Shown: positions 1 to 64,000, counted from the first letter of the stretch. The stretch: 64,000 nt of DNA from Candidatus Bathyarchaeia archaeon (GCA_038883655.1 JAVZLQ010000004.1:160001-224000); one strand, 5' to 3'. Notes: generated from the letters alone by a model not told the origin. Made by a program: numbers and translations.

Positions 1-340
1 TGAGTTGGGCGTTAACTACAAAACTTTGGCTTTTAATAAGATTTAGGACTTGTTCAGGTGAAATTTTGGCTTCTGAGAAGTCTAGGAATGCAATAGCAGT
101 TAAAACTGGTTTGTCTATTTCCTCCATTGAAAATTGAATGTAACGAACAACAACGCCTGAACCATACGCAAGCCCAGACAATTTCTTAAGCGCACTTACA
201 TCCACTTTCGATTCTATGACAAATCCGTAAATTTTCTTGTTTTTGTCAGAAAGCATGATCCTTCCAATGTTTAAAGGTTTAAAACGTCCCTTGTGGCTTC
301 GCTGTACACCTTTTTGTGTAACTTGGTAGGTGCACAACAT
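1..340 (-). CDS. Partial CDS running off the window start; probable ACT-like domain protein (often fused to V4R)
   Basis: Manual translation from ATG at 340 gives MLCTYQVTQ...LNIGRIMLSDKNKKIYGFVIESKVDVSALKKLSGLAYGSGVVVRYIQFS...TAIAFLDFSEAKISPEQVLNLIKSQSFV, open to position 1. The beta-alpha-beta-beta-alpha-beta pattern is ACT-like. Not in the ORF track; start uncertain. Confidence 0.5.
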   Translation of the reverse strand, partial: MLCTYQVTQKGVQRSHKGRFKPLNIGRIMLSDKNKKIYGFVIESKVDVSALKKLSGLAYGSGVVVRYIQFSMEEIDKPVLTAIAFLDFSEAKISPEQVLNLIKSQSFVVNAQL

Positions 341-515
341 AACCACCCAAGGTAGTTATTTAATAAAAAACAACAGCATATATGCCTTGTTAACCCAAAA
401 TCTGAAACACAAAAACTAACTCCAAAGAAACAAAATACAAATACCTCAAAACAACAATAGAAAACTCCACATACTCAAAATTCAAAAACTAAAATTTCTA
501 ATTTGGTATAATTTA

Positions 516-632
516 TGCGGCGGGCCGGATTTGAACCGGCGAACCCCTACGGGAGAGGATGGCTCATAGGAGTTTAGCCTTTAAACATCGATCTTGAGTC
601 CTCCGCCTTTGACCTGGCTTGGCTACCGCCGC
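516..632 (-). tRNA. tRNA-Leu(CAA) with a 32-nt intron at canonical position 37/38 (intron about 561-592)
   Basis: Reverse complement: GCGGCGGTAGCCAAGCCAGGTCAAAGGCGGAGGACTCAAG[intron]ATCCTCTCCCGTAGGGGTTCGCCGGTTCAAATCCGGCCCGCCGCA. Long variable arm; CTCA/TGAG bulge-helix-bulge helix; 85 nt mature. Confidence 0.93.
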
Positions 633-863
633 TTACAAGTTTTTCTGGTTTTCTTTCTTATTAATTATTTGTTTATCGCGTGTGAATGTAGGTTTTGTAC
701 AAAAAAGTTTATTAATGAGGTGTGGGGTTTACGTTTTTAGCTCTTTAAGATTGGAGACTTTTTAGTTGGATGACCCTCGCATCGGAGGAAATTGAAGGTT
801 TGAAAAGGTACGCGTCAAATGTTTCCTATACGTTTATGTTTGAAATTGAATGGAGGATTCCGA

Positions 864-3800
864 TTGGATGAATTTTTAAAAGAGGATAGAAATCAGCTTT
901 TGAAGGCATTCTTTAGAGAAAAGGGTCTCGTGCGTCAGCATTTGGACTCTTTCAACGAGTTCATCGACCACGGCCTTCAAGAGGTCATAGACGAAGTTGG
1001 CGAAATCCCGATAGAGGTTCCGGAAAGCCCCTACAAGGTTAAGCTTGGACAGGTTTGGATAATAGATCCACAGACTAGGATAACTGGGCCTTACGTGACC
1101 GAAGTCGACGGGACAAAGCATGAAATTTACCCAATGGAGGCGAGGCTCCGCAACCTAACCTACGCAGCTCCAGTGGCGCTTGAAATGACGCCAGTGATTG
1201 ACGGAAGAGAGCAAGACACGGAGCTTGTATTTATTGGAAACATTCCAGTAATGCTCAAATCAAAGCTGTGCTTCTTATCACAACTTTCAAGGGAAGAGTT
1301 AATAGCTTGTGGAGAAGACCCAGACGACCCTGGGGGCTACTTTATTGTTAATGGTTCTGAGCGCGTTATTGTTGCGATGGAGGACTTGGCTCCTAACCGC
1401 ATTATTGTTGACATAGACGAGAAGGGTACAACGCCAGTTTATCAGGCTAAGATGTTTTCAACCACTGTTGGTTTTAGGGCAAGGATTGAGCTTAAACTGA
1501 AATCTGATGGGGTAATCTATGTTTCGATGCCAGGCGTGCCTTCGGAAATTCCGCTCGTTGTGGTGATGCGCGCTCTAGGATTGGAGTCAGATAAGGAAAT
1601 AGCTGAAGCCATTTCTTTGGATAGGGATATTCAAGCTCAGCTTGAGGCAACATTTGAAAAGTCCCTCGGCGTTGACACGGTGAAAGACGCAATATTATTT
1701 ATTGGCAACCGTGTTGCACACGGCCAAGTTGAGGAGTACCGCATCCAAAAGGCTGAAACAATACTCGACAAGAACTTTTTGCCGCATATTGGGAGAACAA
1801 GCCAAAGCAGAAGGGCTAAAGCAATTTTTTTAGGCGAGATGGCGTGTCGCGTAATTGAATTAAAACTTGGGAGGAGACAACCAGACGACAAAGACCACTT
1901 TAAAAACAAGAGGCTGCGACTTGCTGGTCCACTGCTTGCAGACCTCTTCCGAGTGGCGTTCAGAAACCTTGTAAGGGACATAAAATATCAGCTTGAACGC
2001 ATAGGCGTCAAAGGTCCCATAATAACTGTTTCTGCGGCTGTTCGTCCAGGAATAATAACCGAAAGGCTTCAGCATGCGCTTGCAACTGGAAATTGGGGAA
2101 GGGGGCGCGTCGGCGTAACACAGCTTTTGGATAGAACAAATCACCTTTCAACCCTAAGCCACCTTCGAAGACTGCAGTCTCCATTAAGCAGGAGCCAACC
2201 AAACTTTGAAGCAAGAGACTTGCATCCAACACATTGGGGTCGGTTATGCCCAAATGAGACACCTGAAGGCTCAAACTGCGGACTTGTCAAAAATTTGGCT
2301 TTGTCCGCTTGCATCTCCGTTGGCGTAAACCCAGAAAAAATGAAGCAGGTGCTTTTCGATATGGGCGTGGTTCCTATAGAAGAGGCGAACGAAACCCTCA
2401 AGCTTTCTGGAGCCAAAGTTTTTGTTGATGGAAACATAATTGGTTACTGCGTTTCTCCAGAAAAGTTGACACGCGAATTTAGGGAAAGGCGTAGAAGAGG
2501 CGAAATCTCAACCGAAGTCAACATAGCCTATTACCCGAAACTTCAAACAAAAAGAGAAGAGGTTTACGTTAACTGCGACGAGGGAAGGGTGCGGCGTCCA
2601 CTCATAATAGTTGATAATGGCGTGCCAAGGCTTCAGCGTGAACACGTTGAGAAGGTGGTTTCCGGAGAATGGTCTTGGGAAGACCTTGTCAAAAACGGTT
2701 TAATCGAATACCTTGACGCCGAGGAGGAGGAAAATGCCTATGTTGCCGTCAGCCAAGAAGAGCTAACGCCAGAACACACACACTTAGAGATTGCAACTTA
2801 CACAATTCTTGGAATATGCGCATCAACAATACCATACGCAGAACACAACCAGTCGCCACGTAACTCTTACCAAGCAGCAATGGCAAAACAAGCCTTAGGC
2901 GTTTACGCCACAAACTTCCATCAAAGAGTCGACTCAAGGTCGCACATACTTCATTATCCACAAGTGCCTCTCGTCGAAACCGCATTGATGGATGTTATGG
3001 GTTATAAACTTCGCCCCTCCGGGCAGAACTGCGTGGTTGCTGTTCTCTCCTATGAAGGCTATAATATGGAAGACGCCCTAATATTCAACAAAGCCTCAAT
3101 AGAAAGGGGATTAGCTCGCTCAACCTTTTACAGAATATATGAAGCTGAATGTCGCCAATACCTTGGAGGTTCGAAAGACAAGTTTACGCTGCCAGAGCCC
3201 GGAACACGCGGATACAGGGGCGAACAGTACTACAGACTGCTTGAGCCAGACGGAATAATAAGTTTGGAGGCTGCTGTTGCCGGTGGAGACGTACTCATAG
3301 GCAGAATTAGCCCGCCAAGGTTCATCGAGGAGTACAAGGAGTTTGAGGTTAAGGGTCCATCAATGCGTGACACTTCCGTGGACATGCGCCCATCCGAAAC
3401 TGGTATTGTGGATGCAGTGTTCTTAACGGAGTCTGGAGAAGGAAGCAAGCTTGTGAAGGTTAGGGTGCGCGATCAGCGTATACCAGAGTTGGGCGACAAG
3501 TTTGCCTCGCGTCACGGGCAAAAAGGCGTTATAGGGTTGATTGTTCCACAAGAGGACTTGCCCTTCACCGAGGATGGCATTGTTCCAGACATAATAATTA
3601 ACCCGCATGCGATTCCATCAAGAATGACTATTGGACAGTTCATAGAGTCAATCGCTGGGAAGGTTGCCGCTGTACGTGGAAAGTCGGTTGATGGCACACC
3701 CTTCGCAAACGAAAGGTCTGATGAACTTCGAAAAGCGCTTATAAAGCTTGGGTTCAGCCACACTGGAACAGAAGTCTTCTACAATGGCGTAACTGGAGAA

Positions 3801-4229
3801 AAGTTCATTGCAGATGTTTTCGTTGGAATAGTCTATTACCAGAAGCTTCACCACATGGTTGCAGACAAGATACATGCCAGAGCAAGAGGGCAAGTGCAGA
3901 TGCTGACAAGACAGCCCACAGAAGGAAGAGCCAGAGGCGGAGGCTTAAGGTTCGGCGAAATGGAACGCGACTGCTTAATAGGTCATGGCGCGGCGATGCT
4001 CCTCCGTGATAGGCTTCTTGAAGAATCCGACAAGTACACGCTTTATGTATGTGAAAACTGCGGTTACATAGCCTATTACGACATGAAACAGCGCAAGTAT
4101 GTATGCAGGGTCTGCGAGGACAAGGCGAAAATCTCTCCGGTCGTGGTTTCATACGCTTTTAAGCTTCTTCTACAGGAATTGATGAGCCTTTGTATTGCAC
4201 CTAGATTAAAGCTTAAGGAGAAGGCATGA
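864..4229 (+). CDS. rpoB: DNA-directed RNA polymerase subunit B (Rpo2), unsplit
   Basis: Motifs GGYFIVNGSERV, ETPEGSNCGLVKNL, GDKFASRHGQKG, GGLRFGEMERD and a C-terminal Zn ribbon. The ORF track starts at 819, but TTG at 864 follows a GGAGG Shine-Dalgarno. Confidence 0.97.
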   Translation: MDEFLKEDRNQLLKAFFREKGLVRQHLDSFNEFIDHGLQEVIDEVGEIPIEVPESPYKVKLGQVWIIDPQTRITGPYVTEVDGTKHEIYPMEARLRNLTYAAPVALEMTPVIDGREQDTELVFIGNIPVMLKSKLCFLSQLSREELIACGEDPDDPGGYFIVNGSERVIVAMEDLAPNRIIVDIDEKGTTPVYQAKMFSTTVGFRARIELKLKSDGVIYVSMPGVPSEIPLVVVMRALGLESDKEIAEAISLDRDIQAQLEATFEKSLGVDTVKDAILFIGNRVAHGQVEEYRIQKAETILDKNFLPHIGRTSQSRRAKAIFLGEMACRVIELKLGRRQPDDKDHFKNKRLRLAGPLLADLFRVAFRNLVRDIKYQLERIGVKGPIITVSAAVRPGIITERLQHALATGNWGRGRVGVTQLLDRTNHLSTLSHLRRLQSPLSRSQPNFEARDLHPTHWGRLCPNETPEGSNCGLVKNLALSACISVGVNPEKMKQVLFDMGVVPIEEANETLKLSGAKVFVDGNIIGYCVSPEKLTREFRERRRRGEISTEVNIAYYPKLQTKREEVYVNCDEGRVRRPLIIVDNGVPRLQREHVEKVVSGEWSWEDLVKNGLIEYLDAEEEENAYVAVSQEELTPEHTHLEIATYTILGICASTIPYAEHNQSPRNSYQAAMAKQALGVYATNFHQRVDSRSHILHYPQVPLVETALMDVMGYKLRPSGQNCVVAVLSYEGYNMEDALIFNKASIERGLARSTFYRIYEAECRQYLGGSKDKFTLPEPGTRGYRGEQYYRLLEPDGIISLEAAVAGGDVLIGRISPPRFIEEYKEFEVKGPSMRDTSVDMRPSETGIVDAVFLTESGEGSKLVKVRVRDQRIPELGDKFASRHGQKGVIGLIVPQEDLPFTEDGIVPDIIINPHAIPSRMTIGQFIESIAGKVAAVRGKSVDGTPFANERSDELRKALIKLGFSHTGTEVFYNGVTGEKFIADVFVGIVYYQKLHHMVADKIHARARGQVQMLTRQPTEGRARGGGLRFGEMERDCLIGHGAAMLLRDRLLEESDKYTLYVCENCGYIAYYDMKQRKYVCRVCEDKAKISPVVVSYAFKLLLQELMSLCIAPRLKLKEKA

Positions 4230-7200
4230 TTATGGCAGCGGAAGAAATAGTGCATAAAGTTGTAGATGAAATCCAGTTTGGGTTATTCTCGCCACAGGAA
4301 ATCCGCAAGCTCTCAGTTGTGGAAATTCAAACACCAGACACCTACGACGAGGACGGCGCACCAATAACTGCTGGGCTTATGGACGGTAGACTCGGAACTC
4401 TGGAGCCGAGGCAAAGATGCAGGACTTGTGGAAACACAGCAGTTAGGTGCCCAGGACACTTCGGACATATTGAACTTGCCGTTCCAATAATACACATAGA
4501 ATTTACAAAGCTAATCTATGACCTTTTGAGGTCAACCTGCAGAAACTGCGGACGCATCTTGCTGCCAGACGAAACCATAAAGCGTGTGAGAGCAAAAATT
4601 AACAAAACCAAGCAGCTCTTAGGTGTTGTTCCAGACGAGGTTAGCAAGTGGGTTGTTCAAGAGGCAAAAACTAAGCAGTGTCCACACTGCGGCGCGGTTC
4701 AGTACAAAATAACTTTCGAGAAGCCAACAAAGTTCAGCGAGCAGATTCCAGAAAGTGGTTCTGAACCGCTAACGCCAAGTATGATTCGCGAAAGGCTTGA
4801 ACGGATTCCAGACGACGACCTTGAACTTTTAGGTTTTAACCCCAAAGCTGCACGCCCAGAATGGATGGTTCTGCAAGTTCTTCCAGTCCCACCAGTTTAC
4901 GTTCGCCCATCAATAACGCTTGAAACGGGCATACGCTCGGAAGATGACTTAACCCACAAACTTGTGGACATAATACGCATAAACCAGCGACTAAAGGAAA
5001 ATATGGACGCTGGAGCCCCAACCCTCATAATCCAAGACCTATCAGAACTCTTACAATACCACGTGACAACATACTTCAACAATGAAGCGTCGGGCATACC
5101 GCCAGCAAGACACCGTTCAGGAAGAGCCCTAAAAACGCTCTCGCAAAGGTTGAAGGGAAAAGAGGGAAGATTCAGAAGCAACCTCTCTGGAAAACGTGTT
5201 GACTTTTCAGCGAGAACAGTCATATCGCCGGATCCAAACCTTGACATAAGCGAGGTTGGCGTTCCACAAGAAGTTGCGATGCGCTTATCCGTTCCAGAAA
5301 AAGTCACAGAATGGAACATCGAAGAAATGCGAAAACTTGTGATAAACGGACCGGAAAAATACCCGGGCGCGCTTTACATTATTAGACCAGACGGGAAACG
5401 CATAAGACTAGAGTTTGTAGCGGATAGGACGAAGATTGCTGAGGCGTTAGAGCCAGGCTATATCGTTGAAAGACATCTCAAAAACGGGGACATAGCGATC
5501 TTTAATCGCCAACCATCGCTTCACAGAATGTCCATCATGGCGCATTATGTTCGCGTTTTGCCATACAAGACGTTCCGTCTACACCTCTGTGTTTGTCCAC
5601 CATACAACGCGGACTTCGACGGAGATGAAATGAACCTTCACATACCACAAAGCGAAGAAGCACGCACAGAGGCGCTTATGCTAATGCAAGTTCAAGACCA
5701 GATACTCTCGCCTCGATTTGGCGGTCCAATAATTGGGGCAATACGCGATTTCATAACTGCAGCCTACCTATTCACAAGAAAAAACAATTACTTGACAAAA
5801 AGCGAGGTTGGCAGGCTACTCGCCGCAGCAGGATACGATGGACCATTGCCAGAGCCAAAAATAAAAGAGCCCCAGCCACTTTGGACTGGCAAACAGATTT
5901 TCAGCCTCTTCCTACCAAAAGATTTTAACTACGTTTTGAAGGCAACGATTTGCCAAGGATGCGCCAGGTGTTTAGAGGAAAATTGTCCACATGACGCGTA
6001 TGTTGTTGTAAAAAATGGAGAGTTGATAAGCGGTGTTATAGATAGGCGTTCAATAGGAGCTGAACAATCTGAAAGCCTCCTCCACAGAATAATAAAGGAT
6101 TATGGAACAAAGGCTGGAAGGGAATTTCTAAACAGGATGACAAGGCTTTTGAAGCTTTTCATTTCAATGAGGGGATTCACATACTCATATCAGGAGCTTA
6201 TTCTCTCACCGGAGGCTGAAAACAAGATAAAGGAAACAATGGAGAAAGTCCAGAAAAAAGTCGAGGAACTAATAGAAAGCTATCGAAAAGGCACATTGCA
6301 AAGGCTTCCAGGACAGACACTTGAGGATTCTTTTGAGATCTACATTATGAATGAACTGGCAAAGGCAAGAGATGATGCTGGTAAAATAGCGGACAAAGAC
6401 TTCACGCTTGAAAATTCTGGCATTGTGATGACGCGGACAGGCGCGAGAGGATCAAACCTTAACATTGGGCAGATGAGCGCTTGTGTGGGACAGCAGTCGG
6501 TGCGAGGCAAAAGAATACTGCGTGGATATATCGGACGTGCACTCCCACACTTTAAAGCTGGCGACCCAAGTCCAAGAGCTAGGGGGTTCGTCTACTCATC
6601 CTACCAGAGAGGACTTGACGCCATTGAATTCTTCTTCCATGCCATGGGAGGGCGCGAGGGACTCGTCGACACGGCTGTTAGGACACAGCAAAGCGGTTAC
6701 ATGCAGAGACGACTAATCAACGCCCTCGAACACATACGCCTAGAATATGATGGAACTGTTAGGAACTCTGCTGGAGACATAATTCAGTTCAAATATGGCG
6801 AGGATGGAGTTGATCCAGCAAAGAGCGACCATGGAAAAGCCGTTAACGTCAACAGACTTGTCGACCAAGTAAGAATAGCAACTGAAGGCGGCAAACCCGC
6901 GGAAGTCGAATACATCAAAAAGAAGATTGAGGAGGTCAAAGACCAACTCACGCCCCTGCTTGTAGAAGAACTTAAGCAATGCTTGTCAAAGGCAAAAATA
7001 AGTAAGGAAGGGGTGGACAAAGCAGTAAAACTAACAGTCGAGCATTATAAACGCTCCTTGATGGAGCCAGGCGAGGCAGTCGGCATAATTGCAGCCCAAT
7101 CAATAGGTGAGCCTGGCACACAAATGACGCTTAGAACTTTCCATTATGCTGGTGTTAGGGAGCAAAACGTAACCTTGGGATTGCCGAGGCTGATAGAGAT

Positions 7201-8056
7201 TGTTGACGCTAGGCGGATTCCATCAACGCCAATAATGACGATTTACTTAACTGAAAAGTATAGAAAGAGCAGAGAAGCTGCTGTTAAAATCGCCAGAAAC
7301 ATAGTTTATACAACTTTAGAGAATTTGGCGCGAGCCATATACGAGGATGCTGTCCGCGGCGAGATTGTCGTGGAACTCAGCAAGGTTATGATGGAAGACC
7401 GTAGCGTAACACTTGAAGAGCTTAAAGAGAAGCTGCAAATCCCAAACTGCGCAATAAGAATGAGGGGCAACATAATTCGCGTGAAGCCCAAAAAGGAGGA
7501 AAACCTCAAAAAATTGTTGGACAAAATCTCTTCATTTTACATTAAAGGCGTTTCTGGCATAAAACGTGTTTTAGTTACAGAAGAGAAGGGAGAGTGGATT
7601 ATAAGAACAGATGGCTCAAACTTGCCAAAGGTTCTTGAAATCTGCGGAGTGGATCCCTCGCGGACAACAACAAACAACATACACGAAATAGCCAAAACTT
7701 TGGGTATTGAGGCGGCTAGAAACGCTCTAATAAACGAGTCTAAAGGCGTTCTGGAAGAGCAAGGGTTAGATGTTGATGTTCGCCACGTCATGCTTGTTGC
7801 TGACATGATGACCGCTACTGGCGAAGTACAGCAGATAGGAAGGCATGGCATAAGCGGGAAGAAATCAAGTGTTCTGGCGAGGGCAGCATTTGAGATAACC
7901 GTTCCAAACATTGTTGATGCTGCAGTTAAGGGCGAAAGCGACCCATTGGAAGGCGTAACTGAAAACGTTATAGTTGGGCAGTCGATACCAATAGGCACTG
8001 GACTAGTCGAATTATACATGTCCACGTTCGAGATGGGGAGGAAAAACGAGAAATGA
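4226..8056 (+). CDS. rpoA1: DNA-directed RNA polymerase largest subunit, fused A'+A'' (Rpo1)
   Basis: CPGHFGHIEL, the catalytic motif YNADFDGDEMN and bridge helix GLVDTAVRT, then A'' motifs AQSIGEPGTQMTLRTFH, GLPRLIEIVD and GVTENVIVGQ, all in one ORF. Confidence 0.97.
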   Translation: MIMAAEEIVHKVVDEIQFGLFSPQEIRKLSVVEIQTPDTYDEDGAPITAGLMDGRLGTLEPRQRCRTCGNTAVRCPGHFGHIELAVPIIHIEFTKLIYDLLRSTCRNCGRILLPDETIKRVRAKINKTKQLLGVVPDEVSKWVVQEAKTKQCPHCGAVQYKITFEKPTKFSEQIPESGSEPLTPSMIRERLERIPDDDLELLGFNPKAARPEWMVLQVLPVPPVYVRPSITLETGIRSEDDLTHKLVDIIRINQRLKENMDAGAPTLIIQDLSELLQYHVTTYFNNEASGIPPARHRSGRALKTLSQRLKGKEGRFRSNLSGKRVDFSARTVISPDPNLDISEVGVPQEVAMRLSVPEKVTEWNIEEMRKLVINGPEKYPGALYIIRPDGKRIRLEFVADRTKIAEALEPGYIVERHLKNGDIAIFNRQPSLHRMSIMAHYVRVLPYKTFRLHLCVCPPYNADFDGDEMNLHIPQSEEARTEALMLMQVQDQILSPRFGGPIIGAIRDFITAAYLFTRKNNYLTKSEVGRLLAAAGYDGPLPEPKIKEPQPLWTGKQIFSLFLPKDFNYVLKATICQGCARCLEENCPHDAYVVVKNGELISGVIDRRSIGAEQSESLLHRIIKDYGTKAGREFLNRMTRLLKLFISMRGFTYSYQELILSPEAENKIKETMEKVQKKVEELIESYRKGTLQRLPGQTLEDSFEIYIMNELAKARDDAGKIADKDFTLENSGIVMTRTGARGSNLNIGQMSACVGQQSVRGKRILRGYIGRALPHFKAGDPSPRARGFVYSSYQRGLDAIEFFFHAMGGREGLVDTAVRTQQSGYMQRRLINALEHIRLEYDGTVRNSAGDIIQFKYGEDGVDPAKSDHGKAVNVNRLVDQVRIATEGGKPAEVEYIKKKIEEVKDQLTPLLVEELKQCLSKAKISKEGVDKAVKLTVEHYKRSLMEPGEAVGIIAAQSIGEPGTQMTLRTFHYAGVREQNVTLGLPRLIEIVDARRIPSTPIMTIYLTEKYRKSREAAVKIARNIVYTTLENLARAIYEDAVRGEIVVELSKVMMEDRSVTLEELKEKLQIPNCAIRMRGNIIRVKPKKEENLKKLLDKISSFYIKGVSGIKRVLVTEEKGEWIIRTDGSNLPKVLEICGVDPSRTTTNNIHEIAKTLGIEAARNALINESKGVLEEQGLDVDVRHVMLVADMMTATGEVQQIGRHGISGKKSSVLARAAFEITVPNIVDAAVKGESDPLEGVTENVIVGQSIPIGTGLVELYMSTFEMGRKNEK

Positions 8057-8388
8057 TTGACATAGACAAGGCAATAGCCACAGCCGTAAAAACCGGCAAG
8101 GTTTTCTTCGGAGCGAACACGGCCATACACAGCGCCAAAAGCGGAAGGGCGAAAATGATAATTTTGGCTTCAAACTGTCCAAAAAACATACGCGAAGACC
8201 TAGAATACTACTGCAAACTTTCAAAAATACCACTAATCGTTTATAAGGGTTCATCAATGGATTTAGCTGCTGTCTGTGGAAAACCTTATGTTGTTTCAGC
8301 GTTAAGTATAAGAGAACCAGGTGATTCAGAAATACTTGAGTTAGCTGAAAAAGGCGAGTCAGAGGAATCCGTTGGAGGCGGCGAATGA
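8053..8388 (+). CDS. rpl30e: 50S ribosomal protein L30e
   Basis: KTGKVFFG, ILASNCP, DLAAVCGKPY, PGDSEIL; canonical position after rpoA. Confidence 0.95.
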   Translation: MIDIDKAIATAVKTGKVFFGANTAIHSAKSGRAKMIILASNCPKNIREDLEYYCKLSKIPLIVYKGSSMDLAAVCGKPYVVSALSIREPGDSEILELAEKGESEESVGGGE

Positions 8389-8822
8389 CAAGCGGAATAA
8401 AAATTACAAGTACAGAGATGCGTTACATTGCGCTTTTTGAAAGCATAACAGGAGCAAGCGTCAAGGACTGCATAGTCGATGAGGAACAGGGGCGCGTAAT
8501 CTTCGTTGTAAACGAGGGACAAATAGGCGTAGCCATTGGAAAAGGCGGAAGAAACATCCGCACTTTGGAGTCAATGACTGGAAAGAAACACGAAATAATC
8601 GAGTATTCAGAAGATCCTGTTCAATTCATAAAAAATGCCCTAAAACCAGCAATAGTTAAGGAGGTTCGCCTCACGGAGAGAACCGATGGAAAGAGAATAG
8701 CCGTTGTTACTGTTAATCCGCGGGATAAGGGTGTAGCCATTGGCAAGAACGGAAGAAACGCTGAAAGACTGCGTTTTCTAGCAAAACGATATTTTGACAT
8801 ACAAAACGTAAGCATAACCTAG
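8385..8822 (+). CDS. nusA: Archaeal NusA (two KH domains)
   Basis: Two GxAIGKxG KH motifs; IALFESITGA..KDC; canonical position. Confidence 0.95.
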   Translation: MTSGIKITSTEMRYIALFESITGASVKDCIVDEEQGRVIFVVNEGQIGVAIGKGGRNIRTLESMTGKKHEIIEYSEDPVQFIKNALKPAIVKEVRLTERTDGKRIAVVTVNPRDKGVAIGKNGRNAERLRFLAKRYFDIQNVSIT

Positions 8823-8824
8823 AC

Positions 8825-9019
8825 TTGGAGAATCCCAGAATGAAAAGGCAAAAGTTGTTAACTTTATTCGCGTTTTTCCTATTTTCCATCTTAATAGGTG
8901 TTGCTAGGGCTGAAGACGATTTTATCTTCACTCAGTTTCTGGAAACTCCGCTGATAATTTTAACAATTCTAATCATAATTGACATCATAGCCTTCGTTTA
9001 TCATAGAATAAGGAAGTAA
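8825..9019 (+). CDS. Small membrane protein (signal peptide plus one TM helix)
   Basis: Hydrophobic N-terminus ending ARA, then a C-terminal TM segment followed by basic residues. Start may be ATG 8840. Confidence 0.55.
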   Translation: MENPRMKRQKLLTLFAFFLFSILIGVARAEDDFIFTQFLETPLIILTILIIIDIIAFVYHRIRK

Positions 9020-9031
9020 ACGCTGGGCATT

Positions 9032-9586
9032 CTACTTTGACAGGAGCATTTCTATAAGCGCTTTTTGGTCTACTTCTGCGCGTGTCCGCCAATCCAAATA
9101 CAACTGTTCATTTTCATCTTGCGTCAGATAACCATACCTAATGTAGCGGTCAATGTTGACGTCGACCTTCCACCCTGGAAGCTTCTCGCGTAAGAGTTCC
9201 TCAACTTCCTTTCTTGGAGCTTTCCCCTTCTTTGATATTATGTAGGCTATGGCTATTGCAAGTCCAGCTAAGTCGTCTATTCTCCACCCAATCATCTTCG
9301 CCTCTTTAGGCGTTAACTCGCCTCGTAATGTTATGTAGAACCTTGCTCTATCCAAATCTTCCAATGTTGGATTTTCCTTCGGCTTATCCTCCTCAAAGAC
9401 GGTTTTGACCTGCAAGTCCAAAGTCTTCAAGTGCTCGTCCAGAAGCTTGAGAACTTTTGGGTAGTCTGCTCCAAGGGATTTTCGCAGTTCCCATCCTTTT
9501 ACGCCTGGCTTTTTGTGTCGTCTATAAAATAGCATGTGAACTGCCCTCTTCATTTTGCTTGCGTAGTAAGCTTTGCGTTTGCTCAT
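9032..9586 (-). CDS. Tandem winged-helix kite protein (Nse1/Nse3-MAGE/ScpB-like) of an SMC complex
   Basis: Two predicted wHTH halves (YPKVLKLLDEHLKTLDLQVKTV; LAIAIAYIISKKGKAPRKEVEELL...YIRYGYL...LYLDWRTRAEV). Third gene of the SMC operon, with an ATGA overlap. Confidence 0.65.
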   Translation of the reverse strand: MSKRKAYYASKMKRAVHMLFYRRHKKPGVKGWELRKSLGADYPKVLKLLDEHLKTLDLQVKTVFEEDKPKENPTLEDLDRARFYITLRGELTPKEAKMIGWRIDDLAGLAIAIAYIISKKGKAPRKEVEELLREKLPGWKVDVNIDRYIRYGYLTQDENEQLYLDWRTRAEVDQKALIEMLLSK

Positions 9587-10410
9587 TTTAGGCGTTCTCC
9601 CTTGCGTTTAAGCCATTCTTCTGGTGAGATGGCTATGGGCACGGAAACTAGCTGTTTTTTACCAAGTTTGGCTGGAGGCTTCTCGTAGGGTTTTATGAAA
9701 ATCTCCTCTTCAAGTGGACGGATCTCTAATGTTGCATAGCCATATGTGATTAAGAAGCTTGTCATAAAAGCCCTATGGACTGTTTCCTCATATGTTTCAG
9801 CCATGATGAAGTCCCAATAACTTATCTTTTCATCTTCACCTTGTTCGGCGGTTTTATTTTTGAGTTCGCGCCAAAAGTTTTCCAGTTCTTCGGAGAAGGC
9901 TTTGTCCAGCAGTATTCTCTGTTCTATTAGTTCTTTGCGTGTTGCCTTGCCCGCTTCGGCTTCCATCGGCAGAGGTTCCTTCCACCTCTCTTTCAGTGGC
10001 AGTAAGCTTTCCCAGTATCGTATTGCCTCTGCTAGGCTGTGAAGTGAAATTTGCTCCAATTCGACTGTTGGATGCCAAGCGTAAAGGAAACTTTCAACAA
10101 TGTCTTCTTTTTCTATCCGCCTTATCTTCTCTTCTAGCAGGAATGGGTCTGTGTAAAGCGACGTTGAACGGTGTTTAACCCACTCGCTTTGCAGTTTTAT
10201 GACCGAGGCTATGTGATGTATTGTTTCAGCGTCTAGGCATAGATCTTCTGGGATTTCCCATTCTGGAAAATACTCCTTAACCGTTGCTATAATGTCGTCC
10301 ACGTCTATCAAGAACGGGTCTAGGGAGCGCTCCTCCACGGATCTGCACATTTCAATTATGCGCTGGAGCTTCTCCCTACCAGCCTTTATTCGCTCCTTCT
10401 TTGACTGCAT
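9583..10410 (-). CDS. Kleisin (ScpA/Nse4-like)
   Basis: ScpA-like N-terminus LDPFLIDVDDII...DLCLDAETIHHIASVIKLQS and C-terminal wHTH ISYWDFI...ETVHRAFMTSFLITYGYATLE. Coupled to the SMC gene (TGATG overlap). Confidence 0.72.
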   Translation of the reverse strand: MQSKKERIKAGREKLQRIIEMCRSVEERSLDPFLIDVDDIIATVKEYFPEWEIPEDLCLDAETIHHIASVIKLQSEWVKHRSTSLYTDPFLLEEKIRRIEKEDIVESFLYAWHPTVELEQISLHSLAEAIRYWESLLPLKERWKEPLPMEAEAGKATRKELIEQRILLDKAFSEELENFWRELKNKTAEQGEDEKISYWDFIMAETYEETVHRAFMTSFLITYGYATLEIRPLEEEIFIKPYEKPPAKLGKKQLVSVPIAISPEEWLKRKGERLK

Positions 10411-12353
10411 CAAGTAACCTCGCGTATTATCGATTTGCCCTCAACATTTTGCACAGTAATTATGTTAATGGCTTCTTTTGCGAATGTCACTTGGCTTGGC
10501 GTGATTATAATGTATTGGGCGTTTGCATCTTTAACCATTGATATTAATATTTTAGCAATTAGCTCGCGGTTTTTCGGGTCCATGTGGATATCATACTCGT
10601 CAACTGCCCTGAACGGTGAGCGGACGTGCTGTTGTAAGGCTAGAAGAAAGCTCATTGTGGCTGTTGTTCTTTCTCCACCGCTTTGCGTGTAAGCATCTAA
10701 TGGAACTGGTTTTGCACCCTTAAAGCCCACAAGAATCTCCAGTCCAGCAGCCTCAATGTCGTGCTCGTTAACAAGCCTAACTTCACCTACAGCTTGAGAT
10801 TGGCTTAAGATTTTCTGGTATTCTAAGCTTACGCGGTCGAGAAGGCTCTGGATGACTGTTCGCCAAGCTTGCATCCTCGTCTTAATCTCTTCAAGTGCTT
10901 TTTCCCTGTTTTCCGCAACAAGCCTAGCCTTATCCTTGAGCTCCAAATACAGTTTTGAGTAGGATTCATACATGCGTTCTATGTCCTCTGAAACGTTTGA
11001 AAGTGCTGCCAGGTGCCCATCCGTAACCCTCAATTCATCCAAGATTTCGCCTACGCTCTTGACAACCGCAATTCTTGGTCCAGTTTGCTCTGCGCGGTTT
11101 ATGGCTTCATTTAACTGTGCCTTTGCGCTTTTTAGTTGTTGCTCGATTTCTTCCAAATCCGCTTTGACGTTTTCACGGCGGAACTGAAGCAAAGCCAGCT
11201 TAACGCGGTTTTCTAGAACTTGGCTGCCGACTTTTTCGATGTTTTCATCTAGGCTTTTGATTTTCAACTGGTTTTCATCTATCTTGCCCTTCAACTTTAA
11301 AAGGTTTTGACTAAAGCTTTGTATAAGCTCTTTAAGATTTTCGGCTCTTAAGAGTTTAAACTGCGCGTTTTCTTGCACGGGCGGGTTTAAGCCTTCTCCG
11401 GAAAACCTTTCAAATGTTGAGGTTTCCTTTAGAAGCTGTTCGTAAATGGCGACTGTAGCTTCGTTTCCAGCCTTTTCACGTTCAAGACTTAAGCGTTCCT
11501 CAAATAACGTTTTCCACTCGCTTCTCAACTTTTCCAGTTCACTTTGATGCGTGTTTAGGTGCTCTTCCACTTCGCTTGTTTCTTTTTCGATTTGGCTTAA
11601 AGTGGCCAGCCGCCTTCTCTTTTCAGCTTCCAACCCGTTTATTGTTTCTTCTCTTCTGGCAACTTCTGCCCACGCCAGCTCCCTCTCCAAAAACCGCCTC
11701 TTCGTCATTAGCTGCTTTTTCTCTTGGTATCGCTCGTACTGTTCCCGCCAATAATTGAGTGTCTGTTCGGCGGATTCCAAAAGCTTGCTTATGGATTCTT
11801 CTTGGCTTAGGATTCGCGTTAACTTTTTCTGCGCTTCCAAAACATTGACGCGGAAAGGCTCCAGTCCAACAGCTGCTTCTACCATGCGTAGCTTTTGTTG
11901 TTGCGAGAGCACTGTGAACTGTTCAACCATGTTTTGATGCATTATTATGAGCATGTTGTTCGGGTCGACGCCAAGCTTTGAGAGGAATCTGTCAACCTCC
12001 GCCTTCGTAACAGCCCTATTCTCCAACTCAAACCAGTACTGCCCATCCCTACGCAAAACACGCGTGAGAAAAATCTGATCCTTGTTAAATTTTGGAACTG
12101 GGCGCCTCCCGCCTTTCTTAGCGTTATCCAAAATTAGCGTGACGCGCGCTTGGTCCTTGCCCCAACGAATCAAGTCGCTCAATTTCCTAGAACGTTCAGT
12201 ATAAGACTGCCCAAGAGCTACAGAAATAGCTAATAAAAGCGAGGATTTTCCAGAACCATTCGGACCGCAAACAACATTTACGCCTGGTTTAAGGGGTACC
12301 CTAGCGTACTCGTAGCTCATGAAGTTTTCAAGGATTACCTCGCTGACGAGCAT
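10410..12353 (-). CDS. Short SMC-family ATPase with an Smc5/6-like head
   Basis: ENFMSY, Walker A GPNGSGKSS, Q-loop IMHQ, long coiled coil, signature QSGGE and Walker B/D-loop PFRAVDEYDIHMD. Only 647 aa. Confidence 0.9.
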   Translation of the reverse strand: MLVSEVILENFMSYEYARVPLKPGVNVVCGPNGSGKSSLLLAISVALGQSYTERSRKLSDLIRWGKDQARVTLILDNAKKGGRRPVPKFNKDQIFLTRVLRRDGQYWFELENRAVTKAEVDRFLSKLGVDPNNMLIIMHQNMVEQFTVLSQQQKLRMVEAAVGLEPFRVNVLEAQKKLTRILSQEESISKLLESAEQTLNYWREQYERYQEKKQLMTKRRFLERELAWAEVARREETINGLEAEKRRRLATLSQIEKETSEVEEHLNTHQSELEKLRSEWKTLFEERLSLEREKAGNEATVAIYEQLLKETSTFERFSGEGLNPPVQENAQFKLLRAENLKELIQSFSQNLLKLKGKIDENQLKIKSLDENIEKVGSQVLENRVKLALLQFRRENVKADLEEIEQQLKSAKAQLNEAINRAEQTGPRIAVVKSVGEILDELRVTDGHLAALSNVSEDIERMYESYSKLYLELKDKARLVAENREKALEEIKTRMQAWRTVIQSLLDRVSLEYQKILSQSQAVGEVRLVNEHDIEAAGLEILVGFKGAKPVPLDAYTQSGGERTTATMSFLLALQQHVRSPFRAVDEYDIHMDPKNRELIAKILISMVKDANAQYIIITPSQVTFAKEAINIITVQNVEGKSIIREVT

Positions 12354-12554
12354 CTGCCATTCTTTTCCTCTAGCGCCTTCCCTACTGCAGTATAAAATAG
12401 AGGATAAAAACTCTTATTAAAACAATTAGGCAAGAAGGGGTTGGGGCTAATCTTTATTTTAACAAAATTTTGGACCCATGTTATGTATGTGTGGATATGC
12501 AAAACGCAAAACTTTAGTCTTCAACTCCATACAATAATTGTTGGCGATATCGAA

Positions 12555-13241
12555 ATGGTTGTTGCTGGCAAAGTGTTTAGGCTCGCGGAACAGCTTTCGT
12601 TGGCTGAAGTTGCTTCTAGGCTTAAGGATTATCGTGTTGAAGAGCCTTATGAGGAGGGCGATTACAAGTTTACGCTTGTTAGCGAAGTTGTTGGGCTTCT
12701 TTCAAAAGAAGGTGGGCTTCGGGGCATCTACTCCCATGATTACGTTATTCACGTTTTTCATAGGGGCAAGATGGCGCCTTTGCCACGCACAGTTGAAGCA
12801 CTGTTCAGTTTTGCAGAACATGGAAAAGCCACGTTTTTGACTGTTGTGGAGAAGAAGCGTCTAGCCAACTTCATAGCCAACAAGCTCAGCGAAATCCTAT
12901 TCGAGAAGGTTGGCGGAATAGTTGAAGCCCGAATCCCGCCTGAAACTTTGAGGGACTTCCACTTGAAGAATCCTGAAGATACGAAGATAACGTTTTTCGA
13001 TAACGTTGACATTCCAAACGTGAACAAGCTTTCGCTTTATGGACCAGACCTAATCAACACTTCGCTTTTCGAAGACTACTGCAAACATGGCGACCTCTGG
13101 TACGTCGTCGCAAGAACTAGAGAATACGGCTATGTGGTTGGCATAACCCGCGACGCGTCAGTCACGATATTCAACCTAACAGACAAAGAAAGATACTTGG
13201 AGTACGTGCAGAAGGAAGTTTACCCGCTAATAGCTAAATAG
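12555..13241 (+). CDS. Conserved archaeal hypothetical protein, divergent from the SMC operon
   Basis: Long ORF with globular alpha/beta composition; ATG 12555 preferred over TTG 12441. Confidence 0.7.
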   Translation: MVVAGKVFRLAEQLSLAEVASRLKDYRVEEPYEEGDYKFTLVSEVVGLLSKEGGLRGIYSHDYVIHVFHRGKMAPLPRTVEALFSFAEHGKATFLTVVEKKRLANFIANKLSEILFEKVGGIVEARIPPETLRDFHLKNPEDTKITFFDNVDIPNVNKLSLYGPDLINTSLFEDYCKHGDLWYVVARTREYGYVVGITRDASVTIFNLTDKERYLEYVQKEVYPLIAK

Positions 13242-13297
13242 GAAGAGAAACCTTTTACGCTAGATTAACATTTCATAAACAGAATGGAGGACATCGG

Positions 13298-14719
13298 TTG
13301 TCCTTTTTAAGGAAATTTAAGGAAAAATTAACTCCACCGAACGCGTCCATTTCTTTGGAACTTGCGAAATGGCGATTCAGCCCAGGCGAAACCATTGAAG
13401 GCAAAGTTGTAGTCAAATCGGAAGAAGATTTTGACGCCGTTGGAATACGATGCGAAGTAGAATGCATCGAGGAAATTAAAAGTAGAGTAAGCGAGTACAA
13501 TTCGTCAAGAAAACGCATGATTGAAAGAGACGTCTGGAATAGAATTACGCATTTTGCGGAAAAACCAACGATTTGTGGTCCAATACACATCACAAAAGGG
13601 TCAACACAAGCTTTCCCAATAAGCATTAAGCTCCCAACAAGCGCATGGCTATCTCATAAAGGAGTTGACCGCAAGCTTACATGGATCATTAAGGGCGTAG
13701 TAGCCGTTGAAGGTAGACCAGACGCCACAAGCAAAACCATAGAAATTGAAGTTGGCGAGCCACAGCAAATTCAGCCTCCGCCACCACCGCCAATACCAGC
13801 TCCTGCTCCACAAGTGGCAGCACCTACTAGTCAAACAGCAGCCGCGCCTCCGCCGCCGAGTATGCCTTTGCCAACAAACTGTGGCAGATGTGGCGCTCCA
13901 TTAGGCGTGTCACATGAGGATTTGGTTGTAACTTGCAGATACTGTGGCTTTACCATGACTGTGGCAACGAGAGAAGAAGTAAGAAGGCACAGCATGTTGG
14001 AGAACCGTTTGTTCGCTCAGCAAGCCGTTGAAGCAGCGCGGAAGTACATGGATAAAGGCATTTTTAGGGTTGGTGTTTCAAAGGAAGCCGTTATAACAGA
14101 TGTGAAACTTCGTTACGTGCCCTTCTGGGTTTGCCAAGTAACCACAAACACCTATTTTAGGGGCGTTACTGGAACTGGAATTATGGGCGAAATCCACCAG
14201 GCGCAAGAGGCAGTTACAGACAAGAGGTCAAGTGGACTGGCAAAATTTGGAAAGCTCGTTCTTGCAGGAGTAAAAGCCTACGCTGAAACCCAACAGAAGG
14301 ACAGACGACCACAAACAGTAGCGTATTCCTTCTCTAACACTTATATTTGGCCGACTTTGGCTAGGCGGACAATGATAAGCGAAATAAACTATTATGATGT
14401 GCCAGCCGCGCGAAAGATTCCCTTTGACGTTGGGAAGATACCGTCAGATGTGGAATTCCTAAACATAGAGTTGAATGAGGAGGAAGCCAAAATGAAGATT
14501 AAAGCGGAAGTCGAAGCAAGGGAGCGGCTAATCGCTTCTGGGAAAGTGGACACACTTGAGACTTGCAGTACAAGTATTGTCATGGGTGAAATGGAGCTTG
14601 TTCACGCTCCAGTTTGGTTTGTGCATTACACTTTGGGCGGCGAAAACTACGTTGTCGCCGTTGATGGTTGCGAGGGGAAAGTTTTAGGTGGGGGAAGACC
14701 GCTATTTAAAATCAAATAG
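13298..14719 (+). CDS. Arrestin-N/SpoOM-like beta-sandwich, Pro-rich linker, Zn ribbon and YdjG-like C-terminal domain
   Basis: ISLELAKWRFSPGETIEGKVVV...FPISIKLP...TWIIKGVVAVEG; PPPPPP linker; CGRC...CRYC; LRYVPFWV...APVWFVHY...VAVDGCEGKV. Confidence 0.65.
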   Translation: MSFLRKFKEKLTPPNASISLELAKWRFSPGETIEGKVVVKSEEDFDAVGIRCEVECIEEIKSRVSEYNSSRKRMIERDVWNRITHFAEKPTICGPIHITKGSTQAFPISIKLPTSAWLSHKGVDRKLTWIIKGVVAVEGRPDATSKTIEIEVGEPQQIQPPPPPPIPAPAPQVAAPTSQTAAAPPPPSMPLPTNCGRCGAPLGVSHEDLVVTCRYCGFTMTVATREEVRRHSMLENRLFAQQAVEAARKYMDKGIFRVGVSKEAVITDVKLRYVPFWVCQVTTNTYFRGVTGTGIMGEIHQAQEAVTDKRSSGLAKFGKLVLAGVKAYAETQQKDRRPQTVAYSFSNTYIWPTLARRTMISEINYYDVPAARKIPFDVGKIPSDVEFLNIELNEEEAKMKIKAEVEARERLIASGKVDTLETCSTSIVMGEMELVHAPVWFVHYTLGGENYVVAVDGCEGKVLGGGRPLFKIK

Positions 14720-14736
14720 GATAGGGAAGTTGGAAA

Positions 14737-15264
14737 ATGTCGGAAAAGGAAACCATAGAGAAAGTGAAGGATAGGCAAGGAATTCTCGCGAAAATCCAGA
14801 ACATTTTCGGCTTGGGCTACGCGACTAAAGAAGACTTAAGGGAGCTGGACAAGAAACTAAGGGACTTCTACTATGCCGATTTTAGGAGCTTGCGCCACAG
14901 ATGGGAAGAAATATACTTAGCGGCTTTGAACGCTGGAAAAGCCACAGACGACTTCAAAAAGGTTATACAGATAATGGACCGTGTTGCAGAGAAAGTTAAT
15001 CGCGCTGACTATGGGTATGCTGGGCTTATGGACCGAAAGGGACACATAAAAGAAACGGAATTAGCCCGCGTCTTCAACTATGACAAGACGTTAAGCGACG
15101 AGATTCAAAAAATAATTGACGCTGTAAATGACTTGTACAAGGATAGCCAAGCTGAAAACTGGGCTGAAGCCGCCGCGAAGGCTCGGAACATTAAATCCTT
15201 AATACTCGGTTTTGAGTCTAAATGGGATGAAAGAGAAAAACAGTTTAGACCAATGGAGGTGTAA
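14737..15264 (+). CDS. Alpha-helical protein of SPFH/Zn-ribbon operons
   Basis: Helical throughout, with GY..KE..RE.DK.LR and ADYGYAGL.D motifs; lies between the Zn-ribbon and SPFH genes. Confidence 0.65.
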   Translation: MSEKETIEKVKDRQGILAKIQNIFGLGYATKEDLRELDKKLRDFYYADFRSLRHRWEEIYLAALNAGKATDDFKKVIQIMDRVAEKVNRADYGYAGLMDRKGHIKETELARVFNYDKTLSDEIQKIIDAVNDLYKDSQAENWAEAAAKARNIKSLILGFESKWDEREKQFRPMEV

Positions 15265-15269
15265 GTCAA

Positions 15270-16340
15270 ATGCCAGTTATTGAAAGGGTTTCATGGGATT
15301 ATGCTGGACCAGAAGACATAGCCTACAGATTCCCAAAACTCACTTTGAAATATGGAAGCCAAGTCATAGTTAAAGAGAACCAGTGGGCAGTTTTCTTCCG
15401 CGACGGAAAAGCCTACGACGTTTTCGGTCCTGGAAGGCACACCATAACGAGTAATAATATTCCGCTTTTGACTGGCGCCTTGAAGGCGCTTCGAATTATA
15501 GGCGACATATTCGATTGCGAAGTTATTTTTGTAAGCAACAGCCAGTTTAGGGCAAACTTCGGCGGAACAGCCTATTCCGCGCCAAGCGGAGACATAAAAT
15601 ATCAGGCGGAGCTTGGATTTTACGGTTACATGCTCTATAAAGTTGAAGACCCGAAGCTTTTCGTGACTGAGTTCTTCGGAAACAGAAACGCAAGCACATC
15701 GAGGGACATTGAAAACTACATTAGAGGTTTCATAAACGAGCGCATAATAAACGAGTTCGCAAACTACGACATATTCACCCTTGTGCGGAATGTTGACGCA
15801 ACCACGGATAAAGTTACGCTGAAAATAAGCGACGAAGCTGCGAGAGTAGGCTTGAAAGTGATAGACTGCGTATTCGAAGGCGTAAAGATCCCAGAAGAAG
15901 CTAGGCGTTTCGCTTCTGGATTGGGCGCCCAAGCTATGGTGATGCAATACATGAAAGAAACCGCCACGGAACTCAAAGGAAGCGAGGGTGGAGGCGCAGC
16001 CGCCGCCGGATTAGGCGCAGGAATGGGCTTAACAATGCCGTACATCATGGCGCAGCAGATGCAGCAAACCCAAGCGCAACAGTTGGTTATATGTCCAAGT
16101 TGCGGTGCGAAAAACCCCGTTGGAATGAAGTTCTGCGGAAACTGCGGCGCAAGTTTGGCTCCGCAAGCAAAGGTTATTTGTCCAAAGTGCAAAGCTGAGA
16201 ATCCGGCTGGAATGAAGTTCTGTGGGAACTGCGGTTCGCCCTTAACCTCGTCGACCAGCGAAGTTGCATGTCCGAAGTGTGGCACGAAGAATCCTGCTGG
16301 GACAAAGTTCTGCGGAAACTGCGGCGAAAAACTAGCCTAA
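15270..16340 (+). CDS. SPFH (band 7, YdjI-like) protein with three C-terminal zinc ribbons
   Basis: GSQVIVKENQWAVFFRDGKAYDVFGPGRHT, Gly/Ala helix AAGLGAGMG, and 3x CPxCxxxNPxGxKFCGNCG. Confidence 0.9.
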   Translation: MPVIERVSWDYAGPEDIAYRFPKLTLKYGSQVIVKENQWAVFFRDGKAYDVFGPGRHTITSNNIPLLTGALKALRIIGDIFDCEVIFVSNSQFRANFGGTAYSAPSGDIKYQAELGFYGYMLYKVEDPKLFVTEFFGNRNASTSRDIENYIRGFINERIINEFANYDIFTLVRNVDATTDKVTLKISDEAARVGLKVIDCVFEGVKIPEEARRFASGLGAQAMVMQYMKETATELKGSEGGGAAAAGLGAGMGLTMPYIMAQQMQQTQAQQLVICPSCGAKNPVGMKFCGNCGASLAPQAKVICPKCKAENPAGMKFCGNCGSPLTSSTSEVACPKCGTKNPAGTKFCGNCGEKLA

Positions 16341-16669
16341 GACCTTTTTATCTTCTCCTTTTTCTTGTTTTGACTTTTTAATGGAGAACCACATTCTCCA
16401 CAAAAATTCATGTGCGATGACATCAACGCACCGCATGATGGACAAGTGATGGGCGCTGGCGGATACAAAGCTTTTCCACAATGTCCACAAAACTTGTTCT
16501 CAACAGGGTTTTTTCCGCCACATTTTAGACAAACCACGACTTGTTTGGCGATTCTTTGGGATGGTTGCATAATTTGGAACATGGACTGCGAAATCATTAG
16601 TCCCATGGCTAATCCCAAACCAGCAGAAAAAGCCTCGCCGACACCGTAGTTTACCAATTCTTTTCCCAA
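16337..16669 (-). CDS. Double zinc-ribbon protein resembling the C-terminal part of the SPFH protein
   Basis: FSAGLGLAMGLMISQSM helix followed by CLKC..NP..NKFCGHCG and CPSC....MNFCGECG. Confidence 0.8.
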   Translation of the reverse strand: MGKELVNYGVGEAFSAGLGLAMGLMISQSMFQIMQPSQRIAKQVVVCLKCGGKNPVENKFCGHCGKALYPPAPITCPSCGALMSSHMNFCGECGSPLKSQNKKKEKIKRS

Positions 16670-16746
16670 TTTAAATCATGTGCTTTTGTTTGAGAAAAAC
16701 CTTGCTGATGATGTAGTCTTATTTGTAAGTTGGTGGTTAAATTGAA

Positions 16747-17355
16747 GTGGCGGTGCATATGAGTGCTGTTAAGGGTTTATGGAACATTGTGCTTAGCGGC
16801 TACCCAAAGTCTGGCAAGACAATGCTTGCCAACCGTTTGGTTGCGGAAAACAAGAAGTTTGCGCGGATAGGCGTGGACGAGTTGAGAACAATGCTTTTTA
16901 ATGAAGCGCCTCCATGCAGAGACGAGTTTCTCGTTTATTCGATAATTGCCCAACTACGCGATTATTTGTTGAAGAAGGGCTATAGCGTCGTAATAGATTC
17001 AACAGCGCCAGACAACGTGACCCGCGCTTTTTTGTTGATGACAAATGTTAAAAACGTGAACCGCTTGGTTGTTCTCTTCAACGTTGATAGGGAAGTCATA
17101 ATTGAAAGAAACATAGCGCTTTTCGGAGATGCCACACCCGTTTTCGCTTGGGATGAACGGTGGGAGACGCCGCCAGTGGGCGTTCCAATCTTCAAGTTTA
17201 AAAGCAACAATATGGAGGAGTTTGAGGCTTACTACGCGAGGCTTGCGGAACTTCTAGAAAGCGAAATGCACCCATACAAGCCAGAATTTCAACACGCCCT
17301 AACATCAAAAAAGAGAATTAACCTTTTTAGAAAACTTTTGAAAAAGCGCTTCTAG
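16747..17355 (+). CDS. P-loop kinase (AAA_33-like)
   Basis: LSGYPKSGKT, VDELR, SVVIDST. Confidence 0.8.
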   Translation: MAVHMSAVKGLWNIVLSGYPKSGKTMLANRLVAENKKFARIGVDELRTMLFNEAPPCRDEFLVYSIIAQLRDYLLKKGYSVVIDSTAPDNVTRAFLLMTNVKNVNRLVVLFNVDREVIIERNIALFGDATPVFAWDERWETPPVGVPIFKFKSNNMEEFEAYYARLAELLESEMHPYKPEFQHALTSKKRINLFRKLLKKRF

Positions 17356-17362
17356 CCCCTAT

Positions 17363-17890
17363 TTAAAATTCTATTCCTCTTCTGGCTTGGTAGCCCTTAT
17401 TATATGGGTGTTTGACCTCCCTCATTTCCGTGACCAAGTCCGCTGCTTCTATTATCTCGTTTGGAGCGTATCTTCCAGTCAAAACCAGTTCCACGTGTTT
17501 CGGCTTACTTTTTATTAGCGTTAAAACTCTTTCAAGGCTTATTAGCTTCAAGTTTAATGCGACATTTACCTCGTCCAAAACTACTATGTCGTATTCCCCG
17601 CTTTTCACAACCGCTTCGGCAAGCGACAAGGCTTCCTCGGCATTTTCAATGTCTTCTTTAGAGGGCTTTTCCATTATGAACTTGCCTCTACCAAAGGCTT
17701 TCAGTTTGAGGTTTGGCAGTTTATCGACAATGTAGAGTTCGCCGTAGTCGAAGCCGCCTTTAATGAACTGTATAACGTAAACTTTTAAGCCCCTTCCTAT
17801 GGCTCTTAAGGCTAAGCCAAAAGCGGCTGTTGTTTTGCCCTTCCCATTTCCGGTATAAACTTGAACAAGACCTTTCTCAAGCTTGCCCAT
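17363..17890 (-). CDS. cobO: Cob(I)alamin/cob(I)yrinate adenosyltransferase (CobA/BtuR/CobO type)
   Basis: YTGNGKGKTTAAFG, QFIKG, LDEV, LTGR, KHPY..G..ARRGIEF. Confidence 0.93.
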   Translation of the reverse strand: MGKLEKGLVQVYTGNGKGKTTAAFGLALRAIGRGLKVYVIQFIKGGFDYGELYIVDKLPNLKLKAFGRGKFIMEKPSKEDIENAEEALSLAEAVVKSGEYDIVVLDEVNVALNLKLISLERVLTLIKSKPKHVELVLTGRYAPNEIIEAADLVTEMREVKHPYNKGYQARRGIEF

Positions 17891-17896
17891 TTCCGT

Positions 17897-18850
17897 TTAC
17901 GCCTTTTTCAGCGATTCTCTGAGAAATTTTTCGGCGGCTGACGCTGGGTCCATCTCCTTCCTAATGATTTTCTCAAGTAATTCCTCAAATTTTCCTTCCT
18001 TTTTTAGCTTCTCAATTATTGACTGGGCAACTTTATCCTTAATCGCCTCCACAAGCTCAACTTCAGCCTTCAAAAGGGCTCTTTCGCGCTGCTTTTCTCT
18101 TTCTAGAAATTTTCTATGCTCCTCAAGCTTTTCAATTAATTCTGGGACGCCCTCGCCCGTGAGCGCAACTGTTTTTACTATTGGGATGCGCCACGCCTTT
18201 TCCTTGTTGTTTAGTTGTAGCATGGCTTGGATGTCGATGACTGTTTTGTCAGCGTTCTCCCGATCAGCCTTGTTGACGACGAATATGTCGGCTATTTCCA
18301 TCAAACCGGCCTTTATCGCCTGTATTTCGTCTCCCAGTCCGGGCGCGTGTATAACGACTACTGTTTGTGCCACTTTTACGATTTCAACTTCAGATTGACC
18401 AGCGCCAACTGTTTCCACGATAACCACATCTTTTCCAGCGGCATCCAAAACCTTCACGGCGTCGCTTGTCGCCTTAGCGATTCCGCCGGAATAGTTGCGC
18501 GTAGCCATGCTTCTAATGAAAACTTCTGGGTCTGTGCTTAACTCTTGCATCCTAATCCTATCGCCTAAAAACGCTCCGCCAGTGAACGGGCTTGTTGGGT
18601 CAACGGCGACAACACCCACTTTCCTGCCCATCCGCCTATACTCGCGTACAATCTTTTCTATCAACGTACTTTTGCCAGAGCCGCCTGGACCAGTTAATCC
18701 TATCACGTGGGCTTTTCCGGTGTGCGGGTAAATGGCGGCTATTATTTCCTTTGCTTGAGGCTCATCGTTTTCAATTATTGTTATTGCCTTTGCTATGCTT
18801 CTTCTGTCTCCGGATAGGACACCCTTGACTATCTCTTCAGTTTTTATCAA
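17897..18850 (-). CDS. meaB: Acyl-CoA mutase-associated GTPase chaperone MeaB
   Basis: GPGGSGKST, VDPTSPFTGGAFLGDRIRM, ETVGAGQSE, NKAD. Confidence 0.95.
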   Translation of the reverse strand: MIKTEEIVKGVLSGDRRSIAKAITIIENDEPQAKEIIAAIYPHTGKAHVIGLTGPGGSGKSTLIEKIVREYRRMGRKVGVVAVDPTSPFTGGAFLGDRIRMQELSTDPEVFIRSMATRNYSGGIAKATSDAVKVLDAAGKDVVIVETVGAGQSEVEIVKVAQTVVVIHAPGLGDEIQAIKAGLMEIADIFVVNKADRENADKTVIDIQAMLQLNNKEKAWRIPIVKTVALTGEGVPELIEKLEEHRKFLEREKQRERALLKAEVELVEAIKDKVAQSIIEKLKKEGKFEELLEKIIRKEMDPASAAEKFLRESLKKA

Positions 18851-18863
18851 TTGCTACACATCT

Positions 18864-19265
18864 TCAAGTTCTTTTTGAACAGTAGTCCAAGATGCACTGG
18901 ATTATCTTTTCTGTGGGAGTTCCCGGTCCAAAAACCTCCTTAATTCCTATCTTCTTCAGTTCTGGTATGTCTTCTTCTGGGATTATTCCTCCAGCGAAAA
19001 CCAAGATGTCTGTTAGGCCCTTCTCTTTTAGCAGTTGCATTATTCTCGGGAAAAGCGCTTTATGCGCTCCAGAGAGTATGCTTAATCCTATTACGTCAAC
19101 GTCCTCTTGTAGGGCCGTCTCAACTATTTGTTCTGGAGTTTGCCTCAAGCCAGTGTATATGACTTCCATTCCAGCGTCTCTTAGGGCTCTTGCCACGACT
19201 TTTGCTCCTCTGTCGTGGCTGTCCAAACCAGGCTTTGCGATTAACACTCTAATTTTCTTCTGCAT
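18864..19265 (-). CDS. Acyl-CoA mutase small subunit (cobalamin-binding domain)
   Basis: [10 protein letters not shown] (DxHxxG), [15 protein letters not shown]. Confidence 0.95.
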
Positions 19266-19287
19266 GCTTTTTCACCAACCCTCATTT

Positions 19288-20967
19288 TTAGATTAATATT
19301 AGTTCTTTGTATTCTCCGTAGACTTTGCGCAGCACGTCTATTATTTCGCCTAATGTGGCGTAAGCTTTAACCGCCTCAATTATTGTTGGCATGAGGTTTT
19401 CGTTCTTCTGCGCCGCGTAGTGGAGTTTTTCAAGGACTTCCTTAACTTTTCTGTTGTCCCTTTCCCTTTTTAGCTTTTGCAATCTTGCAACTTGCTCTTC
19501 TTCAACTTTCGGGTCTATCCTCAAAAGTTCTATTGGGCATTCCTCTTCAATTGTGTACTCGTTTAAGCCGACTACTATGCGCTTTTTCTCCTCTATTTCA
19601 CGCTGATATCTATACGCGCTGTCTGCTATTTCCCGCTGGAAGAAGCCCTTCTCTATTGCGGGTATGACGCCGCCCATGTCGTCTATTTTTTGGATGTATT
19701 CCATAGCCCTTTCTTCCATTTCGTTTGTTAAGGCTTCAACGTAATAGGAGCCCGCAAGCGGGTCAACAGTGTTTGTTACTCCGCTTTCGTAAGCTATTAT
19801 TTGCTGTGTTCGTAAGGCAACCCTCACTGACTCCTCTGTTGGCAAGCATAAGGCTTCGTCAAAAGAGTTCGTGTGCAAAGACTGTGTTCCGCCTAGAACT
19901 GCAGCAAGCGCCTGAATTGTTGTGCGTATAATGTTGTTGAGTGGTTGCTGGGCTGTTAGTGTGCATCCTGATGTTTGAACGTGCATGCGCATCCACATTG
20001 ACCTCGGGTTTTTTGCATGGAAGCGCTCTTTCATTATCCTAGCCCAAAGTCTCCGTGCTGCGCGGAACTTGGCTATCTCCTCGAAAAAGTCGTTGTGTGA
20101 CGCGAAGAAGAACGATAACCTTGGGGCGAAATCATCTACTTTTAAGCCTCTCTTCAACGTGGATTCAACGTAGGCTATTCCATCATAAAGTGTGAACGCC
20201 AACTCTTGTAGCGCGGTTGCGCCTGCCTCGCGTATGTGGTAGCCGCTTATGCTTATCGGGTTCCATTTTGGCAGGTGTCTAGCGCAGTATTCGATTATGT
20301 CTGTTGAAAGTTTAAGTGAAGGCTCTGGTGGGAAAATGCACAGTTTTTGGGCGAAAAACTCTTTTAAGTTGTCGTTTTGGGTTGTTCCGCCTAGCTTTTC
20401 CCTTGGAACCCCCTGCTTGTCGCCCACGGCAACGTACATAGCAAGCAGCACTGTTGCTGGACCATTTATGGTCATTGAAGTTGTAACTTTGTCAAGTGGT
20501 ATGCCGTCGAAGAGAACCTCCATATCTTGCAGTGAGGATATGGCTACACCGCAGACGCCGACCTCGCCCCTCGCCATTGGATGGTCAGAATCATAGCCCA
20601 TAATCGTTGGATAGTCGAAAGCCGTGCTTAAGCCCGTTTCGCCCTCGCTTAACAGGTATTTGAAGCGCTTGTTCGTGTCCGCTGCTGTGCCATAACCGGC
20701 AAACATGCGCATAGTCCACAAACGTCCACGGTACATGGTTGCGTGTAAACCCCTCGTGAACGGGTATTCACCTGGAAAGCCAAAGTCACGCATATAATCC
20801 ATTTCCTTAACGTCTTCCGGCGTGTAAAGGCGTTTTATCTCGATGCCAGAATGATTACGAAACTCCTTCTGCCTTTCTGGACATTGCTTAATCCAGTTTG
20901 GCAGGGTAGTTCTTTCCCAACGTTCCCTTTCTTTAGCTATTTCCTCAATTTTCCGCTTATCAAACAT
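19288..20967 (-). CDS. B12-dependent acyl-CoA mutase large subunit with isobutyryl-CoA-mutase-type signature
   Basis: [53 protein letters not shown]. Confidence 0.92.
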
Positions 20968-21056
20968 GTTATGCCAACCCCGTTGCAGGTTGATTTTGAA
21001 CTAAAATATGGCGTCAAGCCTAAAAAGTTATTTCTAAAAGAAGCCATTAAACAATC

Positions 21057-21120
21057 ATTTGAAAGGGTGCATGCGAAATGGATTTGAAAGGGTGCATGCG
21101 AAATGGATTTGGAGGGTGCA
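21057..21120 (+). repeat. 25-bp tandem repeat (two exact copies plus a partial third) spanning a start codon
   Basis: ATTTGAAAGGGTGCATGCGAAATGG at 21057-21081 and 21082-21106, then ATTTGGAGGGTGCA. Confidence 0.9.
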
Positions 21121-22278
21121 GATTTTTCAACTAAGGCTGTCCATGGCGGAGAAAAACTTGAAAGGGGAAGCGTTGCAACACCAATCTATGAAACGTCTGT
21201 TTTCGCCTTCAAAAGCACGAGAGAGTTAATCGACGTTGTAAGCGAGAAGGCTGAGGGCTATGTGTACACAAGATATGACAATCCCACAGTTCGGGCTGTT
21301 GAGCAGAAAATGGCGGTTCTCGAAGGGTCTGAAGATGCCGCTGCGTTTTCCTCTGGAATGGCAGCAATAACAACTACATTGCTGACTTTGGTTTCGAAGG
21401 ATGAACATGTTATTGCATCGAGAGACCTTTATGGCGGAACCCTAACCTTCTTCCAAGAGATACTGCCAAGATTCGACGTCGAAGTCAGCCTAGTAGACGC
21501 CACAAACCTCGATGAGGTGAAAGAAGCGATCCAAAGGAACACGCGTGTCGTTTATGCAGAGACTCCAACAAACCCAACATTGAAAGTCGTGGATTTGCCG
21601 CGTCTAGCAGCCATAGCCAAAAAGCACAGTATAACAACAGTCATTGATAGCACGCTTGCCACACCCTACAATTTGACGCCCATAAAGTTCGGCATAGACG
21701 TTGTTCTCCACAGTGCCACAAAATATTTGGGCGGACATAACGACGTGACAGCTGGAATAGTTTGCGGTTCAGAGGATTTCATACAAAAACTTAAGAAGAC
21801 AAGGAAAATTTTGGGCGGAACCCTAGACCCCATGACGGCTTGGCTTTTACTTCGCGGCTTGAAAACCCTAGCCCTAAGGATGGAGAGGCACAACAATAAC
21901 GGCATGCAAATAGCCAAATTTTTGGAAAAGCATCCAAAAATTGCCAAAGTCTACTATCCTGGTTTGCCAAGCCACCCACAACATAAAATCGCCAAAAAAC
22001 AGATGCGCGGCTACGGCGGAGTCGTAAGCTTCGAAGTTAAAGGAGATTTTGAAAAAACCATAAAGTTTATTGAAAGTCTAAAACTTTGCCTTTTAGCCGC
22101 AAGTCTAGGTGGAACAGAAACTCTCGTGACGCAACCAGTAACATCGTCGCATTACTTCATAAGCAAGGAACAACGTCGAGAATTGGGCATAACAGACCAG
22201 CTTGTACGCCTAGCCCTAGGAATAGAACACCCCAAAGACATAATAAACGACATAAAACAAGCGCTTGAGAATATATGA
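21103..22278 (+). CDS. PLP-dependent trans-sulfuration enzyme (cystathionine gamma-synthase/lyase family)
   Basis: YTRYDNPT, FSSGMAAI, ETPTNP, HSATKYLGGH (PLP lysine), ASLGGTETL. LYGGT lacks the Cys typical of methionine gamma-lyase. Confidence 0.92.
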   Translation: MDLEGADFSTKAVHGGEKLERGSVATPIYETSVFAFKSTRELIDVVSEKAEGYVYTRYDNPTVRAVEQKMAVLEGSEDAAAFSSGMAAITTTLLTLVSKDEHVIASRDLYGGTLTFFQEILPRFDVEVSLVDATNLDEVKEAIQRNTRVVYAETPTNPTLKVVDLPRLAAIAKKHSITTVIDSTLATPYNLTPIKFGIDVVLHSATKYLGGHNDVTAGIVCGSEDFIQKLKKTRKILGGTLDPMTAWLLLRGLKTLALRMERHNNNGMQIAKFLEKHPKIAKVYYPGLPSHPQHKIAKKQMRGYGGVVSFEVKGDFEKTIKFIESLKLCLLAASLGGTETLVTQPVTSSHYFISKEQRRELGITDQLVRLALGIEHPKDIINDIKQALENI

Positions 22279-22353
22279 TATGAAAGGCCAAGCGTTATCA
22301 CGCTAACAAAGCCTATGTTAAACAATAACATTCGCCTGTTCACATTTGTTCTT

Positions 22354-23295
22354 TTAAAAGAATATTTGAGCTGTTATTAAAATTATAATCAGTATTGGCA
22401 GTGTTTTTAACGCCTTTTTGTTGAATTTTTGTGCTTCTTCTGTTTTCTTTGCGTCCACGAGTTTCATGATGTACACTGAGGCTGAAAGGTTGTAGAGGAA
22501 AATCGCGTATATGGCGAGCATCATTCTGTCAGCTAAAGTCAAATAGCCCACTGGAGGTATGCCACTGAGTAATGCCAAATGAGACGCTGCTGCGGACATG
22601 AGCGTCGTAACGCCCAAACTTATTCTTTGGGCAAAGTTCTGAGGTGATATAGCAAAAGCAAGCAGAGATATTGTGGTTATAACGGCAATGGGCAAAAAGT
22701 TTTTGATAAACGACGAAACTACAGGACGCTTTAGGGTAATGCTAAAAACGAATCTTGAATATGTTTCGTCAATGTATGAATGCTCTGTTACACTCTGTTC
22801 GAAATCTCCAATCTCCCATCCCGCCACATTTACTGCTTCGTCGATTGTCGACGTTAGGTCTGCTTCAAAAACTAGAAGAGAAGCGTTGAGGTTCTTGTGT
22901 TCTAATTCCACAGTAAGCGCGTGAGTTTCGTATGGATACCTTGAGAAATCAAAAGTTTTCATAAAATCTCCCCTAATGCGATATTCCAAATATCCCAGTG
23001 TCTCGTTTGCCTTAACTTCATATTTTGTTGTCGGAATGCCATTAACAAACTCGAAATCTCTTACCTTTTCTATGTTTATTTCAGAGGGGTCAAACCAGAA
23101 CCATAGATAGAAGTCCAGTCGATAACTGCTTGCAGCTAAATCCACTCGCTCAACATTTACTACCAACACTCCAACTGTGACACTTGCAGGGTTGCTTGAT
23201 GAATTTGCAGTTTTTACATTACGCATCAAAATTGAGAAGAGGAATAGTGTTACAAACAATAAGAATATTCGCCGACTTCTCATATCCTTTTCCAC
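22354..23295 (-). CDS. Pentameric ligand-gated ion channel (GLIC/ELIC-like)
   Basis: Signal peptide; beta-sandwich with DFYLW, Pro-loop DFSRYPYE, GWEI and pre-M1 LKR; M1 FLP; M2 RISLGVTTLMS; M2-M3 IPPVGYLTLAD; four TM helices. Confidence 0.88.
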   Translation of the reverse strand: MEKDMRSRRIFLLFVTLFLFSILMRNVKTANSSSNPASVTVGVLVVNVERVDLAASSYRLDFYLWFWFDPSEINIEKVRDFEFVNGIPTTKYEVKANETLGYLEYRIRGDFMKTFDFSRYPYETHALTVELEHKNLNASLLVFEADLTSTIDEAVNVAGWEIGDFEQSVTEHSYIDETYSRFVFSITLKRPVVSSFIKNFLPIAVITTISLLAFAISPQNFAQRISLGVTTLMSAAASHLALLSGIPPVGYLTLADRMMLAIYAIFLYNLSASVYIMKLVDAKKTEEAQKFNKKALKTLPILIIILITAQIFF

Positions 23296-23574
23296 CTACA
23301 TAGCGATAGCGTTTTGCTTCATGAAGGTTATTTGTTATATAAAAATTTCGAGCGTTCCGCACAGTATCACATGTTTAGTTTCGAGTTGATAAAAACGAGA
23401 AAATTGTATAAGCTCCAATTATCTGGTTAATTAAAAGCTCTGTTTGCTGGAAAATCTGGAGGGAGAGAGGGTAGACGCCTTACTGTTAGCTTCTATTCCA
23501 TTTTCCCGTAGCTTATGTTAAAGGGCGTTATTAGAAAATGTTTTAATTTAGGAAAAAGAAGGGAACAAAAAGAG

Positions 23575-24042
23575 CTATTTTGCTGGTTTGAAGTAGGCTA
23601 TGTCGTTTATTGAGGCTTTCCTCTCGCTTTGCGGCTTAAGCATGGCTTCAACTTCCATGCCTATGTAAACGGTGTCTGTTTCGCCTATCTTATGTATTAT
23701 CCCGCCGCATACACCATCAAACTTTATGAGTGCGTATATCTCTGGTTTCGCGAGTTTTTCTCCGTTGATGTTTACTGTAGCTATGGTGAAAGTGTGTATT
23801 ACGCCTTTCTTGCCAACGTCAACCCACTCTTCAAGTTTCTCAAAGCACCTTTCGCAGTACATCCTCGGAGGAACATAAATAACATTGCATCGCGGACATT
23901 TTGCGCCCATGATTCTGCCGTTCTCTTTAATCTCCTTGAAGAAGCGTTCGCCCGCAACCCCAAGCGTGTAAACGTAGTCCGCCTCCATGTGCCCTATCCA
24001 GTGGCGCGCATTGAACGGATTTGTTATTTTTTCCAAACTCAT
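23575..24042 (-). CDS. DUF35 Zn-ribbon/OB-fold acyl-CoA-binding protein
   Basis: CPRC...PPRMYCERC, GVIHTFT, IGMEVEA. Confidence 0.92.
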   Translation of the reverse strand: MSLEKITNPFNARHWIGHMEADYVYTLGVAGERFFKEIKENGRIMGAKCPRCNVIYVPPRMYCERCFEKLEEWVDVGKKGVIHTFTIATVNINGEKLAKPEIYALIKFDGVCGGIIHKIGETDTVYIGMEVEAMLKPQSERKASINDIAYFKPAK

Positions 24043-24048
24043 GGCTTT

Positions 24049-24552
24049 TCACTCCTTTACGGGCTTAAAGTAGGCTATGTCCGTTATCGCTCCAGTACGC
24101 TCTTCAGGAGGCTTCCACACAGCTTTGACTTTCATTCCTATTTTGACTTCTCGCCAGTCGCCGTATTCCTCGATTCTGTGAACTATGCCCATCCCCTCAG
24201 ATGCGCCGTCCAAGTTTATTATAGCCACAACAATAGGTTCCTTAAGTCTGCTCGCATCTGCCGCCAGAAACGAAACTGAAAAAGTGTTTATTACGCCAGT
24301 GTCCTCCACATACTTCCATCCGTCAGTCGGCTTAAAGCACTTTTCACAGTAAATTCTCGGCGGAACCATTATACGTCCACATTTACTGCAAGTCGTCGCG
24401 ATAATCCGCCCATTTTTAAGCTCCTCAAGGAACTTACTTATTGCTATGCCAGCGCTCCACGCAAACTTCGCCTTCGGCCTAAACTTTTCAGCTGGAACCT
24501 TCCCTTCCCTCAAATCCCGTGTCTCAATCTCCTCACTTTTATAGTATCTCAT
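24049..24552 (-). CDS. DUF35 Zn-ribbon/OB-fold acyl-CoA-binding protein
   Basis: CSKC...PPRIYCEKC, IGMKVKAVW, ITDIAYF. Confidence 0.92.
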   Translation of the reverse strand: MRYYKSEEIETRDLREGKVPAEKFRPKAKFAWSAGIAISKFLEELKNGRIIATTCSKCGRIMVPPRIYCEKCFKPTDGWKYVEDTGVINTFSVSFLAADASRLKEPIVVAIINLDGASEGMGIVHRIEEYGDWREVKIGMKVKAVWKPPEERTGAITDIAYFKPVKE

Positions 24553-24571
24553 ACATTCATCCTCCTCTTTG

Positions 24572-25738
24572 CTAACGCCTCAAAACGATGACGGAGCCAT
24601 ACTGCATCAGGTCTCCCCATGCCTGAGCCACGCCAGTTCTTGGGTCACCTGGAATTTGCCTTTTTCCCGCTTCGCCGCGCAACTGCCAAAAGATTTCAGA
24701 GACTTTCATGAGTCCAGCTGCCGCTATTGGATTGCCACATCCGAGCAAACCTCCAGAGGGGCATGTTGGTAGGTCACCGTCTCTTTGTGTTACGCCTTCT
24801 CGTGTTAGTTTTGGGGCTTCGCCCTTCTTGCATAGGAGCAGTCCTTCCATGTGATGTAGCTCCTTATAGTCGAATGGGTCGTAGGGTTCAGCCACGTCGA
24901 TTTCTTTCGGCGGATTTTTGATTCCAGCCATCTTGTATGCCATTCTGGCAGCGTACTCCACATAGTCTGGATAGTATAGGTCGCGGTTTGTCCAATGCGT
25001 CGAGTCTATGCACCAGCCCACGCCGTCAATCCAGACGGGGTTGTCTGTAACCTCCTTCGCAACATCCTCCGACGCTAAAACAACTGCTGCCGCACCATCG
25101 CTTGTTGGGCTTACGTCTAAACGTTGAACTGGCCAAGCCATGATTTCCGAGTTTAGGACGTCTTCAACTGTTATATTTGCGGCAAGCTGGGCTATTGGGT
25201 TGTCTAGGGCGTTTCTTTTATTCTTCACTGATACGAGGGCTATGTCCTCTTTTTTGATGTTGTGTTTGTGCATGTAACGGTTCATTTCCAACGCGAATAT
25301 CCAGATGAGGTTCATTCCTATTGGACGTTCAAGTATTGGGTCGAATATTGTTGTGAAGGCATACTGTGGATGTGGATGACAAGAAGACATCTTCTCCTCG
25401 CAGATAACTAGACAAGTGTCAAACTGCCCAGAAGCAATATGCCACCACCCAGCCAACGGCGCAAAAACCCCAGTTCCACCGCCAACAAAAACCCTTATGT
25501 ACGGCTTATGGTAGGCGCCTGCCCCCTCAGCCAAATATTCGCCTTTCATGTGCACTCCGTCAAACGCGTCTGGAGCCGAGCCCATAACCACACTTTGTAT
25601 ATCGCGAAGCTCAAGTCCAGCTGCTTCGAGGGCTGTTTTCGCTGCTTCGTAAGACAATTCTTTGCCTGTTTCTTTCAAATTTCTTCTGAATAGCGTAACG
25701 CCAGCGCCGACAATTGCGACTCTTTTCTTCCCAAACAT
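24572..25738 (-). CDS. SCP2-type thiolase-fold protein lacking the nucleophilic Cys (Ltp3-like)
   Basis: Thiolase fold (KNKRNA, SDGAAAVVLA, SGGLL), but RVFVGGGTG, EPYDPF and GNPIAAAG replace the canonical Cys/His motifs. Start placed at ATG 25738. Confidence 0.85.
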   Translation of the reverse strand: MFGKKRVAIVGAGVTLFRRNLKETGKELSYEAAKTALEAAGLELRDIQSVVMGSAPDAFDGVHMKGEYLAEGAGAYHKPYIRVFVGGGTGVFAPLAGWWHIASGQFDTCLVICEEKMSSCHPHPQYAFTTIFDPILERPIGMNLIWIFALEMNRYMHKHNIKKEDIALVSVKNKRNALDNPIAQLAANITVEDVLNSEIMAWPVQRLDVSPTSDGAAAVVLASEDVAKEVTDNPVWIDGVGWCIDSTHWTNRDLYYPDYVEYAARMAYKMAGIKNPPKEIDVAEPYDPFDYKELHHMEGLLLCKKGEAPKLTREGVTQRDGDLPTCPSGGLLGCGNPIAAAGLMKVSEIFWQLRGEAGKRQIPGDPRTGVAQAWGDLMQYGSVIVLRR

Positions 25739-25751
25739 TTCACTTTTCACC

Positions 25752-26906
25752 TCACTTAACATTACTTAACACAGCTACAACTCCAGTTGCTGTTGGAATT
25801 CCACGCCAAGTGTGGGCTAAGCCAACTTCCACGTCTGGTATTTGCCTTTGTCCAGCCTCTCCCCTAAGCTGTAGCACTGTTTCGAGAAGCTTTTGCATGC
25901 CAGAAGCCTCCAAACCGTAGCCCATCCCAAGCAAGCCTCCAGATGGGTTTACTGGAAACTCTCCTTCTAGGGCTGTGATGCCTTCCTCCGTGATTTTTCC
26001 GGCTTCGCCATAACCGCAGATTTTTAATGCTTCCATATGTTGAAGTTCCTTATAGGCAAACATGTCGTGAATTTCGGCGAAGTCGATCTCCCTATACGGA
26101 TTGTTTATCTTCGCTTGTTTGTACGCCATTTCAGCGGCTAATCTTGTGTAAACAGCCCTAGCCCAATCCCTCGTTTCCAAGCTTGAAGTTTCAGTGCACC
26201 AGCCTACGCCCTTAACCCAAACTGGTTTGTCCGTAAGTTTCTCTGCAACGTTTTCAGACGCCAAAACCATGACGACGCATCCGTCTGCTGGAGTACTTAT
26301 CTCCAACTTTTTCAGCGGATAAAAGCACATATCAGAGCATAACACTTGGTCAAGGGTTATTTTTGCGCCGTAAGCCGCATAAGGATTAAGCAACGCGTTC
26401 CTCTTGTTTTTCACAACTACTTGTGCGCATTGCTCCATTGTCGTGCATGTTTCATGCATGTAACGGTTCATTTCCATACCAGCCAAATAGTATGGATGCC
26501 CGCCTAAGGGTCTATTGAATATTGGGTCTAAACCGAAGGCGACAATGTCCATGTATGTGAGAATGTCCGAAGCTTTGCTGTGGGCTTCCACAACCACCGT
26601 GTCGAATTGACCCGTTTTGATGAGCATGTAGGCTGTTGCCAGTCCAAGCATACCATCACCGGAAACCGTGAAAAGATGGCGTAGTGCTGCCCCTAGCTGG
26701 TCTGGAACGAACTCGTCGAATATGCTGAAGCCTTCAAGGTAGTCTTCGGCACATGTCACGAAAACGTCAATGTCCTCTCTTGGGTTAACGCCAGCATCCT
26801 CGTACGCCTTTACAGCTGCCTCGTACATTAACTCCTTATAGGATAACTCTGGGGTTATTGGTCTAAAGCCGATGCATCCAACACCAACAATTGCAACTTC
26901 GCTCAT
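25752..26906 (-). CDS. SCP2-type thiolase-fold protein lacking the nucleophilic Cys
   Basis: KNKRNA, ADGCVVMVLA, EIHDMF and VNPSGGLL are present; TVSGDG and GYGLEASG replace the CAS and GHP motifs. Confidence 0.85.
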   Translation of the reverse strand: MSEVAIVGVGCIGFRPITPELSYKELMYEAAVKAYEDAGVNPREDIDVFVTCAEDYLEGFSIFDEFVPDQLGAALRHLFTVSGDGMLGLATAYMLIKTGQFDTVVVEAHSKASDILTYMDIVAFGLDPIFNRPLGGHPYYLAGMEMNRYMHETCTTMEQCAQVVVKNKRNALLNPYAAYGAKITLDQVLCSDMCFYPLKKLEISTPADGCVVMVLASENVAEKLTDKPVWVKGVGWCTETSSLETRDWARAVYTRLAAEMAYKQAKINNPYREIDFAEIHDMFAYKELQHMEALKICGYGEAGKITEEGITALEGEFPVNPSGGLLGMGYGLEASGMQKLLETVLQLRGEAGQRQIPDVEVGLAHTWRGIPTATGVVAVLSNVK

Positions 26907-26980
26907 AGGCTTTTCTCCTTTCCTTTTTGGAGCCTAATAATGTGGAAGCGTGTTCACATAAAACTTTCGTGGAAAACTCA

Positions 26981-27000
26981 AAATTTCATTGATGAAATTT
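26981..27000. promoter_or_regulatory. Perfect 9-bp inverted repeat between divergent thiolase operons (candidate operator)
   Basis: AAATTTCAT-TG-ATGAAATTT overlapping the start of a TTTAAATA TATA-like box (26998-27005). Confidence 0.45.
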
Positions 27001-27060
27001 AAATACTTGTTGAAGTACTATTCAGTTCTTTAAAACGCATGTTTAAGGGAGAATTTAGCC

Positions 27061-28233
27061 TTGAAAGGCAAACCCCTAGTTTCAATTGTTTCTGCTGGAC
27101 TGTCAAAATTTGGAAAACGCGAAGGCTTATACGCTCGGGAACTCTTCGCAGAAGCAGCAAAAGAAGCTTTTGAACGCTGCCCAAACCTAGACCCAAAAAA
27201 GGATATTCAAGCATTGTTTGTCGGGCATATGGGCGAATCCTACGAACATCAAGGGCACACGGGCGCAACAGCTGCGGACTGGTCTGGACTACTACATATA
27301 CCAGCAACAAGAACTGAAGCCGCGTGCGCCTCTTCTGGAGCAGCATTAAGAGCAGCAATATACGCTGTACTTTCTGGTTTGTGCGACGTTGTTATGGTTG
27401 GAGGTGTTGAAAAAATGACTCATCGTACAACGCCTGAAGTTACGGAATATTTGGCTATGGCTTCCGATTTTCCCTTCGAGCAGTGGCATGGCATCACTTT
27501 TCCAGGCTTGTTCGCGTTGATGGCTACGGCGCACATGCACAAGTATGGTACAACAGAAAAGCAGATGGCTATGGTAGCCGTAAAAAACCATTATCATGGA
27601 AGCCTAAACCAGAAAGCGCACATGCAGAAGGAAATAACCCTTGAAACCGCCTTATCTTCACGCGTTATTGCTTGGCCCTTAAAACTCTACGACTGCTCCT
27701 TAATCACTGATGGAGCAAGCTGCCTAATACTAACAAAACCGGAACTTGCCAAAAAATACACTGACACGCCGGTTCATATAATCGGAAGCGGACAGGCAAG
27801 CGACACAATAGGCATGTATGAAAGGGGAGAATTCACGTCGCTTAGAGCAGCCAAACTAGCAGCAAAACAAGCCTACGAAATGGCTGATTTGGGACCAGAA
27901 GACATAGACTTGGCTGAAGTCCACGACTGCTTCACAATAGCCGAAATAATAGCCTACGAAGACCTGGGCTTCTGCAAGCCAGGCGAAGGCGGCGCCCTAG
28001 CTGAAAGTGGAGAAACCAAGCTCGGTGGAAGGATTCCAGTGAACACAAGCGGCGGATTAAAAGCGAAAGGGCATCCGGTAGGCGCAACTGGAACGGCTCA
28101 GGCTTACGAGATTTATTTGCAGTTGACTGGCCAAGCGGAGAAGAGGCAAGTTAAAGATGCGGAGATTGGGCTAACGCACAATGTTGGCGGTTCAGGCGCC
28201 ACAGCGGCGGTTCACATTTATAGGAGGGAATAG
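27061..28233 (+). CDS. Archaeal acetyl-CoA acetyltransferase (thiolase), catalytic motifs intact
   Basis: RTEAACASSG, EVHDCF, KGHPVGATG, HNVGG. Confidence 0.93.
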   Translation: MKGKPLVSIVSAGLSKFGKREGLYARELFAEAAKEAFERCPNLDPKKDIQALFVGHMGESYEHQGHTGATAADWSGLLHIPATRTEAACASSGAALRAAIYAVLSGLCDVVMVGGVEKMTHRTTPEVTEYLAMASDFPFEQWHGITFPGLFALMATAHMHKYGTTEKQMAMVAVKNHYHGSLNQKAHMQKEITLETALSSRVIAWPLKLYDCSLITDGASCLILTKPELAKKYTDTPVHIIGSGQASDTIGMYERGEFTSLRAAKLAAKQAYEMADLGPEDIDLAEVHDCFTIAEIIAYEDLGFCKPGEGGALAESGETKLGGRIPVNTSGGLKAKGHPVGATGTAQAYEIYLQLTGQAEKRQVKDAEIGLTHNVGGSGATAAVHIYRRE

Positions 28234-28237
28234 CAAA

Positions 28238-28642
28238 ATGAGCGAGCAAAATGCACAGTTCACAATCGAACAGTTTTATAAGTATGTTTTACAAGGAAGG
28301 CTTATGGGCGGCAAATGTAGGCAATGCGGAAAAATTCATCTGCCGCCAAGACCTCTATGCGATAAATGTTACTCAAAAGATTTTGAATGGGTTGAACTGC
28401 CGCAGAAAGGCAAACTACTAACATACACGGTAATCTACGTGGCACCAACGCAATTTCAGGGAATGGCGCCATACGCTGTTGGCATAGTTGAACTTGAAAA
28501 TGGCGTGAAAATTCCGGGAATGATTAGAGGAATCGCTATAGAACAGATAAAAATAGGAATGCCATTAGCAATAGACTTCGGCACATGCGCAGCAACACAA
28601 GAATGGCCCCAATGGCCCAGATACTACTTTAAACCGGCCTAA
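28238..28642 (+). CDS. DUF35 Zn-ribbon/OB-fold protein (thiolase partner)
   Basis: CRQC...PPRPLCDKC, GKLLTYT, PYAVGIVEL; ATG 28238. Confidence 0.92.
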   Translation: MSEQNAQFTIEQFYKYVLQGRLMGGKCRQCGKIHLPPRPLCDKCYSKDFEWVELPQKGKLLTYTVIYVAPTQFQGMAPYAVGIVELENGVKIPGMIRGIAIEQIKIGMPLAIDFGTCAATQEWPQWPRYYFKPA

Positions 28643-29340
28643 TTTTCGCTTTGTTCTTCCATTTTTTTGTTTATGTATCCTATTAGCGTGGGCAAGTCTG
28701 TTATTGAGGTTATCATGTAGTTCGCTCCAGAGCTTATCAGTTCTTTTGGGCTTGAAACGCCTGTTGTTATGCCCACGGCTATGGCGCCCAAATCTCTTGC
28801 ACATTTCATGTCATTCGCGCTGTCGCCGACAACGACGGTTTCTTGAGGCTTAACGTCTAAAGCTTTTAACGTGGCTTCGAGGTGCTCTGTGTTTGGCTTA
28901 ACATTTTTCACCTTATTTCTCGGAGTTAATGCATCGAAAAATTCGCTTATTCTAAACCTTTTTAGTATAAATTCTGCAGATTTTTCGCTGTTTATTGTGC
29001 ATAACCCAAGTTTCAAGCCCATCTCCTTTAGCGCTTTCAATGTTTCCTTTACCCCTGGAAATGGGCTTGTGTATTTGGCGGCTTCCAACTCATACTTTTC
29101 CGCTATTTCTAGTGCTTCACTGCAGATTTTTGCAATTGCTTCTTCGTTCTGTCCATTGTTTTTCATGAAAATTTCAGTTTTCTTCAGCATTTCGAATATG
29201 CTTTCATTTGTGGAAAGCGTGGATGCTGGCATTCCCGCTCTGATAAGTAGGCTTCGAACATCTGCTCTAACCGCTCTATAGTCTATGTTAAATTTTGCGA
29301 TTGTTCCGTCCAGGTCGAAGATAACAGCCTTAACTTTCAT
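28639..29340 (-). CDS. HAD-superfamily hydrolase (phosphoglycolate phosphatase-like)
   Basis: IFDLDGT, KP, VGDSANDM. Confidence 0.9.
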   Translation of the reverse strand: MKVKAVIFDLDGTIAKFNIDYRAVRADVRSLLIRAGMPASTLSTNESIFEMLKKTEIFMKNNGQNEEAIAKICSEALEIAEKYELEAAKYTSPFPGVKETLKALKEMGLKLGLCTINSEKSAEFILKRFRISEFFDALTPRNKVKNVKPNTEHLEATLKALDVKPQETVVVGDSANDMKCARDLGAIAVGITTGVSSPKELISSGANYMITSITDLPTLIGYINKKMEEQSEN

Positions 29341-29463
29341 GTTTAATTCTCGCTTTTGCTTTCGAACTTGAAGGCATTAATCACGTTTCTAGCGAAATAT
29401 ACTTTACGGTTAAAGGGGCAAACCGCATATTTAACTAACATGCAAATAATATATCGATGAACC

Positions 29464-29688
29464 ATGGGCCTAGAAGAATATGCAAAAGAAAAATTATGGC
29501 TGATACTTGTGGAAACTGTTCACGCGCTGGTTTTGTACCCAAACCACAAGGCTTACACAAGGGAGGTCATACTTCATGAAAAACCAGACATAACACCACA
29601 AGAGCTAGCAGCAAGATTGGGCATACCACTTGGCGAAGCCCTTGTAATTCTCTATGAATTGGCTAACGAGAAAAAGTCAACTGTTTGA
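29464..29688 (+). CDS. Small hypothetical protein with a possible HTH
   Basis: PDITPQELAARLGIPLGEALVILYEL resembles an HTH. Confidence 0.6.
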   Translation: MGLEEYAKEKLWLILVETVHALVLYPNHKAYTREVILHEKPDITPQELAARLGIPLGEALVILYELANEKKSTV

Positions 29689-29690
29689 TT

Positions 29691-30530
29691 TTATGGTTTA
29701 GTGACCATTCTCACGGTTGCCAAGATTAGGATTGCGCCCAAAAGCACTTTTAGTAAATCCTTTTCCACAACTGCTGCTTGTGATGCCCCAACAAAGGCGC
29801 CGATTATGGAGCCTATGCTCATTATAATTGCTATTATGGTTGCGTTTCTGTTGGCGTGTCCCATCATGCGGTGTTTTATGAAGCCGGTGGCAACTGTAGG
29901 TATGGAAACGAGAAGGCTTGCTGTTCCAGCAACCTTTACGTCAAAGCCGAAAACGTAAATTAATGCTGGAATTCGGAACTCGCCTCCCGCGACACCGAAC
30001 ATTCCAGAAATTACGCCTATAACTACGCCAACAAGCACCGCCAAAAAAGTTTCTTCCGTAAAGCCTAAAGTGAACTCGAAAAGTGGTGGGGTGTGAATAA
30101 ATGGTTCAAGTCCAATTTTTAATCCGATTATGACTAAGAAAGCAGCCAAAACTTTTTTCAAAAATCCTTCCTTAACCCTTCCAGTTAAAGCTGCGCCAAG
30201 ATAACTTCCGATGATAGACGCAAAGGACATTATTAAGGCTACATTAATGGCTTGCGCATCCAAAAGTCCCAGCTGAAAACGTATAATGAATGAAACTATG
30301 ACTGTTAGGAGACCTACAAAGAGATTTACGGCAACTGCCGCTATTACTGGAAGCCCAATCACGTAAAGCAGTATGGGAATGCGAAATTCTCCCCCACCAA
30401 CGCCTATTAAACCTGCCGCTATTCCCATTAGAAAGCTAAAAAACAGCGCTGCAAATGCTTTAGCTGTTGAAACTTGTCTTTGGGTGATTTTAGGTCCTCC
30501 TCTCGCAATACGATGTGTTTGCTTAATCAT
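29691..30530 (-). CDS. TauE/SafE (TSUP) family sulfur-compound transporter
   Basis: Internal duplication GLIGVGGGEFRIP / GMFGVAGGEFRIP; about 8 TM helices. Confidence 0.9.
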   Translation of the reverse strand: MIKQTHRIARGGPKITQRQVSTAKAFAALFFSFLMGIAAGLIGVGGGEFRIPILLYVIGLPVIAAVAVNLFVGLLTVIVSFIIRFQLGLLDAQAINVALIMSFASIIGSYLGAALTGRVKEGFLKKVLAAFLVIIGLKIGLEPFIHTPPLFEFTLGFTEETFLAVLVGVVIGVISGMFGVAGGEFRIPALIYVFGFDVKVAGTASLLVSIPTVATGFIKHRMMGHANRNATIIAIIMSIGSIIGAFVGASQAAVVEKDLLKVLLGAILILATVRMVTKP

Positions 30531-30573
30531 GTCGATTTAGACTTATAAGTCTAATACCACAAACAAGAATTAC

Positions 30574-30903
30574 ATGACAAGAAAGAGTAAATTCCAATAC
30601 AAAATATGGATAGAATATGAAGGAAAACCAGTTTTGGGCAAAGGTGGAGCTCAAATCCTAGAACAGGTAGAAAAGGAACAATCAATTTCACGAGCTGCTA
30701 AGAAACTTGGCATGTCCTACCGTTATGTTTGGAGTTACCTAAAAAAGATTGAGAAGGTATTGGGCGAGCCAGTCATAGAAACTTATAGAGGCGGCAAATC
30801 TGGTGGGGGAGGCGCAAAACTAACAAAGCAAGGCAAAAAACTGCTTGAGGATTATAAACTCGCTGAGGATTATTTGGCTGAAGTTCTCGCAAGAAAATTT
30901 TAA
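30574..30903 (+). CDS. ModE-like winged-helix regulator (DNA-binding domain only)
   Basis: SISRAAKKLGMSYRYVW...GGKSGGGAKLT. Confidence 0.9.
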   Translation: MTRKSKFQYKIWIEYEGKPVLGKGGAQILEQVEKEQSISRAAKKLGMSYRYVWSYLKKIEKVLGEPVIETYRGGKSGGGGAKLTKQGKKLLEDYKLAEDYLAEVLARKF

Positions 30904-30933
30904 TGGAGAAATTATGTTAAACATGTTTGGCTG

Positions 30934-31227
30934 TTGGTTAAGCAAACGCTGGGCAGAGAATTTGATGAAGCAAAAGAACATACAGAATGGCATCTTAAGG
31001 GTTTTCCAGAGTTTTGTTTAGTTGCTGAAGAGAAAAACATGATTGTAGGCTTCATAATTTCGCATCTTCATGAAAATGCTCTTGAAATAGAGGAGCTTTA
31101 TGCAGTGAAAGGATACGAGAACGTTTTCGGGTCTCTCATAAATGAAGTTTTGCGTAGGGTTCCAAAAGTGGACAACGTGACAATGGAGATTGATGTATTT
31201 CAAGCACTTATTAAGCAACTGAAATAA
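30934..31227 (+). CDS. Truncated or degenerate GNAT-fold protein
   Basis: CLVAEEKNMIVGFI...EIEELYAV; the acetyl-CoA loop and C-terminus are degenerate; start uncertain. Confidence 0.45.
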   Translation: MVKQTLGREFDEAKEHTEWHLKGFPEFCLVAEEKNMIVGFIISHLHENALEIEELYAVKGYENVFGSLINEVLRRVPKVDNVTMEIDVFQALIKQLK

Positions 31228-31228
31228 T

Positions 31229-31780
31229 CTATTCCACTACGTATCTGTAGGCTATGTGTTCTCCTGCTGTCGGGCTTTTTCTTATTATGCGCAATATGTC
31301 GCCTGGTTTGGCGCCTATGGCTTTTACGGCTGGGTCTGAAGCCTTTATTTGTGGAAGTTGGTAAGGCTTAACCTTGTACTGCGCAAGAAGCTGTTCCCTT
31401 TCCTCTTCTGTTAGGATTTCGTGTTTTGGAACAAGTTTGTGCTCGAAAATGTCGAATGCTGGGAAAGTTTTTGGCAAGAGTTCAATTTTCTTCTTTTTTG
31501 CGCCTTGTTTGACGGCATGCGTGTACCTTCCGCCAGTGATTACTATTCCTTTTTCAATGCCTTCTTCCTTCATCACTTTCTGCATGCGGTTTATTGATGT
31601 TATTCCAACAGCGCTGTCTTCTGGTATGCACCATACTAGGGCTTTTTCCTTCTCCTTTGGAATTTCAACGAGAAAGCCAACAGCATCCTCATATTTTTCC
31701 CTTTTAATGAGCTTGTAACCCCTAAGTTTTATGAGCATCTTTGCCTTTCTTTCCTCTAAACTTTCTTCTTCCAAACTCAA
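31229..31780 (-). CDS. rpoH: RNA polymerase subunit H/Rpo5 with an RPB5-like N-terminal domain
   Basis: C-terminal [10 protein letters not shown]...[10 protein letters not shown]...[14 protein letters not shown]...YRYV, preceded by about 105 extra residues. Confidence 0.93.
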
Positions 31781-31847
31781 ACCTAAAACCCCTTTTATGA
31801 GGGCAATCGAAACCTTAACAAGCCATTAAACCTTTAAACTTTGCGCT

Positions 31848-32525
31848 TCAAATGCGCAGCACAACATTATCAACATACTTTTTCATGATCTCCGCAAACT
31901 CGGCGATTGTTGTTGGTGCGTAGGGCTTGACCACCCTAAAGTTTTCGTCAAAAGCGTTGTCTGGAATAAACTGTTGGAAGGCAAATGTTCTTGCACCTTT
32001 AATAATTTCGCCTATTTTCTGTACATCTTCAGCGTCAACAAATCCTGGAACAACGGTTGCCCTAAACTCGTATTCAACTTTTCCAGCTTTCAAAATCTCT
32101 ATCGTGCGGAGTAGGTTCTCCACGCTTTTTGCTCCCAGCTTCGGATACTTTTCCAGTGATGTTTTCACGTCTAGGGCAACATAATCTGCATAGGCGAGGC
32201 ACTGTTCAAGCACTTGTGGATAAAACCCGTTAGTGTCAAGCTTGACCATGAAGCCTCTATCCTTGAGTTTCTTCAGGAATCGCGGCATCTCCTTGTGCAT
32301 TGTTGGCTCTCCACCAGTCACAACAACAGCGTCAACAAATTTCTTGCGGCTTTCCAGAATTTGAAGCGCAGCTTCTTCTTGCAGAAATGGTGGTTTTGGA
32401 TCTACGACTATGCGCCAGTTGTGGCAGTACGGACAGCGCAAGTTGCAGCCCGGCGTAAAAAGCACTGTTGCAACTTTTTCTGGGAAGTCTATGAGGCTTG
32501 TCTTTTGGATTCCGCTGAACTTCAT
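31848..32525 (-). CDS. nrdG: Anaerobic ribonucleotide reductase activase (radical SAM)
   Basis: SLIDFP, GCNLRCPYCHN, TGGEPT, KLDTNG; adjacent to nrdD. Confidence 0.93.
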   Translation of the reverse strand: MKFSGIQKTSLIDFPEKVATVLFTPGCNLRCPYCHNWRIVVDPKPPFLQEEAALQILESRKKFVDAVVVTGGEPTMHKEMPRFLKKLKDRGFMVKLDTNGFYPQVLEQCLAYADYVALDVKTSLEKYPKLGAKSVENLLRTIEILKAGKVEYEFRATVVPGFVDAEDVQKIGEIIKGARTFAFQQFIPDNAFDENFRVVKPYAPTTIAEFAEIMKKYVDNVVLRI

Positions 32526-32539
32526 CTGGCTTTTCCCTT

Positions 32540-34663
32540 TTACGCTGGAATCGCTGGGGCAGCCACGACAACAGATTTGTCAAAAGTTCTGCGTATGGTG
32601 AACTCCGCCTGTTTTCCATCGTTCCACTGGTCTACTGGGCGCAAATAACCGACCACACGCGAGTAAACTTCACACTTTGCTCCACAGATTGGGCATTGCT
32701 TATGTTCACCACTTGTGTAGCCGTGTGTCGGGCATATGCTGAAAGTCGGCGTCAAAGTGAAGTATGGTAGACGCGTGTTCCATGTCACCCTGCGGATTAA
32801 TTCAGCAGCGGACCTCCATGAATAAAGCCTCTCGCCCAAGTATATGTGGAAAACCGTTCCACCAGTATAAAGCGTCTGCAACCTTTCTTGATGTTCCAAA
32901 GCCTCAAACAGGTCACCTTCAAAGTCTACCGGCAACTGCGAAGAGTTCGTATAAAATGGCTCAGCGCCCTTAGAGAGATACCGCTCATTCGCCACAATTA
33001 TGTCTGGATATTTCCTCTTATCTATACGTGCAAGCCTGTAGCTCGTGCCTTCTGCCGGTGTTGCCTCCAAATTGTAAATGTTTCCCGTTTCTTCTTGGAA
33101 ATCTGCAAGCTTTTCTCGCATAAAGTTGAGCACCTTAACTGCGAATTCCAAGCCTTCTGAGGATGCTATGCTGAAACCGAAAAGGTTCATTATCGCCTCG
33201 TTCATGCCTACAAGCCCAATTGTCGAGAAGTGGTTTTTCCAGTATTTGCCGAAAGTTTCTTTAACATTGCGCAGATAACGCCTAGAATATGGGTATAAGC
33301 CGTTTTCCGTGAAGTTTTCTAAGGCTTTCCGCTTTATTTCTAGGCTGTTCTTTGCTATTTCCATAAGCGCTTCCAAACGCTCAAAGAACTCATCCTCATT
33401 CTTCGCCAGATAACCAATCCGGGGCATGTTAAGCGTAACAACACCTATCGAACCTGTTAACGGGTTTGCACCGAAGAACCCGCCGCCTCTCTTGCGGAGT
33501 TCGCGGTTGTCTATTCTTAGGCGGCAGCACATGCTTCTGACGTCTTCTGGTTTCATGTCAGTGTTTATGAAGTTTGAGAAGTATGGCACGCCGTATTTTG
33601 CGGTTACCTCAAAGATTTTCTGTGATATAGGCGATTCCCAATCAAAATCCTTGGTTATGTTGTATGTTGGTATTGGAAATGTGAAAACTCTGCCCTTCGC
33701 GTCGCCTTGACTCATAACTTCCGCAAAAGCTTCGTTGAAAATTTGCATTTCTTCTTCCATTTCGCCGTAGGTTTTCTCAATAACTTGTCCGCCGACAATC
33801 ACGGGCTCATCCTTCATAAACTCTGGAACACTCAAATCCAAAGTAACATTTGTGAAGGGTGTCTGGAAACCAACTCGCGTCGGCACGTTCATGTTGAAGA
33901 AGAATTCTTGAAGCGCCTGTTCAACTTCTCTCTGACTTAGCTTATCATAATGTATGAATGGAGCCAAGTACGTGTCAAAGTTGCTAAAGGCTTGTGCTCC
34001 CGCTGCTTCGCCTTGAAGCGTGTAGAAGAAGTTTACTATTTGTCCTAGTGCTGTTCTGAAATGCTTTGCCGGTTTGCTTTCAATTTTTCCAGTAACTCCT
34101 CCGAAGCCTGAAAGAAGCAAATCCTTGATGTCCCATCCCACACAGTATGGTCCTAAAACGCCTAAGTCGTGGATATGCATGTCTCCAGAAAAGTGTGCAT
34201 TCGCGATTTCTGGCGGGTAAATTCTTGTAATCCAGTATTTTGCTATAACTGTGGATGAGAGATAATTATTTAAACCCTGCAGCGAGTAACTCATGTTTGA
34301 GTTTTCTTTTACCCGCCAGTCCTCGATTTCCAGATATTGGTCTACGAGGTCTGCTGAGCTTAGGAGAGCTGCTAACTCCCTTATGTCTTGGTGTTGTTTG
34401 CGGTAGAGTATGTAGGCTTTGGCTGTGCGTGCATGTCCATTTTCAATCAGCACTTTCTCGACTATGTCTTGGATTTCCTCAACTGTTGGAACTCCTTCCT
34501 CCCCGAACCGCTGCTTAAGTATTTCAACAACCTTGTCGCTTAATTTCTTGGCTAGTTCACGGTCTTTTCCGCCAACAGCCTTGGCGGCTTTCCAAATGGC
34601 GTTTGTTATCCGCTCTTGGTCAAACGCCTCTAACTTACCATCACGCTTCCTAACAAACTTCAT
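32540..34663 (-). CDS. nrdD: Class III ribonucleoside-triphosphate reductase with ATP cone
   Basis: VRKRDG cone, HIHDL, SMCCRL, ATPAEG, Zn site, glycyl-radical motif YSRVVGYL. Confidence 0.96.
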   Translation of the reverse strand: MKFVRKRDGKLEAFDQERITNAIWKAAKAVGGKDRELAKKLSDKVVEILKQRFGEEGVPTVEEIQDIVEKVLIENGHARTAKAYILYRKQHQDIRELAALLSSADLVDQYLEIEDWRVKENSNMSYSLQGLNNYLSSTVIAKYWITRIYPPEIANAHFSGDMHIHDLGVLGPYCVGWDIKDLLLSGFGGVTGKIESKPAKHFRTALGQIVNFFYTLQGEAAGAQAFSNFDTYLAPFIHYDKLSQREVEQALQEFFFNMNVPTRVGFQTPFTNVTLDLSVPEFMKDEPVIVGGQVIEKTYGEMEEEMQIFNEAFAEVMSQGDAKGRVFTFPIPTYNITKDFDWESPISQKIFEVTAKYGVPYFSNFINTDMKPEDVRSMCCRLRIDNRELRKRGGGFFGANPLTGSIGVVTLNMPRIGYLAKNEDEFFERLEALMEIAKNSLEIKRKALENFTENGLYPYSRRYLRNVKETFGKYWKNHFSTIGLVGMNEAIMNLFGFSIASSEGLEFAVKVLNFMREKLADFQEETGNIYNLEATPAEGTSYRLARIDKRKYPDIIVANERYLSKGAEPFYTNSSQLPVDFEGDLFEALEHQERLQTLYTGGTVFHIYLGERLYSWRSAAELIRRVTWNTRLPYFTLTPTFSICPTHGYTSGEHKQCPICGAKCEVYSRVVGYLRPVDQWNDGKQAEFTIRRTFDKSVVVAAPAIPA

Positions 34664-35106
34664 TTTTTCACCTCTAAAAGCACCTTGTGAAAATCTTCCG
34701 GCTCTTCAAATCGCCTATAAACCGAGGCGAACCTGATGTACGCGACACGGTCAAGATTCTTCAAGTACTTCATGACCAAGTCGCCAATCTCTTGCGAGCT
34801 AACTTCTTCCTTTCCAAGTCTCGCCAAATCTTGCCTTACACGTTCTGCTAACTCGTGAATCTGCTCAATCGTTACTGGTCTTTTTTCGCATGCTTTCTGG
34901 AGACCGCGGACAATCTTATTTAGGTCGAACCTTTCGAGTCTTCCATCCTTCTTCTTAACCATAAGCTCGATTGTCTCCACATATTCGTAGGTTGTGAAGC
35001 GTTTTCCGCAGTCTGCACATTCCTTGCGTCTTCTGACAGTGTTGTCTGGCGAGTCCCTTGTCTCAAGGGTTTTGAGGTTCTCGGAGCCGCAGTATGGGCA
35101 TTTCAT
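34660..35106 (-). CDS. nrdR: Transcriptional repressor NrdR
   Basis: MKCPYC...RRRKECADCGKRFTTYE, ATP cone VKKKDG, DRVAYIRFASVY. Confidence 0.96.
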   Translation of the reverse strand: MKCPYCGSENLKTLETRDSPDNTVRRRKECADCGKRFTTYEYVETIELMVKKKDGRLERFDLNKIVRGLQKACEKRPVTIEQIHELAERVRQDLARLGKEEVSSQEIGDLVMKYLKNLDRVAYIRFASVYRRFEEPEDFHKVLLEVKK

Positions 35107-35113
35107 TTTTTCA

Positions 35114-35162
35114 CCTACAAATTTAGTGCTTTTATAACCAAAGTAGACGCTAAATGTAGGGT
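35114..35162. promoter_or_regulatory. Candidate tandem NrdR boxes
   Basis: ACGCTAAATGTAGGGT (35147-35162) fits the consensus acaCwAtATaTwGtgt well. A degenerate copy CCTACAAATTTAGTGC (35114-35129) lies 33 bp away. Both sit between a TTTAAATA box and the nrdR start. Confidence 0.55.
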
Positions 35163-35377
35163 TTTGTTATTTAAACTCTTTCCACAACAACTTTGAAATG
35201 ACTGTACAGAACATTCTGAGAACCAACATGTTTGTATACATAATCACATAAAACAAAAAACCCGAAAACAAGCTTTTTTGGAAAAAGCGTTCAATTTCAA
35301 GAAAATCAGTTGAAGCTTAAAATTTTCCATTTAAAGTAAAGGTTTATTACACATTCCAGCCTTGTGCAATAGAGAAA

Positions 35378-36280
35378 ATGAAAAGAATCAAAGTCAGAAA
35401 CTTTGAAGAGAAAGATTTACCAACAGTCGTTGATTTGCTTAATCATGCCTATCAAGGAGCTTATGAGTTCACTCCTTACAGCGAAAACGACGTTTGCTCT
35501 TGGCTTCGGCGTGGAAATGTCAAAATTTTTGTCGCAGAGGTAGAAGGCGAAATTTTGGGTGTTGCCTCATATAGAGAGGGACATTGGGGCGAAGAGATTG
35601 AGTGGCTCGCTGCAAGGGACATTGAGAATAAAAGGGCTATTGAAGATGCGTTAGTGAAAGCAATTGAAAAGCAGGTTAAAGACTCTGCCGTTTTTACCGC
35701 GGTTGATGCTGAAAGCCCAAAAATCGCCGAATGGATTGAACGGGGATATAAGGCTGAAGGCGGATTATACCATATGATTGCCAAGCTTGATGGGTTAAAG
35801 CCAATTCCAAAGGTTCCAGAGGGCATCATCCTTCGAAGCCTAAAACCAGAAGAAGAAAACGCGTTTGTCGAGGCTGTTAATGCGGGTTTCGGTTGGGAAA
35901 GGATCAGTGTGGGCGCAATCCAGCGTTGGAAAGATGAGCATCCACCCTTCAGCGAGGAGTGGATACATGTTGCTGATGATGGTGGCAAGATTGTTTCCGT
36001 GGTTGTTTCGCGTCCAGACACGGAATACAACGAATATTATGGGGGAAAGAGGGGCTACATGGGTCCAGCGGCAACCATCCCACAATACCGCGGGAAAGGA
36101 CTTGCATCTGCATTGACTTGCCGTGCAATGAACTTTCTCTACATGTTTGGACATGATTCCGTTGCATTATATACTGCTGAACAAAACATTCCATCGGTAG
36201 CTCTCCTGCGAAAACTCGGCTTCCAAGTTGCACATAATTGGAAATTTATGCGCAAAAACATACGGCGGGAGCCCAAATAG
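35378..36280 (+). CDS. Tandem GNAT acetyltransferase
   Basis: Two GNAT domains; PQYRGKGLASAL and N..S..L.RKLGF. Confidence 0.88.
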   Translation: MKRIKVRNFEEKDLPTVVDLLNHAYQGAYEFTPYSENDVCSWLRRGNVKIFVAEVEGEILGVASYREGHWGEEIEWLAARDIENKRAIEDALVKAIEKQVKDSAVFTAVDAESPKIAEWIERGYKAEGGLYHMIAKLDGLKPIPKVPEGIILRSLKPEEENAFVEAVNAGFGWERISVGAIQRWKDEHPPFSEEWIHVADDGGKIVSVVVSRPDTEYNEYYGGKRGYMGPAATIPQYRGKGLASALTCRAMNFLYMFGHDSVALYTAEQNIPSVALLRKLGFQVAHNWKFMRKNIRREPK

Positions 36281-36282
36281 TA

Positions 36283-37155
36283 ATGGAGATAACGCTAAAG
36301 CCAGCAACACCATTCAATTTGGATGTTACGCTTTGCTGCGGTCAAGCCTTTAGGTGGACTAAGCATGGCAAATGGTGGTACGGCATTGTTGGAGAGAAAG
36401 TGTTTAAAATACGTCAATGCTGTGAGAGGCTTGAGTTTGAGAATGTTAACGAAAAGTTCGTGATAAACTATTTTGGGCTGAATGACGATTTACAATGCAT
36501 TTATAGAAAAATCTGCAAGGACAAACACATTAAAGACGCCATAGAAGCCTCAAAAGGCCTGCGCATCATTCGCCAAGAGCCATGGGAGTGCCTAATCTCC
36601 TACATCTGCGCAACATATAAGAATATTCCAGCGATACAGAAAATGATTGAAGCGTTGTCCAGAAGGTTTGGAGAAAAAATCCGCTTCGATGGAATGGAGT
36701 TTTACACTTTTCCAACAAAGGAAGAAATTGCAAGTGCAACAGTTAAAGAGTTAGAGGAATGTGGTCTTGGGTATAGAGCAAAATACGTGCATGAAACAGC
36801 TAAAGCCATGTACAAAGCCGACTTCAATTTCAAACAGTTAAAGGAGACCAGTTATGAAAAGGCTAAAAGTGAATTGCTGCGCTTTCCAGGTGTAGGTCAC
36901 AAAGTTGCTGATTGCATATTGCTGTTCGCCTTAGAAAAGTTTGAGGCGTTTCCAGTGGACGTTTGGATAAAACGTGCCATCTTAAAATTTTATGCGCATC
37001 ACTTTCCAGAGGATTTTGTGGCAAAATTGTCCAGCAAAACTGCCCTAACGTCTTCCATGTATAACACGCTTAGCCTTTTTGGAAGAAAATACTTTGGCGA
37101 TTATGCGGGTTACGCGCAAGAATACCTTTATCACTACGTAAAAACGCAAAGCTAG
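36283..37155 (+). CDS. ogg1: 8-oxoguanine DNA glycosylase/AP lyase (OGG1 type)
   Basis: TLCCGQAFRW, GLRIIRQEPWECLISYI, GLGYRAKY, HhH GVGHKVADC, FPVDVW, YAGYAQEYL. Confidence 0.9.
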   Translation: MEITLKPATPFNLDVTLCCGQAFRWTKHGKWWYGIVGEKVFKIRQCCERLEFENVNEKFVINYFGLNDDLQCIYRKICKDKHIKDAIEASKGLRIIRQEPWECLISYICATYKNIPAIQKMIEALSRRFGEKIRFDGMEFYTFPTKEEIASATVKELEECGLGYRAKYVHETAKAMYKADFNFKQLKETSYEKAKSELLRFPGVGHKVADCILLFALEKFEAFPVDVWIKRAILKFYAHHFPEDFVAKLSSKTALTSSMYNTLSLFGRKYFGDYAGYAQEYLYHYVKTQS

Positions 37156-37541
37156 ATTAGATTCTTCTCTTTCAAGATTTCCGCGGCGGCACTGCCACTT
37201 GTGGTTGTTATGGACATAGCCTCTGAAACTTGTTTCATTGCTGCAGAATAGTTATGCCTTAAAGTTTGTTCAACAGCCTCGTCAAGCTTTGCGCCTACGT
37301 CCGTGAATTGCTTAACTCCAGAAGCGTTAGCGGCAATATTAACCTCAGAAATGAATGCGCTCAAATAGGCAACGAAGATTTTCTCTGCACCAGCAACCTC
37401 TTCTTGCTTCATGTTCTCCAAAGCTTCCAAAAGCTTCGCTACCAGAATCAAATTTGATTTTATCTTTTCAGCATAGTGGAAAACTGTTAATGCTCTTTTA
37501 ACTTCCAAGAGTCTTCTCCACTTAAAGGTATAACCCGCCAC
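37152..37541 (-). CDS. Hypothetical helical protein
   Basis: ORF fills the gap downstream of the thioredoxin gene; start uncertain. Confidence 0.6.
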   Translation of the reverse strand: MAGYTFKWRRLLEVKRALTVFHYAEKIKSNLILVAKLLEALENMKQEEVAGAEKIFVAYLSAFISEVNIAANASGVKQFTDVGAKLDEAVEQTLRHNYSAAMKQVSEAMSITTTSGSAAAEILKEKNLI

Positions 37542-37818
37542 TTTGGGCAGTTCTTTCTTTCCACTTTTCTATTCGCTTTTTGACTTCCTCCTCAAGTTTC
37601 TCCTTGGAAATGAGGCGCCCCTTAACTATAACTTCGTCGCCTATTATTATGCTTGGCGTGCTCATAATCTGGTAGGCTAACCCTTCTTTTAGGCCTTCCT
37701 CTGTTGCCATGTCCACTTCTTTAAAGGCTATACCAAACTTCTGCGCAACCTCCGCAACAATAGTTTTAGCAACTGAGCAAACTGGACAAGTGGGCAGAGT
37801 GAAAACCTTCAACTCCAT
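37522..37818 (-). CDS. Thioredoxin/glutaredoxin-like protein
   Basis: FTLPTCPVC and cis-Pro motif IMSTPSI; ATG 37818. Confidence 0.88.
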   Translation of the reverse strand: MELKVFTLPTCPVCSVAKTIVAEVAQKFGIAFKEVDMATEEGLKEGLAYQIMSTPSIIIGDEVIVKGRLISKEKLEEEVKKRIEKWKERTAQSGGLYL

Positions 37819-37954
37819 ACGCCTTTCTCCAAAGCATAAACTCTTTACGTAACAGCCTTTTAAATTTTCCACCAGACCCTTAAACACGGAAAACGTTTAA
37901 ATTAAATTCCAAACAGCATATTAAATGGCGCAGAATGCGCAGCAAGCGAACCAT

Positions 37955-38045
37955 GGGCCCGTAGCTCAGCTAGGTTAGAGCGACAGGCTCATAAACAGCG
38001 CATTGAGAAACCTGTTGGTCGCCGGTTCAAATCCGGCCGGGCCCA
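37955..38045 (+). tRNA. tRNA with CAT anticodon, probably Ile2, with a 16-nt intron at 37/38 (about 37994-38009)
   Basis: GGGCCCGTAGCTCAGCTAGGTTAGAGCGACAGGCTCATA[AACAGCGCATTGAGAA]ACCTGTTGGTCGCCGGTTCAAATCCGGCCGGGCCCA. The GGGCCC acceptor stem is Ile-type; CTCA/TGAG forms the BHB helix. Confidence 0.88.
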
Positions 38046-38144
38046 TTTCGCGCGTTTTGTTATGTGTCTTTTTGTTGTACATGTACGCAAAAAAGTTTAT
38101 TAAATATCAATATTTTCGATATTTATTGCGAAGGGGTGCAATTC

Positions 38145-38507
38145 ATGGAAAAAAATTTAAGTGCGGTTCGCATGGGCTATGAAGATTTGGGTTTGGGCTA
38201 TCATTGCGATGGGTGTCATGAAACCTTTCAGAGACCTCTTTTGGCAACGGACTCTTCTGGTGGACGTGTTCACGTTTATTATGCTTGTCCACGTTGTCTT
38301 TCAAAGGTTGATGTGAAGGAGCGTGGGCGCAGCGAGGAGCGAGAAGAAAGCCGAGCAATTGCAGAAAAAGCTAAAAAAGTTATTGGTGAGCAGGCGAGTG
38401 TTGGTTGTAAGCATTTTCTTGGGTACTTGCGAAAGCGCCCAAAGAACACGCCTATTCCAGACGAGTGTTTAACATGCGAAAGAATGATTGAATGTTTAGC
38501 GTACTGA
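38145..38507 (+). CDS. Small Cys-rich putative Zn-binding protein
   Basis: CDGC...CPRC and a C-terminal CKHFLGYL...PDECLTC...EC. Confidence 0.7.
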   Translation: MEKNLSAVRMGYEDLGLGYHCDGCHETFQRPLLATDSSGGRVHVYYACPRCLSKVDVKERGRSEEREESRAIAEKAKKVIGEQASVGCKHFLGYLRKRPKNTPIPDECLTCERMIECLAY

Positions 38508-38570
38508 GCCTTGACTGGTTAAAGGATTAAATAGCTTTCTGGCGTTTACCTTTCAGTCAGTGAGTTTCGC

Positions 38571-39302
38571 TTGCTTCCCATCAGAGATGTTAATAGGGCT
38601 AAGACAACACCACATGTGAACCGCCTACTAATAATTTTGAACATAATAATTTTTGTTGTCTTTTGGTTTTCAAGCGTAGGAGTTTTGGACGAGCGAATAG
38701 CAGTTTACATGATGGGAACGGAGAACGGCGGACATGGCGCTTTTGTGATGGTACCAGAGGAAATTCTTCGTGGTGAACGCTTGTTCACATTGTTTACTTC
38801 GATGTTTATGCATGCCAACTGGTTTCATCTTTTTGGGAACATGCTCTTTCTCTTCGTTTTCGGCGATAATGTCGAAGACGTTTTTGGACATGCTGGATAC
38901 CTAATCTTCTATCTCATCTGCGGGCTAGCAGCAAGTTTCACACATATATTTGTAACGTTGTATGCGCCTCTGCTGCATAAACTTATGGGTTTGCCCGTAA
39001 CTTCAAGTTTAGCTGAAGGCGTCGTAGGGGCTTCTGGAGCCATATCAGGCGTTTTAGGTGCATACTTCATACTCTACCCAAAAGCCATAGTTTTAACGCT
39101 GTTTGTCTATGCGATATTGCCAGTACCAGCATTCATTTTCCTAGGCATATGGTTCCTCCTGCAATGGGTTTATGTGCGCTTCGACCCTTCTGGTAGAGTA
39201 GCCTACTTTGCGCACATAGGCGGCTTCATTGCAGGCTTGATTTTAGCTTTGGCTTTTGGACTTAAACGGAAAAAGAGACTGCAAGAACGTTTCCGCTTGT
39301 AG
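38571..39302 (+). CDS. Rhomboid intramembrane serine protease
   Basis: TSMFMH..WFHLFGNM, GASGA, AYFAHIGG. Confidence 0.93.
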   Translation: MLPIRDVNRAKTTPHVNRLLIILNIIIFVVFWFSSVGVLDERIAVYMMGTENGGHGAFVMVPEEILRGERLFTLFTSMFMHANWFHLFGNMLFLFVFGDNVEDVFGHAGYLIFYLICGLAASFTHIFVTLYAPLLHKLMGLPVTSSLAEGVVGASGAISGVLGAYFILYPKAIVLTLFVYAILPVPAFIFLGIWFLLQWVYVRFDPSGRVAYFAHIGGFIAGLILALAFGLKRKKRLQERFRL

Positions 39303-39331
39303 CTTGCAGTTTATAAAAGGGCGTTTGTTTC

Positions 39332-39395
39332 GGGGTCTGTCCGTCATGAGTTCCTCATCCGCATAAATCAGACTGGGACGGCAACATCATCCCCC
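39332..39395 (-). ncRNA. Box C/D 2'-O-methylation guide sRNA
   Basis: GGGG-G-ATGATGT(C)-TGCCGTCCCAGT-CTGA(D')-TTTATGCGG-ATGAGGA(C')-ACTCATGACGGA-CAGA(D)-CCCC: two 12-nt guides and a terminal stem. Confidence 0.78.
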
Positions 39396-39433
39396 AAAGT
39401 TTACAATGTTATACGCCCTTAAATGAATTGCTA

Positions 39434-39760
39434 TCAACTTGCCTTTTCCATTCTTTTGTTTAGTGTTTTTATTGTTCCAGAAACTGTTAGTATGTGGATT
39501 GTTGCTGGTTTTTCTCCTATTCTGGTTATTGTTGCTATTGATGCCCTAACCGTTTTTAGGGCAGTATGCGCTACGCGTATAACCGCTAATTGGCGCTCAT
39601 CATCATAGCTAATCAGCGTCAATCCTGTTTGGCTTGCGCCATACTCTCCATAAAGCTTCAGTACCGCGTTCCATACGCTGTCAATAAGCTCTTTTGAGCC
39701 TATTTTTTCTGTGGAATCTATTTTAAGCGCCAAATAGCGTCTCTTCACCTTCTTCAGCAA
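39434..39760 (-). CDS. rnp2: RNase P protein Rpp14/Pop5
   Basis: KRRYL, LYGEYGAS, VSGTIKTL. Confidence 0.92.
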   Translation of the reverse strand: MLKKVKRRYLALKIDSTEKIGSKELIDSVWNAVLKLYGEYGASQTGLTLISYDDERQLAVIRVAHTALKTVRASIATITRIGEKPATIHILTVSGTIKTLNKRMEKAS

Positions 39761-40488
39761 TCCTTCCCTCTCCGAATCACCCTTATTCCAGGCGCAACAA
39801 ACTTTGGACTGAGCTTTTCCCTATTTCTTTTTACTATAGCTATCGGGTTTTTTGAAACTGCCTTTAAGGCTGTTGCCTCATCTAAGTCGAAGAGATAAGC
39901 CAAAGAAGCTTGCTCCATTGGTTTTCGCATAAGCCTCTCGTCCGCCACGCCGCTTGAAACCACGATTGGGACGCCATATTTAATGGCGATTATTGCTTCT
40001 CTTCTTAGGCTGTGAATGAGCCTCACTCTTGCGAGTCCTTCAAGCGTGAGCAGAAGCCTTATGTCTATTTCCAGTGATGCCAAAGCATTTGAAGCCAACT
40101 CCGCCTCAGCCTTATCAAAGAATCTTTTGCGAAAGTCCGTTGATGGGAAGTTTAGGAGGTCTACGCGCCTATCCTTTGCCGCTTGTCTGGCGACGCTCTT
40201 AGACTCGCACAGCACGGCTATTAACTCGAATTTTCTCCGTAGCTTTCTTAAGTCTCTGATTAGCTCTTTTGGGCTTCGTGGTTTTAAATCCACACGAGAA
40301 ACAAAGTCAATTCCGTTTTCTTCGCATAATTCTTTCAGTTTTTTGGTTTCTTCGTGTCTAAAATTATGTGGTAATGGTATAGCTATAAACTTATATCCAA
40401 GCTCCGAAGCCTTACTTATAATTCGCGAAACCTTTTCTAAATCTCTCGGATTCGAAAGCAAATGCAAGTCAGCATATGCCCTTTTCAT
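39754..40488 (-). CDS. rnp3: RNase P protein Rpp30
   Basis: YADLH, ARQAAKDRRVDLL, PIVVSSG; ATG 40488. Confidence 0.9.
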   Translation of the reverse strand: MKRAYADLHLLSNPRDLEKVSRIISKASELGYKFIAIPLPHNFRHEETKKLKELCEENGIDFVSRVDLKPRSPKELIRDLRKLRRKFELIAVLCESKSVARQAAKDRRVDLLNFPSTDFRKRFFDKAEAELASNALASLEIDIRLLLTLEGLARVRLIHSLRREAIIAIKYGVPIVVSSGVADERLMRKPMEQASLAYLFDLDEATALKAVSKNPIAIVKRNREKLSPKFVAPGIRVIRRGKDC

Positions 40489-40964
40489 GGAAGCAACCCA
40501 AACTTTCTGCAAATTTCAAGTATTTCCTTCGGCTTCTCCTTTCTGAAATGTATCTTAAAATGGATCGCATCAGCCTTGGCAATTCGTGCCTCGTTCAAAT
40601 AGGCGGATTGCTTATCAAGCCTAAGATAGAGGTTTCCCCTCTCCAAATGACTTTCAATCTCGCTGTTCAAAATTTCCTTATCCATAATGCCCAAACCAGC
40701 CGCAATTCTGCCAAAAATGGCTTGAACCGCGTTCTTGTCTTTAATCCGCGCTTCGAACAGTATTATTGGATTTCCATGATGCCCAGCTAAACTCGACTTC
40801 TTGAATGCGACAGCATCTAATGTTTCTGGCGGAAGCATGTTGCGCACTGCCGTGAGAACTTTCTCTGGGTCTTCAGTTGCGTGTGCAAACACTCTTATGG
40901 CGATATATCCTATCGGGTTTTTAGAAGACAAAGGCGCTATCACTACTTCTAAATTAAACGCCAT
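40485..40964 (-). CDS. RNA-binding protein (COG1325/DUF54-like)
   Basis: FAHATEDPEKV, GHHGNPI, LYLRLDKQ. Confidence 0.88.
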   Translation of the reverse strand: MAFNLEVVIAPLSSKNPIGYIAIRVFAHATEDPEKVLTAVRNMLPPETLDAVAFKKSSLAGHHGNPIILFEARIKDKNAVQAIFGRIAAGLGIMDKEILNSEIESHLERGNLYLRLDKQSAYLNEARIAKADAIHFKIHFRKEKPKEILEICRKFGLLP

Positions 40965-41198
40965 TTAGCTTTTAGACTTTGCTTTGCGGCGAGGCTTTTC
41001 CTTCTTGCCTTTCAGAAAACCTTTAATTGCTTCAACATTTTCTTGGTGGGCTGTTCTCCGCCTAGAGTCTACTGGAATTCCAAGTTTCAATGCTTCTTTT
41101 AGGCTTAATCCAGCCTTCTTCAGTTCTTCTCGGCTGAAACCTTTTCCCAGACGCTGTTTTCCGCCTTTTTTGAAAACTTTTGCCTTTAAAGCCATCAT
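40965..41198 (-). CDS. rpl13e: 50S ribosomal protein L13e
   Basis: RLGKGFSREELKKAGL, GIPVDSRRRT...NVEAI. Confidence 0.9.
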   Translation of the reverse strand: MMALKAKVFKKGGKQRLGKGFSREELKKAGLSLKEALKLGIPVDSRRRTAHQENVEAIKGFLKGKKEKPRRKAKSKS

Positions 41199-41216
41199 GG
41201 GACGCTATTCTCCCAT

Positions 41217-41780
41217 TCAAGCCTTCTTGCTTGGTCTAAACTTCTCCGCGCCACGTCCCTTTAGCCTTAATCCCCTAACCTTTTTGCCCGCGCTTGTCAA
41301 ACCCCTAAAAACCCTTCCTTTATGCTGTTTCTGTGTTATCCAATTAATGTCCTTATTAGCCTTTATTACTGGGTGATGCGGATCCACCATTATGACTTCA
41401 AACCATTTTGAGCGTCCATCTTCGCCTACCCAATAGGAGTTTAGAACTTCAAGATTTGGAAACTTTCTTGCAGCGCGTTCTTCGGCTATAAGCCTCAAAC
41501 TTTTGGCTGGCTTGAACTTTTTGACGCCCATGCGTTTTGGTCTTCTTCCAGACCTTGGACGCTGTTTCCGCAAGCCACCCCTTCTAACGCGCACGCGCAC
41601 TATTATGAAGCCTTGTTTCGCCTTGTAACCAAGCTTTCTTGCTCTGTCTAGTCTTGTGGGTTTTTCCACGCGAGTTATGGCTGGTTGCCTACGCCATTCA
41701 ATTAGCCTCTGGCGCATAAGCTCGTCTACGAAGGATTTTTCTGGTTTTGACCAAGCTTCTGCGATGTACTTGTAAGCCAT
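41217..41780 (-). CDS. rpl15e: 50S ribosomal protein L15e
   Basis: [40 protein letters not shown]; ATG 41780. Confidence 0.96.
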
Positions 41781-41808
41781 TCTTAACGTATTCCTCCTTT
41801 CCAGTTTA

Positions 41809-41857
41809 TGGTTCAACCCTTTTCTTTAGGGTTACATTCCAGCGGACGTTGTCCGCC
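41809..41857 (-). promoter_or_regulatory. Structured 5' leader of rpl15e (candidate r-protein leader)
   Basis: Hairpins GCGGAC-AAC-GTCCGC and GGAATGT-AACCCT-loop-AGGGTT-GAACC lie upstream of the GGAGG SD. Confidence 0.55.
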
Positions 41858-41954
41858 AACGTTCTGTTCATAACACTATTATCAACGAAATAAACTTTTC
41901 CAGCAAAAACAAATTAACACACTAAAAGTTTACAGTATAAAAGGGATAATCAAA

Positions 41955-42413
41955 TTAGCCGTGCACTTTCTGTTCTTCGAGTTCTCTTGCGCGTGTTTCT
42001 ATGAACTCTTTAACCTTTTCTTGACTGTACTTTCTTTCTTCCTCCTGCTTTTTCAGCTGCTCCTTTATCGTCGCCAAGAGCTTTTTCATTTCAATGGGCT
42101 TCACAACGTAACCATCTGCGCCTCTGTTTAGTACTTCGATTGCGTTTTGGAGCGTTGGATATCCCGTAATTATTATTTTGCGCATTTTTGGCACGGTATC
42201 CCTCAACTTTTGTAGGAGCTTTACGCCTTCCATGTCCTGCAGCCTAATGTCAATCAGCGCCAAATTGTAGAATTTTCTATAGGATTTTCTAACGGCTTCT
42301 TTTCCGCTTGCAGCAGTATCAACAGCGTACCCCTCGTCCTCTAGCACGGCTTTCAGCACTTTTCTTATGCTCTCGTCATCATCGACGACAAGTATTCTTG
42401 CACGCCTAACCAA
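41955..42413 (-). CDS. Stand-alone response regulator receiver protein
   Basis: ILVVDDD, LIDIRL (phospho-Asp), ITGY, VKP. Confidence 0.92.
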   Translation of the reverse strand: MVRRARILVVDDDESIRKVLKAVLEDEGYAVDTAASGKEAVRKSYRKFYNLALIDIRLQDMEGVKLLQKLRDTVPKMRKIIITGYPTLQNAIEVLNRGADGYVVKPIEMKKLLATIKEQLKKQEEERKYSQEKVKEFIETRARELEEQKVHG

Positions 42414-44350
42414 ACTTTTTCACCCCCTTCTCTTTCGCTTTTCGGTTTGATTGGAATGGTCACCGTGAAAATTGTTCCTTCATTAACAGCGCTTTTTACC
42501 GAAATTTTGCCACCGTGCGCCTCAACAATGCGTTTACAGATTGGTAAGCCTAAACCCATGCCTATTGATTTTGTTGTGAAGAAGGGTGTCCAAATCTTAT
42601 CCATAACCTCCTTTGTTATGCCCTTCCCGGTGTCGCTGAAGGATATCTCCACGTTTCCGTTCGCTTCGCTTGATGTTATTGTAAGTTTGCCGCCGTTTGG
42701 CATGGCATCTATAGCATTTTTAACAATGTTAACGAATACTCTCGTCATCTTTTCAACATCAACAATCATTTTTGGGCTGTCCCGCGTCAAATCTGCAACT
42801 TGTATTTTCTCTGGGATGTGAACAATTGACAACGCTTTCTGCGCTAGCGCTTTTGGAGTTATTTCAATTAACTCAAGCTTTATTTCACGCGAATATTCCA
42901 TAAGGTCTGCGATTATGCTGTTTGCGTGGAACACGCTTTCCTCAATAAGCTTCAGCATATCTATGATTTTTTTATTCGTGCATGCAGCCAACTTACTCTT
43001 CAAATAGTAAACTGCACTATTTATGCTGGTCAGCGGGTTTCGAAGGTCGTGTCCCACCATGGCTGCAACCTGCCCAATGGCGGCAAGCCTTTCAGCCTTT
43101 ATTAGTTGTTCTTGAGCTTCCTTCAACGCTTTGGTTCTTTGTTCCACAAGCTCCTCAAGATGCTGGGCGTACTCCTCAAGCTTTCTCTGAAGTTGCTTTC
43201 GCTCGGTTATATTTCTCACAATGCCTATTACTTCGATTTTTCCGCCGCTTGACACTGGAAACGATGATACTTCAACACAAATCCTTTCGCCATCTTTTCT
43301 TATGAGCTCGAATTCTTCTGGACCATATTTTTCTCCACGCATGTTTTTGGCAATAGCCGCTTTAATTTTTGGCAGATATTCCCTTGGAAAAATTCCAGAT
43401 TCGAAGAAGCTTTTTCCAATAAGCTCCTCTTTCTTATAGCCTATTAAGGCTTCTGCTTGCTTGTTTCCATCGATGAATCTGCCTTGTAAATCGTTTATGT
43501 AGATGGCGTCTGGCGCATACTCTATTAAGCGTTTAAGCCTTTCCTCGGACTCTTTGAGTCTTTCCTCCATCTTTCTGCGTTCGGTAACGTCCATTATGAT
43601 GCTTATGGCGCCTTTATACTCGCCCTTTTCATTCCACAGTGGCGACGCAGAAATTTGGAGAATGCGTTGCCTGCCATCCCTAGTATAGAGGATTATTTCG
43701 TAACGACTAGTTCTCCCCTGTTTTCTAATTTGTGTCTGTTTCATTATCTTTTGGAAACCTTTTTCATTAACAAATTTTCGCAAATTCACCCCAACAAGCT
43801 CGTATTCATCATAGCCAAGCATCCTAGCGAACGCGCCGTTCACAAAGGTTATGTTTTCATTTTCATCGACAGTCATTATGCCTTCCGACGCCGTCTTGAA
43901 AATAGTTTCAAGCCTTCTATTAGTTTCCATCAGCTTCCTTTCAGTTTCCTTAAGCTTTGTTATATCCAATATTATTGCCTGAAAACCAACAGTTTTGCCA
44001 TTAACAATAAAACGTGTTGGTTTTGACCACAAATGGAGAATTGAACCATCCTTACGTAAAGCCCTAAACTCCAAATCTCTTGGCTCTCTGCGCAGCGCGA
44101 TGATTCTGAAGAACGAGCGTACTATTTTGACCCTGTCTTCTGGGTGTAGGAAGAACTTGAATGGGCGACCAAGCATTTCATCAGCAGAATAGCCCAGCAA
44201 AGCGGTCATGGCCCTGTTAATATACACGAAGCGTCCTCTAGTGTCTGCGACGCCAACAGCAACAGCAGCATTTTCAACTAAACTGCGAAATCCTCTTTCG
44301 CTTATTAGATGCTTTGCGAACTCGGCTATAGTGTTACTTTTTTGCGGCAT
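42365..44350 (-). CDS. Cytoplasmic histidine kinase with three PAS domains
   Basis: Three PAS domains (ending DIT/DVT/NIT), H-box VGHDLRNPL, NAIDAM, DTGKG, FFTTK, GMGLGL. Confidence 0.94.
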   Translation of the reverse strand: MPQKSNTIAEFAKHLISERGFRSLVENAAVAVGVADTRGRFVYINRAMTALLGYSADEMLGRPFKFFLHPEDRVKIVRSFFRIIALRREPRDLEFRALRKDGSILHLWSKPTRFIVNGKTVGFQAIILDITKLKETERKLMETNRRLETIFKTASEGIMTVDENENITFVNGAFARMLGYDEYELVGVNLRKFVNEKGFQKIMKQTQIRKQGRTSRYEIILYTRDGRQRILQISASPLWNEKGEYKGAISIIMDVTERRKMEERLKESEERLKRLIEYAPDAIYINDLQGRFIDGNKQAEALIGYKKEELIGKSFFESGIFPREYLPKIKAAIAKNMRGEKYGPEEFELIRKDGERICVEVSSFPVSSGGKIEVIGIVRNITERKQLQRKLEEYAQHLEELVEQRTKALKEAQEQLIKAERLAAIGQVAAMVGHDLRNPLTSINSAVYYLKSKLAACTNKKIIDMLKLIEESVFHANSIIADLMEYSREIKLELIEITPKALAQKALSIVHIPEKIQVADLTRDSPKMIVDVEKMTRVFVNIVKNAIDAMPNGGKLTITSSEANGNVEISFSDTGKGITKEVMDKIWTPFFTTKSIGMGLGLPICKRIVEAHGGKISVKSAVNEGTIFTVTIPIKPKSEREGGEKVWLGVQEYLSSMMTRA

Positions 44351-44558
44351 CCCTAGGCTCCCATTATAAACAGGCTGTGCTAAGAGGATTTTCTGTTTTG
44401 AACATTTAACTTATATGAATGTGGAGTCTAAATTAGGACTAAATTTTCATATTTAGAAACAGAATCAGAATATGAACAATCCACTTTTCCAAAAATAGCA
44501 TTATAAGAAAGAAACTCCAAATACGCAGACAAAATTAAATGTTCGGCTGGATAAAGTC

Positions 44559-45341
44559 ATGACAGAACAAAAAATAGGCTTGTCTACGCTTTATTGTTTA
44601 GGTAGACCCTTCGCGCAAATGATCAAAAGGATAGTTGAGGCAAATGTGCGCTATGTAGAAGTTGTTGACGATGGACTTCACACCTTAGATAATAGAAAAG
44701 TGTCAGCCTTAAGAAATTTAGGAAGATCCTATAATCTAAGGTACTCGATTCACGCACCATTTGCAGACATAAACATTGCTTCACCATCCAATTTTATGCT
44801 GAAAGCCATGCTTAAAAGGCTGGAAAAATCAATTGCTAACGCAAACAGTCTAGACGCTTACATGTGGGTTTTCCATCCGGGGCTAAAGACTGGCATCAGC
44901 ATGTTCTATCCGAATGCTGATTGGATTCAAAACCGCGAAACTGCAAGGCTTCTTTCAAGGATTGCAGAGGATTATAACGTGAAAATAGCCATAGAAAACG
45001 TGCCAGAGCCATACCCGTTCATAATGAAGGGCGTTGCGGAATTCGAAAAGTTTTACATGGAAGTCATCGAGCCAATAGGCTTGGCTTTGGATGTTGGACA
45101 CGCAAACCTAAATGGGCAGATAGAACAGTTCCTGTTGAAATTCGCGGACAAGATAGTGCACGTGCATGTTCACGATAATGATGGGCGCGAAGACCAGCAT
45201 ATGGGAGTCGGCTATGGCACAATAAACTGGGAAAAGTTTACAAACATGCTAAAGAAGGCGCAATTCAACGGCGTTGTCATAGTCGAATCCATTGGACATG
45301 TCACGGAAAGTGTAGAAAAAGTTAAGCAGCTACTAAGTTGA
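44559..45341 (+). CDS. Sugar phosphate isomerase/epimerase-family TIM barrel
   Basis: SIHAPF.DINI, FHPG, IEN, LDVGHA, HVHDNDG..DQH. Confidence 0.88.
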   Translation: MTEQKIGLSTLYCLGRPFAQMIKRIVEANVRYVEVVDDGLHTLDNRKVSALRNLGRSYNLRYSIHAPFADINIASPSNFMLKAMLKRLEKSIANANSLDAYMWVFHPGLKTGISMFYPNADWIQNRETARLLSRIAEDYNVKIAIENVPEPYPFIMKGVAEFEKFYMEVIEPIGLALDVGHANLNGQIEQFLLKFADKIVHVHVHDNDGREDQHMGVGYGTINWEKFTNMLKKAQFNGVVIVESIGHVTESVEKVKQLLS

Positions 45342-45345
45342 CGCG

Positions 45346-46269
45346 TTAACTTTCTAAAAGTGGCACTTCTATCTTCATGAAATCTTCCGCCACAAGTGTG
45401 TTCTTGAAAATCTTTTGCGCTTGCTGCAGGAGCACATTTGCATTGTCGTACCTGGCGCTGATGTGTGTAAGAATCAACTGTTTTGCCCGCGCTTTCTTCG
45501 CGTTTTTTGCCGCTTGTTCAGGCGTTGAATGTCCATCCTCTTTTGCCCTTTCGATTAACTCATCATCTAACGTGGCATCGTGAATAATTATGTCCGCGTT
45601 AGCTGCAAACTTTGCAAAACCACTAAATGGTCTCGTGTCGCCAGTGTAAACAATTTTCCTTCCGGGTCTCGGCGGTCCAGCAACATCTTCTGGTTTTATG
45701 GTTCTTCCATCTGGCAGCCTAACATTGTGTCCGTTCTGCAGTTTTGACCATAATGGTCCCTCTGGAATTCCAAGCGCCCTGGCTTTTTCTGGATAGAATT
45801 TTCCTGGACGCGGTTTTTCTGTCAACGCGTATGCGAGGCTTGGGATGACGTGGTTTGCCCAAACTGCTTGGACAATATATTCTCCTTCTTCACGCACTAT
45901 GCCTTCTTCGTTTATTTCATGTATTTCTATTGGAAATGTTAGCACAAACTGGACTGTTTCTCTGATGGCTTCCAAGAAATGTTTTATTCCTGGCGGTCCA
46001 TAAATTTCCAGTTTCTTTTCTCTGTCGAGCAGTGCCATTGTTTGGAGCAGTCCTGGCAAGCCTAGAACGTGATCTCCGTGCATGTGTGTTATGAAAATTT
46101 TCATTTTTTTGTGGAAGCTAATTTTTGCTTTCACCATCTGTCTTTGGACGCCTTCGCCGCAGTCAAACATTATTTGTTCTCCCTTGCGCTCTATTAGTAT
46201 GGCTGGTAGGCTTCTCTTCGGTGTTGGGACGCTTCCAGCAGTGCCTAGGAAAATTATGTTTAGGCTCAT
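45346..46269 (-). CDS. rnz: Ribonuclease Z
   Basis: FLGTAGSVP, DCGEG, THMHGDH, GP exosite, GHST, THISARY. Confidence 0.95.
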   Translation of the reverse strand: MSLNIIFLGTAGSVPTPKRSLPAILIERKGEQIMFDCGEGVQRQMVKAKISFHKKMKIFITHMHGDHVLGLPGLLQTMALLDREKKLEIYGPPGIKHFLEAIRETVQFVLTFPIEIHEINEEGIVREEGEYIVQAVWANHVIPSLAYALTEKPRPGKFYPEKARALGIPEGPLWSKLQNGHNVRLPDGRTIKPEDVAGPPRPGRKIVYTGDTRPFSGFAKFAANADIIIHDATLDDELIERAKEDGHSTPEQAAKNAKKARAKQLILTHISARYDNANVLLQQAQKIFKNTLVAEDFMKIEVPLLES

Positions 46270-46271
46270 GC

Positions 46272-47309
46272 TTACACCTTTTCGAAGACTGCTATTTCTC
46301 TTGTTAGGCTTCGGTGAACATAAACGAAATGGGACTCCACGTGCTTATATCCCAAACTTTCACCAGTTTTTCCAATGTTTAACGTTTTTGGAGATGCAAT
46401 GCAAATTCTTTTTCCACTCTTTAGTACGTCGCCAGCCGCGGCTAAAACTTCCTCAACAAGCTGTTTCGTTGTCCTTTTTAAAGTTGAAGCCGATTTTCCG
46501 TAGGGTGGGTCTGTCACTATACAGCCGACTTTTCTTACTGGTGACGCTCGAGCATCCGCAACTATGATGCCTTCTGGTTTTATGCCGAAGTGTGCTAAGT
46601 TTTTGAGGCTTCCCTTTACCATATACCTTTGCGCATCTAAGCCTAGAACTTTAAATCCCATGAGCGCAGCTTCGATGAGCATGCTCCCAGTTCCGCAGAA
46701 GGGGTCGAATACGGTTTCTCCTTTTTCTGGTTTTGCTAGGTTTACCATGCACCTCGCCAGCTTCGGTGGCATCGCGGATGGGTGAAAGAAGGGCTTTTTC
46801 TTCGGACGTCTTTCAACGAAGGGTTTTGGCGGAATTTCCGCGAGCTTGATTCCAAAAACAAATTTTTCGTCTGTTAGTATCCCCACAAATGTTTTTTCTG
46901 GATTTTTTAGGCTTACACGTGCATTTGTCTTTGCGTCAAGTATTATTTCGCCGAGTTTCCTTTCAAGAAACATGCTGTCAAGCTTTTTCGCGTATTCTTT
47001 CACTCTTCTAACGCGGACAGCGAAGCTTTCGCCATTGGCTAAAAATTCACTTATGTTTATGGAGCGTATGGATTTTGCGATTGAATTTATTTCCGCCTTA
47101 CACGTGAAAAGTTCGAGTCCGCAAAGCCGAGTTAACGCGGCTCTACACCTTACTTTTTCCACGCAATTCGCGTCTGCTTCGACCCTTAATACTTGGTCAA
47201 GTTTTTCTGCTGTTTTGTATGGATGGCGCTCTGCTTCAAGTATAGCTTTTAACTCTGAAGCTGGTAGTGTTTCGTGTTCACCTGACAGCAGAAAGAAGAG
47301 TTTAGCCAC
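46272..47309 (-). CDS. trm11: THUMP-domain tRNA (guanine-10-N2) methyltransferase (Trm11/TrmG10)
   Basis: THUMP domain, P..KPFFHP, DPFCGTGS, TDPPYG, VHRSLTR. Confidence 0.88.
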   Translation of the reverse strand: MAKLFFLLSGEHETLPASELKAILEAERHPYKTAEKLDQVLRVEADANCVEKVRCRAALTRLCGLELFTCKAEINSIAKSIRSINISEFLANGESFAVRVRRVKEYAKKLDSMFLERKLGEIILDAKTNARVSLKNPEKTFVGILTDEKFVFGIKLAEIPPKPFVERRPKKKPFFHPSAMPPKLARCMVNLAKPEKGETVFDPFCGTGSMLIEAALMGFKVLGLDAQRYMVKGSLKNLAHFGIKPEGIIVADARASPVRKVGCIVTDPPYGKSASTLKRTTKQLVEEVLAAAGDVLKSGKRICIASPKTLNIGKTGESLGYKHVESHFVYVHRSLTREIAVFEKV

Positions 47310-48192
47310 TCTTATGCTCCTTTAGGGCTTTACATATTAATGGCGCAAGTGAAACCTTGCTAACCGGGCTTGGGACGCTATCTGTGCCAACTATTCCATC
47401 AGCACCGCTCTCCATTATCCTTTTTTGGGCGTCTCCCATCAAAAGTGGATGCACACAAGCAGCATAGACTTTACGTGCACCTTGGCTTTTTGCATATTTT
47501 ACTGCTTTCGCCATGGTTCCGCCGCTGCTTATTATATCATCAAAAATTATCACGTCTCTGTTTTTGACGGGTATGGCTTTTTCTTCAAGCGTAACGTTTC
47601 CGCTTGTTATGTCTCTTTTTGTAGCGATGTAGTCGAAGCCGCCGTTTAGGATGTTGTTTGCTTCTGTTGCCATGCTTAACGCTTTTTTGCCAAGCGAAAG
47701 CGAAACGGGATTTTCCGCTAAACCTTCATTTTTGAAGTATTCAGCAAGCAGTGGAACAGCCGACAAGTCTACAACTGGAAGTTTGAAGGCTTTTAGTGTT
47801 GTTGGGCTGTGCGCGTTTACTGTTATAAGCTTGTCTACGCCGCAGTTTTCCAGCAGCTTCATGATTGTTTTTACGCTGAAGGCTTCGCCCTTCATGAACC
47901 TTTTATCTTGTCTCGCATAAGCGAAGTACGGTGCAACAACGGTTATGCTTTTTGCTTCCATGTCTTTGGCGTTGTCCGCCATGAGAAATAGCTGTATAAG
48001 CCTCTGGTCTTGCGGTGGACTTGTTGTCTGCACGATTACAACGTCTTCGTTTTTCAAGGTTTCTGTTTCGAAGCGTATGTAGGATTCGCCGTCTGGAAAA
48101 GTTTTGAAGGTTACTGGAACGGTTTCGACTTTTAGTGTTTGCGCTATTTTTTCGCCCAGCTCCTTCGAGGCTGGTCCAGGTATTATCTTCAT
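47302..48192 (-). CDS. prs: Ribose-phosphate pyrophosphokinase
   Basis: FPDGE, PYFAYARQD, DDIISSGGT. Confidence 0.95.
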   Translation of the reverse strand: MKIIPGPASKELGEKIAQTLKVETVPVTFKTFPDGESYIRFETETLKNEDVVIVQTTSPPQDQRLIQLFLMADNAKDMEAKSITVVAPYFAYARQDKRFMKGEAFSVKTIMKLLENCGVDKLITVNAHSPTTLKAFKLPVVDLSAVPLLAEYFKNEGLAENPVSLSLGKKALSMATEANNILNGGFDYIATKRDITSGNVTLEEKAIPVKNRDVIIFDDIISSGGTMAKAVKYAKSQGARKVYAACVHPLLMGDAQKRIMESGADGIVGTDSVPSPVSKVSLAPLICKALKEHKSG

Positions 48193-48232
48193 CTTCTACA
48201 GTCTTCCAAGATTGCTTTGAATTCGCACAAGT

Positions 48233-49510
48233 TTATGTCTTTCCAGAGGCTTTAAGTTGTTCTATTATTTCTTTGGCTCTGTCCATGCGGATTTTGCGTT
48301 CTTCAACCATCTTTTCGGCAACCAAGTCTATGAGTTCGCCAGTTGCGCCCGCGGCTATGGCTATGTTTCTTGCGTGAAGCGACATGTGTCCGCGTTGTAT
48401 GCCTTCATGTGCCAAGGCTCGTAATGCGCCTAGGTTTTGGGCTAAACCAACCGCGGCGAGCACTTCTGCGAATTCGTTTGCCGTTTTTACTCCGAGTATT
48501 TTTAGGGCTATGCGCGCTATTGGATGTGTTCGCACCGCACCGCCTATTAGGCCGACTGCCATCGGCAACTCGATAGAGCCCACCAAATCGCCGTTTTCGT
48601 TCTTCTCCCAAGTGGAAAGCGTCGTGTATTGCCCGTTTCTTGCGGCATAAGCGTGTGCGCCAGCCTCGATTGCACGGTGGTCGTTGCATGTGGCAATTAC
48701 CACGGCGATTATGCCATTCATTATACCCTTATTGTGCGTAGCCGCCCGATAGGGGTCTGCAGCGGCAAAAGCCCAAGCGTTCACTATGCCGTCTACGACC
48801 TCTTCTCCGCCAACAGCCTCTTTTGGCACGGTGCACCATGCCCTTGCCAAACGCTTGACAGCCAAATTGGAGATAATCCGCAAGTAAACGCGTCCGCCAG
48901 TTATGCGCTCTATTAGTGGCGCGACAGCCTCGCACATTGTGTTTACAGCGTTAGCGCCCATGGCATCTCGGCAGTCCACATGCAACTCCGTAATAACCAT
49001 TGGTCCTTGCGTTGTATGTATGACTTTTGCGTCTAGGTCTTTTGCTCCACCACCCACTGAAACCAAAACTGGGTCTTGGTCGTTTGCCTTCTTCAAAATT
49101 TCCTCTTTTGCCTCTAATACGCGCAGCCTAGCCGCGTAAGGGTCTTTTATGCCGACCGCTTGAACTTGCCCAATCATGATTGGAGGCGTACTACTTGCAT
49201 AGAAGCCTCCGCCGTCGCGTGCCATCTTCGCCGCGTAACTCGCAGCAGCCACGACGGAAGGCTCTTCAATAGCCATTGGAATAAGGTAGTCGCGTTTGTT
49301 TATGAGGAAGTTGACGGCTATGCCAAGCGGAACTGGAATGGCGCCAACAACATTCTCAATCATACGGTCAGCCAAATCTAGGGGCAGACTACCAGTATTC
49401 TGCAGTAAGGCGGCTTCCTCGTCCGTTAAGCCAGCAAACTCCTTAACAAAAGCCAAACGCTCCTTTAAGCTAAGCTTGTAGAAACCCGAAACCAAAGACG
49501 ACTTACTCAT
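48233..49510 (-). CDS. mvaA: HMG-CoA reductase, class II
   Basis: ENVVG, EEPSVVAAAS, DAMGAN, THNKG, EGIQRGHM; ATG 49510. Confidence 0.93.
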   Translation of the reverse strand: MSKSSLVSGFYKLSLKERLAFVKEFAGLTDEEAALLQNTGSLPLDLADRMIENVVGAIPVPLGIAVNFLINKRDYLIPMAIEEPSVVAAASYAAKMARDGGGFYASSTPPIMIGQVQAVGIKDPYAARLRVLEAKEEILKKANDQDPVLVSVGGGAKDLDAKVIHTTQGPMVITELHVDCRDAMGANAVNTMCEAVAPLIERITGGRVYLRIISNLAVKRLARAWCTVPKEAVGGEEVVDGIVNAWAFAAADPYRAATHNKGIMNGIIAVVIATCNDHRAIEAGAHAYAARNGQYTTLSTWEKNENGDLVGSIELPMAVGLIGGAVRTHPIARIALKILGVKTANEFAEVLAAVGLAQNLGALRALAHEGIQRGHMSLHARNIAIAAGATGELIDLVAEKMVEERKIRMDRAKEIIEQLKASGKT

Positions 49511-49629
49511 TTTCACCACTCTTTTTGTTAATGATTTCGAGTAACAGCAATGCACCCTTCTACTTTTAAACTTTAGCAAAATACACGCTTTCGAAATATG
49601 CGATTTGCGTTTTCAGCTTTGTTCCCGAA

Positions 49630-50037
49630 TTATTTTGTTTGCGGGGTGGCGTCACTTAAATTTGAAGTTTTAACGTGTGTTGCGATTTTTCTTAGGAGTT
49701 GAGGGTCTTCAGTTATGAGTGTTAAATTTTTCACTTGAGCAGTGTAGACGTATGCTGCGTCATAAAATGTTATTTTAAGTTTTGCTGCTGCTTGCAGTAT
49801 TTCTCGTTCACTACAGTCTATTTGTACGATTTCCATGGTGTTCAAGGTTTGTTTTATTATTTTTGCGAGAATTTCAATCTCTTGTTCTGTGGCTTTTGCC
49901 TGAAGCACAAAGTTTTTCCATAATATGTTTCCCAACTCATACCTCGCCAATTCCAATGTGCAATTTCCAACAAGAGTTTCGATTTTGTTCTCTTTTATGG
50001 CTTTAAATATGGCTGACGAATCAAAAAGGTATTTCAT
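49630..50037 (-). CDS. vapC: VapC PIN-domain toxin
   Basis: LFDSSA, YELGN, TFYDAAY, LITED. Confidence 0.9.
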   Translation of the reverse strand: MKYLFDSSAIFKAIKENKIETLVGNCTLELARYELGNILWKNFVLQAKATEQEIEILAKIIKQTLNTMEIVQIDCSEREILQAAAKLKITFYDAAYVYTAQVKNLTLITEDPQLLRKIATHVKTSNLSDATPQTK

Positions 50038-50264
50038 CTACGCATTCTATCCTCTCTTATGCCTTTTACAATTTCTTCCATGCTTACCCTGTCAAGAACT
50101 GGCTTCAGCCTCTCTATCTCCTCTCTGAGTCTTTCAGCCTCTCTCCTCTTAATTTCATCTTCTATGGCTTTTTTCAAAAGTTTTGAAGGTTTAATTTTTA
50201 GTTCCTTCATTTTTTCTTTAACTTCTTTAGGAATTTTAATGGAAACCGTAGTATACTTACTCAA
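50034..50264 (-). CDS. vapB: VapB-type ribbon-helix-helix antitoxin
   Basis: TTVSIKIP...IREDR; overlaps the vapC start; probable TTG start at 50264. Confidence 0.85.
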   Translation of the reverse strand: MSKYTTVSIKIPKEVKEKMKELKIKPSKLLKKAIEDEIKRREAERLREEIERLKPVLDRVSMEEIVKGIREDRMRR

Positions 50265-50382
50265 ATTCCCACCAAGAAGTAATACCAATAACAAAAAATA
50301 AAAGTTTTCCTGTATCCATCTAACTGTTATCGTTAAAGCAATACTTAAACGAATCCTGAACTTAAAAATAAAAAAGGGGAAT

Positions 50383-50907
50383 TTATGCTGCTGGCCAGTA
50401 TTCTACTTGAACTTTGAAGTTTCTAGTTATGTCATTTGTAATAGCTTTTACCTCGATTGTAAAGCGCAAGTATACACCTTGTTCTAGCGTATTGGAAGAG
50501 TAATCAGTGGAGCTTGTTAGATCAAGAGTGTCGCGGTAGTTCCAGCTTCCAGACTGGTTGTCATAGATATGTATCTTTGCTATTTCAAATTCAGAACTTT
50601 GAAGTGCTTGCGAAACGGTTATTTTGTAGTTAAAGGTTTCGGAAGATGTGCTATTATTCTTTAGGTATAATGCTCTAGTAAAGTTCATAGCAGTTGCATT
50701 CTCCACGTTTAAACTTATACTGGCTGTGGCACCAATAATTACGGCGTCAGCATCTTCACCTTTTAACCATATAAGCTTTGGAGCCCCAACGGTTATGGAG
50801 CCTTCAATATACATATATCGATATACTTCCGCGCTAACTGTTGCTATGAGTAGTGATGTTATTAGCAATGTTGTCAGTTTTAGTATTTTCTTTATGTTTG
50901 TTTTCAT
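50383..50907 (-). CDS. Secreted beta-rich protein
   Basis: Signal peptide ending VSA; several N-x-S/T sequons; alternating beta-strand pattern. Confidence 0.7.
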   Translation of the reverse strand: MKTNIKKILKLTTLLITSLLIATVSAEVYRYMYIEGSITVGAPKLIWLKGEDADAVIIGATASISLNVENATAMNFTRALYLKNNSTSSETFNYKITVSQALQSSEFEIAKIHIYDNQSGSWNYRDTLDLTSSTDYSSNTLEQGVYLRFTIEVKAITNDITRNFKVQVEYWPAA

Positions 50908-51611
50908 TTTGTTGTTTCACCTCCTTTTCTCCTTTTTCTTTCTTTTAGGGTTTCTATCCATATTCTTGCGAGTACGTAGATGCTTACTCCTAGGACTAGG
51001 ATGCAGGCCAATGCTAGGGCTATGGCGGATATCACGAAGGCCGCCGCTCCCCACGAAGGCTTAACAAGAACGTATATGCTTGAGCCGATTATCGCTGCGC
51101 CTGCACCCAGGGCAATGTACCACCATTTCGGCTTGAAGAACACGTACGTGCCCACTCCCACTACAAGCGTGTCAAACGCCACTATGCCTATGAAAGTGGT
51201 TTCCCAAGAAAGCGTTGGAAACATAACCAGTGGATGCGTGGCAATTTCAGTGTAGTTTGTTACGAAGAAGGCGGAAAGTGTTACGGCTGGAAATGTTACT
51301 GTGAACATGAAGACTTTCGCGTATGCAATCAACTTCTTTATTATGCCAAGATACGCGTTTATGGCGACGATGTTTGCTAATGCCACGATTAGGTAGAGGA
51401 GGCTTCCCCAGAAGCGCATGTACTCGCCGAACATCGCCATAAACTCGCGGTTTATGAGCAACTGTCCAAAACCAGCCAAAGCCGCCAATTGATACACGTA
51501 GGGCAACTGCCATGGAAAATGTTTGTCCAGTAGACATGTCAATAGGCTTATCGCTAGAAAGAGGTCTATGCCCAACAGTGCGAAGAACTCTGGTTGTAGT
51601 GGGGAGGGCAT
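50904..51611 (-). CDS. Polytopic membrane protein (about 7 TM), function unknown
   Basis: Highly hydrophobic with a basic C-terminus; overlaps the start of the downstream gene. Confidence 0.72.
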   Translation of the reverse strand: MPSPLQPEFFALLGIDLFLAISLLTCLLDKHFPWQLPYVYQLAALAGFGQLLINREFMAMFGEYMRFWGSLLYLIVALANIVAINAYLGIIKKLIAYAKVFMFTVTFPAVTLSAFFVTNYTEIATHPLVMFPTLSWETTFIGIVAFDTLVVGVGTYVFFKPKWWYIALGAGAAIIGSSIYVLVKPSWGAAAFVISAIALALACILVLGVSIYVLARIWIETLKERKRRKGGETTK

Positions 51612-51659
51612 TTTGGATTCGCACTCGGAATGTCTTGTTTCTGCTTATTTAAGATATGT

Positions 51660-51684
51660 GAATTCGGAATCTAAATCCGAATTC
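51660..51684. promoter_or_regulatory. Perfect 9-bp inverted repeat upstream of the membrane/secreted gene pair
   Basis: GAATTCGGA-ATCTAAA-TCCGAATTC just upstream of a minus-strand TTAAATA box. Confidence 0.45.
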
Positions 51685-51758
51685 TACAATAAAACGGAGC
51701 GCAGAAGAAAATAAATCTTTTGTCGTAATATTTGCTACACTATGCTTGTCACGCAAAC

Positions 51759-52769
51759 CTAACGCCTAGGCAAAGCCACAGCAGAAACCCCAAAACGCTT
51801 TCTAATTTCCCTAGCCAAAGTTTCAGCATAACCAACTCGAAAATTGTCCGTAACAACAAAATTCGGTTTGGAACGTCTAACATACTCCATCAAACCGTCA
51901 AAATCTGAATGGTCGCTCAAGGCAATAATATACTCTCTTTCGGAAATTTCGCGGCAAGGCAAATCAAATTCCCAACCACTCACATAAACCCTAAAACAGT
52001 TACTGCTAAACCTGTCCCGCGAGTTCATATGATAAAAGGCAACGCAGGGCAAGTTCTTCTCAAGCAATTCTCTCGCTTCCCTCTCTTCAGAGAGGATTAA
52101 ACGTCCAAGGCGCATGCCATGCTTTTCGCATATTCTGGAAAAATGAAAAACCCTCTCGGGAACAACAAAAGGCGCCTTAACGTTCGCACTGTGCAAAATT
52201 TGCATTGCCTCTTGAAGCTTACCATGATAACCAAAAACATAAACCGCGCCGCTTTTTAGTCCTTCCTCAACAATCGAAACAAGCAAATCCCTAACATCCA
52301 TGTCAAAAGAGCGCCTACAGCTCGGACTTCCATAAGTCGCCTCCATGACGAGGACGTCAGCCTCCAAAACTGGAGTTTCATCAATCCTAAAATCCCCAGT
52401 ATAAACAATCCTTGTTCCCTCAGCGTCCTCAACAAGCACCTGCGCCGCGCCAAGTATGTGATCCGCTTTAAAGAAGGTTATCCGCTCCTCCTCGTACTGC
52501 AAAGTTTCACCATAATCGTGCGCTTCGATAAACCCGCTCATAAGAAAAAGCGGACTTTTCATAACGTCAATCAAATCTTTCGTAGCAGGGGTCATCAAAA
52601 CCTTCTCACATGTTCTTAGGCTTTGTTGCAGTCCAACCATATGGTCGGCATGCGCGTGGGTTACAACCCTTAACGGTTTAGTTTCTTCGTTGGCATCGCA
52701 CGCCACGTAGCTTCCAAGTAAGATGGCTCCGCGAGGCGTTATTGTAGCTTTTGAGGACAACGTCAGCAC
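51759..52769 (-). CDS. Metallo-beta-lactamase/beta-CASP-like nuclease
   Basis: THAHADH, HILGAAQ, YTGDF, EATYG, LSDHSDF. Confidence 0.88.
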   Translation of the reverse strand: MLTLSSKATITPRGAILLGSYVACDANEETKPLRVVTHAHADHMVGLQQSLRTCEKVLMTPATKDLIDVMKSPLFLMSGFIEAHDYGETLQYEEERITFFKADHILGAAQVLVEDAEGTRIVYTGDFRIDETPVLEADVLVMEATYGSPSCRRSFDMDVRDLLVSIVEEGLKSGAVYVFGYHGKLQEAMQILHSANVKAPFVVPERVFHFSRICEKHGMRLGRLILSEEREARELLEKNLPCVAFYHMNSRDRFSSNCFRVYVSGWEFDLPCREISEREYIIALSDHSDFDGLMEYVRRSKPNFVVTDNFRVGYAETLAREIRKRFGVSAVALPRR

Positions 52770-52843
52770 CGTTCACAAGAAAATCATTGATTAAGTTGCA
52801 ATAAACTTTACCCTTCACTTGTAAACTCACTTCATAATCTTCT

Positions 52844-53239
52844 TTATTTTGAGACAAGCCACGCAATTAGTTCTCTCGGATCGGCGCATTCTATTCTAAC
52901 CCTTATCGGTCCCAACGGTGATTCAGCGGTTTCCTTGGAAAATGAAATGTGCCCAGCAAAAGCGGCTTGCTTGTTTAAGCAGAAGTTTATGGTTCTCTCA
53001 TTCAATCCCTCAAGGAAGACGCTTCTCGCAGCGTCGCGTATGCGTTCTCTTCGCAGCAAATTGTAAAGCTTTGTAAGCGCCTCAAGTCCACTAGCCTCGC
53101 CAATCAGCGTAATTCCCCTACGCGACGGTTTTGATCGGAATGTTAAACCTCCAAAAATGTTTTCAACAGCGCGTTTAACTTTGGCTTCATCCTCTGTTGG
53201 ATTAACCTCGACTTCAACAAAAACTTTTACTTCATCCAT
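52844..53239 (-). CDS. UPF0201/DUF54 RNA-binding protein
   Basis: PTEDEAKVKRAVENIF, IRDAAR, LNKQAA, SPLGPI. Confidence 0.88.
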   Translation of the reverse strand: MDEVKVFVEVEVNPTEDEAKVKRAVENIFGGLTFRSKPSRRGITLIGEASGLEALTKLYNLLRRERIRDAARSVFLEGLNERTINFCLNKQAAFAGHISFSKETAESPLGPIRVRIECADPRELIAWLVSK

Positions 53240-53793
53240 TGCTCTTCAACCTTCCTCAAAACCTCAGCAATCTGCTGCTTAACAGCCTTCAATGAACACT
53301 CATTATCTATAGTATAATCAGCTTTGGCTATGGCTTCTCCAAGCCCAACTAAGAGTTCACGCTCATCCCTTTCACTGAATATTTCCCAGTTTTTCGGGTC
53401 GTCGCTCCTCTTACGGCAATATAAACGTTTAAACCTTGTTTCTGGAGACGCCTTGATGGCAATTAACGTGAACTTTTGAAAATGCCTCTTGAACTCCTCA
53501 ACTTCCGCCATACTCCTTACGCCGTCAACTATGACCTTCTCCCTTTTCGATTCCATAATTCTTGGTATGCATCGCTTCGCTATTACACTGTTTCCCTCTT
53601 GAAGCCTCAACTCAATCATAACCTTTCCAAGATGCTCAGGCGCGCATTCCAAACCCCTCCTACGCACTTCCTCCCTCACAACATCACCCATAACAACAAC
53701 ATCGTAACCCATTCCCTTCGCAACATCAACGACAACGGATTTCCCAGCGCCTGGCATGCCTGCAACACCGACAACAAGCTTATCTACTACCAT
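53227..53793 (-). CDS. UPF0200 P-loop kinase (dephospho-CoA kinase-like)
   Basis: GMPGAGKS, MGDVVR, DGVRS, RSDD, RDEREL. Confidence 0.88.
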   Translation of the reverse strand: MVVDKLVVGVAGMPGAGKSVVVDVAKGMGYDVVVMGDVVREEVRRRGLECAPEHLGKVMIELRLQEGNSVIAKRCIPRIMESKREKVIVDGVRSMAEVEEFKRHFQKFTLIAIKASPETRFKRLYCRKRSDDPKNWEIFSERDERELLVGLGEAIAKADYTIDNECSLKAVKQQIAEVLRKVEEQWMK

Positions 53794-53894
53794 TGTGAAT
53801 CACGTTGAATTTGGATTTAACTGGCTATTAAGTGCTCTTTTATGTTAAAAGCATTTATGGAAAAGCCTACAGAGAATATGCGAAGGAATGACAA

Positions 53895-54464
53895 ATGCCA
53901 GAAACCATTAGGAGCTTTATAGCCTTCGACATAGAAGATGAGGCTATTCTTAAAAGAATCAGTGATGTGCAAAAATTGTTGTTGGAAACTGGCGCTGATT
54001 TGAAGCTTGTTGAACCAAGAAACATTCACATAACAATAAGATTTCTCGGCAACATAACAAGCGCCACTGTCGAAAAAATTGGTGAAGAACTTAAGAAAGT
54101 GCAGTTTACGCCCTTCAACGTCAAAATAAGCGGGGTCGGCGCTTTTCCGAACATGCATCATCCGCGCGTTCTATGGGCTGGAATAACAGAGGGCGCGCTT
54201 CAACTGAAAGATATCTTTAACCAGATTGAGCCGCGTTTACGTAGTTTGGGTTTTGCGCCAGACCCGAAGGGTTTTAGCCCACACTTAACAATTGCAAGAG
54301 TGAAGTCTGGAAGAAACAAGGCAGAACTGGCTAAATGCATAAACCAAAACATAAATTATGATTTTGGAACAGTAAGGGCAGCTTGTTTAAGGCTGAAGCG
54401 AAGCGACCTAACACCAAAAGGACCAATATACTCAACCCTTAAGGAGCATTGTCCACAAAAATAG
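53895..54464 (+). CDS. thpR: RNA 2',3'-cyclic phosphodiesterase (2H family)
   Basis: RSFIA, HITIRFLG, PHLTIAR, GPIY. Confidence 0.93.
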   Translation: MPETIRSFIAFDIEDEAILKRISDVQKLLLETGADLKLVEPRNIHITIRFLGNITSATVEKIGEELKKVQFTPFNVKISGVGAFPNMHHPRVLWAGITEGALQLKDIFNQIEPRLRSLGFAPDPKGFSPHLTIARVKSGRNKAELAKCINQNINYDFGTVRAACLRLKRSDLTPKGPIYSTLKEHCPQK

Positions 54465-54483
54465 ACGGAGCAAGGGCGAGTGC

Positions 54484-55908
54484 ATGCGAGAAAAAATCGA
54501 AAAAATCCTTAAAGCGGTTTTAGAGCGAATAACACCTAAAAAGCGAGAACGCGAAAAAATTGAAGCTTTAGCAGAAAAACTTGAGCGAAAAGTTGTTTCG
54601 GCATGCAAAGTTTTAGGCGTAAACGCCACTGTACGACTTGAGGGTTCTGTTGCAAAAGACACATGGCTCAGTGAGGAGCCAGACATCGATATTTTCATGC
54701 GTGTTCCAACATCAATCCCGCGAAAGTCGCTTGGCGAGGTCTGTCTAAAAGTGGCTAGAAAAGCAACAGAAGGCGCGAAGCAGATCGAAAGGTTTGCTGA
54801 ACACCCATATCTCGAGGCGATTGTTGAGGGCGTAAGAGTTAATATCGTGCCATGTTATGATGTGAAACGCGGTGAGTGGTTAAGCGCCACGGATAGGACA
54901 CCATACCACACAGATTACATTAAAAAGCATTTATCAGCGAAAATGCGTGATGAAGTGCGCTTGCTGAAGAAGTTTATGAAGGGCATAGGCGTTTATGGTG
55001 CTGAAATAAAAGTCGGCGGCTTCAGCGGCTACCTATGCGAACTCTTAATCTTACACCATAAAAGTTTCATTGACACTTTGAGGGCGTTCGCAGAAGCAAA
55101 ACAACGCCTCATCATAGACATCGAAAACTATTATAGAGAAAGGCAAGACGAGCTTGTGCTTCTTTTTCCAGAACCACTAATACTCGTAGACCCGGTTGAT
55201 AAAGGAAGAAACGTGGCTTCCGCCGTACAACCACAAAAACTTTACACGCTTATTGCAGCGTCCAGAAGCTTCCTAAAAAATCCAAGCATAGGCTTCTTTT
55301 ATCCACCAGAAAAACAAGCATTAACCATTAGAGAACTTAAGGAAGAATTTAGAAAGCGCGGTTCAGCAACAATCTTCATAACGTTTGGAAAGGTTGACGC
55401 CGTGCCAGATGTTTTATGGGGACAACTCTACAAGACACAACGTTCGCTAGGCAAATTGCTTCAGCTCAACGACTTCAAGGTTTTGAGGCAAACCGCATGG
55501 AGCGACGAAAAAACGCTTAACACATTCATATTCGAACTTGAACAGCAAACCCTACCGCAAACAAAGAAACATTTGGGACCGCCAATGGAGAAGACAAGAG
55601 AATGCGAAAACTTTCTCAAAAAATACGTTGAAAACGTGGAAACTATATCTGGACCCTACATTGAAGATGGAAGATGGGTTGTCGAAATTCGAAGAAGGTG
55701 CACAGATGCTGTTTCTTTGCTCAAGGAAAAACTAAAGGACGGTGGAAGGAGCGCTGGCGTCGCAGAAGAAATCTCAAAGAAAATGCGCGAAGAACTTAAA
55801 ATCCTTGTTAACGATGAAATAGCAGATATTTACACTCGAAACAAGGAATTTGCAAAGTTCTTAACAGATTTTCTTTCAGGCAAGCCGCATTGGTTAGAAG
55901 CCGCTTAA
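54484..55908 (+). CDS. cca: Archaeal class I CCA-adding enzyme
   Basis: GSVAKDTWL..DIDIF, AEHPY, DRTPYH, GFSGYLCEL, DPVD..RNVA. Confidence 0.95.
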   Translation: MREKIEKILKAVLERITPKKREREKIEALAEKLERKVVSACKVLGVNATVRLEGSVAKDTWLSEEPDIDIFMRVPTSIPRKSLGEVCLKVARKATEGAKQIERFAEHPYLEAIVEGVRVNIVPCYDVKRGEWLSATDRTPYHTDYIKKHLSAKMRDEVRLLKKFMKGIGVYGAEIKVGGFSGYLCELLILHHKSFIDTLRAFAEAKQRLIIDIENYYRERQDELVLLFPEPLILVDPVDKGRNVASAVQPQKLYTLIAASRSFLKNPSIGFFYPPEKQALTIRELKEEFRKRGSATIFITFGKVDAVPDVLWGQLYKTQRSLGKLLQLNDFKVLRQTAWSDEKTLNTFIFELEQQTLPQTKKHLGPPMEKTRECENFLKKYVENVETISGPYIEDGRWVVEIRRRCTDAVSLLKEKLKDGGRSAGVAEEISKKMREELKILVNDEIADIYTRNKEFAKFLTDFLSGKPHWLEAA

Positions 55909-56736
55909 ACTAAATGCAGCAAATATCACGCCAATAAGCCAACAGTAAAACGCGAAAAAGTGAAATTTCTTAACTGCCAAAGTTTTCCAGAGAATTTTCA
56001 GAGCAAAGTATCCAACAAACATCGACACAATAACGCCTGCAAGAATTTCTGTTAAACCCAAACCTGCAGATGCCAACGCACCATATTCCGTATAAAAGGT
56101 GTAGCCTATAGCGCCAATAACCGCTGGGATTGAGAGCAGAAAGGAGAATTTGAAGGCTTTTTCGCGTTTTAAACCTAATAGAAGCGCCGCCGCAATTGTT
56201 AGTCCGCTCCTTGAAAGCCCTGGGATTATGGCCATGCCCTCTGCAACGCCTACTACAATCGCTGTTGAAAAGCGTATTTCGTCTTTTTCCTCCTTTCCCA
56301 TTTTCGAAAAATAGAGCATGACTCCGCATAGTATAAAAGAGGCTGCAATTAGCGTGAAATTTTGTGCCACCTGCTTTTCTGCAGTCTCTTCTAGGAGAAG
56401 ACCAACCGCTATGGCGGGTATTGTTCCAACAATAATTAACGGCACAAGTTTCCCATTCTCCGTTTTAAAGTCTAACCTTACAAGCGCATGTAACATTTCT
56501 TTAATTTCCCTTCTAAAAAATAACATTACAACAGCAAGTGTTCCAATGTGGAGAGCAAAATCAAAAACAAGCGAGTCTTCTGGAGATGAAAACTGAAGAA
56601 AGCGTTCAACCACCTTCAAATGTCCAGTGCTTGAAATTGGAAGCCACTCGGTAAAACCTTGAATCAACCCGAGAATCACTGTTTTTATAAGCTGTTCCAA
56701 CCACGGCAAATGCTTCAGCCCACATCTCTTTTTCAC
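55894..56736 (-). CDS. uppP: Polyprenyl-diphosphate phosphatase (UppP/BacA)
   Basis: QGFTEWLPISSTGH, PGLSRSG, FSFLLSIP. Confidence 0.92.
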   Translation of the reverse strand: MKKRCGLKHLPWLEQLIKTVILGLIQGFTEWLPISSTGHLKVVERFLQFSSPEDSLVFDFALHIGTLAVVMLFFRREIKEMLHALVRLDFKTENGKLVPLIIVGTIPAIAVGLLLEETAEKQVAQNFTLIAASFILCGVMLYFSKMGKEEKDEIRFSTAIVVGVAEGMAIIPGLSRSGLTIAAALLLGLKREKAFKFSFLLSIPAVIGAIGYTFYTEYGALASAGLGLTEILAGVIVSMFVGYFALKILWKTLAVKKFHFFAFYCWLIGVIFAAFSLSGF

Positions 56737-56788
56737 TATTTCTAGGTTAGGTTTAAAAGATTAACCAACAATAATTGTCGAATCTCGG

Positions 56789-57343
56789 GTGCACGGCATG
56801 AGTGAATATCCAAGTGGAAGCCGCGAAGACCGCGAAATGTTATCCAAAATGCCCATTGAAAAGCTTTTAGACATATTTTTCCTTCAAATTCGAAACCTAT
56901 GGAGGGTTGATGGACTATACTTTCTGGGAATAGAGAAAAAGTTTGGAACAGAAGCCGCCACAGAAATTGACGCTGGAGTTTGGGAAGCCATGGCTCAGAT
57001 TGAAGCGAAAAGCCTACAGAGAATGTTCAATGTTGGCGAAAGCCCCGACGTGCAAACGATAATGAATCTTTTGCGATTATCAAGTTGGGTTCTAGACCAG
57101 CCCTTCAAAACTGTCGAAGTAAGCAAAAATAGAGCTGTTTTAAGCATTGATAGGTGTAGAACCCAAGAGGCTCGTCGAAACAAGGGACTTGACGAATTTC
57201 CATGCAAGAAGGTGCGTTTTGGCTATCTCAAAAAATTCGCGGAAACGTTAAACCCAAAGGTTGAAGTGAAATGCCTAATTTGCCCACCAAACCAGCATCC
57301 AAAAGACTTGTGGTGCAAGTGGGAATTCAAAATGCGCTCATGA
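56789..57343 (+). CDS. DUF6125-like protein (V4R-related Cys-ligand domain)
   Basis: W..DGLYF..IE..FG..AA, CRTQEAR, FPC, C..CPP, WCKWEF. Confidence 0.75.
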   Translation: MHGMSEYPSGSREDREMLSKMPIEKLLDIFFLQIRNLWRVDGLYFLGIEKKFGTEAATEIDAGVWEAMAQIEAKSLQRMFNVGESPDVQTIMNLLRLSSWVLDQPFKTVEVSKNRAVLSIDRCRTQEARRNKGLDEFPCKKVRFGYLKKFAETLNPKVEVKCLICPPNQHPKDLWCKWEFKMRS

Positions 57344-57344
57344 T

Positions 57345-57414
57345 TTGCGCCGTCCCGATGACATAAACCATCAAAGTATTCTTCCTCATAATTACCATCG
57401 AGAGAACGGCGCAA
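57345..57414 (-). ncRNA. Candidate structured small RNA (about 70-nt hairpin)
   Basis: Terminal 9-bp stem TTGCGCCGT/ACGGCGCAA, inner CGATG/CATCG, and further G-U pairs only on the minus strand. A TATA-like TTTTAATA lies about 25 nt upstream. Confidence 0.35.
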
Positions 57415-57488
57415 GTTACTGTAACAGAGTTTATACTATTAAAATAAATGTGGAGAAACGATTAGCCTAAGTGTTGGTCAGCGTAACT

Positions 57489-57629
57489 CTAATATCTTCG
57501 TCTTTGACTTCTTCTCTTCGACCAACATTCTCGGCAGTAAACTGGTCTGCTTGGGTCAGGCTTGAATGGAACTTCGCATTCCTGTCCACAATCAGCGCAG
57601 ACTGCCTTATGCATTTGCTTATCTGACAT
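57489..57629 (-). CDS. CxxC-x17-CxxC zinc-ribbon microprotein (46 aa)
   Basis: Manual translation: MSDKQMHKAVCADCGQECEVPFKPDPSRPVYCRECWSKRRSQRRRY. Below the ORF-track cutoff. Confidence 0.88.
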   Translation of the reverse strand: MSDKQMHKAVCADCGQECEVPFKPDPSRPVYCRECWSKRRSQRRRY

Positions 57630-57784
57630 TTACACTTTCAACTCCTATACTTTTATTGTGCAAAAACAGCCTAAGCACGCTTTTGCACGATGCACACATC
57701 AATTGCACAGCTGCTTATAAAACTTGCCATCAGAATACCCTAAATAGTCCTAAAAATCCTAATAAATGCGAGGAGGCTAAGCAA

Positions 57785-58066
57785 TTGAAGTTGCTGCTGG
57801 ACGAGATGTACGCTGGACTAAAAGAGTATTTCGAAACCTTAGGATATGAGGTCCTAACCGTGCATGAAGTTGGACTGCAAGGTGCGAGGGATAAAGACAT
57901 TGTGGAATACGCCAAGAAAAACAATCTGCTGCTAATCACGCAAGACCAGAAACCAGCGGAACTCGCGGAACTCATGGGCGTAAGATGTGTGTTGATTTCT
58001 AACGCGCTCATTGCTAAAATAGCGGATGAGAGGATAAAAGAAAAATATCCTGACATAAAACCTTAA
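57785..58066 (+). CDS. DUF5615/Mut7-C PIN-like protein
   Basis: KLLLDEM, LGYEV, D.DI.EYA, LLITQD; TTG 57785 after GAGGAGG. Confidence 0.82.
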   Translation: MKLLLDEMYAGLKEYFETLGYEVLTVHEVGLQGARDKDIVEYAKKNNLLLITQDQKPAELAELMGVRCVLISNALIAKIADERIKEKYPDIKP

Positions 58067-58080
58067 TGTGGTGAACGCGC

Positions 58081-58341
58081 ATGTCCACAATTGAAGTTAA
58101 AGTAGTAAGCCAGAAGGGGAAATGTGCTTTTGGGCATAAGGTAGGCGATAAAATAGTTTTTGATGGCAAATCTGTGAAGGGGGATATATGCTATAGCGCT
58201 CTTATGGTTTTGCTGCCTAAAGTTTATGCCATGCGTTACGGTGTTGAATTTCCATGGAGCGAAGACAAGGATGTAATTTTTAATGCTTGTCCAGATGCTG
58301 AAAACCCTGTTGTCTTTGAAATTCGAAGGATTAGAAAATAG
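58081..58341 (+). CDS. TIGR04076-family small Cys protein
   Basis: GKCAFGHKVGD, IC..A, CPD..NPVVFEI. Confidence 0.85.
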   Translation: MSTIEVKVVSQKGKCAFGHKVGDKIVFDGKSVKGDICYSALMVLLPKVYAMRYGVEFPWSEDKDVIFNACPDAENPVVFEIRRIRK

Positions 58342-58357
58342 TTTAACGTTATTTTTG

Positions 58358-59431
58358 CTAAATGAGCGTTTTCTGTTTTTCCGCTGATGTGAAATTTGAA
58401 ACTTTTACGCCTATAAGCCTCACTTTCTTGTCAAGCCTTAGGTATGGTTGTATTAGTTCTTTTGCTGTTTTCTTCAGGTCTTCTAGGCGGTTTGTTATGA
58501 ATGGTAGTGTTTTGCTATGTGTGTGCGTCTCGAAGTCTTCGTATCGAATTTTGACTGTTACTGTTTTGAAGTTTAGCTGTTGCCTTATGACATCTTTGTG
58601 GGCATCTTCTGCGAGCTTTTCCAAAGTATTTTGAATTAATGTAAAATCTGAAGTGTCTTCTTCGAATGTTATGTCTCGGCTGATGGATTTTATTTCGCCC
58701 CTTTGTTCAACTTCGCTTTTGTCTATGCCGTGCGCCATCAAGTAAAGCTGTGTGCCCATAACCCCAAAATTTTCAGTCAAGACAGTTGGGTCGTAACGGG
58801 CCAAGTCGCCTATCGTTTTTATGCCCATAGCCCTCAGCTTCTGTTCGGTTTTCCTTCCAACCCACAAGAGTTTGCGGATTGGAAGCGGAGCCAAAACCCT
58901 TTCAACTTCGTCTTCTCTTATGATTGTTAATCCGTCTGGTTTTTGTATGTCACTTGCTATTTTTGCCACAAGTTTGTTTGGACCAATGCCAATTGAACAT
59001 GTTAATCTCTCTTTTTCATAGATTTCCCTTTTAATTTGCCTCGCAAGTGCTTCAGCTTCAGCGTAATCGCTAGCCCTAGACGTAACGTCTAGGAAAGCTT
59101 CGTCTATTCCCCACTGTTCGAATTTGTCTGCGTATTTTCGCAGTATGCCCATGATCTCGTTTGAAACTTTCGTATACAATTCGTAATTTACTGGTAGGTA
59201 TATGGCTTCTGGGCAGAGTTTCCAAGCCTTTGATATGGGCATGCCAGACCTAACGCCATACTTTCTAGCCTCGTAATTGCATGTGCTTACTACGCCTCTT
59301 CCTTTCCCGCCTTTTGGGTCAGCTCCAACAATTACTGGTTTTCCCTTGTATTCTGGGTGCTCCCGCTCCTCAACCGCCGTGAAGAAGTGGTCCATGTCTA
59401 TGTGGAAAATTATCCGTCTTTTCTCGCTCAT
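58358..59431 (-). CDS. dinB: Y-family DNA polymerase IV (DinB/Dbh)
   Basis: HIDMDHFF, NYEARKYGV.SGM, IDEAFLD, KIASD..KPDG, little-finger RLIGV. Confidence 0.95.
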   Translation of the reverse strand: MSEKRRIIFHIDMDHFFTAVEEREHPEYKGKPVIVGADPKGGKGRGVVSTCNYEARKYGVRSGMPISKAWKLCPEAIYLPVNYELYTKVSNEIMGILRKYADKFEQWGIDEAFLDVTSRASDYAEAEALARQIKREIYEKERLTCSIGIGPNKLVAKIASDIQKPDGLTIIREDEVERVLAPLPIRKLLWVGRKTEQKLRAMGIKTIGDLARYDPTVLTENFGVMGTQLYLMAHGIDKSEVEQRGEIKSISRDITFEEDTSDFTLIQNTLEKLAEDAHKDVIRQQLNFKTVTVKIRYEDFETHTHSKTLPFITNRLEDLKKTAKELIQPYLRLDKKVRLIGVKVSNFTSAEKQKTLI

Positions 59432-59589
59432 GCTTTTCCAAGTTTAAGACTGTGCTTTTGCTGATTTGAACCTATCGCGAAAATGTGTACGCCACTGTGC
59501 ATATGTGGAACTTCACTAACGATTTTCCATTCATAACATTTAATGCTCCCATGTATCCTAATAAGACGGAACGGTTGGGGGAAACGCTG

Positions 59590-59817
59590 ATGGGAGAAAT
59601 ATCCACAGAAGCTGCCCGTCAAATAGTCGTGGACTTCGTTAAGCAGAGAAAGAAAGCAGAGCGTGTAGAAATATCCACTGTTGAGCAGAAGGGTAGCTGC
59701 TGGGTTGTGAGGGGTACATGTCCAATAGACTTGGAAGGACATCCATGGGCTGAAAGGTTCGAGATAGTCGTGGACCAGAAAGGGAAAATCAAGTCGACGG
59801 ACTTTGCACTATTATAA
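59590..59817 (+). CDS. Small hypothetical protein (PepSY-like pattern)
   Basis: ISTEAARQIV...WVVRG...FEIVVDQKGKI; ATG 59590. Confidence 0.55.
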   Translation: MGEISTEAARQIVVDFVKQRKKAERVEISTVEQKGSCWVVRGTCPIDLEGHPWAERFEIVVDQKGKIKSTDFALL

Positions 59818-59826
59818 TCATGTAAT

Positions 59827-60504
59827 TTACAAAACCTTTCTTTTCAGCTTGCCGTCATGCATCACGTAAATTGCATCTGCAACCTCAACAATTTTTTCAT
59901 CATGAGTTGCAACAATAACAGTTCTCTTTTCGCTTTTACTCATGTTAAAAAGCAAGGAAATAATTTCCTTGGCGGTTTCCGAGTCAAGCTCACCAGTAGG
60001 CTCATCAGCAATAATCAGTTCGGGATTGTTAGCTAAAGCTCTGGCTATTGCCACACGCTGCATTTCACCCATACTCAACTCTTTGGGTCTATGATGAAGC
60101 CTCTCGCTTAAACCAACGGCTTCAAGAAGTTTTATCGCGTTTTCCCGCTGCTCTTTTTGGGGTTTGCCAGCCAAAGCCATAGGCAACTCAACATTTTCCA
60201 GAGCTGATAACGTGGGTAGCAGATTAAATGTTTGGAAGATGAAGCCCATTTTAAGAAGCCTTATTTTTCTCCTTTGCGAGCTAGAAAGTAGGGTTGTATC
60301 AATGTCATCTATAATTACTTTCCCATGGTTTGGGTAATCATTCAAGCCGATAAGATTTAACAGTGTAGATTTTCCCGCTCCCGAGGGTCCAACAATTGCT
60401 ATAAAGCCTGCTTCATTAACATCAAAACTAACTTTGTTGACGGCAATTATTTCTGAGGAGCCCACGCGAAATATTCGCGTTAAGTCTACTGTTTTAATTT
60501 TCAT
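59827..60504 (-). CDS. ABC ATP-binding protein (LolD/MacB family)
   Basis: GPSGAGKST, FIFQTFNL, LSMGEMQR, ADEPTG, ATHD. Confidence 0.93.
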   Translation of the reverse strand: MKIKTVDLTRIFRVGSSEIIAVNKVSFDVNEAGFIAIVGPSGAGKSTLLNLIGLNDYPNHGKVIIDDIDTTLLSSSQRRKIRLLKMGFIFQTFNLLPTLSALENVELPMALAGKPQKEQRENAIKLLEAVGLSERLHHRPKELSMGEMQRVAIARALANNPELIIADEPTGELDSETAKEIISLLFNMSKSEKRTVIVATHDEKIVEVADAIYVMHDGKLKRKVL

Positions 60505-61681
60505 CAGTATTCAACCTTTAAAACCTCGGTTATCTTCATCTTTGCAGCAGCTACTGAAGGAATTATGCCTGCAACGCAACTAACTGATACCGTGGATACT
60601 AATACTTTCAGCATTAGAGTTGGTGGGGTGATGTCAAAAATTCCTGGTAAAAACAGCGATATTGGTATGCTTGTGTATATGCTTGCAACGATGATTGCCA
60701 AAAACGAACCTAGTAGTATTCCCGCTTGGCCGCCTAAAAGTCCCATAAGTCCAGTTTCCATGATAACCATTTTGTAGATGAAGCTTTTTGGGGCACCTAT
60801 AGCGTCTAATGTGGCGAAATCTCTTCTTCTCTCGGAAACGTTCATCATTGCAACTGCTGTTACGAATATCATGCTTAATATGAAAAGCACTGTTGTTACT
60901 CCAAGCACCCATATTTCAATATTGTTTATTAGTGGTTGTGCAAGGTTTGTTCTTTCTTCTTCCGTCAAAGCGTCAATATTTTCAATCCGTGTTTCGATGC
61001 TTTCCGCCAACTCTTTTATATTGACCCCTTCTTCCGGCTCCACGACTATCAAGTTAACCAGGTTGTAATAATTGTATATTTTTTGAGCAATGTCGAGGGA
61101 GGTTAAAATTGAACGTGACAGTATAGCGGAACTTGTATCTAACACCCCAGTTATCACTAAATCATAATTATTCAACTTAATATGGTTCCCTATTGAAAGG
61201 TTAAATTGGGCGGAGAGGGAGGAACCGATAACCGCCTCATATTCGCTTTTAGAGGGCCAGTTTCCACCGGTTTTTAGGGGGTTGGTCCTACAAGAACAGA
61301 CCAGTTTCCGTGGGGTATGCCTATAGTGAAGTTTTTTGGTGAAATTTCGATTGTTCCGTCGAAGTTAAAAATAAAGAGCATTGGAATGGCATTTTTGACT
61401 CCTGAGATGTTCTGTAGTTTGCCGGTTATGGTTTGTGGAAGATTTCCAGTTGATATTGGAAATGCTTCTATTACTATTGTTCCTTTGCTTACGACCACGA
61501 TTTTTCCGTTGAAGTAGGTGTGCATCTCCCTTATTATTGATATGTATCTGGAGGTTGTCGCCCCTATCGTTATTATTAAACTTGTGGCTAACGTTATGCC
61601 AAGAATACAGAGAAAGGTTCTCAAGCGTCTACGACAAAGGTTTCGGAAGCACATAGTCAAAGTTCTCAGATTTTGCACCAT
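60504..61681 (-). pseudogene. MacB/FtsX-family ABC permease split by a frameshift at about 61277-61281
   Basis: The N-terminal ORF (RRRLRTFLCILGI) stops at GPTP*. Adding one base to the G5 run gives GPTPLKTGGNWPSKSEYEAVIGSSL..., continuous with the C-terminal ORF (ERRRDFATLDAIGA, GIIPS..AAK). Confidence 0.8.
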
Positions 61682-61774
61682 CCATCATTTTGGTTAGATT
61701 TTAGTTCTAGGATTAAATTGCAAAGATAATATATAGGAGCATTTGCATATATATGGTGCACGCTGGGAGAAGGC

Positions 61775-64000
61775 ATGTTGAGGATAAAAAAACTTGTGTC
61801 GATTATGATGTTGTTGCTTTTGGCGTTACCGATCTCTCCCGTTTTTGCTGGAGTAAAACTTGAGGCGTTTGCCGATGGTTCTGCTTATTTAACGGGCAAC
61901 ATAATTGATAGAGGCGTAGACATAGACTATGATGTAGATTTTGACTATCTGGAAGTTAGCGTTGAAATCAATGTCACATTAGCGGGGTATTATGAAGTTT
62001 ATATTTCCAATCTTAGGGATCTTAGCGGCAATTACATTAGTGTTTATGGCTATAGCTACTCGTATCTTAATGTAGGTGTACAATTTGTGTACCTCGCATT
62101 AAACGGCGAACAGATTTATTCTTCTGGGCGTAACCCCAGCAGTGTTTCATATATAGCGCTATACGATGAAGAATGGAACCTTTTAGGAAGCCTTTCTGGT
62201 GTGCCTCTCTCCCGAGAATATCACTACTATGAGTTTGACCTCCCACCAGCTTATTTTACAGGTGCAATTTCCGATGAGGGGATGGATGCTGATGGGGACG
62301 GAAAGTTTGATTACCTTAAAGTTGGCGTGGAAGTTAGCGTAATAGAAGAAGGGCTATATCAAGTTGGCATATCTGGACTGGTTGCAGGTAGCAATAACAT
62401 TTACGTATCTGATTTTGATGTTTCGCCTTTGAATATGGGCACGCAGTATGTGTATCTAAAGCTTCATGGTCCAACAATCTATTCATCAAATTTAAATGCA
62501 ACAGCGGTGAGTTACATGTACCTTTACAAGATCGATTACTTCTACTCAAAATGGCTAGGAAGCATAAGTGACATTCCGCTTTCTCGTGAATATCACTATT
62601 ATGAGTTTGACCCTCCATTTGCTGATATAGAAGCAAAGTTTACAGTGTATCCCGACGGACGAGTAGTTATGGGTGGGACACTAAACTATACGCACCTTCC
62701 ATACCCCTACATTAGCGGAATGGATGCTTCTGGAGATGTAAGCTTTAAAGGGACAGATGGTTCAACAGAGATGTCTGCAAACATTGCCTTTATGGTTCAA
62801 GAACACATTGCAGATGTGTTCCCATATTATGGCACGTCTTTCCAACTAAATGGCACATACCTTGGCGGGATGGCGGACATTGGCATAACTGCATCTGTCA
62901 ACTTCCCAGAAAGCTTGGCATCGCAATTCCCGCTAAACCTATCGGACTTTACGGTAATAGCTGACTATGCAAACAACGAATTAACTGGCACAATAACAGT
63001 ACCATTAATTTCGGGCATGCCCATAGCCACACTAAACGTGAACTTTCATGGAAACATAACAGACCTATTCCTCAGCGATGAGCTTGAAGTGGTTTATGGC
63101 ACATACTTTGGCTACGAAGTAAACGAGACTATTGTGGAAAACTTGCTTCTGCAGTTAAATAGCACGATTCCTGGAAAAGGATCAGGCTCGTTATATGAAT
63201 TTACACAGGGCATACTTGAGTGTATTTGGCTTAACACAACCATGGATAAAAGGACTGACGGGGCAACAATATCATTCAACGCGTATATCCATGGAGATTT
63301 CATTCGATACTTTGTATTAGTCATGTCAGGCTATGAGAACTCAGGTTTATACCGGCTCTTAAACGCGCTCGTTTACTCAATTGAAACTGGCCAGTTTGAG
63401 CTTTCCTATGCGAAAACATTCGGAACAGCTTCGATGGATTTGGACTTTACTGCTAACATCGCTAGATTGTGGTCAACGCTTGAGGAGACTATACCTCCAG
63501 ACGTCCCACCACAACAGAGAGAGCCAATAGAGCTTTTCTTAAACACAACTTTTTGCACGGTGGAATCCGCGCAAGTTTATTGGACATACGCAAACTGTAG
63601 GTCAGACATGCAGATAAACGCTACAATTGGCGGCGATTTCAACACTGAGCTCAACTTCATCAAAAATCTATACGTGACATATGTCAGTCCGTACCCACCC
63701 TCAATATGGCAATTTATCAACAGCACCGAATTAGACCTAAGCAATCTGCATGTCACATTTAACGTGACCAGAACGTCTATGCTCCGTAGAAAACTTTGTG
63801 GTAAAACCACCAACAGACCCTGTTGATTCCAACCCTAACCAGTTTAAACTCACAAGATTCTTTAACCTAACTTATTCGCCTTACGGCGAACCCCCAACAA
63901 AAGATTCAAGGCTAAAAATAACCGTTGAGGGAGGATACAACTCAACTCATACGGTCACCATGATAAGCCCGCCAACAGTACCGCCGCCAGACATTGTATC
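61775..64000 (+). CDS. Large secreted/surface protein with two N-terminal Ig-like repeats; frameshift near 63780, continues off the window
   Basis: Signal peptide, two repeats of about 124 aa with D.G.D.D.D..FDYL.V.VE, and many sequons. The alternative frame from about 63784 (SVENFVVKPPTDP...) is open to the window end. Confidence 0.7.

What the first reader, a model, noticed from the sequence alone, without database searches (positions are those of the whole stretch)
9032..12353. Minimal archaeal Smc5/6-like complex: hinge-less SMC, kleisin and Nse1/3-like kite in one coupled operon
Seen: three translationally coupled genes. The 647-aa ATPase has head motifs ENFMSY...GPNGSGKSS and QSGGERTTATMSFLLALQ...SPFRAVDEYDIHMD. 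The turn of its coiled coil (about aa 310-345) has no room for a roughly 150-aa globular hinge and no CxxC zinc hook. Known: canonical SMCs are about 1100-1200 aa; eukaryotic Smc5/Smc6 carry SGGERS...PFR.xDE...MD, while condensin Smc has SGGEK...P...LDE.DA.LD; Smc5/6 uses the kleisin Nse4 and tandem-WH kites Nse1/Nse3; short archaeal SMC-like proteins such as coalescin ClsN exist. Inferred: the 276-aa gene is a kleisin, and the 184-aa gene resembles MAGE/Nse kites (..L.WRTRAE) more than ScpB. Together they would form a half-length, single-kite version of Smc5/6 that must dimerise differently. It could act in chromosome organisation or in restricting extrachromosomal DNA; no JetD nuclease is adjacent.
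Basis: partly seen in the sequence, partly recalled or inferred. Interest (0 to 1): 0.85.

Follow-up and report, generated by a model that had tools for sequence, protein, structure and literature searches.

The report
Hinge-less archaeal Smc5/6-like operon
Three tightly packed genes in a Bathyarchaeia genome encode the already published archaeal relative of the eukaryotic Smc5/6 chromosome-maintenance complex, but its motor protein has short arms that end in a plain loop instead of a hinge, a build the papers I could search do not discuss.

Summary
Three overlapping minus-strand genes (647, 276 and 184 aa) are present.

- **ATPase.** It is an SMC-family protein. Both head halves match Smc5/Smc6 best, and it falls in a supported Smc5/6 clade apart from canonical SMC.
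- **The 276-aa protein.** It is an Nse4-type kleisin.
- **The 184-aa protein.** It folds as a tandem winged-helix kite closest to Nse1/Nse3/MAGE.
- **Arms.** They are two long helices joined by a 6-residue loop. There is no Pfam hinge and only one cysteine, so no zinc hook.

This scan has also noted it repeatedly on other genomes.

What those papers' main texts do not mention is the short, hinge-less build. It is the norm in this phylum: all 108 matching genomes of 201 have frames of about 580-780 aa. Eleven of 61 genomes have it as the only SMC-kleisin set found. Close relatives carry a hinge or a CxxC hook instead.

Function and dimerisation are inferred, not shown.

The parts
10410..12353 (-). 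647-aa SMC-family ATPase of the archaeal Smc5/6-related clade. Heads lie at both ends and the arms are short, with no hinge and no zinc hook.
   Evidence: ORF. Pfam SMC_N 3.4e-37 and no SMC_hinge. Best PDB sequence matches are Smc5 at 5.4e-31 and Smc6 at 1.2e-28. Head tree. Single Cys. Arm model.
11376..11393 (-). Codons for residues 321-326 (GLNPPV), the loop at the tip of the arm where a hinge or hook would sit.
   Evidence: It is the only low-confidence, non-helical stretch between helices 165-320 and 327-424 in the arm model. The heptad signal drops there. The region has indels and the highest variability among 120 close relatives and 55 distant ones.
9583..10413 (-). 276-aa kleisin of the Nse4 type (275 aa if it starts at the ATG at 10410).
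   Evidence: Pfam Nse4_C at 0.0017, below the cut-off, in this protein. Nse4_C hits 17 of 20 family members, best 3.4e-7. The family profile hits EID3/NSMCE4B at 6e-6, yeast Nse4 at 1.6e-5 and the ScpA N-domain at 0.028 in PDB. hhalign to the genome's own ScpA C-terminal WH gives 79% probability, E 1.6e-5.
9032..9586 (-). 184-aa tandem winged-helix kite, Nse1/Nse3 (MAGE)-like, with no cysteine and hence no RING.
   Evidence: No Pfam family. AF2 model pLDDT 88.9. Foldseek top hits are MAGE-G1/NSE1 and Nse1-Nse3-Nse4 at 2e-5 to 3e-4. VIA-align gives Z 13.2 over 168 residues to 7dg2_C, against ScpB Z 9.2 and JetB Z 8.9. The sequence has no Cys.
12391..12397 (-). TTTTATA, a TATA-box-like word about 40 nt upstream of the ATPase ATG. 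It is a possible operon promoter, identified by eye only.
   Evidence: Sequence read. No promoter scan or transcript data support it.

Best explanation
This is the Bathyarchaeia copy of the archaeal 'SMC5/6-related' SMC-kleisin-kite complex. It is encoded as one translationally coupled operon, beside a separate canonical Smc-ScpA-ScpB operon and an Mre11-Rad50 pair elsewhere in the same genome.

Shown here:
- The ATPase heads are Smc5/6-type.
- The partners are an Nse4-type kleisin and an Nse1/3-type kite.
- Each arm strand is about 155 residues, roughly 23 nm if a regular coiled coil (my estimate from helix rise).
- The arms end in a bare 6-residue loop, with no hinge and no zinc hook.

Inferred mechanism, not shown: two ATPase copies are held together at the head end only. 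ATP sandwiches the two heads. One kleisin bridges the neck of one copy and the cap of the other. A kite homodimer sits on the middle of the kleisin. DNA would then be clamped on top of the engaged heads inside the kleisin/kite compartment, as in solved Smc5/6 and MukBEF head modules. The short arms would act as a lever or gate, not as a hinge-closed ring. The complex would therefore work as an ATP-gated DNA clamp or tether in chromosome maintenance or repair, not as a classical hinge-closed loop extruder.
For: **Identity**
- Pfam SMC_N 3.4e-37.
- PDB phmmer best hits are Smc5 at 5.4e-31 and Smc6 at 1.2e-28, ahead of prokaryotic Smc at 1.6e-23.
- Heads alone: N-head scores Smc6 66 bits, Smc5 59, Smc3 56, prokaryotic Smc 41, Rad50 34. 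C-head scores Smc5 74, SMC6 53, prokaryotic Smc 48.
- Careful ML tree of 60 head sequences, rooted on the genome's own Rad50: a 47-row clade holds the window protein, 22 other short forms, 3 hook forms, 3 hinge-type forms and 18 long Smc5/6-like representatives (two of them checked, P0475 as Smc6 and P0479 as Smc5), with support 96/97. The 12 canonical archaeal SMCs form a separate clade with support 97/89.

**Partners**
- Kleisin.
- Kite.

**Operon**
- In 18 of 20 loci fetched across the phylum, the order ATPase-kleisin-kite is kept with abutting genes. One locus has the ATPase divergent and one is cut by a contig end.
- ATPase, kite and kleisin each match in 108 of 201 genomes. By my reading of the lists, 107 of these are shared.

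**Architecture**.

**Head-end assembly rather than tip dimerisation**
- Among 120 close relatives, heads and head-proximal coil are highly conserved (0.1-0.45 bits entropy). Residues 221-420, including the tip, are the most variable (0.7-1.4 bits) and carry indels.
- In more distant relatives the tip region varies in length by more than 100 residues.

**Housekeeping role**
- All three proteins are 75-95% identical across many Bathyarchaeia.
- The operon sits next to the RNA polymerase B/A'-L30e-NusA cluster.
- 11 of 61 genomes have this set but no canonical SMC match, including single-contig genomes G008 and G016 (cross-tabulated by eye).
Against:
- The full-length fold failed, so only residues 140-520 were modelled, with a 20-row alignment. 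I saw secondary structure and pLDDT, not coordinates. That the two long helices pack into an antiparallel hairpin is therefore inferred (pTM 0.54).
- A variable tip does not exclude dimerisation along the arms or through generic coiled-coil contacts.
- The tree has one outgroup sequence and no SMC1-4, bacterial SMC, MukB/JetC, RecN or ASRP rows. The link between the archaeal 25-row clade and the Smc5+Smc6 clade is weak (82/58).
- The 'long Smc5/6-like' rows are unlabelled representatives. Only two were checked against PDB.
- One earlier scan report on a sister operon is marked 'part of it fell', and I could not see which part.
Confidence: 0.8

Rival explanations
1. Same complex, different mechanics. 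The two arms associate side by side or tip to tip, RecN-like, so that a small closed ring forms and the complex entraps or extrudes DNA like a miniature condensin.
For: There is a strong heptad pattern along 165-213, 249-283 and 326-423, and two long uninterrupted helices. In lineages without a canonical SMC match (11 of 61 genomes), the complex may have to cover chromosome-organising duties. That RecN dimerises through its coiled-coil tip is recalled, not tested here.
Against: The tip and distal arm are the least conserved parts and vary in length, unlike known dimerisation modules. Relatives that do carry a hinge or a CxxC hook at that position show what a conserved tip module looks like in this clade.
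Confidence: 0.2
2. It is an anti-plasmid or anti-virus defence system of the Wadjet/Lamassu kind, rather than a chromosome-maintenance complex.
For: The ATPase gives generic PADLOC hits (mad3 2e-28, LmuB 5.9e-23, JetC 7.1e-10 over part of the protein). The kite fold also aligns to Wadjet JetB (Foldseek 1.1e-3; Z 8.9). A listed abstract says that eukaryotic Smc5/6 restricts viral replication (PMC9458440, search listing).
Against: The kleisin and kite match no PADLOC model at E up to 0.1. No nuclease or other effector gene abuts the operon here or in the 18 collinear loci. Sequences are very conserved and the three genes are present family by family across the phylum, unlike patchy defence islands. 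The operon lies beside core transcription genes.
Confidence: 0.1
3. It is a Rad50/SbcC-type or ASRP (ClsN/Sph)-type SMC-related ATPase, not an SMC proper.
For: The length (about 650 aa) resembles ASRPs. NCBIfam gives weak hits to Rad50 models (1.1e-23) and to ASRP (4.7e-19).
Against: All those hits are far below the curated cut-offs (ASRP 68 bits against 300). There is no CxxC, whereas the passages I read of PMC9389158 say that the vast majority of the ASRPs they analysed have a zinc hook. The genome has its own Mre11-Rad50 pair elsewhere. A kleisin and a kite are encoded alongside. The tree separates it from Rad50.
Confidence: 0.03
4. It is a truncated or decaying SMC gene, or an assembly artefact.
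For: It is half the length of canonical SMC.
Against: The same length class occurs in the 120 nearest database clusters (637-680 aa) and in 108 of 201 genomes with no internal stops listed. Head motifs are intact. Contig pieces identical or nearly identical to the window occur in four public runs.
Confidence: 0.01

Closest known systems
Archaeal 'SMC5/6-related' SMC complex: SMC5/6-related aSMC (Yoshinaga & Inagaki 2021, PMC8665677) with Nse4-related kleisin and Nse1/3-like kite in operons of TACK and Asgard archaea (van Hooff, Raas, Tromer & Eme, bioRxiv 10.1101/2024.01.07.573240)
   Same: It has the same three gene families in the same kind of operon, in the same archaeal group, and coexists with a canonical Smc-ScpAB set. 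I take the window's operon to be a member.
   Different: The sections and passages I read treat these as ordinary homodimeric SMC complexes joined at hinges. They mention neither short length nor a missing hinge: word searches for hinge, shorter, truncated and length, and sections read. Supplements of the preprint were not readable, and the GBE supplements were not opened, so they may list lengths.
Eukaryotic Smc5/6 holo-complex (Smc5, Smc6, Nse1-6)
   Same: The head sequence signature, the Nse4-type kleisin and the Nse1/Nse3-type tandem-WH kite are shared.
   Different: It has one SMC gene instead of a Smc5/Smc6 pair, one kite instead of Nse1 plus Nse3, and no RING (the kite has no cysteine). 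The ATPase is about 650 aa instead of about 1050-1100 aa, with no hinge. Nse2, Nse5 and Nse6 were not looked for.
Prokaryotic Smc-ScpAB (condensin-like), present in the same genome at C3 (L009)
   Same: It has the same SMC + kleisin + kite-dimer logic and the same operon order.
   Different: The canonical SMC is 1184 aa with a Pfam hinge. Its heads form a separate clade. The kite profile shows no similarity to the genome's own ScpB (hhalign probability 0.3%).
   Same: Heads are 52% identical over the first 300 residues for P0372, and all sit in the same clade.
   Different: The hook forms carry about 400 extra residues with a central CDKC/CERC motif at the exact middle. P0455 has a Pfam SMC_hinge at 4.6e-11. 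In the one locus examined with enough flank (L044), the hook form has no kleisin or kite neighbour.
ASRP family (ClsN/coalescin, Sph1/2; Yoshinaga et al. 2022, PMC9389158)
   Same: These are short archaeal SMC-superfamily ATPases of about 600 aa.
   Different: ASRPs form their own clade, and most carry a zinc hook (passages read). The window protein scores 68 bits against the ASRP cut-off of 300, has no CxxC, and comes with a kleisin and a kite.

Membership tests
Archaeal SMC5/6-related SMC-kleisin-kite complex | ATPase head groups with eukaryotic Smc5/Smc6 and apart from canonical archaeal SMC | tested here: met
   The Smc5/6-related clade has support 96/97 and the canonical clade 97/89 in a 60-row head tree rooted on Rad50. 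Head-only PDB scores agree.
Archaeal SMC5/6-related SMC-kleisin-kite complex | Nse4-related kleisin encoded next to the SMC gene | tested here: met
   The gene abuts the ATPase. The family profile hits Nse4/EID3 in PDB at 6e-6 and 1.6e-5. Pfam Nse4_C hits 17 of 20 members.
Archaeal SMC5/6-related SMC-kleisin-kite complex | Nse1/Nse3-like (not ScpB-like) kite encoded in the same operon | tested here: met
   The fold is closest to Nse1/Nse3/MAGE. Atlas features point to MAGE (0.91). There is no profile similarity to the genome's own ScpB. At sequence level there are only 2 of 20 weak SMC_Nse1 hits.
Archaeal SMC5/6-related SMC-kleisin-kite complex | Occurs in TACK/Asgard archaea, often beside a canonical SMC complex | tested here: met
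   Sources name the relatives Bathyarchaeia/Bathyarchaeota. The genome has its own Smc-ScpAB operon. Both sets occur in 26 of 61 phylum genomes (by eye).
Eukaryotic Smc5/6 holo-complex | Heterodimer of two paralogous SMCs (Smc5 and Smc6) | tested here: not met
   The ATPase query finds one match at E up to 1e-20 in the window's genome. The other SMC_N genes there are canonical SMC, Rad50 and ABC-type.
Eukaryotic Smc5/6 holo-complex | Hinge domain joining two arms of about 50 nm | tested here: not met
   No SMC_hinge hit. The arm model is two helices joined by a 6-residue loop. The protein is 647 aa, against 1010-1131 aa for the Smc5/6 representatives.
Eukaryotic Smc5/6 holo-complex | Nse1 RING finger, and the Nse2, Nse5 and Nse6 subunits | tested here: not met
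   RING: the single 184-aa kite has no cysteine (translation). Nse2, Nse5 and Nse6 were not searched for, so for them the status is 'not tested'.
Canonical prokaryotic Smc-ScpAB | SMC with Pfam hinge; ScpA and ScpB family partners | tested here: not met
   No SMC_hinge, SMC_ScpA or SMC_ScpB hit in the three proteins. TIGR02169 scores 181 bits against a cut-off of 729. The head lies outside the canonical clade.
ASRP (ClsN/Sph) and Rad50/SbcC | Zinc hook (CxxC) at the coiled-coil tip; score above the family model cut-off | tested here: not met
   Single Cys at position 29. ASRP scores 68 bits against 300, and Rad50 models 83 against 700 or worse.
Wadjet (JetABCD) / MksBEF / Lamassu | Family-specific kleisin and kite (JetA/JetB, MukF/MukE), and a nuclease or effector partner | tested here: not met
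   The kleisin and kite hit no PADLOC model at E up to 0.1. The neighbours are a 266-aa protein without a family, a 64-aa ORF and NusA. The kite fold does align to JetB and MukE at lower scores, as expected for any kite.

The most novel reading that the evidence does not exclude
Inside one Smc5/6-related clade, the module at the arm tip is interchangeable: a hinge in some members, a Rad50-like CxxC hook in others, and nothing at all in most Thermoproteota sampled. The 'nothing' form is a naturally hinge-less SMC-kleisin-kite machine. It works purely as a head/kleisin DNA clamp without a closed SMC ring. In lineages that have no canonical SMC, it is the only SMC-type chromosome organiser. If so, the hinge is dispensable for the core function of an Smc5/6-type complex, and the relatives of the eukaryotic Smc5/6 ancestor offer a minimal system in which to test what arms and hinge are for.
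Probability: 0.3. Interest if true: 0.75.

Novelty: new variant of a known kind. Interest (0 to 1): 0.5.

Why it matters
Models of SMC action, such as topological entrapment and loop extrusion by segment capture, assume two arms joined at a hinge. Here a natural complex has the complete head-kleisin-kite module but only short arms and no joining domain. It is widespread, strongly conserved, related to the eukaryotic Smc5/6 lineage, and in some lineages apparently the only SMC complex. It would therefore let one ask directly which SMC activities need a hinge. It also qualifies evolutionary scenarios that treat the archaeal Smc5/6-related proteins as ordinary hinge-dimerised SMCs. As a gene family it is not new, so the value lies in the architecture, not in the discovery of the operon.

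Tried and rejected
**Jobs that failed or were unavailable**
- Complex prediction, with two copies of arm residues 200-450 to test tip or arm self-association, was not available. Nothing was folded and there is no verdict.
- The full-length AlphaFold2 job on alignment A1 was polled and then reported as interrupted. After the stated wait I sent a smaller arm-only alignment, A5.

**Expression**
- No listed run is on record as RNA. Two runs labelled metatranscriptomic are marked by the tool as 'probably DNA'. Their contigs include pieces with 0-2 differences inside the kleisin and ATPase genes. I do not count this as evidence of transcription.

**Searches that found nothing**
- The kite profile against PDB sequences found nothing meaningful.
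- The kite against Pfam found nothing.
- The 266-aa upstream neighbour has no Pfam family and only 'hypothetical protein' clusters in the Atlas. It lies beside the ATPase in only 3 of the 19 other loci, so I rejected it as a fourth subunit.
- The hook-bearing long relatives as part of the same operon type: in L044 they have no kleisin or kite neighbour.
- A conserved Lhr helicase neighbour was reported by an earlier scan note on another genome. None of the window's ORFs of 350 aa or more that I scanned is a helicase. Smaller ORFs were not scanned.

**Literature**
- Searches for a description of a hinge-less or short archaeal Smc5/6-type SMC returned only the three papers cited.


Full report
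**1. What is in the sequence**

On the minus strand lie three ORFs: 10410-12353 (647 aa), 9583-10413 (276 aa) and 9032-9586 (184 aa).
- The first junction reads ...ACTTGATGCAG. The ATPase stop TGA is overlapped by the kleisin start, either TTG at 10413 or the ATG one codon later.
- The second junction reads AAAATGAGC, an ATGA overlap.
- About 40 nt upstream of the ATPase ATG is a TTTTATA word. I note it only by eye.

**2. The ATPase**

Family scans place it in the SMC family but in no curated equivalog.
- Pfam gives SMC_N at 3.4e-37 and no SMC_hinge.
- NCBIfam models for SMC, Rad50, ASRP and arcadin-4 all score far below their cut-offs.

Against PDB sequences, Smc5 and Smc6 are the best matches.
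- Whole protein: Smc5 at 5.4e-31 and Smc6 at 1.2e-28, ahead of prokaryotic Smc head constructs at 1.6e-23.
- Because those constructs are short, I repeated the search with the two head halves alone.
- Residues 1-200 score best on Smc6 (66 bits), then Smc5 (59), Smc3 (56), Smc2 (48), prokaryotic Smc (41) and Rad50 (34).
- Residues 470-647 score best on Smc5 (74), then human SMC6 (53), prokaryotic Smc (48) and Smc1 (33).

I then built a careful IQ-TREE tree on 360 head columns of 60 sequences.
- Rows: the window protein; 22 other short representatives; 3 long forms with a hook; 3 with a central non-coiled region; 18 long Smc5/6-like representatives; 12 canonical SMCs from this phylum; and the genome's own Rad50 as the sole outgroup.
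- A canonical clade is recovered with support 97/89. A clade holding everything else has support 96/97.
- The window protein lies in a 25-row archaeal sub-clade with support 95/91.

The 18 long rows are unlabelled representatives, so I checked two.
- P0475, named as a yeast protein, matches yeast Smc6 end to end at 1.8e-120.
- P0479 matches human SMC5 at 1.3e-125.
- They fall in the two fully supported sub-clades of 5 and 12 rows.

Limits of the tree:
- I left out L041 (1306 aa, an apparent insertion near the P-loop) and fragmentary representatives.
- No SMC1-4, bacterial Smc, MukB/JetC, RecN or ASRP sequences were available as stored proteins.
- The node joining the archaeal sub-clade to Smc5+Smc6 is weak (82/58).

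In an alignment of stored sequences the signature/Walker B region reads as follows.
- Window: QSGGERTTATMSFLLALQQHVRSPFRAVDEYDIHMDPKNRE.
- Smc5 representatives: QSGGE...SPFRVVDEINQGMDP.NE.
- Smc6 representatives: LSGGE...DEFDVFMD.
- Canonical SMCs: SGGE...F/Y..DE.DAH(L/M)D.

**3. No hinge, no hook**

- The protein has one cysteine, C29.
- Between residues 165 and 495 the only prolines are at 166, 324, 325 and 426. A crude heptad score is high along 165-213, 249-283, 326-423 and 445-507, and collapses at about 305-325.
- The full-length fold failed.
- A fold of residues 140-520 with 19 relatives has mean pLDDT 88.5. It gives helices 165-320 and 327-424 joined by the loop 321-326 (pLDDT under 50). 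Two short breaks follow at 425-433 and 451-457, then helix 458-518. There is no strand and no globular part.
- I did not see coordinates. The antiparallel hairpin is an inference from this pattern and from the need for the two head halves to meet.
- At about 0.15 nm per residue the arm would be roughly 23 nm. That is about half of the roughly 50 nm that a review abstract quotes for SMC arms (listing).

**4. The partners**

The 276-aa protein is an Nse4-type kleisin.
- It has a sub-threshold Pfam Nse4_C hit (0.0017, 19 bits against a cut-off of 26).
- Of 20 family members taken from across the phylum, 17 hit Nse4_C at E up to 0.05, best 3.4e-7.
- Their profile finds human EID3/NSMCE4B (6e-6) and yeast Nse4 (1.6e-5) in PDB, plus the ScpA N-terminal domain weakly (0.028) with its own N-terminus.
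- It also aligns to the C-terminal winged helix of the genome's own ScpA (hhalign 79%, E 1.6e-5).

The 184-aa protein is a tandem winged-helix kite of the Nse1/Nse3 type.
- It has no Pfam family, and its profile finds nothing in PDB by sequence.
- Its AlphaFold2 model (pLDDT 88.9, pTM 0.75) is a tandem winged helix.
- The best Foldseek matches are MAGE-G1/NSE1 and the Nse1-Nse3-Nse4 complex (2.2e-5 to 3e-4). JetB (1.1e-3), MukE and ScpB (5e-3) follow.
- VIA-align gives Z 13.2 over 168 residues to 7dg2_C and Z 10.6-10.9 to yeast Nse chains over 163-174 residues. ScpB scores Z 9.2 over 141 residues and JetB Z 8.9 over 155.
- Language-model features point the same way: a MAGE cluster at 0.91 and an NSE3 cluster at 0.80.
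- The kite profile shows no similarity to the genome's own ScpB (probability 0.3%).
- The kite has no cysteine, so it has no Nse1-type RING.

**5. Distribution and context**

- The window's genome (1.42 Mb, 19 contigs) also has a canonical operon: Smc (1184 aa, SMC_hinge 2.7e-23), ScpA and ScpB (1.6e-37). It also has an Mre11-like phosphoesterase next to a 695-aa Rad50-like ATPase.
- In a sample of 201 genomes of the phylum, the ATPase (E up to 1e-20), the kite and the kleisin profile each match in 108 genomes. The listed ATPase matches lie in open frames of about 580-780 aa, apart from one of 438 aa (G053).
- By my reading of the lists, 107 genomes have all three. G053 has a cut ATPase only, and G150 has kleisin and kite only.
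- Of 20 loci fetched, 18 keep ATPase-kleisin-kite abutting on one strand. One has the ATPase divergent about 2 kb away, and one is cut by a contig end.
- I cross-tabulated the first 61 genomes by eye for this ATPase and for the canonical SMC (35 of 61). Both are present in 26, the short form only in 11 (families f15 and f16, including single-contig genomes), canonical only in 9, and neither in 15.
- These are matches with single queries in a sample, not proofs of absence.

**6. Relatives with other tips**

- In a search of 1.84 billion representatives, 135 proteins match at 1e-30 or better. The nearest full-length ones are 550-690 aa.
They align to the window protein at both ends but carry about 400 extra residues.
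- At the exact middle of those residues lies ...C(D/E)(K/R)CGS..., a zinc-hook-like CxxC. In the tree they are nested among short forms, as sister of P0365 with support 100/99.
- One such gene (L044) has no kleisin or kite beside it. Its genome also holds a 651-aa-frame short form and a 1217-aa-frame canonical SMC.
- P0455 (835 aa, named as an Asgard archaeon) has a Pfam SMC_hinge at 4.6e-11 and branches at the base of the clade.
- P0420 (982 aa) has only a weak hinge hit (0.045), and P0448 (928 aa) has none. My 'hinge-type' label for those two rests on the look of their central sequence.
- So within one clade the tip can be a hinge, a hook, or nothing.
- Among 120 close relatives of the window protein, the distal arm and tip (221-420) are the fastest-evolving part and carry indels, while heads and proximal coil are nearly invariant. 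In distant relatives the region varies by over 100 residues.

**7. How it probably works**

Shown:
- An Smc5/6-type ABC head, with Walker A, signature and Walker B/D-loop motifs intact.
- A kleisin with both terminal domains.
- A kite.
- Short arms with a bare tip.

Inferred from solved SMC-kleisin complexes (established knowledge, not tested here):
- Two heads engage around two ATP.
- The kleisin N-domain binds the neck of one SMC and its C-terminal winged helix binds the cap of the other.
- A kite dimer binds the kleisin centre.
- DNA is clamped above the engaged heads.

With no conserved tip module, I think the dimer is most likely held only at the head end. I put this at about 0.5-0.6, against about 0.2 for arm or tip association. 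The complex would then be an ATP-gated clamp or tether rather than a hinge-closed ring.

A chromosomal maintenance or repair role is favoured over defence. The grounds are the strong conservation, the lineage-wide presence, the neighbourhood of core genes, and the lack of any effector or PADLOC match for the partners.

**8. Comparison with what is known**

- Yoshinaga & Inagaki 2021 (abstract, sections 10 and 14, and passages read) defined 80 'SMC5/6-related aSMC' homologs. These are mostly from TACK, including Bathyarchaeota, and were drawn from database entries of 500-1500 aa.
- van Hooff et al. (abstract and sections 8, 14 and 24 read) showed that many TACK and Asgard archaea carry a second operon with an SMC5/6-related SMC, an Nse4-related kleisin and an Nse1/3-like kite.
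- Both papers picture homodimeric complexes. Word searches for hinge, shorter, truncated and length found no remark on a missing hinge.
- Yoshinaga et al. 2022 (passages) set the ASRP/ClsN/Sph family apart, most of its members having a zinc hook.
- Seven literature searches turned up no description of a hinge-less Smc5/6-type archaeal SMC.
- This scan has already reported sister operons in at least 14 other genomes with the same reading. One of those reports is marked 'part of it fell', without saying which part.

**9. Verdict**

The operon is a member of a published family. The hinge-less build, its being the norm in this phylum, its presence as the sole SMC-kleisin set in some lineages, and the hinge/hook/none variety within one clade are, as far as I could search, undescribed. 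Mechanism and function remain inference.

Noticed in passing
L044:1657-4860 (+); proteins P0372, P0381, P0382: These are long (1016-1067 aa) relatives in the same clade. They have about 400 extra central residues and a CDKC/CERC zinc-hook-like motif at the exact middle. In L044 there is no kleisin or kite neighbour (next gene: gamma-glutamyltranspeptidase). That genome (G201) also has a short form and a canonical SMC, so three SMC-type ATPases coexist.
   Followed up: partly
phylum sample, genomes G000-G060 (families f15, f16): Eleven of 61 genomes, including single-contig G008 and G016, match the short Smc5/6-like ATPase but not the canonical SMC query. The hinge-less complex may be their only SMC-kleisin complex. 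Fifteen of 61 matched neither.
   Followed up: partly
window 12441-13241 (+): A divergently transcribed 266-aa protein (252 aa from the Atlas start) has no Pfam family. It is very conserved (1e-53 to 1e-69) and sits beside the ATPase in 3 of the 19 other loci. Atlas neighbours are all 'hypothetical protein' clusters of archaea.
   Followed up: partly
window 516-632 (-) and 37955-38045 (+): Rfam finds two tRNAs of 117 and 91 nt (45 and 62 bits), but ARAGORN reports no tRNA in the window. Their length suggests intron-bearing archaeal tRNA genes.
   Followed up: no
window 13298-16340 (+): This is a run of three genes. The first is a 473-aa protein with Arrestin_N/Spo0M-like N-domain (3.3e-7), a proline-rich linker and a zinc ribbon. 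The second is a 175-aa protein without a family. The third is a 356-aa SPFH/Band-7 protein ending in three zinc-ribbon repeats.
   Followed up: no
window 61775-63826 (+): A 683-aa ORF has no Pfam family at E up to 1e-5.
   Followed up: no
window 41805-41856 (-): Rfam matches the eL15-Euryarchaeota ribosomal protein leader (43.6 bits, gathering 33.7) in a genome that sources of related proteins call Bathyarchaeia. This is outside the group the family is named for.
   Followed up: no
The genome search, kleisin matches in about 25 genomes (for example G040, G112, G010, G039): Many kleisin profile matches are listed with one in-frame TGA, TAG or TAA inside the match. This is probably the profile running past the true stop into the overlapping kite gene. 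I did not check it.
   Followed up: no
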